In this document: in pieces, positions 1 to 38,342 of the stretch
How the letters are laid out: each line of letters starts with the position of its first letter
Numbering within the stretch: the stretch's first letter is position 1
DNA from: Octopus bimaculoides
Lineage: Eukaryota
Length of the DNA stretch: 38,342 nucleotides
Direction: 5' to 3'
Assembly: GCF_001194135.2 (NCBI RefSeq)
Contig: NC_068992.1
Location: forward strand, 32,468,703-32,507,044
Program-made: the position numbers and the translations under genes
Notes under the pieces: model-generated
Told to the model about the DNA's origin: nothing
Database searches by the model: none
What the model saw: only the letters and a program-made list of their open reading frames with translations

Positions 1-57
<57 letters not shown>

Positions 58-60
58 CAT
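1..60. repeat. (AT)n microsatellite
   Basis: Pure AT dinucleotide run to about 50, then ACAC/ATAC variants. Confidence 0.97.
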
Positions 61-67
61 ACATAAC

Positions 68-770
68 TATTATTTTAATAATAAAGGGTAATATCAATAA
101 TATTTTTACCCGGTAGCCACTACGGAAATGACAACTTTATAGGAAAGTTTTACAAAATATCTTATAATTATGTACATAATTATTACAAGGGGTCGGCCTT
201 ATGCCTCACCAGGTACCGTAAGAAATAGACACTAAAGTCGTTGTTACTACCCTAAAATCTCCGAGAATGACACACTATTCTAGGCAAGCAAAAGAAAATA
301 ATGAATCAATAAGGCTGATTTACTACGGACGCGTTTCGCACTTAAAATAAAAGATAATTTTACTTACTGTTAATCTTCAGCATAGTATTTCGTATAAGTT
401 TAAGAGTATTTCAAAATATGTACGCGATCAGCAGTATCGTGTGTCCGTTATTTATCTACACTCGTAAAAATATACTGCCGAGTATAATTCATATCTTTCT
501 TCTATGCCCACGAGTGTGTTAAGATCGAGACCGCAGTGAATGCAGTTTCGATAATGGAGTGAATTTGTTCAATTATTTTAATAATAAAAGATAAAATCAA
601 TAATAATTTTACCAGGTAGCCAGTGCGGAAACAAAAACCTCATCAGTAAATTTTACAAAATATTTCACAATTATGTACATAATTATCACAAGGGGTCGGC
701 TTTGTGCCTCACCACGCACCGTAAGAAATAGGCGCTAAAGTCTTTTTTACCTCCTTAAAATATCCGAGAA
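68..770. repeat. Two diverged direct copies of a 200-bp repeat segment (68-267 and 571-770, offset 503 bp)
   Basis: Gapless hand alignment gives 33 mismatches in 200 nt (~83%). Both copies contain the palindromic core AATTATGTACATAATT and AAGGGGTCGG...CCGTAAGAAATAG...TCCGAGAA. Confidence 0.9.
321..387 (-). ncRNA. Minimal type I hammerhead ribozyme motif (GUC site; stem II degenerate)
   Basis: Minus strand reads TACTATG-CTGAAGA-[36 nt]-GAA-ACGCGT-C-CGTAGTA. Stem I is 7 bp, both core blocks are intact, and stem III is the palindrome ACGCGT. Stem II lacks a clean G10.1-C11.1 pair. Confidence 0.7.
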
Positions 771-851
771 ATCTCGGACATTTTAAGGAAGTAAAAAAGA
801 CTTTAGCGTCTATTTCTTACGGTGCGTCGTAAGGCTTAAAACCGACCCCTT
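690..851. repeat. 162-bp fold-back palindrome
   Basis: Arms 690-769 and 772-851 are reverse complements with 8 mismatches in 80 bp, no gaps, and a 2-nt spacer (AA). Confidence 0.95.
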
Positions 852-947
852 CTGGTAGGACAACAATAGAATGAAAGAGACCTCGATATTATGTAAATAG
901 AGGAATGTATCTGTAAATATGATATATGACAATTATTCGGTAGCCAT

Positions 948-1008
948 GATAAAACTCCGAGTTTCGGGTGTCGGGGAGGAAGCCTACGCCGGCTTCTCTT
1001 CAGTTATC
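948..1008 (-). ncRNA. Type I hammerhead ribozyme motif, probably in a PLE terminal repeat
   Basis: Minus strand reads GATAA-CTGAAGA-G..31 nt..C-GAA-ACTC-G-GAGT-T-TTATC. Stem I is 5 bp, stem III is 4 bp and near-palindromic, the site is GUU, and stem II pairs only partly. Confidence 0.65.
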
Positions 1009-1164
1009 GGGTCATCAAAAACAATGCTATAAAAACCACCGTTAAACAAAGGGAAATTATTGTATGATTGACCGTTATTAAGACAAAATAGTCAATAGAA
1101 TGACCACTAAGTAATGGGAGGGAACAAAGATTAGGGAGTAAAAATCTTCATAACAATCACCTAA

Positions 1165-1447
1165 GCGCGCATATCCATACATACACATGGGCGACCGCAC
1201 ACCCACGTACATGTGCCTATATGTATATGCTCATCTACCCTCACTTCAAACAGATACAGGGCACCTACACATTCGGCAAAAATATATTCATACACGCTCG
1301 CACACACACGTATATATATATACATATATACATATATCCATGTATATATATATACATATATATATATATGTGTGTGTGTGTGTATGTGTGTGTGTGTGTG
1401 TTCGTGTGTATGTGTGTGCGTGTGTGTGTGTGTGTGTATATATATAT
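1165..1447. repeat. Compound (AT)/(AC)/(GT) microsatellite region
   Basis: Visible dinucleotide runs. They explain the five overlapping HTHT/YIYI/VCVC pseudo-ORFs. Confidence 0.9.
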
Positions 1448-1945
1448 GTTTGCTAAACTGTGCTGTGACCGCATTGGGAAAATCCATTTTCCTTTTCCAA
1501 GTGTCATTAAGAGTGCAATTATCTTTCTTTCTGAAATCACGTAGGTTGTGTTGTAAAGGATAGTTATTTACTACTTGATTGGTGTATAGAGATGAATTAT
1601 TATGAGCTCTATTATGATTAATAGGGTAATCATGGTTGTTTCTGTTGTCACTACTATGTTTAGGGTTGTTATTGAGGTGGTTATTGTTTTAATTATTATT
1701 ACTGTTATTAATGATATTGCCATAATTGTTACTTCTTTCTAATAAATTTTTTTTTCATTTCTTAGGGAAGAAATTATGCTGGCTATGTTATGTGTTTGAC
1801 TGTAACCTATCTTTATTGTTTTACTATCAATAATTTCCGAGTACCTGCTATTCTTATCAAAGTGTTTATTTGTAATTTTGAATATGGATTTGACTATGCT
1901 AGTTTTAATTTGCATAACATACGAGAGCACAAGGCAATTACTATC
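1440..1945 (-). mobile_element. Penelope-like retroelement relic (RT-EN linker and start of GIY-YIG endonuclease)
   Basis: Translation gives KTSIVKSIFKITNKHFDKNSRYSEIIDSKTIKIGYSQTHNIASIISS, like the PLE linker TNIGK..LIDKHF..KVSYSC.PNI.SIIS. It continues with an Asn-rich stretch, RKKDNCTLN and VTAQFSKHIYI. Stops and frameshifts are present. Confidence 0.7.
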
Positions 1946-3083
1946 TTTTGATACACACACATACACACACACGCATATGTACGTACATATATATACATAA
2001 ACATGTACACCTATACGGTGACAGGCAAGCTCTGCACAATTCTTATCTCTCATATGGCACACATTTCTTTTCCAATATGTTAACAGCTTCCATCGTCCAT
2101 GTTAGTTCACTTTTTCTCAACTGCACCTTTAATACTTATATTCTTATGGCCGTTGGCCGTTCAAGAATATATTAAACTGTTATGCGGAAAAAGAGGCATG
2201 AATTATCATCAAAATTATACTAAATACACTGTATATTTTCTTCCGATGATTACAATCACTTGCAGTGCAGTCACATAATCCGACTGCCATTCTTCCTTTA
2301 GTTTACATACTGCAATATACCCGTAAAGTATCGTGCAAAGTACATCGGCATATTATTAGTTGCTGAGATACACATTTATAGATTTTTAAACAAATCTAAT
2401 TTCAATGAAATGAACATTTGATTATAGTATTTTCCGTATTTTATGTGTTTCACTTTAAGTGAATTTAAATCATTACATTGCATACGTGTTATATTTTATG
2501 TTATATATTCTCATGCTCAAAATATATTTTACTGTGATTGGCCATATTAAAAAAATATGGAATTTACTTTTGTTTTCACGACAGATTTAAAATGTGTCAG
2601 AATATCAGTTCACAGACAAATCAAAATGTATGATTTTTACCTTCGTAAACGTCAATAACATATACTTGGAGGAAATTTCTAAAATGTATAAAATTTCTAC
2701 AAGCAAATAATATATTTGCATAAAAATACTTTTACAAACAAGCCCTGCCATAACAATTGCAGGCTTATAGTAGAAACAATAAAATAAACTTATCGCAATA
2801 TGTGTGATATTTTACTGTTTTATATATAGAAAAACTGAAGGTTAGAAACTCTACAAATGTAAAACATGACTATATGGATGCATACATATGCACAAATACA
2901 TACACATCTATATAGCTTCTTATATAATTGTACATATATATATATTAGCACATTTTAAGTTTAAATAAATCATACATCTGCTTTACTTTGTATATTCAAT
3001 CATAAAATATTTATAAATACCGAATGTTAGAATGTCAAGGTTGTCAGTTTGTTGGAAGAAAGTAGAAATAATACCCACCCCAT

Positions 3084-3322
<239 letters not shown>

Positions 3323-4018
3323 ATAAATACATATTAAAATGACTAAAAATGGATTTCCAATTTTGCTAAATCAATTGCTCTGTCATATCTCAGCAATATA
3401 ACTAAAATGAATGTCTGTTGCATATTGGGAATAATCTTGAACTTTGAGCTAGTAGCAATATTGATAGGAAAATTATGGGCCATTCAATTTTATGTCGGTC
3501 AATAACTAAAGAGAATATACATGGGCTTAAAGAATCTGTATGCAAAAGACTCTTGGCCTTCATCCAGAAATCACATTGCTATTTGGATGGGATAGGAATT
3601 TATGTATAATATTTATAATATAAAATGATTTTCGTTTTTCAAATAGTAAGTCTGAAGCAATAACAAAATGACAGGATAGATGGTTAATTTGGAGATATAA
3701 ATATAAATAAAAAAATGAATAAATCTCTACGGAATTAAATTTGGTCATATCAATAATTTATACTACTAGTATGTCAATATATCCAAATCTATAACTGTAT
3801 ACATTCAAAGAAATGTTATATATACCCCTTCCTAGCATCCTCCTTTTACTACTGCTACTAATACCCCTTCTACTATGAAGCTACTATTACGATAAATTAT
3901 ATTTCAGCATCTCTCCTCTCATTTGAGACACTTGTTATTGATCACATTTATAATATCGCACACTGTTAGGTCTTCTGTAAACCCTTACCAGCAGCCCACG
4001 AGATATCTGTAACAACAA

Positions 4019-4127
4019 GTTTTACAATGCAAGTCTTACAATCCAGGTTTTACAATGCAATTCTTACAATTCAGGTTTTACAATGCAAGTCTTACAATCC
4101 AGGTTTTACAATGCAAATCTTACAATC
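4019..4127. repeat. Minisatellite with 28-bp period built from two 14-bp subunits (~3.9 copies)
   Basis: GTTTTACAATGCAA + GTCTTACAATCCAG units start at 4019, 4047, 4075 and 4103. Confidence 0.95.
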
Positions 4128-6907
4128 AAACCATAACACTGTATACCCAGTGCAAGAAGTTGTAGCAATGAGTATGCTATAGCTTATTCAACAGATTCCT
4201 ATCGACCAATATTTTGATATGGATTAGCATTCAAAACGTCCAAAAATAGGGATCTGTGGTAAATACAATGACAATGTTTATGCAACAATTATTTTATGTT
4301 ACTCTAGTGCATTACTTACTTAGAATGCTGTATGTGTCCCTTGCCTGACGTCAAACTCGGAAAATAATGCATTAGTTGTATTGTAAATAAAGTGAGAAAC
4401 GGCTGCGCAGAGAAACTTTCAGTTCCAAGGCCATAGATAGTTGGTTACTAGTAGTGGATTAACATACCTCTGAGGATATACAAAAATTGATATGTACTAC
4501 AATTTTTTACGTAAACGCAAATTTATATTTTTGGGGAAATGTACTACTTTAAGTTTAAGAAGATTAGCATAAACAGGATACGTTAAACAAGGATTAACAC
4601 AATCTAATAAAGAGCTCATAATTTCTTTTTGAAAACTAAACATATATTTTATTTTATATCATAAGTTCTTAGTTATATATAATTATATGCGTAATTGCTA
4701 AAACTGTAGTGATGGGGAATAAAAACTGAATAACTTAAGTACAGCAGAATGTTTTGTTTCATGTTAATTTTTGTAATGGTGGCGTTGCAGAATGTCACAT
4801 TTTCAGATGTCTGTTTCTATATAAAGAAAAAAAAATCGCAAGGATATATGACATCAAATAGATCGAGTTTAGCTTATATGACGAATTGGGAAATTATATT
4901 CAAGGCATTAAATGTAATTATGAAATATTCTCAAACATTTATCTCCCTGTATGTGTGGGTGTATGCGTGTGTATATGTGTGTTTGTGTGTGATTGTGTGT
5001 GTCTGTATGTGCAAGTGTGTGTGTGCATCTGTGCATTTATGGGTATGCCTGCAACGTAATACGTGATATGGATTAACAATGATTCTATTAGAAAATGACC
5101 TGATTATATCAACTCATACATTGACTCACATTTACATTTAACATCCATGCATCCACGAAATTAAACTAGGTGCAACTATGATCATTTCAACCATGCAGGA
5201 ACAAGTTTTTCAGCTATTAACTGAGAATATTTTCTAAGTTCTTACCTTCTGTTTTCTTCTCACTAACTCCCAGTGTTAACAATGATATAACATCTGCTTC
5301 CATTTGCAGCTGACAAATCATCATGTGGTGAGAGTTGTGTCCTAAATCCAATTCTAGCCAGGTAATACACTGTAAATGCTAGTAGAGATCCAAGACATCC
5401 TGCGTCAACTGAAAATACTATAAACCGTAATGATCGTGCCTCACAAAATTTTACGATTATTTCATATTTAAAATTCTGTGACCGTTCCGTATTACCTTTC
5501 CCATGAACCCTCTAATTTATAACTACATAATTTTGTTGCAAGAGAGGTGTTACTTCAGAAAATTTTAGAGTGCTTCGTTGATCTTGTAAAATAGGTTCAG
5601 TATACCATTGATGTGTTTTCAAAATACATTACAACTTGCGCAGCATTGATGCCATGAAGATGTTTATGAGTACAATCTTCTATACATTACTGAATTATAA
5701 CTTTTACATATTACGTAAATCAGCATTTGTAACGGTATGAACCTATCTGCAAGGATTTTTAATTTTCTCATATATATATATATATATATATATACATGCC
5801 TGTTATCTCTTCTTCGTTGTCTATGGCATATGTTTCTTAAATTAACAACAAGCCTTATGGAGCAAAGAGTTTGTAAATTAAATAAACTACCACATTTATA
5901 TTTTACTTTCCTTCTTCAATATTTAATACGGGAATATGTTATGCACCCAATGGTGGAAGTAAATCAGTTAAAATTCATATTAATTCGATAATGCAATACT
6001 CTAATTATGTTTGTAAGCTCTCAGCATACTACAAAAACGACTGCTTGGATTTTATCCTGCTTCACTCCTACATCAAAAACGAAGAAGGCAAATGTTTGCA
6101 TTGTCATAAGTCTTCCCATGGCTAAAGTCCTTCAAATATTTCATTTCCCTTCAGTTGTTGTGATTCAATTTGTATACTACATAATATATGTACTTCTAGA
6201 ATTAATGATGAATCAATTAATGCACATTTATGAAAATTATAGCATACCTTGTGATAATAATCTTTGGTCTGTCGGCATTATTTTAAACGGAATATTCTAA
6301 GATATCGTTGGTGAACAGAATCGGTTAAGACGTTTCCAGGTGAATGTTTCCTAACTGCAAAACAGCCTGTCATAACCCCTCCCATCTGTTATGTACATCG
6401 AATGTGCAACAGGAATGTGAATACATCATAATAATTTTTTTTAATAACTAAAGGCTTTATACATTTAAGATATATTTCTGTCCTTCCAACCTTCGGCTTA
6501 TTGTGCAAAAACCCATATTCTTTAATTAGTGAAGATCTATGTAAAATGCATATATCGAAATTATGCTAGCCACCTCCATAAAACCGTTAGACATAGTACA
6601 CTATCGATTAAACATCCTAACCGTTAAACATCCTATACTATCGATCTCGAAAGGAAATTGAATATAACTTGACTAACGTGGGGACAAAATATGTTACCAC
6701 CACAATACCTCCCTTCCTACCATTCAATAAATACTGCCGTAAATATTATTTTACTGTCATTAAACACACACCTAAACCACATTCCAATAAGCTCATTTCC
6801 AAAAGTGGTCTATAAAATGCTGCTCATTGAGAAGATAATTTGTGACCCTAAGCACCCCTGTTTTTAATAACATTGACTAAGTTTGGTATCTTCGTGTTAT
6901 CTGTTAT

Positions 6908-7231
6908 GACTTAGGGTCGACAAAGCCTTGTAAGTCGCTTTGGTTGACGGGTACTTTTAAAAGCCCGCAGAAGTGACGGTGTGGTAAGAAGCTTGTTTCG
7001 CAAGCGCATGGTGTGCGTGTGTGTGTTTTTGTGCTTGAGTTTCCACACCATTACTACTTGACAACCTGTGTTCACGTCATTGACACATAGCGGTTCAGCA
7101 AAACTGACTGATAGAATAAGTATCAGGCGTTAAAGAATAAAGTGCTGGGCACAATTCGTTCGACTAAAATACTTGACGACAGTGCTCCATCATTGGCGCA
7201 GTCTAATGACTAAAACAAGTAAAAGAAAAGA
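6908..7231 (+). mobile_element. Diverged, rearranged copy of an abundant Octopus-type tRNA-derived SINE (body and tail)
   Basis: Blocks GACAAAGCCTTGTAAG, TAGCGGTTCAGCAAAA..GATAGAATAAGTA and GTGCTCCATCATTGGCGCAGTCTAATGACTAAAACAAGTAAAAGA resemble the recalled octopus SINE consensus, with an internal GT tract and a purine-rich tail. Confidence 0.7.
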
Positions 7232-7281
7232 TATGCGCGTGGGTGTGCGTGCGTATGTATGTATATATATATATACATACA

Positions 7282-8002
7282 NNNNNNNNNNNNNNNNNNN
7301 NNNNNNNNNNNNNNNNNNNNNNNNNNNNNNNNNNNNNNNNNNNNNNNNNNNNNNNNNNNNNNNNNNNNNNNNNNNNNNNNNNNNNNNNNNNNNNNNNNNN
7401 NNNNNNNNNNNNNNNNNNNNNNNNNNNNNNNNNNNNNNNNNNNNNNNNNNNNNNNNNNNNNNNNNNNNNNNNNNNNNNNNNNNNNNNNNNNNNNNNNNNN
7501 NNNNNNNNNNNNNNNNNNNNNNNNNNNNNNNNNNNNNNNNNNNNNNNNNNNNNNNNNNNNNNNNNNNNNNNNNNNNNNNNNNNNNNNNNNNNNNNNNNNN
7601 NNNNNNNNNNNNNNNNNNNNNNNNNNNNNNNNNNNNNNNNNNNNNNNNNNNNNNNNNNNNNNNNNNNNNNNNNNNNNNNNNNNNNNNNNNNNNNNNNNNN
7701 NNNNNNNNNNNNNNNNNNNNNNNNNNNNNNNNNNNNNNNNNNNNNNNNNNNNNNNNNNNNNNNNNNNNNNNNNNNNNNNNNNNNNNNNNNNNNNNNNNNN
7801 NNNNNNNNNNNNNNNNNNNNNNNNNNNNNNNNNNNNNNNNNNNNNNNNNNNNNNNNNNNNNNNNNNNNNNNNNNNNNNNNNNNNNNNNNNNNNNNNNNNN
7901 NNNNNNNNNNNNNNNNNNNNNNNNNNNNNNNNNNNNNNNNNNNNNNNNNNNNNNNNNNNNNNNNNNNNNNNNNNNNNNNNNNNNNNNNNNNNNNNNNNNN
8001 NN
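7282..8002. other. Assembly gap (721 N) flanked by AT/AC microsatellite
   Basis: N run. Confidence 1.
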
Positions 8003-8340
8003 ATATACATGTATACATATATATACGTATACACACACATGCCCATACATACATACAAGCATACAAATACATATATATATATATATATATAAATAAAAAA
8101 CCCATATGAATTTATATACATATACATATACAACCCATATGTATCTATATACATATACATATATAGATATATATATATATATATATACATATATACACAT
8201 ACATACATACATATATATACATACACATACACACATACATGCACATGTATACCCAATTAAATACACACACATATATATATATATACACACACACATATAT
8301 ACATCTACATATACACATATATTTTTTTATATATAAAAAT
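8003..8340. repeat. Degenerate (AT)/(AC)/(ATAC) microsatellite field
   Basis: Directly visible. Confidence 0.9.
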
Positions 8341-8924
8341 GCATTTACACAAATACGCACCCATACAGATTCACAAATACACTCATGTATGAATATATAA
8401 AGAAACTTATGCATAAATATATCTGTGCACAAAAATGTACATACATCCAATAAAGCATACGTATATATATATATTTATATATTTCTTATAAGTGATAGTA
8501 ATAGGAGTAAAAATAAGGATAAAAATAAAAATAATAATACCTAATACATAAATGTACACAAAAATCTATACAAACACATCTAGTTTATACAAAAACATGA
8601 ATATATGTGCACACAGACACACACACATTCTCCCAGAAATATCCGTGTATATATAAACACTTATACACGTATACTCATACGCACATATATTTTTTGTATG
8701 TATTTGCTGTTACATGAATATATCAAGATTTAATATATGTTGTAATTTAGGTTAATAAATAACGAATGAGTAGATCAATTTTGTGAATCGTGATCAATTT
8801 TAATCTTAATCTTCTAACATGTGAGGGAATTAATAACCTGTTTTACTAGAACCATTTGATGAACTCACATATTAAGGGTTAATATGATAGCTTTCTATAA
8901 AAACAATGATTGTTATTTAAATGC

Positions 8925-9545
8925 TGAAAATACATGTTTTTGCCGATGTTTACATCTGTAAGAATTTTCTATAAATGTATTTACCAGGTAATTCTTTGAA
9001 AATAAAATAAAGTATAGTTCCGTAACACAAAGGGGACAACATTTCCACCCTTTTCATATGGCCTAGAAATAGAAAGAATTAGCCAGTCTAGTTTGAATTT
9101 AATGTTATTATCTTTAAGATCGCAAATTAGTTTGCTTAGGCTCGTAGTATTACGTTTGTTTCTATCTCTAAATGTCGAGAAATGGTTAGAAATTCTGGTG
9201 GATAAAGGTGAAGAGGAAGATCCAGCATAAAAGTGGATATTTGTAGGAGTACTAACTTGGCTTTGGTAGACACTATTTTTAAGTTTCGCATTATCGCTTA
9301 GAAAACTAATTCTTTTGTTATTAACTTCAGAAATAATGATTTTGTTGTTGTGACTATAACTATTATGTATCGTGTTATTATTAGTGTTCCCTATATTATT
9401 ACTAGTGTTATTATTGTTGTTTCGGTAAGTGTTAATAATGTCTGGCTCAATGTTATTACTGTTGGAACTCTGTAGTGGATGTAAAAGCCTCATAGTATGT
9501 GCAGATATTATCTGTGAAATGTTCCTCATGTTCGAGAAACCGAAT
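8925..9545 (-). mobile_element. Penelope-like retroelement 3' fragment with GIY-YIG endonuclease pseudogene
   Basis: ORF 8981-9529 gives NISQIISAH, an Asn-rich stretch, then SVYQSQVSTPTNIHFYAG..STRISNHFSTFR..TSLSKLICDLKDNNIKFKLDWLILS..PY. After a frameshift it reads GGKCCPLCVTELYFILFS. This matches the PLE GIY-YIG domain and its C-terminal Cys motif. Confidence 0.88.
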
Positions 9546-9581
9546 CTAACCCTGTGTGTGTTTATGACTTAGGAGTAATGA

Positions 9582-9617
<36 letters not shown>

Positions 9618-9884
9618 AAATAGTAAATGAGTATATGCATATATAGGTACAGGTATGTGCATACCGACATCCACCTGTATGTATAGGTGCATATCTGGGT
9701 ACAGGACATTGCAAACAAAACAGAGACGAGAAAACACACAAGCCACATAGAGAACATTCTACTTCATCAGCTACCCCCGTTTTAACACCGGCGTTTCGAA
9801 GAGCTGGGCAGGACGCATCGTTAAAACGGCTCTTCCCATGGACCGCAAATTAAATTTGTATACACAAATTAAATCTTGCCATAA

Positions 9885-9964
9885 ATATATATATGTATAT
9901 GTTATATATATATATGTATGCCTACGTGTGTGCCTGCGTGTATGTGTTTGTGTGTATGTGTGTG

Positions 9965-10056
<92 letters not shown>
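9885..10056. repeat. (AT)/(GT)n microsatellite
   Basis: Long GT run at about 9950-10056. Confidence 0.95.
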
Positions 10057-10059
<3 letters not shown>

Positions 10060-10189
10060 CGGTCTATCTTCAACGACCGCGACTAACTTCATAAATTAGA
10101 TTACTAAAGATTGAGCGATCGTATGCTAGCTATTACCGCTAGTAAATGGCGATAGATATCTCCCCTAAGCTCCACTTGACAGTGACTTT

Positions 10190-10400
10190 GAATGTTGACA
10201 TGGATTTAGGTTCACTAATATTGCAATAGTCATCTCTGAGTTGAAAGAGCAGGGTTAATTTGGAGTCTATATTTACCAATTCTGGCAATGTGTTTCTCCA
10301 ACATAGATTTCTCTGCAGCTAGAGAAGGTGCATAGATTGAGAGCCAGCATTCCAGCGGATTTCATAAGATGAGCTATTTTGCCACAATTTCATTCTTGAT
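10190..10400 (-). mobile_element. Possible decayed apurinic-type endonuclease fragment of an L1/Tx1-type LINE
   Basis: Translation includes SIYAPSLAAE (compare VYAPN.AAE) and a frameshifted GD.(N)AIL.PK-like segment. Heavily degraded. Confidence 0.35.
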
Positions 10401-10672
10401 CCTTTATCTTTTACTTTTTCTCAGTCATCAGGTTGGAAAAGTGCTCGTGCAACGTTTTGTATGATTGTAGTCTGAAAGTATGGACATCAGTCCTTCTTTT
10501 CTAAAATCTGATGCTTATTGCATCGCCCTCATTTGCCCAACTCCTAAAGTACGGGGACGTAAACGCACAAAAATTGGTTGTCAAGCATTAGTGAATTACA
10601 AACACAGACATAACACGGTACAGGCATGCATATATACACACACGCACAGACACATATATATATGTTTATATA

Positions 10673-10735
10673 NNNNNNNNNNNNNNNNNNNNNNNNNNNN
10701 NNNNNNNNNNNNNNNNNNNNNNNNNNNNNNNNNNN
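10673..10735. other. Assembly gap (63 N) inside an (AT)n run
   Basis: N run. Confidence 1.
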
Positions 10736-11220
10736 ATATATATATATATATATATATATATATACGGCAATAAGAAAATGGAGGAGATCAAGATGTGGTA
10801 TTCATCAACTTTTAAACATTATATTTATTTATAGTGGGGTACTATTGACCTCTTGGCTGAAACAGCTGTCAGAAACTTTTCTACTTTATATGTTCTACGT
10901 TATATATTTTAATGATTACTGGTATTTTTATATATGTAAAGCATAATATGTTATACATGTATGTATATTGTTATAATTTTTCTGTGAAAAATAAACAAAC
11001 ATAATATAATGTCTAAAAGTTGAAGAATACCACTTCTTGATCCTCTCCATTTTCTTATTGCCGTATAAATTAAGGGTAAAACAACTTTTTAACCTGAATT
11101 TTTTATTACATTCAGTAGTGTAATGGCACTTGTGTTATAATAAATGGGTTCCGCCAGCAGTATGTTGGATAGATATTATCCCTTATTTGGTTGGATCCAC
11201 AACCTCTAACTCACTTGGAA

Positions 11221-11265
<45 letters not shown>

Positions 11266-11348
11266 CAAATGGAACAAAGGCGCAATAGAGTGCAATAAAA
11301 CATTCGGACAGATAAACGATACAAGGCGGACAGATGAAACAACAATTA

Positions 11349-12627
11349 TCAGGTAATACCATAAGTTCTGTTCGATTTTACCTTTTTTAAAACTGAATGA
11401 AATTCAATAGTATTTTAAAATGTCTTATGGAATTAAAAATTATTTTTATGCATTTGTGTACATTTGAACTAATTAAATATTGTTTTACAGAATAATAGAA
11501 TTATAATTCCTTTGAGTAAACCCTTTCTAACATGAAAGTATCCAAAGAGTATTTGAGGCACATAATGATTGTTGAGTACAAAAAAGGAAACTCTGCATCC
11601 GAAGTGACTCAAACATGCACTCAGTTTATAGGAAAGAATGCTTGAATGAAAGAACTTGCAGAAGATGGTTTGCAAAATTCAGAAGTGGAAGTTTCAGCCT
11701 TGAAAATGAAGATGGAACAGGACGTCCAGTTGAGTTTGATAATAAGATCCTTGATGCATTACTTGAAGAAAACCCTTCATTATCAGTTGCACAATAGGCA
11801 ATAAGGCTTAGTTCAAACAATACAACTGTTCATCGTCATCTTCAACAATTTGGAAAGATTCCTAAACTTGGATAATGGGTGCCTCATGAATTGCCCGAAA
11901 GCAATAGAAAATCCACAGTTGACATCTGCTCTTCTCTCCATTCTCGCAAACTCATTTCACCCTTTTTCGATAGACGTGTGACTGGTGACGAAAACTGGAT
12001 CTTCCATCGAAATGTTAAACGTCGTAAACAGTGGCTTAGTAAAAGGGGAAAAGCTCAACAACAACTGAGAAGGGGACTTCATGAGAAAAGGGTTCTTCTC
12101 TCAATCTGGTGGGATTGCAAAGGAGTAATTCCTTTGAATTGGTACCACCTAATGCAACAATCAATGCACAAGTCACCAATTAGAGCGTTTGAACCAAGCT
12201 TTGAAGAAAAAAAGACGCTCTTTATCGAATCGAAAAGGAGTGACGTTTCATCAGGACAATGCCTGACCCCGAACTGCAATAATCACATCACAGAAAATCG
12301 AAGATCTTGGTTGGAAAAAAAATTTCTCGTCCACCTTATTCACCCGACTTTGCTCCATCAGACTATCATTTTATTTTGTAGTTTACAGAAATATCTGTGG
12401 GACATAACTTTCGCAAGTCTGGAGGAGGTCGAATCTTGCATTTCAGAGTTTTTCGTTTGAAACCAAAAGAGTTTTAAATTTATGGGATTAAAAAGCTTGT
12501 ACATAAGTGGAAGGAAGTCATAGATAATCAGGGAAAGTACATTGATGATTAAATTTCAATTAAATATAGCATTTGATCACTTGTTTTCTTTATCCAAAAT
12601 TCGGACAGAATTTATGGGATGACGTAA
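11349..12627 (+). mobile_element. Full-length mariner (DD34D) DNA transposon, 1279 bp, inactive
   Basis: TIRs of ~31 bp (11349-11379 TCAGGTAATACCATAAGTTCTGTTCGATTTT versus the reverse complement of 12597-12627) match at 24/31. TA flanks both sides (11347-48, 12628-29) and a transposase lies inside. Confidence 0.93.
11532..12552 (+). pseudogene. Mariner transposase pseudogene
   Basis: MKVSKEYLRHIM.., HTH with GRP, WVPHEL, VTGDENW, LSIWWD, HQDNA, and PYSPDFAPSDYH. D34D spacing counted by hand after correcting one frameshift. Ends GKYIDD*. Several in-frame stops and frameshifts. Confidence 0.93.
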
Positions 12628-12732
12628 TAGAAGGACAGGCAAAAAAGACGTGTCATTCGTGGCCTTCTTTCCTCAGTCATGTCCCAGAACACGACCGTTT
12701 CCGGCAGTTACACTTGAGACGGTTCGATCTAG

Positions 12733-12888
12733 TATATATGTACGGCAGGCTTCTTTCAGCTTCCCTCTTTGAAATCTACTCACAAGGCTTTGGTTGACTG
12801 GAGGCTACATTAGAAGATATCTTCCCAAGGAGCGACGCAGTAATACTGATTGCGGAAAGAAATCTTCTTACTGCCCAGCCACGCCTGC
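12733..12888 (-). mobile_element. tRNA-derived SINE, 5' part, diverged
   Basis: Minus strand GCAGGCGTGGCTGGGCAGTAAG..CCTTGGGAAGATATCTTCT..ACCAAAGCCTTGTGAGTAGATTT..CTGAAAGAAGCC. Shares the CAAAGCCTTGT block with the copy at 6908. Confidence 0.7.
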
Positions 12889-12914
12889 ACCTAGACACTC
12901 ATCCTTTTGAACTG

Positions 12915-13115
12915 TCTTTGTTAATTGTATTTGTGAAGTTGAGATGTTACGGTTTCTCCATAGTGATCCAAACGTAGATGAAACGTTAGCCATATGATTG
13001 TAGAACATATCATCTACTTTATTATCACTTGACACTATACTACCTTGATAAGTAAAACATGTGATACCATTAATTATGTATCCACCTATCATGATAGTGT
13101 TAGCTTCCACGTCAT
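12915..13115 (-). mobile_element. RTE-clade LINE fragment (C-terminal to RT core)
   Basis: IMIGGYIINGITCFTYQGSIVSSDNKVDD..MANVSSTFGSL.WRNRNIS matches F.YLGS.....D.EI..RIAKAS.AFG.L...W. Confidence 0.75.
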
Positions 13116-13789
13116 GTTGCAGTAATGGGAGATAAAATGCGTTAATCTATTTGAAACTGAATTGTTCTCTCTGGCTTAGCAATTACGCTGGTAAATATTG
13201 CATGTCTGAATGTAATTGTGCTACGAGGATAGTACAATCCGCTAAGATTAATTCACGGGTGATACAAACTTTTTGCTTCGAATTCGATTTCATTTTGGGA
13301 CTGGTTAGTATTACCTTTTGAAGTACTAATACACTTTCGTCTATGTTATTAAATGCATCCTCTATAACTGAAAAGAGATATATACTGAAGGGTCGGGGCA
13401 GAAATCAAGACACATCTTTCCATAACGCCGTTAGAAACTTCGAATGCGTATATATATATATATATATATGTTTTTATGAGTGTGAAGAAAACTGTTTACT
13501 AAAAATCCAGCATCATGCTATTTTACAGGAAATAATATTCAAGGCAATTATTAGTAATTATCTCGTTATTTAGTATTATTTGTATAAGAAAAACATTTCA
13601 GAATTATAAATTAATATCATGACATTAACTGATGTTCCGCCAAATAATACCATACTCCTTCTCAAAAAAAAAGAAAAAACTCAAAGAAACAGATACCTGA
13701 GTAATCAGAAGATTCAGTATTTTCGGAAATGAAATTACGCATATGATTTGAATTGTTGTTCAAAAAGTTTTATTTCATAAAGGAAAAAA

Positions 13790-13958
13790 GTAGGTTAGCT
13801 AGCATTTTTGCTAGTACATAGGGCGAAATACTTTTAATTTCTTCCGGAGTTTTATGTTCCGAATTCCAATGCAACTAAGTTCATTCTTCATCCTTTCGGC
13901 ATCGGTAAAATAAAGTACCAGTACAGTACTGGACTCAATGTAATCAATAACCCCCATT
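13790..13958 (+). mobile_element. Old diverged tRNA-derived SINE
   Basis: TTCATCCTTTCGGCATCGGTAAAATAAAGTACCAGTACAGTACTGGACTCAATGTAATC is the reverse-complement counterpart of the SINE core at 20200-20260. Confidence 0.5.
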
Positions 13959-15809
13959 CACTCACTCACTTCATATAATGTCTTGTGCCAAAATTTAATA
14001 CATTATCAGATAGGTAATTAATCTGAGTCATCTACGAGTTCATTTATCTGTATCACGAATTTTGACTGCTACGTACACACGATATAATGCTATAATATCA
14101 AGCTGTGATATTTCTTCAAATGTATTTTATTGAATCCAAAACATCATTAAATTTGCAACCACTTCAAAGATTTTACGACAGTATGTCATTAACGAAAACT
14201 TGAACGTAGTTTTTCAGACGTCAGTTTGTTCAGACATTTAGATACTACCATTTACCAAACACAATTGTTAACTTTTACTGATGCTACACGGTGCTGAAAC
14301 ACAAAAGAAAGAAAATACAATATATGACCCGTTTGGCTAAATGTGATATGATATCCTAAATGTTCATGCATTGCACTTCTGTAATAGATACTTTTCCACT
14401 TTGCAGCTTGTGCTTACACCCTTAGAGGTTTCTAAACTCATACACTGAATATAAATATTTAAAAAAAAAACGATACAAATTTTATTAATTTCTGTTAGGA
14501 ATTTATAGCGAAAGAATGAGAACTACATTTACAGACATATGAACTGTTTTTTTTCTTTTTTGTCTATATGAAATAAGGAACAATGGAAAAAAGCAAACAC
14601 TGAAAAGCACACAGAAATTAAAACTACTATTAATAAATTGCAAAGAAAAATTCAGCACAACTTTGCAGGTGGAATAAGGTGAGAAGTTTAATTAGGTTAG
14701 GGCTAATTAGTGAACATTCTTACAATGACTTAAAAAAAAAACTACTCGTCGAAATTGTTAAATTCATTGTAAACTTCAACAAAAATAGACAAAAACGAGG
14801 TAATAACTGAATAATGTAATTAGAGTTTGCAGGTGTGTTTATCATTATCATTGGCAATGTTTTGATAATTGAAATTCTACAACCGACGCTTATTTTTAAT
14901 CTTATGTTCATTATTGTTTTAAAACATCTTTCTTATAAGTAGTTGCTAAATGATTTCTATGCATTTTACTTGATTAATACATACAAACAAAATTTATTGG
15001 AGAAAATAAAATTACTGAAAATCAACATGTTTATTTTACGATATCATCTCGTGGCTTCTTTATCACTTCTTTTCTTCTCACTTCTACGCTATAATTTCTG
15101 ATCCATTCTCATAAAATGAGTGCAATGAAATACGTATCGTAGTATCCACTTTATATGTCACTACACAAACGCACACATATACACACACACAGTTTACGCG
15201 CATACACACATATATATTTAGTGAACACCTATTTTATTAATTTAGTATATAAATATCTCGCAAATATGAAAAATTAGTATATTGTATTAAGGATTTTAGC
15301 AAAGCTTATATAACCAGAACATGAACCAGTGATGATGAAAATATAAATAGAAACTTGCCATATATTCTATAAGAAATATATTCACATAAGCAGGTGCACT
15401 GTCACCCGCTGACACACGCATATAAGTGTTTCCGTATTCTTATATATGTATGTGTAATATTTCTTTACAAGAAAGCCAGTTTGTTTTCAAGAAAATTGTA
15501 CCTGATATTTGCACATTATATTACGTTGGTTTCTATAACATCAACGCTAAACAGAAATGGTTCTTGGTTAGATCGCACTGCCTGGTGTTTTAGACAAATG
15601 TTATGCAACATAGTTTCAATTGAACACATATCAAGTAAATGAAACTGAATTGTGAGAAATTGTTTGAAACAAGAAATATCTGGATTAATTGCAATAGCAA
15701 CTGAGTAGCCTAAATTTTCCACACACTGTGTCACTCTGATTCTCTCTGGAAAAGGCCTCATTCTTAGACTTATCAGAATGGGAATCTTCATTCAATTCGC
15801 ACGTTAGCT

Positions 15810-16814
15810 AAATTTCAGAAGGCATACTCTTCAAACTGCAGAGGCTACAGGCCAGACTAAGGAAGACGAAGACGCAGTGCCCCACTTCCAACTCTGCCAC
15901 AAAAGCCCTCATGCAACAGAAAAAGAACTGACTTTCCACTGCCTTCAACAACTTTGGCTTTGCTCTACAGTAGCTGTATGTGGGACCCACTATCACTGTC
16001 GAAGGGGACACCAGAAAGTTTGGTAAGTTCGCGTACCTAGACAGCACATTCTCCATATCTATGAACATTGACAATGAAATCGGCAAACGCATCGCAAAGG
16101 GAAGCTCAGCATTCGGACTGCTATGTGAATCCGTGTGGGAGAGTAGAGGCGTTAGACTGTTCATGAAGTTGAAAATGTACCAGGCAGTTGTACTTCACAC
16201 GCTACTGTACTCCTGCTAGACTCTTCAATGGTTTAAGAACGCCACAGAAAGAAGCAAAACCACTTATACGTGAACTGGCTGAGAAAGCTATTGAAATTCA
16301 CCAGGCAAGACACGATCCGAAAAAGGAGGTCTTCTCTTGTACTGATCTCTCAAGCATTTACATATTGCTAAGGAGAGCGCCTTTCAGGATGGCAGGCCAC
16401 CTAGTTTCAATGCCGAACACGAGAATCCCCAACAGACTGTTTTACAGTGAACTGATGGAAGACAAGCGCACGCTAAGTGGACGGGAAAAGCGTATCAAAA
16501 ACTCACTCAAAGCTTTACTGAAGAGCTTTGAGATCAACCGCAACACTTGTAAAAGAGAAGCACAAGACCGCCCTGCTTAATGAAGATGCACAGCAGAGGT
16601 GCCTCCTCTTACGAAAAGAACAGGGTTGTAAGGGCAATCGCAAAGTATGCGAGATCAGAACCAACTGATTGCTTTTGGTCCCAACAGAATACCAGTGCCC
16701 AATCTGCTACAGAGCCTTCTGCGCACTCATTGGACTAGTTAGCCACAGCCGGACACACCATGCCCTATATTCTTTGGTCATCGTCAACGACTTATGAACT
16801 AATAATAAAATAAT
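15810..16814 (+). mobile_element. 5'-truncated RTE (BovB-like) LINE, 3' ~1 kb, decayed
   Basis: FAYLDSTFS..IDNEIGKRIAKGSSAFGLL..VW..KLKMYQAVVLHTLLYSC, then GHLVSMPNTRIPNRLFYSEL..KR..KNSLK, a terminal C2H2 motif CPICYRAFCALIGLVSHSRTH, and a (TAA)-like tail at ~16799-16814. Confidence 0.9.
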
Positions 16815-18117
16815 ACGTTCATTAAGTGGTTAATTCATGAAACATTTTGTCTTCAACCATTCTCATCGGACCTCAGTCTCATCAAGGTAGATGTTTAGAG
16901 TTTCCAACAAACATATTTTGTAGTGAAATTGTACGGTATCAGATTAATAAACATCTGCTATTTCCCTATGAAGATAATTCATTTGATGAAGACAGTAGAT
17001 GAGAGACATCAAAATTACCTTCCTTGCTAATGCCACACTCCGTGGCAGTTCAGGTAGTCATCAAGTTTAAATGCAAGCTTGTACAGTGAATATAAAGAAA
17101 GGAAATTCATTACTATATATTCACTACTTTAATCACAAAAGAGCAGTAATGAAACGGCAATATGAAGTAAGTTGATACAGAAAAGAAATTCCAAACTAAC
17201 AACAGGAATAAAGAAAGGGTGTGGCTTTCATTCCAATAGATGTTATGAAAATTAATGCCCACCTCTACAGTCAATTCTAGGTATTACGTTCATTACAGTT
17301 AAACTGAATTAGGTGTAAATGTTAAGGGACAGATTAAATCTTTCTTCAGAAATGAGTTCATAATAATTTACATGCGAAATAATACATGTGAGAGGTGAAT
17401 TATCCCATAAGAAGAGAACCACTATATTATCTAGTGTTGGACAATTATTTATTATAGACATCTATTTGAATAAAGCAGACCTAGTTCTTTCTACAATTAG
17501 TTACTATTAAACATCTTATTAACTTATCGGTATAGTTCCTATATATTAATGAATATATAGTAGTAAATTTCCTTTCTCTCTATTCACTGTACACCTACAC
17601 ATTTAAATTTCATGACTACTTGATTTGTCAAGAGCTATGGTGTTGGTGGGTTGATACTAAATAAAAGAGGGCAATTGAATATGTCAGTAACCTGCAATTT
17701 CCATGCTCGGAATTGTCTTCACAGGGGAATATTTAATGTTTATAAATTTGTTGAAAGTCAACTCCACTTCAAGCAGAACATGTTTGTTAGAATCTATGAA
17801 AATCCACCTTAGTAACATAAATTACTGATGAGGATAATGGAGGGCAAGTGTTTAATTAATTGATTAATTAATTGATTGATTGGTTAATTTTTTTATTAAT
17901 TAATGCTATATATATATATATATATATATATACATTTATATATATATAAACATTATATGCATAACTAATATATATATATGCAGTGATGAAATAATACTCG
18001 TAGCAATACTAAACGAGCGTAAACTTAAAAATACTGATCTAAGACCTTTTGTGTTCTGTTTCCGTTTTATTGACAATCTATATATATTTGCGCGTGTGTT
18101 TGTATGAGCACGTGTGT

Positions 18118-18133
18118 GTGTGCTCGCGCGTTT

Positions 18134-18173
<40 letters not shown>

Positions 18174-18182
18174 ACACACACA
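18118..18182. repeat. (GT)/(CA)n microsatellite
   Basis: Directly visible. Confidence 0.9.
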
Positions 18183-19187
18183 TGAATACACAATCATGCT
18201 ACGGGGACAACTTTCTTGTGTTCATCTACCATATTAGTGTGAATTCTCATTTCAATGTAATGCTTATTTTATTGAATTATATAAAGAATAATTAACGTAC
18301 ACTTCTTAACCCAGTATAGATGATGCTACTTCAAATGTTGCAGTTACTTCCATAACCATAGACGTGCACTTCTGTTTGCAAAATTCTATGGACAACAGAT
18401 TGCTGAATTCAATCCTTAAATAGAATATATCTGTCCAATGCTACGTGCAGTGAAATTAGATCCTGAACAATGAACGCACCTTTTATACAAAGAGTGACAC
18501 CATGTTTTACACCATATAGACGCAGTGTTTTATTATATTCATGTATGTAAGAGCATCCTTCCTCAGTCTTCAGTTAAGAAATATTTTGTTTTAAATTTGC
18601 TTTAGCATGTATGTAGTGAAGAAGGTTAAGATATATATGTATGCATACATAGCTGCATAAATGCATATACATATACACTCTCACATGCGTATTTTGGCCT
18701 TAACCGTTATCATTCGTAGAGAGCACAGTAAGCGTATGATAAATTTAGGAATTTAAATAGTTGCTTTCATATCTCTGGTATTTTCTGGCACATTACTACA
18801 TCATTTGATTTCCAAATGTCTGGTCCGTCCTATAATCAATAAAGTAAATCTGTCTTCTTTCGTTATTGCACAAAATTTAAGAATCAATGTTCAACTAATA
18901 TCTAGAGATCTGTAGTATTAGTTTCTTGTCGAGCTGAAATTTGGTAAATATCTCAACATGAGAAGGGAACATATATAGCTTTTCATATCTCATAGGCATT
19001 TTAAGCCTTATCTAACGGAACAGTTGAAAATAAAAGTTATTTCAGCCGAAGTTCAATTAAGAGTGCCATTAATTTCATTTCATATTTTTTAGTTTCTACT
19101 TTGGAAACTTTCCAAGTCTTGCTGTATTTAAAATGGCTAAAGAATGAAACACTATATTCCTTTCTCATATCATATTCCTATAATCTA

Positions 19188-19189
19188 TG

Positions 19190-19226
<37 letters not shown>

Positions 19227-19250
19227 ATATATATATAGATAAATAAATAA

Positions 19251-19292
<42 letters not shown>
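19188..19292. repeat. (AT)n + (AAAT)n + (AGAT)n microsatellite
   Basis: Directly visible. Confidence 0.92.
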
Positions 19293-19295
<3 letters not shown>

Positions 19296-20144
19296 TTTGT
19301 GAGAGATTTGATGTTCCAATATAGTAACTACAATTTATTTTTCCTATTAAATGGTTTATCTATACCATTTTTGCGTCCATAAATAAATGATTCGTAAGGT
19401 AAGAATTTCCCATATAATAATAATGAGTTATGTATGTCACTGAAAATAGATAACTTCGTGAACCAACTAAATAATATTCTTAAACTGCCCAGTGTGTAAC
19501 TATTCCAATATAGAAATAGACGATACTAGTAATTCTGTGCTAATGAACTTGGTAACATTATATACTGTTGTGTTCTTCACTGATCATATTTGAGAAATAA
19601 TACTTATTATTGTCACGTTTGAATTACCACATCTAGTTGCATATTCTATCGTGAAAACAAATCACGTATGAGCCGATGCATGACAACAAAAGTGTAACAC
19701 TCATTAAACTACTGATCAAATGACAAATCTATAGGCAAAATATATGCTGCAGACAAGGTTGCTTAAATAGAGTGAAATGCCACACTCACCAACGAAATAT
19801 GTTCAATATCATAACAAAAATACTGAATCGGTTATATATCACCGTTATTTATATATCCCCGGATCATCCATATTGCATCTCTCTGTCACAAGGTCATGCA
19901 CAACAATTTCAACCAGACTTAAGATATGATACCGGAGAATTGCAGAGATGCAGAAATGTGTGCAATATGCTTCATTTGCATCGAAACAACATATACAGTT
20001 GGAGAATTCAGCCAGGAACGTGTTTTGTCAATAAGTCTAGTTAACGACGTATAAACAATAACGTGGAAATGAAGTGTAGGCTACTCATTCCAGGGATTAG
20101 CTTAATCGTTTTATGTTTTGTTAAAGTTTCTAGCAGAGAGTCGA

Positions 20145-20362
20145 TATACTTTTCTACTCTAGGCACAGGGCCCGAAATTTTGGGGGTGGGGGACAGTCGA
20201 TTAGATCGACTCCAGTACACAACTGGTACTTAATTTATTGACCCCGAAAGGATAAAAGGCAAAGTCAACATCGGCGGAAGTTGAACTCCGAACGTAAAGA
20301 CAGACGATATCCCGGTAAGCATTTCTGCCGGTGCGCTAACGTTTCTGTCAGCTCGCCGCCTT
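20145..20362 (-). mobile_element. Near-complete tRNA-derived SINE
   Basis: Minus strand starts AAGGCGGCGAGCTGACAG (A-box-like), has GGAGTTCAACTTCC (B-box-like), then CTTTTATCCTTTCGGGGTCAATAAATTAAGTACCAGTTG..TCGATCTAATCGAC. Confidence 0.88.
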
Positions 20363-21689
20363 ATACAGATTCAATATAGGATGCTACAAAGATATCCTGG
20401 CGTTCGTCAACTAACACAATTCCCTCTGTAACAAATACAATAATAAAAACCTATTTGGTGGGGTTTTTTTTCATTTTAGTAGTAAAAGTTAAAATCTAGT
20501 TATCCTTTTTTAACAATTTTATCTTTGATAGTTTTGACCATGAACAAATATGCACCACCTTCGCACTTTTTGAATTACGTGAGGTTAATCTTATACCTAT
20601 GAAAACCACTGTTAAGTTATTTCATCAATATATGTTTTAAGCAACATTATACAAACAGTTTGCTTTCCTAGAGGCATGGTTGTTTTATCTCAAATAAAAC
20701 CTGATAATCGATTTTTTTTATTTATTCTATTCTCTAGATATCTACCAGGAAAATGACTCAACTTTGATTTTCAAATAAATCATATATTTTAAATGCTGTT
20801 ACAAACAACGCAGCTTACAAACGTTCTTGAAAGAATTTTAGTAAACTTTATATTGATAATCTACATTTGATTTCGAGCTTAAAGAAATGAATAGAATAGT
20901 TTTATCTTTTCAATTCAAGGAAGTAATGTATTTTATTTCATGTGCACTTTAACTGAAGTTTAACTAAATAGACGTATTTACAGAGCTTTCAGGAATGGAA
21001 GTATAATTTCTGTTGTTTTGTTTGAGTCAGCCTTAATATCTATTTTTAATAACTTGCTGCAAGATGGAAACACATCTCAATACATTCTTCTTTGATATAA
21101 ACAGTACTATTCAAATCATCTCCATTTACTTGAAATATTAAAATTATAATAGATTTTCAATTCAACGCTTCACAAATTTTCATGTTACGGTTTCAATCCC
21201 TTACATCTTGTAAGTATATTTCCCTTATGTGCGAAACATTTCCATCTCTTCATTTTCAACACCTTCAAGATGCGCAGAAGTGAACTGAATAAAATTATAG
21301 ATTCATCCCCATGCGATTCAAAGGAGCATGTGACATATCTTTTCATTTTACATTAGTAACTATATCTTTGTATACGATGTGAATATTTGGTGAATACGTT
21401 TGAGTCACTATAAGTCATTATTGTAACAGCACATGCACACGTCTCTAGGCCTATTCAATTATATCGCTGAAATGCGGAAAAATCGAGTTTATACGAGCAG
21501 AGATTTACTGTAATTTAGTATATCTCAAAGAATTCGATGTTAGAGATGCTAAGAGAGTAGTTTATTTTTCCCAATACAAGAAGGCAGCATCTGTTAAATA
21601 TATTCAGAGTCCCATGTATATTTCCAATATGTGCGAAATATATATATACGTATATGCACACACAAAGACACACAGACATATATATGCTC

Positions 21690-22076
21690 TCACGAAAATG
21701 ACAAACTGAGGTCATTTTTTTCTCTCTTGCATTCTGAACACATCTTCCATCGGCATTACAGTGCATGGATCCCGTTGCTGAAGAAACGTCCGTCCTGTCT
21801 GTCAAAAAGTCATCAACAGTAGATGTGACGACACAGTCACTGCGATATTGGTTCCTAGCCAAGTGTGCTTTCATGTTCGAGAGCCGATATTAGTCAGATG
21901 GGCGCCAAATGAAGTGTTCGTGGAGGGTGAGTAACCAGTTCAAAGCTACAGTGAGGCATAGAATCGTTGAAACCAAAGGATTCTGTGCTGGAGTATTGCC
22001 CCGATGAAACAAGATACATTTCGTTAGTATATCTGGACGTTTGGTCGTGATAGCTTTTCATAACTGCCTCAGTAAG
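21690..22076 (-). pseudogene. C-terminal fragment of a second mariner transposase (irritans/Himar-like)
   Basis: LRQL*KAITTKRPDILTKCILFHRGNTPA (compare LFHQDNAPAH), then PSD*Y..NMKAHLARNQYRSD..V..TVDDF. Frameshifted. Confidence 0.8.
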
Positions 22077-22520
22077 TATGAAGTAAAATTAGAAAGGCCA
22101 TTTTAGATATTAAAGGAACATATTATTTTACACACTTAGTAGTAGTAAACAAGTCAGGATGCATTCACATCACTGACCACTCATATTGAGTATATTAATA
22201 CTTCACCATTACTCAAACATGATTACGTGGAAGAGTGAAAACAAGGAACACCTCTTGCATGACAGTGACACTCAAAGTTATAGTCTGATGCCAAAGCAAT
22301 GTGGCAGTAAAAGGTAGACACACATGATCGCACACTCACGCACACAAACATGCACACATATGAGCGCGCGCACACACTCACACATGTAGTTTATACAGTT
22401 TATATTCAAAAGAACGGAAGAAAATGGAGATTAAGAAGTTACTAATTGCTTACTACTTCAATAATTTCAGAAAATTGGTCATCTTTACTAGATCCGTTTC
22501 AATTAATGCTCAATAAACAT

Positions 22521-22578
22521 AAGTGGCTGTGGTCATGATGAAGCAACATATGTTGCTCCAGCAAGACCACAGCCATTT
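22521..22578. other. 58-bp near-perfect hairpin
   Basis: AAGTGGCTGTGGTC pairs with GACCACAGCCATTT (14 bp, one G-U). Three single mismatches follow, then the central palindrome AGCAACATATGTTGCT. Confidence 0.85.
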
Positions 22579-22618
22579 GGCTGAACCATATAAAAGAATA
22601 TATATATATATATATATA

Positions 22619-23133
22619 NNNNNNNNNNNNNNNNNNNNNNNNNNNNNNNNNNNNNNNNNNNNNNNNNNNNNNNNNNNNNNNNNNNNNNNNNNNNNNNNNN
22701 NNNNNNNNNNNNNNNNNNNNNNNNNNNNNNNNNNNNNNNNNNNNNNNNNNNNNNNNNNNNNNNNNNNNNNNNNNNNNNNNNNNNNNNNNNNNNNNNNNNN
22801 NNNNNNNNNNNNNNNNNNNNNNNNNNNNNNNNNNNNNNNNNNNNNNNNNNNNNNNNNNNNNNNNNNNNNNNNNNNNNNNNNNNNNNNNNNNNNNNNNNNN
22901 NNNNNNNNNNNNNNNNNNNNNNNNNNNNNNNNNNNNNNNNNNNNNNNNNNNNNNNNNNNNNNNNNNNNNNNNNNNNNNNNNNNNNNNNNNNNNNNNNNNN
23001 NNNNNNNNNNNNNNNNNNNNNNNNNNNNNNNNNNNNNNNNNNNNNNNNNNNNNNNNNNNNNNNNNNNNNNNNNNNNNNNNNNNNNNNNNNNNNNNNNNNN
23101 NNNNNNNNNNNNNNNNNNNNNNNNNNNNNNNNN
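22619..23133. other. Assembly gap (515 N)
   Basis: N run. Confidence 1.
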
Positions 23134-23289
23134 TATGATGGCGAAAAAAAAATATATAAGTAGACGATCAGTGAAGCACCGGCACAGATTCGATTACCTG
23201 TTGTTATCCGTAGATCTATTGCAGGAACTTCGTAGCGGTGGTTGAGGTAACAGTGTTAATAAAATGGATGGAATAAAAAATTTTATTCA

Positions 23290-23331
23290 GTACGACGCAT
23301 GTTTCGCCCTGTTCTAGTACTCCTTATGTAC
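23290..23331 (-). ncRNA. Degenerate, probably dead, type I hammerhead relic
   Basis: GTAC-ATAAGGA-GTACT-AGAAC-AGGGC-GAA-AC-ATGC-GT-C-GTAC has correct geometry and an intact GAAAC..GUC, but C3 and G5 are mutated and stem II is damaged. Confidence 0.4.
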
Positions 23332-23539
23332 ATAAATAAATAAAAGAAATTAAAAAGTCTCACTAGCGACATTCTGATTCGGATTTATGTACCGCTACAT
23401 GCCCATATGGACATATAGAGATATAACATAGAAGAATGAAGGTGTAAATTGATGAATACAGGTGTAAATTGATGAATACAGATAAAGGTAGAATACAGGC
23501 AGCAGAATAATGTTCCCAACCCATCTTTTTCCAGAGGAT

Positions 23540-23670
23540 ATGGATGTTGCTCGGCTCTCTATGAAAGTACAGGCTCTTAATTAAGATCCCAGATAAACCC
23601 ATGCGGTATGTTGGCAGTATTTTGAATGACGTATTCATATTGAAGAGATAGATAGTGGTGTAAATGGGTA
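23540..23670 (-). mobile_element. Possible PLE endonuclease C-terminus relic
   Basis: TSFKILPTYRM..ILIK..YF resembles the FKILPFYKM..RLIKE.YFI end of PLE GIY-YIG domains. It lies upstream of the hammerhead relic on the same strand. Confidence 0.4.
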
Positions 23671-24288
23671 TATAAATGGATTTTGTGATAGGGTGTATAT
23701 AGGAGAGAGAGGAGAAAGAGAGAAAGAGAGAGGGACAAAGCATAAAGGAATACAAATAAGATAGGGGCAAAAGTGTAAAAATAAGAATAGAAAAAAAGGA
23801 AAATTAACATAAAAGTAATCATTAAACCACGTAGTGCTTTGATATATTCTTAAGTCCACCATTTCGTGAAGCGCAACAGCATCCAAACTTCACCACTAAT
23901 TCAGTTCCCAACTAAATTGCAAGCTGTTGACAGTTTTGAAGAGGACACTTCCTCAGCTAAACTCTGGCACAAATAGTTTGCGATTTGGTTCCGTAGAAAA
24001 AAGTTACATCAAAATATTTACGACCTTAAGCGGGGCAGTAAGACACCTATTCACCTTCAATTAACATAAACTTTTTAATTTCAAATTAGAAGTATACTTT
24101 TCCTAGGCTTAAATGATAGAAAAATGCATAAAGAATTCAGAATCACTAGTCGCATTGAACAAAACTTAAGCAGAAGAGCTATGAAATAAAATGTTACGAA
24201 ATTACATGTCAGCAAGTAAGAGTGTAAGTGAGTAGCGCTTCAGCTATAAGAATAATGAATATATTTCTAAAATCAAGGTTTACTTTCT

Positions 24289-24378
24289 AAGGCGACGAGT
24301 TGATAAAAACGTTAGCTGCTTAACAGTAGTTCGTATCTTTACGCTTTTGAGTTCAAATTTCGCCGACGTTGACTTTGA
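24289..24378 (+). mobile_element. SINE head fragment (same family as 20145-20362)
   Basis: AAGGCGACGAGTTG..AAACGTTAGC..TTGAGTTCAAATTTCGCCGACGTTGACTTTG. Confidence 0.75.
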
Positions 24379-25410
24379 CGTACTGATTATTTAATATCTT
24401 TTAACTAAACACTTTCAAACTTCCGATACTGGTAGAATATGTCACATAGAACAGGATTTATTTTTAACGTTTTTGACAAATTTTGTATTTTAGAAGTTAT
24501 TTCGTCAGAAGTTACTGAGTGACATGGACAAATTCCTGTTTAATAGGTGCCAGTACACGAAACTTTGAGTTTTTTACTTACTCTCTAACATCTGACGATG
24601 ATATATATACATATTATATATAAGTGTAAAAAAAAATCTCACCACGCAATCAAACCAATTAAAGACCCTCTCCCTAGTCCCTCGACACGCTAATTCTAGC
24701 AGCCAAAGTATTCCCCTAACTAAATCACACGCCCATTGTATGTAATGCCCTAGATTATCCCTAAAGAGACGGTTTGCTGAAGGCTGGGATGTCATTGATG
24801 ATCAGGGTTTATTTGAGGCTAAATAACAACATTGAGGTTAATTTCTATATTGACACATGCACGACATTCACTAAGAGGAGAAATTGAATTTTGCGTGGAA
24901 TTAAGTACCCTAACCTCCTAATATGCTGCAAATCCCTTATTTTGGTTCGGACAAAAATGAGATGGGGGTTCCCCGCAATCCAGGAATCATTGGATTTTAT
25001 TTTTTGTTGAATGAATTCCTGTGACAACCTAATATTGCAAAACTAGGTTACTTAAAATGAGCCTGGTAACTGATGGTTTTGGGGTCTTGTTTTGATGAGC
25101 CATGGTGCAACCAACAACATGGTAAACATCCTTGCCATTAATTTAGTGTGGATGGTTAATATCAAATAATTTAATCACAACATATATTTAAATTAAACAC
25201 GGAAAATATTGAAATATTATCATCACTTACATTAAAACACTGAAATATTCTTTCATTATTTTATAAGGTAAAATCTTAAATTATTAATTGACACATTATT
25301 AATTATCTTCTAACAGCAATGCCTGAAAACATCATGGATTACATGGGAAAATGCAAGCATGAAAAGTGATATTTTTAAGATTATAAACCTGGAAAAGAAC
25401 AGGACAAATG

Positions 25411-25480
25411 TAGGACAAGCTATTACTTGAAAAGTATAGGACAAGCTATTACTGGAAAAGTATTGGACAAGCAATTACTT
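25411..25480. repeat. 26-bp tandem repeat, ~2.7 copies
   Basis: TAGGACAAGCTATTACTTGAAAAGTA units start at 25411, 25437 and 25463. Confidence 0.93.
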
Positions 25481-26343
25481 CTAGTAAAGTAAAGAATAAG
25501 AAACTTTTTACTTAAAATATAGCAGCTAAAATTAAAATTTGAATATTAAAATTCATTTTATCATATTTTACAAATAACACTATACATATTTCAGTATAAT
25601 TTGGCTAATTTACTACCTTAAATACAAAACAGTAACAAATTAGACAAACTTACAAATTGGCTGAACAGTTTTGCACAATTAATTTAAAAGATGAGAATTG
25701 TAAAGAGTGATAAATTAGAAGAACTGGCATTCTTTGCTGCAATATTTTAAGTAAAATGTTCCTTATCCTTTACTTTACTAGAAATAATGGTCTGTCCTAT
25801 ACTTTTACAAGCGTAATAAATTGTCCTGTACTTGTTCAGGTTTATAATCTTAAGAATATGACTTTTCATGCTCGCATTTTTTCCAGATATAATAGAGATA
25901 TCATGGAGAGGTCAAACGTTAACGTTTCAGTAAGGTGGGGGTGGAGGGCTAATCTAGATAAAGGCACATAGTACAATAGCTTAGACCAGATATTTGAAAT
26001 TTTAGTTTCAAGCGTAATAGCAATTAAATGATAGGAGACAATGGATTAAGAATTCAAGATTAAAACTTAAAATCTACAAACTAAAACCTAAAACCCCCAA
26101 AAACTAAAAATTACTGAATTACCTAGTTTCTAAGATATTTATGTTGATAGAGAGGTAGTGGAAAAGAAAAAGAAAAGAAAAAAGCGTACATACACAAACA
26201 TACGTCTATACATATACATACACACATATATATGCACACACATATATTTGCGCAAATATATACTCATATATTAGCGTACATATAAAGCGCACACACATAC
26301 ATACGTACATGCACACACACACACATCACATGCTTATATACAT

Positions 26344-26785
26344 TGTAACGACCGGGGTTGGATGTGTTATGCTTCTTGATTTTGTTTGCATGTTGCATGT
26401 ATCTATGGAAGATATGAATGATGCGATGTTGAAAAAAGCTTCGTGTTGTTTATCTAGAAATTGCAGTGAATTATGTATTAATATTTAGAGGGATTCTTTT
26501 AGGCATAGTCCACAAGTGGATCGCTGGCCTCGGTATGGAAACTCCGAATCTATTATAGCCCAGGATATCTTATGTGATATCTTTCTATTCATAAGATGGT
26601 GTATGTGGTTGGCTAGGGAGATAGACTTGCAATGCTCTTCATACTAAAATAACTTTATATGTGGAGAATATCGTTGTTTAAAATTAATAGTAGAACCGAT
26701 GTATTTTTTTAATTATGTAATGTGTTGTGGACCGTGCATTTATATAAACCTTGTAAATTGGGCTTGAAACGGGCATTCGGTCACA
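26344..26785. mobile_element. Possible solo LTR or LTR remnant
   Basis: Begins TGTAACGACCG and ends CGGTCACA (TG..CA with a short imperfect inverted repeat). A TATA-like TTTATATAAA lies near 26740. No target-site duplication found. Confidence 0.3.
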
Positions 26786-26894
26786 AATCGGTAGTTGCAG
26801 TTATCTGTCCTATGTAGATTATTGGTGGAAAGTCAAGAAGCAGTACTATTTATGGAGCAATTAATATTAAGGGTGTCAGTATGAGATTGGCTCG

Positions 26895-26942
26895 TATTAT
26901 TATTATTATCATCATCATCATCATGATCATCATCATCATTAC

Positions 26943-26979
<37 letters not shown>

Positions 26980-27181
26980 GAGTGAGAGAGCAGTTCATGC
27001 CATCAAAGTGACACTGGAGTAAAATATCTGATAAGGGTACACCAGGCACATGCATCACAACCATATGTGATCGACATGGTGATCTCATATTAAGATAAAC
27101 AGCGCATGACCTCGCAGGTGGGGCCCAGTTAGAATTTTCTTCAGGTCAAGAAGCCCATCCCGCTCAAAAGATCCCTGAATA
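26895..27181 (-). mobile_element. 3' end of a retroposon (LINE 3' UTR or SINE) with long (AAT)/(GAT)n tail
   Basis: An (ATT)/(ATC) tract at 26895-26979 abuts non-simple sequence TGAGTGAGAGAGCAGTTCATGCCATCAAAGTGACACTGG.., recalled as a common octopus repeat. Confidence 0.6.
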
Positions 27182-27289
27182 CGGGGTGGGGTGAGATACC
27201 CCACTACTAGACAAATTAACCCTTCCTCTATTGATAGACAAACTAAAACCGCCTCTAGAAACTTAGAAGAATCCCGGGTGAGATACTCT

Positions 27290-27640
27290 CACCCGCCCTA
27301 CACTCACACGTATAACGCTCGATCAAAACTCAAACTGACAAACTACAATGTATCCTCAACTCTACTCTTAGAAATACTACAGATTATACTTCCCCTACAG
27401 TGCCTCACAAAAGTGGGGATACATCGATTCTGTTGTTTACAAGCCATTCGCTTTAAACGTTAAGGGCTTAGCCAAAACATTTTTTTTTTCAAATAGTAGA
27501 CTCTAACTTGCCTCGTCACCATAAATTCCATTCAATCTTCAATAGAGCTATCCTAAAATTATCCTATTCCTCTCCGCCGAATATAGAATCTAGTGTTACT
27601 TCTAATAAACGTAAACTTAATTCCTACTACCTAAATATAT
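27290..27640 (+). mobile_element. Penelope-like element relic (RT thumb and linker)
   Basis: SHPP, PYSASQKWGY, PFALNVKGLAKTFF, QIVDSNLPRHHKFHSIFNRAILKLSYSSPPNIESSVTSNKRKL match the PLE consensus ([33 protein letters not shown].KIL). Frameshifted. Confidence 0.8.
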
Positions 27641-27910
27641 ATAATAATAACACAGATTTAAGCCACGAAAACACTCATACTGACATTGATGGCATACAAC
27701 ACACCCGCAACCCTAGCACTGCAACTAGAATTAACCAAGATACAAATATCCGCGTTCCCTATGAAGGTCGAAGTGTAGCTGAGGTGAATGTTTGATATTA
27801 ATAGATCCACTGATACTAATGTTAATAATTCTAATACGACCAATACCACCAATACCATATTACTCCTCGTAATGTGATCATTACTACTACTACTATAGTA
27901 GATTATTACA

Positions 27911-28008
27911 TCTGACCTCTATTACAAAAACACGGGCACACACCAATATTTAGACTTTAGATCTTGCCATCTTTCCCATACAAAATATGAACATACGCTT
28001 TAATCTTG
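27911..28008 (+). mobile_element. Separate short PLE RT fragment
   Basis: SDLYYKNTGTHQYLDFRSCHLSHTK(fs)MNIRFNL matches the DLY.KPTDTHQYL.F.SCHP.H.K.NIPFNL motif. Confidence 0.75.
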
Positions 28009-28220
28009 AGAAGTACATGCAACAAATAGGGTCTGCAATAAGGGTGGAGCACTTGCAGAAAACAGCACTGCTTGGAACCGCTCGAATAATCCGGAAGGTG
28101 CTAAAAAATTAAGAGGTGTTACCTAAGTTCACTGGTAGTGAACAGCTGACACCGTACTACATCTCCAGCGTTAGAAGCTGTGCAAAGAGAATAACATAGT
28201 AATAATAATAATGATAACAA
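28002..28220 (+). mobile_element. 3' terminus of an R4/Dong-type (restriction-like endonuclease) LINE
   Basis: NLEKYMQQIGSAIRVEHLQKTALLGTARIIRKVLKN* (28002-28112) is the typical RLE-LINE C-terminus. A short 3' UTR and a (TAA)n tail at ~28190-28220 follow. Confidence 0.85.
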
Positions 28221-28749
28221 GATCGCTCCGGGCTGAATATCAACATGGACGTACACTAACACGCTCTCTCCACAAAACAAACTCAATCCAATAACATCGG
28301 TGTGATTGAAGGAAAACTTCGCAATACAACTGTAGGAAATTTCGGTTATAGCAGAACACAAAAACTATTGTTTCTTTCGTAAATGTGAGATGTCTCAATG
28401 CAACATATGCGAGAAGTCGAAACTTGCAGCAGGAAACCTGGAAAAACACAGTTTGCACAGTAAGTACATAATTTGAATAATTACCTACACATACAGCTGT
28501 CTACGCATCCATGTGCACATGTCAGTTTTTATAAGCAATATGAATATTGCCTACACGATACATACGTACACACATGGAAAATAAAAAAAAGAACATGTGT
28601 CACGAGCGACGCTGTACCAAACAAAAGCAAATGAACTTCCCACAAACGAATATAAAAAGTCACTAATTTTAACACATCACCAAAGATGTATGCCGGAAAC
28701 ATAGTTACGAAATAAAAATAGAGGTGATTTTTTCGATTTATCAGCCTAC

Positions 28750-29330
28750 GATATGATAAATATATCCATTTTTAGAACAAGGAAGCCGGTGTCAGGTCAA
28801 AAAGTCAACTTTGAACAAACAGACTCGTTTCCTATTGTCAATTCCTTAACGACAAGCCAAAGCTCATGCCGGATCGGGAATACAAGGAGCGGGTAACTCA
28901 GTGGGGAACCAGACTGGTATCGAAATGTCTGCTGCTGGAACGAACTCACTAAATACCGATCTACTACGTAACCAGATCCAGGAAAACCCTAACTGTAGAC
29001 ATTTAGGGGTGCCACCAAAAACATCGCCAAACGTAAAATGCATAACATGCACCAGAGAGGACTATAGTGATGTGTTGAAAGCTTTCTGTACAGCCCAACT
29101 AAATTCAGACAATAACCTTAGAGTACAACCTTACATTTCATGGAGAAACTAAGTAGGTAATGAAGTACGTGATATACAGACGCACATAAATTAAGTAATG
29201 TACGTAGATACATCATCAGTAACAAAAGCTTAACCGAAGCGGAAATTGGACAAATTAGAAGAGAAACATTTTATGGTAGACCAAATGAAAACAACAACAA
29301 TGGGATTTTCCAGCCAACACTAACAGAAAG
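28750..29330 (+). mobile_element. Decayed N-terminal region of an R4/Dong-type LINE ORF
   Basis: TREDYSDVLKAFCTAQLN..ISWRN and NVRRYIISNKSLTEAEIGQIRRE (frameshifted) resemble the WT.E.Y..V..AY..A..ANVRR.I..N..LT..E...I N-terminal domain of these LINEs. Confidence 0.6.
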
Positions 29331-29651
29331 ATGCAGGTTGGTAGGCTAGACATATATTCGTGTATGCATGTGCATACAAATACACGTGTATGTATGTGTG
29401 TCTGTGTGTGAAGGGGTATGTATGTGTATACATGTGTGTATGTGTGTGAACGAGTGTGCGCGTGTGTGTGTCAATGTGTTATTCGTGACTTGCTAAAGAA
29501 ACAGAAGTGTTAGTTTCTGAAAACGTAACCCTGAAGAAAACCGACTACAAAGGAAAAGACGCCAAAAATTAAAAAAAGCATACATACGCGCGCACACACA
29601 CACACCCAAACACGCACACACACACACAAATATGGAATAGTNNNNNNNNNN

Positions 29652-30275
29652 ATGCAGGCAGTCAATAGACAACTTTAATTTTCAAAATCTTTTATTTAAT
29701 ACACAAAGCGGACAATTGAAATGTAATCAATAGGTAGGACTAAATACTTAATTATTTAATTGATATTCCCTTTGCAGTCTTTATTTCAGAAATTCTTTTT
29801 GGCATTGAACTGATGAGCCTTGTGATTGTCTCTTGTGGAATGTTTGTCCACTTTTCACGCAACACTCGAAACAATTCATCTTTAGATTAGGTTTTTGTCG
29901 ACTTTGAACGGGGCTCGTTTTCAACAATTCTCTTCAAAGAGCGAAGGTTCCTTTCCTAGGGCCCAGGTCGGCCTGGTCGAGAATCTGCTGATTCTTTTCC
30001 ATGGCTTTTGAATTGTACTATAATTCTGTTAACAGTAGCAATTTTTCGTTGGCTAAGACCAGACTCAGATTGCCCAACAATACGACCGTTTTGAAAATCT
30101 GACAGTTATGCTCAATTTTTTATTCGTGGTATGGTTACTCTTCGCAAATGCTTACAATAATGGCACCTAGAATGAAAAAGAATAATTTCATTGTAAATTC
30201 TACACCGCATGAAACATATTAAGACTCTTAGATAAGAAATTTTGAAAACTAAAGGCGTCTATTTACTTCCTGCAT
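29652..30275 (-). mobile_element. Internally deleted Tc1-like transposon (624 bp) with both TIRs
   Basis: 32-bp TIRs at 29652-29683 and 30244-30275 match at 27/32. The N-terminal HTH ([26 protein letters not shown]) is joined directly to the C-terminus (SKDELFRVLREKWTNIPQETITRLISSMPKRI), with no DDE domain. Confidence 0.88.
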
Positions 30276-30520
30276 GTCTATATATATATATATAAGTAAG
30301 ATTCAGTTGAATTGTGTACTTGAATTGAGGCATCTCGTTAAGTGGGAATGATATATACACACAACAATATCAAGAAAATATAAAACTCGGTCCATAAGTA
30401 CCGGCCGAATGATATTCTTGCAGTGTTTGTAGACAATTACACTCAGTTAAGAATTACACTCAGTTAAGAATTCATCTTGCATGTAGGAAGAACATTAAAT
30501 AAATGTACAACTCGTATGGG

Positions 30521-31427
30521 NNNNNNNNNNNNNNNNNNNNNNNNNNNNNNNNNNNNNNNNNNNNNNNNNNNNNNNNNNNNNNNNNNNNNNNNNNNNNNNN
30601 NNNNNNNNNNNNNNNNNNNNNNNNNNNNNNNNNNNNNNNNNNNNNNNNNNNNNNNNNNNNNNNNNNNNNNNNNNNNNNNNNNNNNNNNNNNNNNNNNNNN
30701 NNNNNNNNNNNNNNNNNNNNNNNNNNNNNNNNNNNNNNNNNNNNNNNNNNNNNNNNNNNNNNNNNNNNNNNNNNNNNNNNNNNNNNNNNNNNNNNNNNNN
30801 NNNNNNNNNNNNNNNNNNNNNNNNNNNNNNNNNNNNNNNNNNNNNNNNNNNNNNNNNNNNNNNNNNNNNNNNNNNNNNNNNNNNNNNNNNNNNNNNNNNN
30901 NNNNNNNNNNNNNNNNNNNNNNNNNNNNNNNNNNNNNNNNNNNNNNNNNNNNNNNNNNNNNNNNNNNNNNNNNNNNNNNNNNNNNNNNNNNNNNNNNNNN
31001 NNNNNNNNNNNNNNNNNNNNNNNNNNNNNNNNNNNNNNNNNNNNNNNNNNNNNNNNNNNNNNNNNNNNNNNNNNNNNNNNNNNNNNNNNNNNNNNNNNNN
31101 NNNNNNNNNNNNNNNNNNNNNNNNNNNNNNNNNNNNNNNNNNNNNNNNNNNNNNNNNNNNNNNNNNNNNNNNNNNNNNNNNNNNNNNNNNNNNNNNNNNN
31201 NNNNNNNNNNNNNNNNNNNNNNNNNNNNNNNNNNNNNNNNNNNNNNNNNNNNNNNNNNNNNNNNNNNNNNNNNNNNNNNNNNNNNNNNNNNNNNNNNNNN
31301 NNNNNNNNNNNNNNNNNNNNNNNNNNNNNNNNNNNNNNNNNNNNNNNNNNNNNNNNNNNNNNNNNNNNNNNNNNNNNNNNNNNNNNNNNNNNNNNNNNNN
31401 NNNNNNNNNNNNNNNNNNNNNNNNNNT
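30521..31427. other. Assembly gap (907 N) directly abutting the ~355-bp repeat array
   Basis: N run. Confidence 1.
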
Positions 31428-31643
31428 TATTATTATTTCTATATCTCTCTAAAGGAGGCTGCGGTAGCAGTACTGGGTATCAATAGTTATCGCCAAGCTA
31501 GGGTCCAGAAAAATAGGACGAATGCTGCCGTTTTTTAGCTCCATCACGCCATCGCCTGTAGCTAGCCATGTGACAGACATACCTGTGTCCATTACAATGT
31601 TCGAACATGGGAGGCCATCAACTTCCCCATGCTGGTTCAAATA

Positions 31644-31686
31644 CCCACAAATTAGTTTCAGAGTGTTTGTCCCTTATCAATGCGGA
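31644..31686 (-). ncRNA. Type I hammerhead motif, U3-A8 core variant (diverged copy)
   Basis: TCCGCA-TTGATAA-GGGA CAAACA CTCT-GAA-ACTAAT-T-TGTGGG. Stem I is 6 bp with two G-U pairs; stems II and III are partly decayed. Confidence 0.6.
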
Positions 31687-32094
31687 GTACACGAACCCAG
31701 CAAGCGTAGCTGCTGACTGTCTGTTCGGAGGTTTATAAATAGTCAGTGGAACACTTCCACTGGTTTTCAAAAATAGAAATATTATTATTTCTAAATCTCT
31801 CTAAAGGAGACAACGACAGCAGTACTGGGGAACCTGATTACCTCCTCTGTTCGATCGTTATAAAGGACATATGTTTGTGGAGCCAATCAAGAGAAGCATT
31901 CATCCTATTTGTCTGGACTGCCTCGTTAGCTTGGCGATAACTATTAATGCTCACTACTGCTACAGTAGTCTTCTTTTGAGAGATTTAGAAATAATAATAT
32001 TTATAATTTTGAAAACCATTGGATGTGTTCCACGGACTATATATATAAGCCTTCGAGTAGACAGTCAACAGCGACGCCTGCTGGGTTCGGCTAT

Positions 32095-32137
32095 TCCACG
32101 TTGATAAGGAGCAAATACCCCGAAACTAGTCTGTGGA
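32095..32137 (+). ncRNA. Type I hammerhead motif, U3-A8 core variant
   Basis: TCCACG-TTGATAA-GGAG CAAATA CCCC-GAA-ACTAGT-C-TGTGGA. Stem I is 6 bp, stem II pairs 3 of 4, stem III is the palindrome ACTAGT, and the site is GUC. Confidence 0.75.
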
Positions 32138-32307
32138 TGTTTTAACCACTATGGGGAAGCTGATGACCTCACCTGTTCGAACGTTGTAATGGACACATGT
32201 TTATGTGTCACATAGCTAGCTGTAGGTGATGGCCTTTTGGAGCTAATCAACGGCAGCATTCCTCTTATTTTTCTGGACTGTAATGTTAGTTTGCCGATAA
32301 CTATCAA

Positions 32308-32332
32308 TATATATATATATGTATACACACAC

Positions 32333-32392
<60 letters not shown>
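32308..32392. repeat. (AT)n-(AC)n microsatellite
   Basis: Directly visible. Confidence 0.95.
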
Positions 32393-32393
<1 letters not shown>

Positions 32394-32904
32394 TTATATG
32401 TAGTAATACTTGTTGCCACTTCAGCATGGCCCTTCCGTAGGTTGCTACGATACTAAAATCTCTATTTACACTTCCACACACACAAACTGATGCACACGCA
32501 CACAATCATACACGTATATAAAATACTACACGTATTTGCAAACATTTCGTGATCGTTACTTTCAAATTATGGAAGTCGTTTCCCTTCATACGATTTACTT
32601 CAAAAACTGTCCAACCGTGAATCTACGTCATGGCTGTAGTTGTTCTGTATATTTTCCATTTCGTTGTGCTTATTTGTGTGTTGTATCTGTCTCATAATTG
32701 TCGACATTTTTTTTTTACATTCATAAATTTTGATAAATTTGCGTGCATCACAATATTTATGGGATTCTTTATTATCATTAGTGTGACATGAACAGTTATT
32801 TTGAGGTGTATTGCTCCCACAGTATAGACTGATGATACGTAAGCTTGATTTCATTTTTCCTTTTCAGGCATTTAGAATCATACATAATTTTTTTTATATC
32901 CCCC

Positions 32905-33480
32905 GCAGGTAGTGAAGCGTCAGAAGAAAGGTAATGAAAAGCCAGAAGAGAAAACCCGCAAGAACAGCCAGGCAGCTTATATGAGAGAATACAGAGCGCG
33001 ACTGAGTAATGACGGAGCAGCGCAGTGACGAGAACAGCAAGCACGAGTTAGTAGACTGCGATGCTCAGAGGAAAGCTAAGATAAATCTGAAAGAAGAAGG
33101 TGACATGAATACACTGATACAGAAGATTGAATAATGCTGCTCAAAGGAACAAAAGAGAAAATTAGAAGAGGTTAGGCAGAGATCTTTACGGGATTAGATG
33201 TAGAAGGAAATATTAGGAAGTCTAGAACAAATCATGGTTCGGCATACGACTATGTAACTGAGTAAGGCAGAAAGTGAAAGAATGCTAATAGAAATACGAC
33301 ATAGGGCAGTTCAAAGAAAAGTTAATGAAACTGACAAAGAAAAGGGAGAGATATTACATGATATAAGCCATGCAATTGAAACATTGTGCAAAAGATATTT
33401 AGAAGGAAGGATGAGAGAATACGCGTTGAAGAACGATTAGAGAAGGAAAGTAATGATAGAAACATAAGAAATCAGTGAAA
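32905..33480 (+). mobile_element. Possible decayed Helitron Rep/Hel N-terminal charged-repeat region
   Basis: Purine-rich. Translates to R/E/Q-rich segments (EEKTRKNSQAAYMREYRARLS..REQQARVSRLR) broken by stops, preceded by splice-like acceptors TTTTCAG and CCCCGCAG. Confidence 0.35.
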
Positions 33481-33919
33481 ACCAAAAAGCTATGAATGAA
33501 CCAGACATGATTATGTGATACAAATGAACAACATATCTTTCTATTAAGAGTAATGTAATCAAAGCTGTATATTATTGGGTAAAAGTAAGGTACCTGTTAT
33601 TTTTTCGCTTCTATTTACACACTAAAAAGAAAAAAGAAATACTCATTAGCATCATTCATAGTGTATATCTTTCAACAAAACCACCAAATTGAAAAAACAA
33701 ATATTAATAAATACGAGCCAAATTTTGCAATTATCAGAAAGTTTATTGAAACACCTGCTGTCAGATCTGACGGCAAGAAAACTTTAGAAAATGTGCATTT
33801 ATATAAAACTGTCTCTGTGTGAATATGTGCGTGTGTAACTGTGCATGTGTGCATTCGATATTAGCGATGAAAGAAGTATTTGCTCAGAACATCAGTTTGT
33901 ATATCACACTGCTAAGAGT

Positions 33920-34233
33920 GGAGGCACATGGCCTACTGGTTAGAGTAGCTGACTCTCGGTCAAGGGATCGTAGATTCGAATCGCAGACCGGGCGATGTGT
34001 GTGTTTATGAGCGAAACACCTAATGCTCCACACGGCTCCGGTAGAATGTAATGGCGAACTTCTTTCTGCTAACACTTTCGCCACAACTTTCTCTCATTCT
34101 TTCCTCGTGTATCTAGTAGCTCACCTTCGACTTACCGGCGTCCCGTTCAGGTGGGTAACCTATACGCCAATGAAACCGGGAAACGGGCCCTTATGAATCA
34201 GGCATGTCTCGGGAAGGAACTAGCAGCAACAAC
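33920..34233 (+). mobile_element. Full-length tRNA-derived SINE (different family)
   Basis: Head GGAGGCACATGGCCTACTGGTTAGAG (A box TGGCCTACTGG), B-box-like GATTCGAATCG at ~33974, a body, and an (AAC)-type tail. Confidence 0.88.
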
Positions 34234-34598
34234 TGCTGTAAGGAAACCTCATATAGAGATCGCTATTTTGAACTAATAATGATTCCGTAGCTGATCACGA
34301 CACATGTTGCCCTACTTCACATATATTTGTGACACCAATGATTTAATACAATATACTTCAACAAATAAGTAGGGAATTTTTTCTAAGCTTGCAAAAATCG
34401 CGGCATAAAACTACTCCACAACCACTGCTAAGTTATGTCTATCTTCTACTTAAAATTTTGTTCTGTTAGCAGTATATGTCTATACTAGATGCCTCCTCGG
34501 GACAAGTACCGCTGTAATACAGTTCTATATTTAAGAGATGAGGAATTATGTACATTATTTACAGTTGAGAGATATTTGTCTTCATCTTGTTTGTTGTT

Positions 34599-34646
34599 AA
34601 CATAACGTTTCGGCTGATATACTCTCCAGCCTTCATCAGGTGTCTT
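34599..34646 (-). ncRNA. Minimal type I hammerhead ribozyme motif
   Basis: AAGACAC-CTGATGA-A-GGCTG GAGAGTATAT CAGCC-GAA-ACGT-T-ATGTT. Stem II is a perfect 5 bp, stem III is the palindrome (A)ACGT(T), and the site is GUU. Stem I has an A-C mismatch next to the cleavage site. Confidence 0.75.
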
Positions 34647-34729
34647 GGGGAAATTTCGAACCTGGGTACATTTCAATGTTTCTCGCCTAGTGTTTTCCGT
34701 ACACCTAGGGCAGAGAAGCTCATTGTATA

Positions 34730-34776
<47 letters not shown>

Positions 34777-34778
<2 letters not shown>

Positions 34779-34850
34779 TCCACTGCCTGAAATCGAATTC
34801 GGAATCTCGGGGTTAGTAGCCAGCGCTCTTAACCGTTACGACATATGACC
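34777..34850 (-). pseudogene. tRNA-like sequence (SINE head or tRNA pseudogene)
   Basis: GGTCATATGTCGTAACGGTTAAGAGCGCTGGCTACTAACCCCGAGATTCCGAATTCGATTTCAGGCAGTGGACT is 74 nt with degenerate A and B boxes. The loop CT-ACT-AA gives an ACT anticodon, not normally used in eukaryotes, and the stems are imperfect. Confidence 0.65.
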
Positions 34851-35109
34851 GTGGGCAATTATGGAGTGAATTTTAGGGCTTATAAATCTAATATTCTCTT
34901 ATCCTTCCTTAATACAATAGTTCGCTAGGCCAAGAAAAGTTTGTAATATTACTATATTAGTTGGGGGAGGCATATTTTGAATTGCGTCTGCCCTCGACGG
35001 GTCAGGTCGTCTTCCATTTTTATAATTTGTCCTAAATATCTAATCTCAAGCAAGAAGACTTCAGAATTCTCCTTACCGAGTGCGAAACCGTAATCTCTTA
35101 TTTTTTGAA

Positions 35110-37045
35110 AACACACTTCATATGTTCGATATGCCGATCACGAGATTCACTTTAAATACATCATCAAGGTATGGAATTGCAAACTGACAGTCCGCCAACA
35201 TCACATCCATAACCAGTTGAAATATTGCAAGCTTCTGACCAAATGGCAATCTATTATATTTGTACAATCATCTGTGCGTATCACTATTAGAAGCTTCGAG
35301 CATTTCTCGTCTACTTTCCTTTGTAGATACGCATCTGACATCCAAATTCGAAAATATTTTGCTACCGTTTAATTGTGCAAAAATATCTTCCGGTGTTGGC
35401 AGTAGGTAGTGGCACATTTTAGACAGTCGCACGAACCTGTAGAAAAGTTGGTACACACTCTGATGTTATTTTCTTCTATACACACAGTTGGTGCTGACCA
35501 TTAACAATAAGTTATCTTTTGAATTATTCGTAATTTCTCGAGACTATCTAATTCTTATACCTGCTTTATCCCAGCAGATGGTACTTTTCTCTTAAGGTTT
35601 GAACACAGGTACGATGTTTTCCTTTATTTGAAAACTGGTCTCAGTTTTAGAACATAGACCTAATTTATCCACAGCACTTCAGGGAACAAGTAATTTAATT
35701 TTTTCTTCAATTCAGCTACTGAGTTATTTTTTACTGGTAAGACTGCTATTTACATTTTCACCGAACATATTTATAGGGTCTGTCCCAAAAGCCAAATAAT
35801 TCCAAACAATCCTTACCGAACAGACCGGTTGCCTTTTGTACCACGGAATCTTTTACTCTACATGTTTTCACTGAAATGTCGCATCACTCAATATTTCGAT
35901 TACAAACTGTAATTTTACACCTCTCACACCTCGTGTAATTTTTGATGTTTTTCTTAAAGTAGGTTTCCCAATTCTTATCCGTTTCTTTATTAATAATCCA
36001 GGTGTCTCTATCAGTGTCTAGTTGCAATTTATTATTCACTTCGTTTACTTTTATATGTACAATTTCCCTCTTTTTTGTGTCACTTCTACTTACCGTTGAG
36101 AAAGCTTTAGAATTTTTTATGTTCGACCTTCTTAACTTTGCTCTGCAATGTGAGCTCTTGTGTCCTAATTTTTGGCAACTTGAAGAGTTTTGCGTTTTAC
36201 AAAGACAATGCATCCTGAAATGTAGCGTGAATTTGGTCCTCACATTTGTTTTTGTTTATACCTTCCCAGTGGGTACGCTTGTAGTTGCGAGAACTCCTTT
36301 TCAATTCTTTTACATCTGAGGTAAATTATTTGAAACTCCTCTGCAACTGTACGCAATGTTAAACTTTACTCCGCTTGTTCAAGTTTTGTGAGAATTGTTG
36401 CACGTTTCTCCGCATCTTTGTTTGACGTATACTCTTGTACAACAATAAGGCGCTGAAACGTATCAGGAGTTAGTTCCTTCAGTTTAAACCTTTTGCACAT
36501 TTGGTTTACTGTTCTGGCATATGTATCAAAATCATTTTCTGTTTAGTTATATTCCAACACTCCCATCAAGAGGTAAATATGAAACACTTATCACTGAATA
36601 TTTTTGATAGTAGCTCAACTACTTCCTGGAAACAAATCTCACCAGTTGTTTTTGGGAAGTTATGAAATTATTCAAAAATAATCGTTCCTGTTCGTTGTCT
36701 GTCCACGACTTGCAATCTTCCCTGAAGATTTCTTCGTACCTTCTAAAGAACGCTGCAAACGTTATACTCTCCTCTGGGTCATAACTGAATTCTGTTATAG
36801 AGTTCGATACGCCGTCTGGCGAAAACGAACTTATAGTGTTTCCGGACTTCTTAAGACATGGCTCCATCGACTGTTGTTGGCTTTCTTGTTTCTGAAGTAA
36901 TCCTTTCTGCAAATCTTGTTGCTCATATTGATGCTGCTTATACAATTTTATTACAGAAGCTGATAGGTCCTTCATCATTAACAAATTGGTATCACAAAAA
37001 TATGTTAAGTAACCTGCGCGAGCTTCAAATTCTCGATGCCAGTAT
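35110..37045 (-). mobile_element. Ty3/Gypsy LTR retrotransposon internal region (gag-protease-RT), 3'-truncated and decayed
   Basis: Gag: SITEFSYDPEESITFAAFFRRYEEIF. Zn knuckle remnant: SSSCQKLGHKSSHC. Protease: LQLDTDRD. RT: YLPTPEDIFAQLNGSKIFSNLD, YNRLPFG, and YLDD at 35160-35171. Many stops and frameshifts. Confidence 0.92.
37032..37041 (-). promoter_or_regulatory. Putative primer-binding site of the Gypsy element
   Basis: TGGCATCGAG lies 4 nt inside the candidate LTR end; TGG complements the tRNA CCA. Confidence 0.6.
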
Positions 37046-37358
37046 TGTCATGTAGTTACTCGTCGCTAATTAGAGAAGCATCCCTTCTATTTATGACGAT
37101 ACCTGTTTACACTATAGTGACAACCATATAAAGAAGTAGAGTAACAACCAACAAAATAATCCAAGGAACTCTCCACGAAATCTCCGCGAACAAACAAACA
37201 ATATTCCAACAAACCAAAACGAAGCCTTAAGATTTCCTGCGATTAAGGCCCACTCTCTCTCTCTCTCATTTTAATTGCTGTTATTTATAGTCATTGGGGC
37301 CAGTCTTTTTCTTCAAAGAGTATCATGGTACTCGCCATATCGATTTACCTAACTTACA
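37046..37358 (-). mobile_element. Putative 5' LTR (313 bp) of the Gypsy element
   Basis: Minus strand starts TGTAAG and ends ATGACA, has a TATA-like CTATAAATAA (plus 37281-37290), and sits next to the PBS. There is no second LTR in the window to confirm it. Confidence 0.6.
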
Positions 37359-37532
37359 TGAAAATATCTTGAAATGTTAAAGAGTAAATATATTCAAAAA
37401 AATCACCATTGACTTCAACCCCACCCTCTACACAACTTCGGAATCTCCTGCAACTCTTCTGGATGGGTTCCTTGTTTAAGTTGGTGAGTGCTGCCATAAT
37501 CATTGCCTTCACTTCATCTTTGGTCTTACCGC
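37359..37532 (-). pseudogene. C-terminus and 3' flank of a Tc1/mariner-superfamily transposase (possibly DD37D/maT-like)
   Basis: KTKDEVKAMIMAALTNLNKEPIQKSCRRFRSCVEGGVEVNGDFFE matches ..DELK.RI...F..L....V.KAC.RFR.RLEAVVEANG.FIE. Confidence 0.75.
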
Positions 37533-37559
37533 TCACGGTTCAGATTTCGTGCAAAGTTC

Positions 37560-38090
37560 GTGCAAAGTTCGCAGCTCTACAATAAAAGAGATGACAAAAT
37601 TGCAAGTGCTACACTCAGTAAACTTTTGAGACATTTGTGGTACCTCTCTGAGAAGCTTATGGCGAATGCGTTGTTTTGATTCAACTGTTTTGCATGAGAC
37701 AAAAAAAAAAATGAAGCATGCTCTGCAGAAACCAGTTGACTCAAAACCGAGCAAACAAGCTTCAATAAATCCTGAATCAGCTAAAACAACTGCAAGATTT
37801 CATTACTGCCAACACAAAAAGGATTCTTTCAAATCTTGGTGGTGCCTTGCACTTTCTTGAAAATTTGCTGAATAATGGAATGATGATGAAAGTTATGCAA
37901 ATGCAAGAGATATCGCGTATAGACCCAAAATGGTAAAGGAAATTGCGGAAAGAATACAACAAAATGTAAGAATGCAACAAAATGATAACCAATGATGAAG
38001 AGCAGAAACAATACCTTCTTCAAATTGTTGAAGGTTATAGGTCGTCATTCTCAAACAAAAACAAGACAACATTACTCTTGCTTCACAAAA
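37560..38090 (+). pseudogene. C-terminal fragment of a hAT-related (hATm-like) transposase
   Basis: DDKIASATLSKLLRHLWYLSEKLMANALF, WNDDESYANARDIAY, and ITNDEEQKQYLLQIVEGYRSSF match the HLWYLS / DEEQKQYLLQVV motifs. The subfamily name is from recall. Frameshifted. Confidence 0.65.
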
Positions 38091-38342
38091 AACAAAAATA
38101 AACTCACATAAACGATTATGATGTGCCTACTGGGGAAATTCCCACATAACAAAAGTTAACGTGATATACGATGTACTTCACTACGTACTATACCCTAGAA
38201 TCTCATCGTTTTTTTTTCACACTAGGTTAATTAGATATATATCAAACCCGTTTCTTCGAAAATATCGACAGTGTAATATTTTTTAGCACACATAACTAAG
38301 ATACACTTATTTTTAAAGCTTCGTAGCAACCACTACTTTTGT

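Follow-up and report, generated by a model that had tools for sequence, protein, structure and literature searches.

Inverted hammerhead-bearing repeat units with a shared U3-A8 core beside a microsatellite: a probable relic of a retrozyme-like insertion

Retrozymes are tandem, low-GC repeats of 150–450 bp that carry type I hammerhead ribozymes and are probably mobilised by Penelope-like elements. Multimeric transcripts of metazoan retrozymes self-cleave, and do so as dimers when helix III consists of a single pair and a palindromic tetraloop; a host ligase then closes the monomers into circles, from which Penelope-like reverse transcriptases are believed to make tandem cDNA. Hammerheads of the HHR_Amex1 type cleave efficiently only as dimers (PMC7229834), and the giant squid genome contains 235 Rfam type I hammerhead loci (PMC6962438). 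Penelope-like insertions show a bias toward microsatellites and take the form of partial tandems with an adjacent inverted, 5′-truncated copy (PMC8557442), while the minimal hammerheads of animal Penelope pseudo-LTRs (pLTRs) have a helix II of 6–8 bp, a helix I of 4–5 bp, and an unpaired base between A9 and position 10.1 (PMC4209133).

The locus described here lies in a 38,342-nt window (i.e., the whole stretch of Octopus bimaculoides DNA that was analysed), where repeat analysis and blastn identified four related pieces flanked by an assembly gap and a microsatellite (Table 1). With a probability of roughly two in three, we take it to be the decaying remains of an old insertion, left by a non-autonomous retroelement that carried a hammerhead and belonged with the metazoan non-LTR retrozymes or Penelope-associated elements. 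The pieces form two mutually inverted arms of 1.1 and 1.4 units; in ribozyme polarity, the 5′-truncated ends of both arms meet centrally with a TGGG overlap, and the arms run outward, the right one to the microsatellite and the left one to the gap. A single tandem array of 352–360-bp monomers, two of them complete, had been claimed in the original prediction. Spacings of 352 and 360 nt do exist, but tandem order is confined to each short arm, the locus consisting instead of two short head-to-tail arrays joined head-to-head; TRF reported no period of ~355 nt, only c1 is complete, and the gap, previously given as 907 N, is one base shorter.

Table 1. Positions of the features discussed in the text, in window coordinates.
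Feature	Position	Strand	Remarks
(AT)n/(ACAT)n tract	1–68		directly precedes second repeat
Second repeat	69–857		unrelated to units c1–c4
Second repeat, unit	69–571		503 nt
Second repeat, hammerhead-like motif	322–386	−	ACUAUG CUGAAGA (36 nt, AU-rich) GAAAC GC GUC CGUAGU
Second repeat, partial unit	572–770		199 nt; 84% identity
Second repeat, inverted arm	772–857		88% complementary to 684–769; 2-nt spacer
Mariner-type ORF	11879–12460	+	193 aa, partial transposase
Assembly gap	30521–31426		906 N; conceals outer, RNA-3′ end of left arm
Four related pieces	31428–32309		units c1, c2p, c3p and c4
Unit c1	31428–31779	−	only complete monomer, 352 nt; ribozyme polarity is minus strand; GC 44%
Hammerhead-like motif, c1	31644–31686	−	UCCGCA UUGAUAA GGGA CAAACA CUCU GAAAC UA AUU UGUGGG; predicted cleavage between 31650 and 31649
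Head-to-tail junction, left arm	31779/31780		
Unit c2p	31780–31829	−	final 50 nt of monomer, head-to-tail with c1; 88% to c1
TGGG microhomology	31826–31829		head-to-head junction; read from sequence and unit alignments
Unit c3p	31826–31999	+	3′ ~208 nt of monomer minus 34-nt internal deletion, i.e., 174 nt
Head-to-tail junction, right arm	31999/32000		
Unit c4	32000–32309	+	monomer positions 1 to ~305; 310 nt; head-to-tail with c3p
Hammerhead-like motif, c4	32095–32137	+	UCCACG UUGAUAA GGAG CAAAUA CCCC GAAAC UA GUC UGUGGA; predicted cleavage between 32131 and 32132
(AT)n(AC)n microsatellite	32307–32393		abuts RNA-3′ end of right arm
Lysine/glutamate-rich frame	32900–33500	+	stop-interrupted; KRQKKGNEKPEEKTRKNSQAAYMREYRARL...
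Two DUF-matching ORFs	35884–36984	−	

All units are 80–88% identical pairwise with similar counts of private changes, i.e., their divergence is star-like. Between the arms we counted 288 identities, 37 transitions, and 27 transversions; this difference of 18% means that the arms are not the same reads assembled twice. The GC content of the repeat unit is 42–44%, as compared to 34% for the window. The monomer is non-coding, as originally claimed: ORFs in the repeat region reach at most 77 aa and yielded no Pfam match and no homologue, and no tRNA-like part was found in the unit. A blastn search found no further copies in the window, and a search for family copies through the proteins of spurious ORFs also found none. 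Each strand of the assembled sequence has one ribozyme, with no second one on the same strand, and the assembled locus is thus unable to release a monomer; no excisable monomer is visible in it, and the gap could conceal a second minus-strand ribozyme. The head-to-head arms also constitute a long imperfect hairpin, and a transcript running through both of them would contain a duplex of ~240 nt.

Two hammerheads had been predicted, one per strand, and both were found at those places, in c1 and c4. These are the only two of the four units that cover the ribozyme segment; in the unit alignments c3p stops short of it, and c4 is truncated at the start of the microsatellite. Both copies have the type I layout, with an open 6-bp helix I, a 7-nt core, a closed 4-bp helix II, loop 2, GAAAC, and a tiny helix III. 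The invariant core nucleotides U4, G5, A6, A9, G12, A13, and A14 and the A15.1-U16.1 pair are present in both, and H17 is G in neither (C in c4, U in c1); the canonical C3 and G8 are absent, and the core reads UUGAUAA directly in each copy, with U3 and A8, as had been noted. Helix I is paired at 6/6 positions in both, its three differences being one-sided transitions that keep pairing via G-U, in line with the earlier statement that stem I stays paired despite substitutions; there are no double compensatory changes between the two copies. Helix II is 3/4 paired in each, with one A×C mismatch: c4 has the G10.1-C11.1 pair, and two of the pairs in c1 (including 10.1-11.1) are G-U. One mismatch per copy is consistent with the GGGG/CCCC stem II ancestor that had been proposed. 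Unit c4 also has a GUC triplet and a palindromic helix III (ACUAGU), and helix III of c1 (ACUAAU) contains a C×A mismatch. Loop 2 is CAAAUA in c4, which is also the Rfam consensus, and CAAACA in c1; the nucleotides 5′ of helix I are CUAU in c4 and GUAC in c1, and the stem that closes off the internal loop of helix I (GUUCG/UGAAC) is kept in c1 only. Loop 2 and that internal loop are the elements with which type I hammerheads make their loop-loop tertiary contact. A canonical CTGATGA at 32160–32166 in c4 is absent from c1 and c3p, has no surrounding helices, and was set aside as chance.

A strict descriptor (helix I paired at 6/6 positions, a C3-G8 or U3-A8 core, a 4-bp helix II with ≤1 mismatch, GAAA, a short helix III, and UH) matched only c4 in the window, with a chance expectation of 3.3e-4 per window-sized random sequence; when loop 2 CAAAYA was added, it matched 0/3000 random sequences. 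The Rfam hammerhead models gave no match at the gathering score or at E ≤ 10, even with 75-nt slices, which bears out the expectation that standard searches miss the motif; as evidence against homology this negative is weak, because canonical type I hammerheads from metagenomes reach only 26–35 bits against the 34-bit Rfam gathering threshold. We also built a covariance model (CM) from the Rfam consensus, four Rfam-validated metagenome hammerheads, and N79; since the pattern that fetched the metagenome sequences came from the candidate itself, the independent references are the Rfam consensus and N79. This canonical-hammerhead CM placed c4 at the top of the window (28.7 bits, E ~4e-8 under a rough calibration) and c1 third (9.4 bits, E ~0.7). 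The segment lengths of the RF00163 consensus (aUccag CUGAcGA GUCC CAAAUA GGAC GAAAC GcgC GUC cuggAu) match those of the window motif throughout, and CUAY lies 5′ of helix I in 5/6 canonical metagenome hammerheads, likewise in c4. Judged by its sequence, the motif is genuinely related to the canonical type I hammerhead of animals.

The metagenome pattern scan found no relatives of the unit, only unrelated loci. The canonical hammerheads among them (L001, L009, L014, L016, L022, and L023) have loop 2 CAAAUA, CUAY, and a palindromic AGCU or GCGC helix III, and several of these loci share one sample, ERZ1740055. One locus (L016) contains two hammerheads on opposite strands, ~1.8 kb apart, and another (L007) has a hammerhead copy with a C3-A8 mismatch.

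Substitutions within the 43-nt motif amount to 10 differences between the copies, all of them transitions (hypergeometric p = 0.002, post hoc); the unit outside the motif has 27 transitions and 27 transversions. None of the 10 differences falls in the 11 core nucleotides (p = 0.03, a value biased by how the motif was found). The all-transition pattern may be accidental, or it may reflect RNA-level constraint or editing. The ribozyme shows no excess of conservation after the split (77% identity inside the ribozyme vs. 82% across the whole unit). Measured against the best-of-two ancestor, three of the eight substitutions in the helices disrupt pairing, a rate that is as expected of neutral transitions; covariation statistics are not meaningful with n = 2 sequences, and counts are given instead. 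The nominal hammerhead fold has an energy of +0.6 kcal/mol in c4, +2.7 kcal/mol in c1, and −6.3 kcal/mol in the best-of-two ancestor. Self-pairing of the helix III palindrome comes to −6.2 kcal/mol for c4 and +1.2 kcal/mol for c1, which is thus unable to self-pair; a 63-nt fold that includes the closing stem gives z = −2.1 for c1 and +1.1 for c4, and the fold of the c1 monomer RNA is somewhat more stable than those of shuffled sequences (z = −2.4). Each copy thus looks to have kept different parts of an apparently fully canonical ancestor with U3-A8, both having drifted since; the c4 ribozyme is predicted to have perhaps retained a weak, dimer-dependent activity, and the c1 ribozyme is predicted to be probably dead.

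C3 and G8 form a tertiary Watson-Crick pair of the hammerhead core. The U3-A8 combination is an isosteric replacement of C3-G8 known in natural hammerheads, and natural U3-A8 covariation has been described in Schistosoma Penelope-like elements, with ~1,300 matches (PMC4209133). Because the double change is common to both copies, U3-A8 would have been present in their common source, and comparison of the copies indicates that it was already in the source RNA of the local units. The original prediction had declared it ancestral to the family; what the copies support is narrower, namely ancestry in a single common source of four star-like local units rather than genome-wide, since only these local units were seen. 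We put the odds that U3-A8 is a putative selected, active variant at about even. That the source genome has a live or recently live retrozyme family, with a tertiary-stabilised type I hammerhead working with U3-A8, we consider doubtful.

The competing account that survives best accepts the same element but takes U3-A8 as plain decay of a canonical C3-G8 ribozyme by two independent GC-to-AT transitions, with the dead copy later duplicated and inverted locally, so that a functional U3-A8 ribozyme never existed here; we give it somewhat less than an even chance. In DNA of 66% AT, as here, C-to-U and G-to-A are the most frequent class of mutation, and the later substitutions in helix II, helix III, and H17 are transitions that fit GC-to-AT decay from the best-of-two ancestor, yet that inferred ancestor is, positions 3 and 8 aside, an intact hammerhead without shared helix defects. 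Two to three random GC-to-AT changes on ~22 G/C sites would strike exactly C3 and G8, the sole covarying pair of the core, with p = 0.004–0.013, and natural families of U3-A8 hammerheads exist (PMC4209133); on the side of decay, the ribozyme is without sign of selection since the copies split, and the six metagenome matches with a paired helix II are all C3-G8 (0 U3-A8). Canonical-type U3-A8 ribozymes seem to be rare.

Under the preferred reading of an old insertion, a series of steps known from the family can be proposed for the live element. Neighbouring ribozymes of its multimeric transcripts would have folded as a double hammerhead via the palindrome and cleaved after GUC; the monomers would have been circularised by a host RNA ligase, and a nick in a (TA)n target would have primed a Penelope-like reverse transcriptase to copy the circles. 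At this locus, the insertion was probably targeted to the (AT)n(AC)n microsatellite, and reverse transcription would have begun in the (AT)n tract at 32307, at the end of the right arm. Copying would then have gone beyond one unit on a template that was circular or multimeric, and the 5′ end would have been resolved by a second priming or a template switch at the TGGG microhomology, giving two head-to-head, 5′-truncated arms; the four units would have been near-identical at insertion, followed by ~9–10% drift each. The evidence base consists of two ribozyme copies, both local, with no dispersed family seen in the window. Of the retrozyme assignment made earlier, the ~352-nt, non-coding unit of ~43% GC with a type I hammerhead stood, but the inverted partial arrays and the lack of a strand with two ribozymes did not conform to it.

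Alternatively, the locus may not be a separate non-autonomous retrozyme but a fragment of a Penelope-like element's own pseudo-LTR (a solo or partial pLTR), a reading that we regard as unlikely. The design of a partial tandem with an inverted, 5′-truncated copy and a microsatellite target is that of Penelope-like insertions (PMC8557442), and dual ribozymes on opposite strands, 100–700 bp apart, are known for truncated elements (PMC4209133). The ribozyme, however, is canonical (a 6-bp helix I, a 4-bp helix II, and a conserved loop 2) rather than of the minimal pLTR type, and the unit repeats head-to-tail every 352 nt without an ORF. No reverse transcriptase (RT) or GIY-YIG domain was found in the eight window ORFs scanned with Pfam, a limited scan that heavily decayed ORFs could escape; the eight ORFs contained only a mariner transposase fragment and DUF7083 and DUF7193 domains.

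Immediately to the right of the (AT)n/(ACAT)n tract at the left end of the window lies a second, unrelated repeat, which consists of a unit, a partial unit, and an inverted arm (Table 1). It holds the second-best match of the CM in the window (13.2 bits, E ~0.03), a motif in which the core boxes are canonical, all six pairs of helix I form, and helix III is palindromic, but a proper helix II beside the core is missing. This repeat may be a decayed Penelope-type hammerhead element. The occurrence of the same design twice beside (AT)n in the window supports a recurrent insertion mechanism and stands against the explanation that the main locus began as an ordinary satellite or segmental repeat and was rearranged as DNA (by fold-back or template-switch inversion), with a fossil ribozyme and no RNA-mediated insertion. 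The inverted structure could also arise at the DNA level, as replication errors also yield microhomology junctions and inverted duplications, and a single locus of the unit is visible in the window; the units, however, are star-like and equally diverged, and one arm terminates in a microsatellite. We consider this explanation improbable, at slightly longer odds than a pLTR fragment. A chance resemblance to hammerheads, or an assembly artefact beside the gap, is very improbable, for although Rfam gave no match and the locus adjoins 906 N, the descriptor expectation is 3e-4 per window even before loop 2 and the 5′ UAY element are counted, and the CM supports c4 at E ~4e-8.

Several other identities were considered for the repeat unit and rejected. 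A protease-like frame (..VMDTGMS..) is partly kept between copies, and both Pfam at E ≤ 10 and a search of 5.8 billion proteins were empty for a coding origin. GGTTCG-like boxes had raised the possibility of a tRNA-derived SINE; ARAGORN and Rfam found no tRNA. Rfam matches to MIR821, bicoid_3, and MIR4414 are far below the gathering score and arise because the arms form a long inverted repeat, i.e., an imperfect hairpin; no other ribozyme class was found in Rfam at E ≤ 10 on either strand.

Other traces of mobile elements occur elsewhere in the window. The mariner-type ORF encodes part of a transposase (Pfam Transposase_1, E = 7e-11) and is a decayed DNA-transposon copy; it had no match at E ≤ 1e-10 in a large protein collection. 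Two minus-strand ORFs near the right end match Pfam DUF7083 (E = 6e-11) and DUF7193 (E = 0.007, below the cut-off), the first of them also having a CCHC-like zinc-knuckle sequence; the region resembles the gag end of an LTR retrotransposon in decay. A lysine/glutamate-rich frame lies just right of the microsatellite (Table 1).

The main locus preserves, in decayed form, a mobile element of an already described class rather than a new one, and its novelty is modest because natural U3-A8 hammerheads have been known since 2014 (PMC4209133). If U3-A8 were family-wide and active, it would extend the natural 3/8 covariation, known so far from minimal Penelope-type ribozymes, as a first U3-A8 in a canonical animal ribozyme, and would prove the C3-G8 pair by natural covariation in ribozymes other than those of the minimal Penelope type; surveys based on CUGANGA or Rfam would then systematically undercount hammerheads and retrozymes in this lineage. 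The locus is of value as a seed sequence for a genome-wide search and as a clean example of a head-to-head, microsatellite-anchored insertion, seen twice in the window, that ties retrozyme-like repeats to Penelope-type integration.

Among known systems, the Schistosoma mansoni Cercyon Penelope-like hammerheads (Cervera & de la Pena 2014; PMC4209133) share U3-A8 and a palindromic 15.2-16.2 with the locus, occur mostly as single or opposite-strand motifs, and are likewise linked to Penelope-type insertion; they are, however, minimal, in that helix II is long, helix I is short, and a loop-loop motif is lacking, whereas the motif at the locus is canonical and tertiary-stabilised. Its helix II of 4 bp, helix I of 6 bp, and lack of an extra base also set it apart from the minimal pLTR architecture in general (PMC4209133). 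With RF00163 (clan CL00010) and Schistosoma Sm1 (N79) it has in common the helix lengths, spacing, loop 2 CAAAUA, GAAAC, and GUC, as well as similar helix I letters (UCCA.G /.UGGA) and UAC/UAU 5′ of helix I; the Sm1-derived N79 (PMC12550524) has GUAC directly 5′ of helix I, as in c1. It differs from RF00163 and Sm1 in having U3 and A8, a helix II mismatch in each copy, and a score under every Rfam reporting threshold. The absence of an RT/GIY-YIG ORF and a unit far shorter than a full element distinguish the locus from Penelope-like insertions (Craig et al. 2021; PMC8557442), which it resembles in the partial tandem, the inverted 5′-truncated copy, and the (TA)n neighbour. From metazoan non-LTR retrozymes (Cervera & de la Pena 2020; PMC7229834) it differs in its 1.1 and 1.4 inverted units, its one ribozyme per strand, U3-A8, and decayed helices. 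It shares with them a non-coding, low-GC unit of a few hundred nucleotides (GC 42–44%, as compared to <45–50% for metazoan retrozymes, and no LTR, PBS, or PPT), head-to-tail junctions, one canonical type I hammerhead per unit and, with the axolotl/newt HHR_Amex1 type, a helix III made of a single A-U pair and a palindromic tetraloop, here CUAG.
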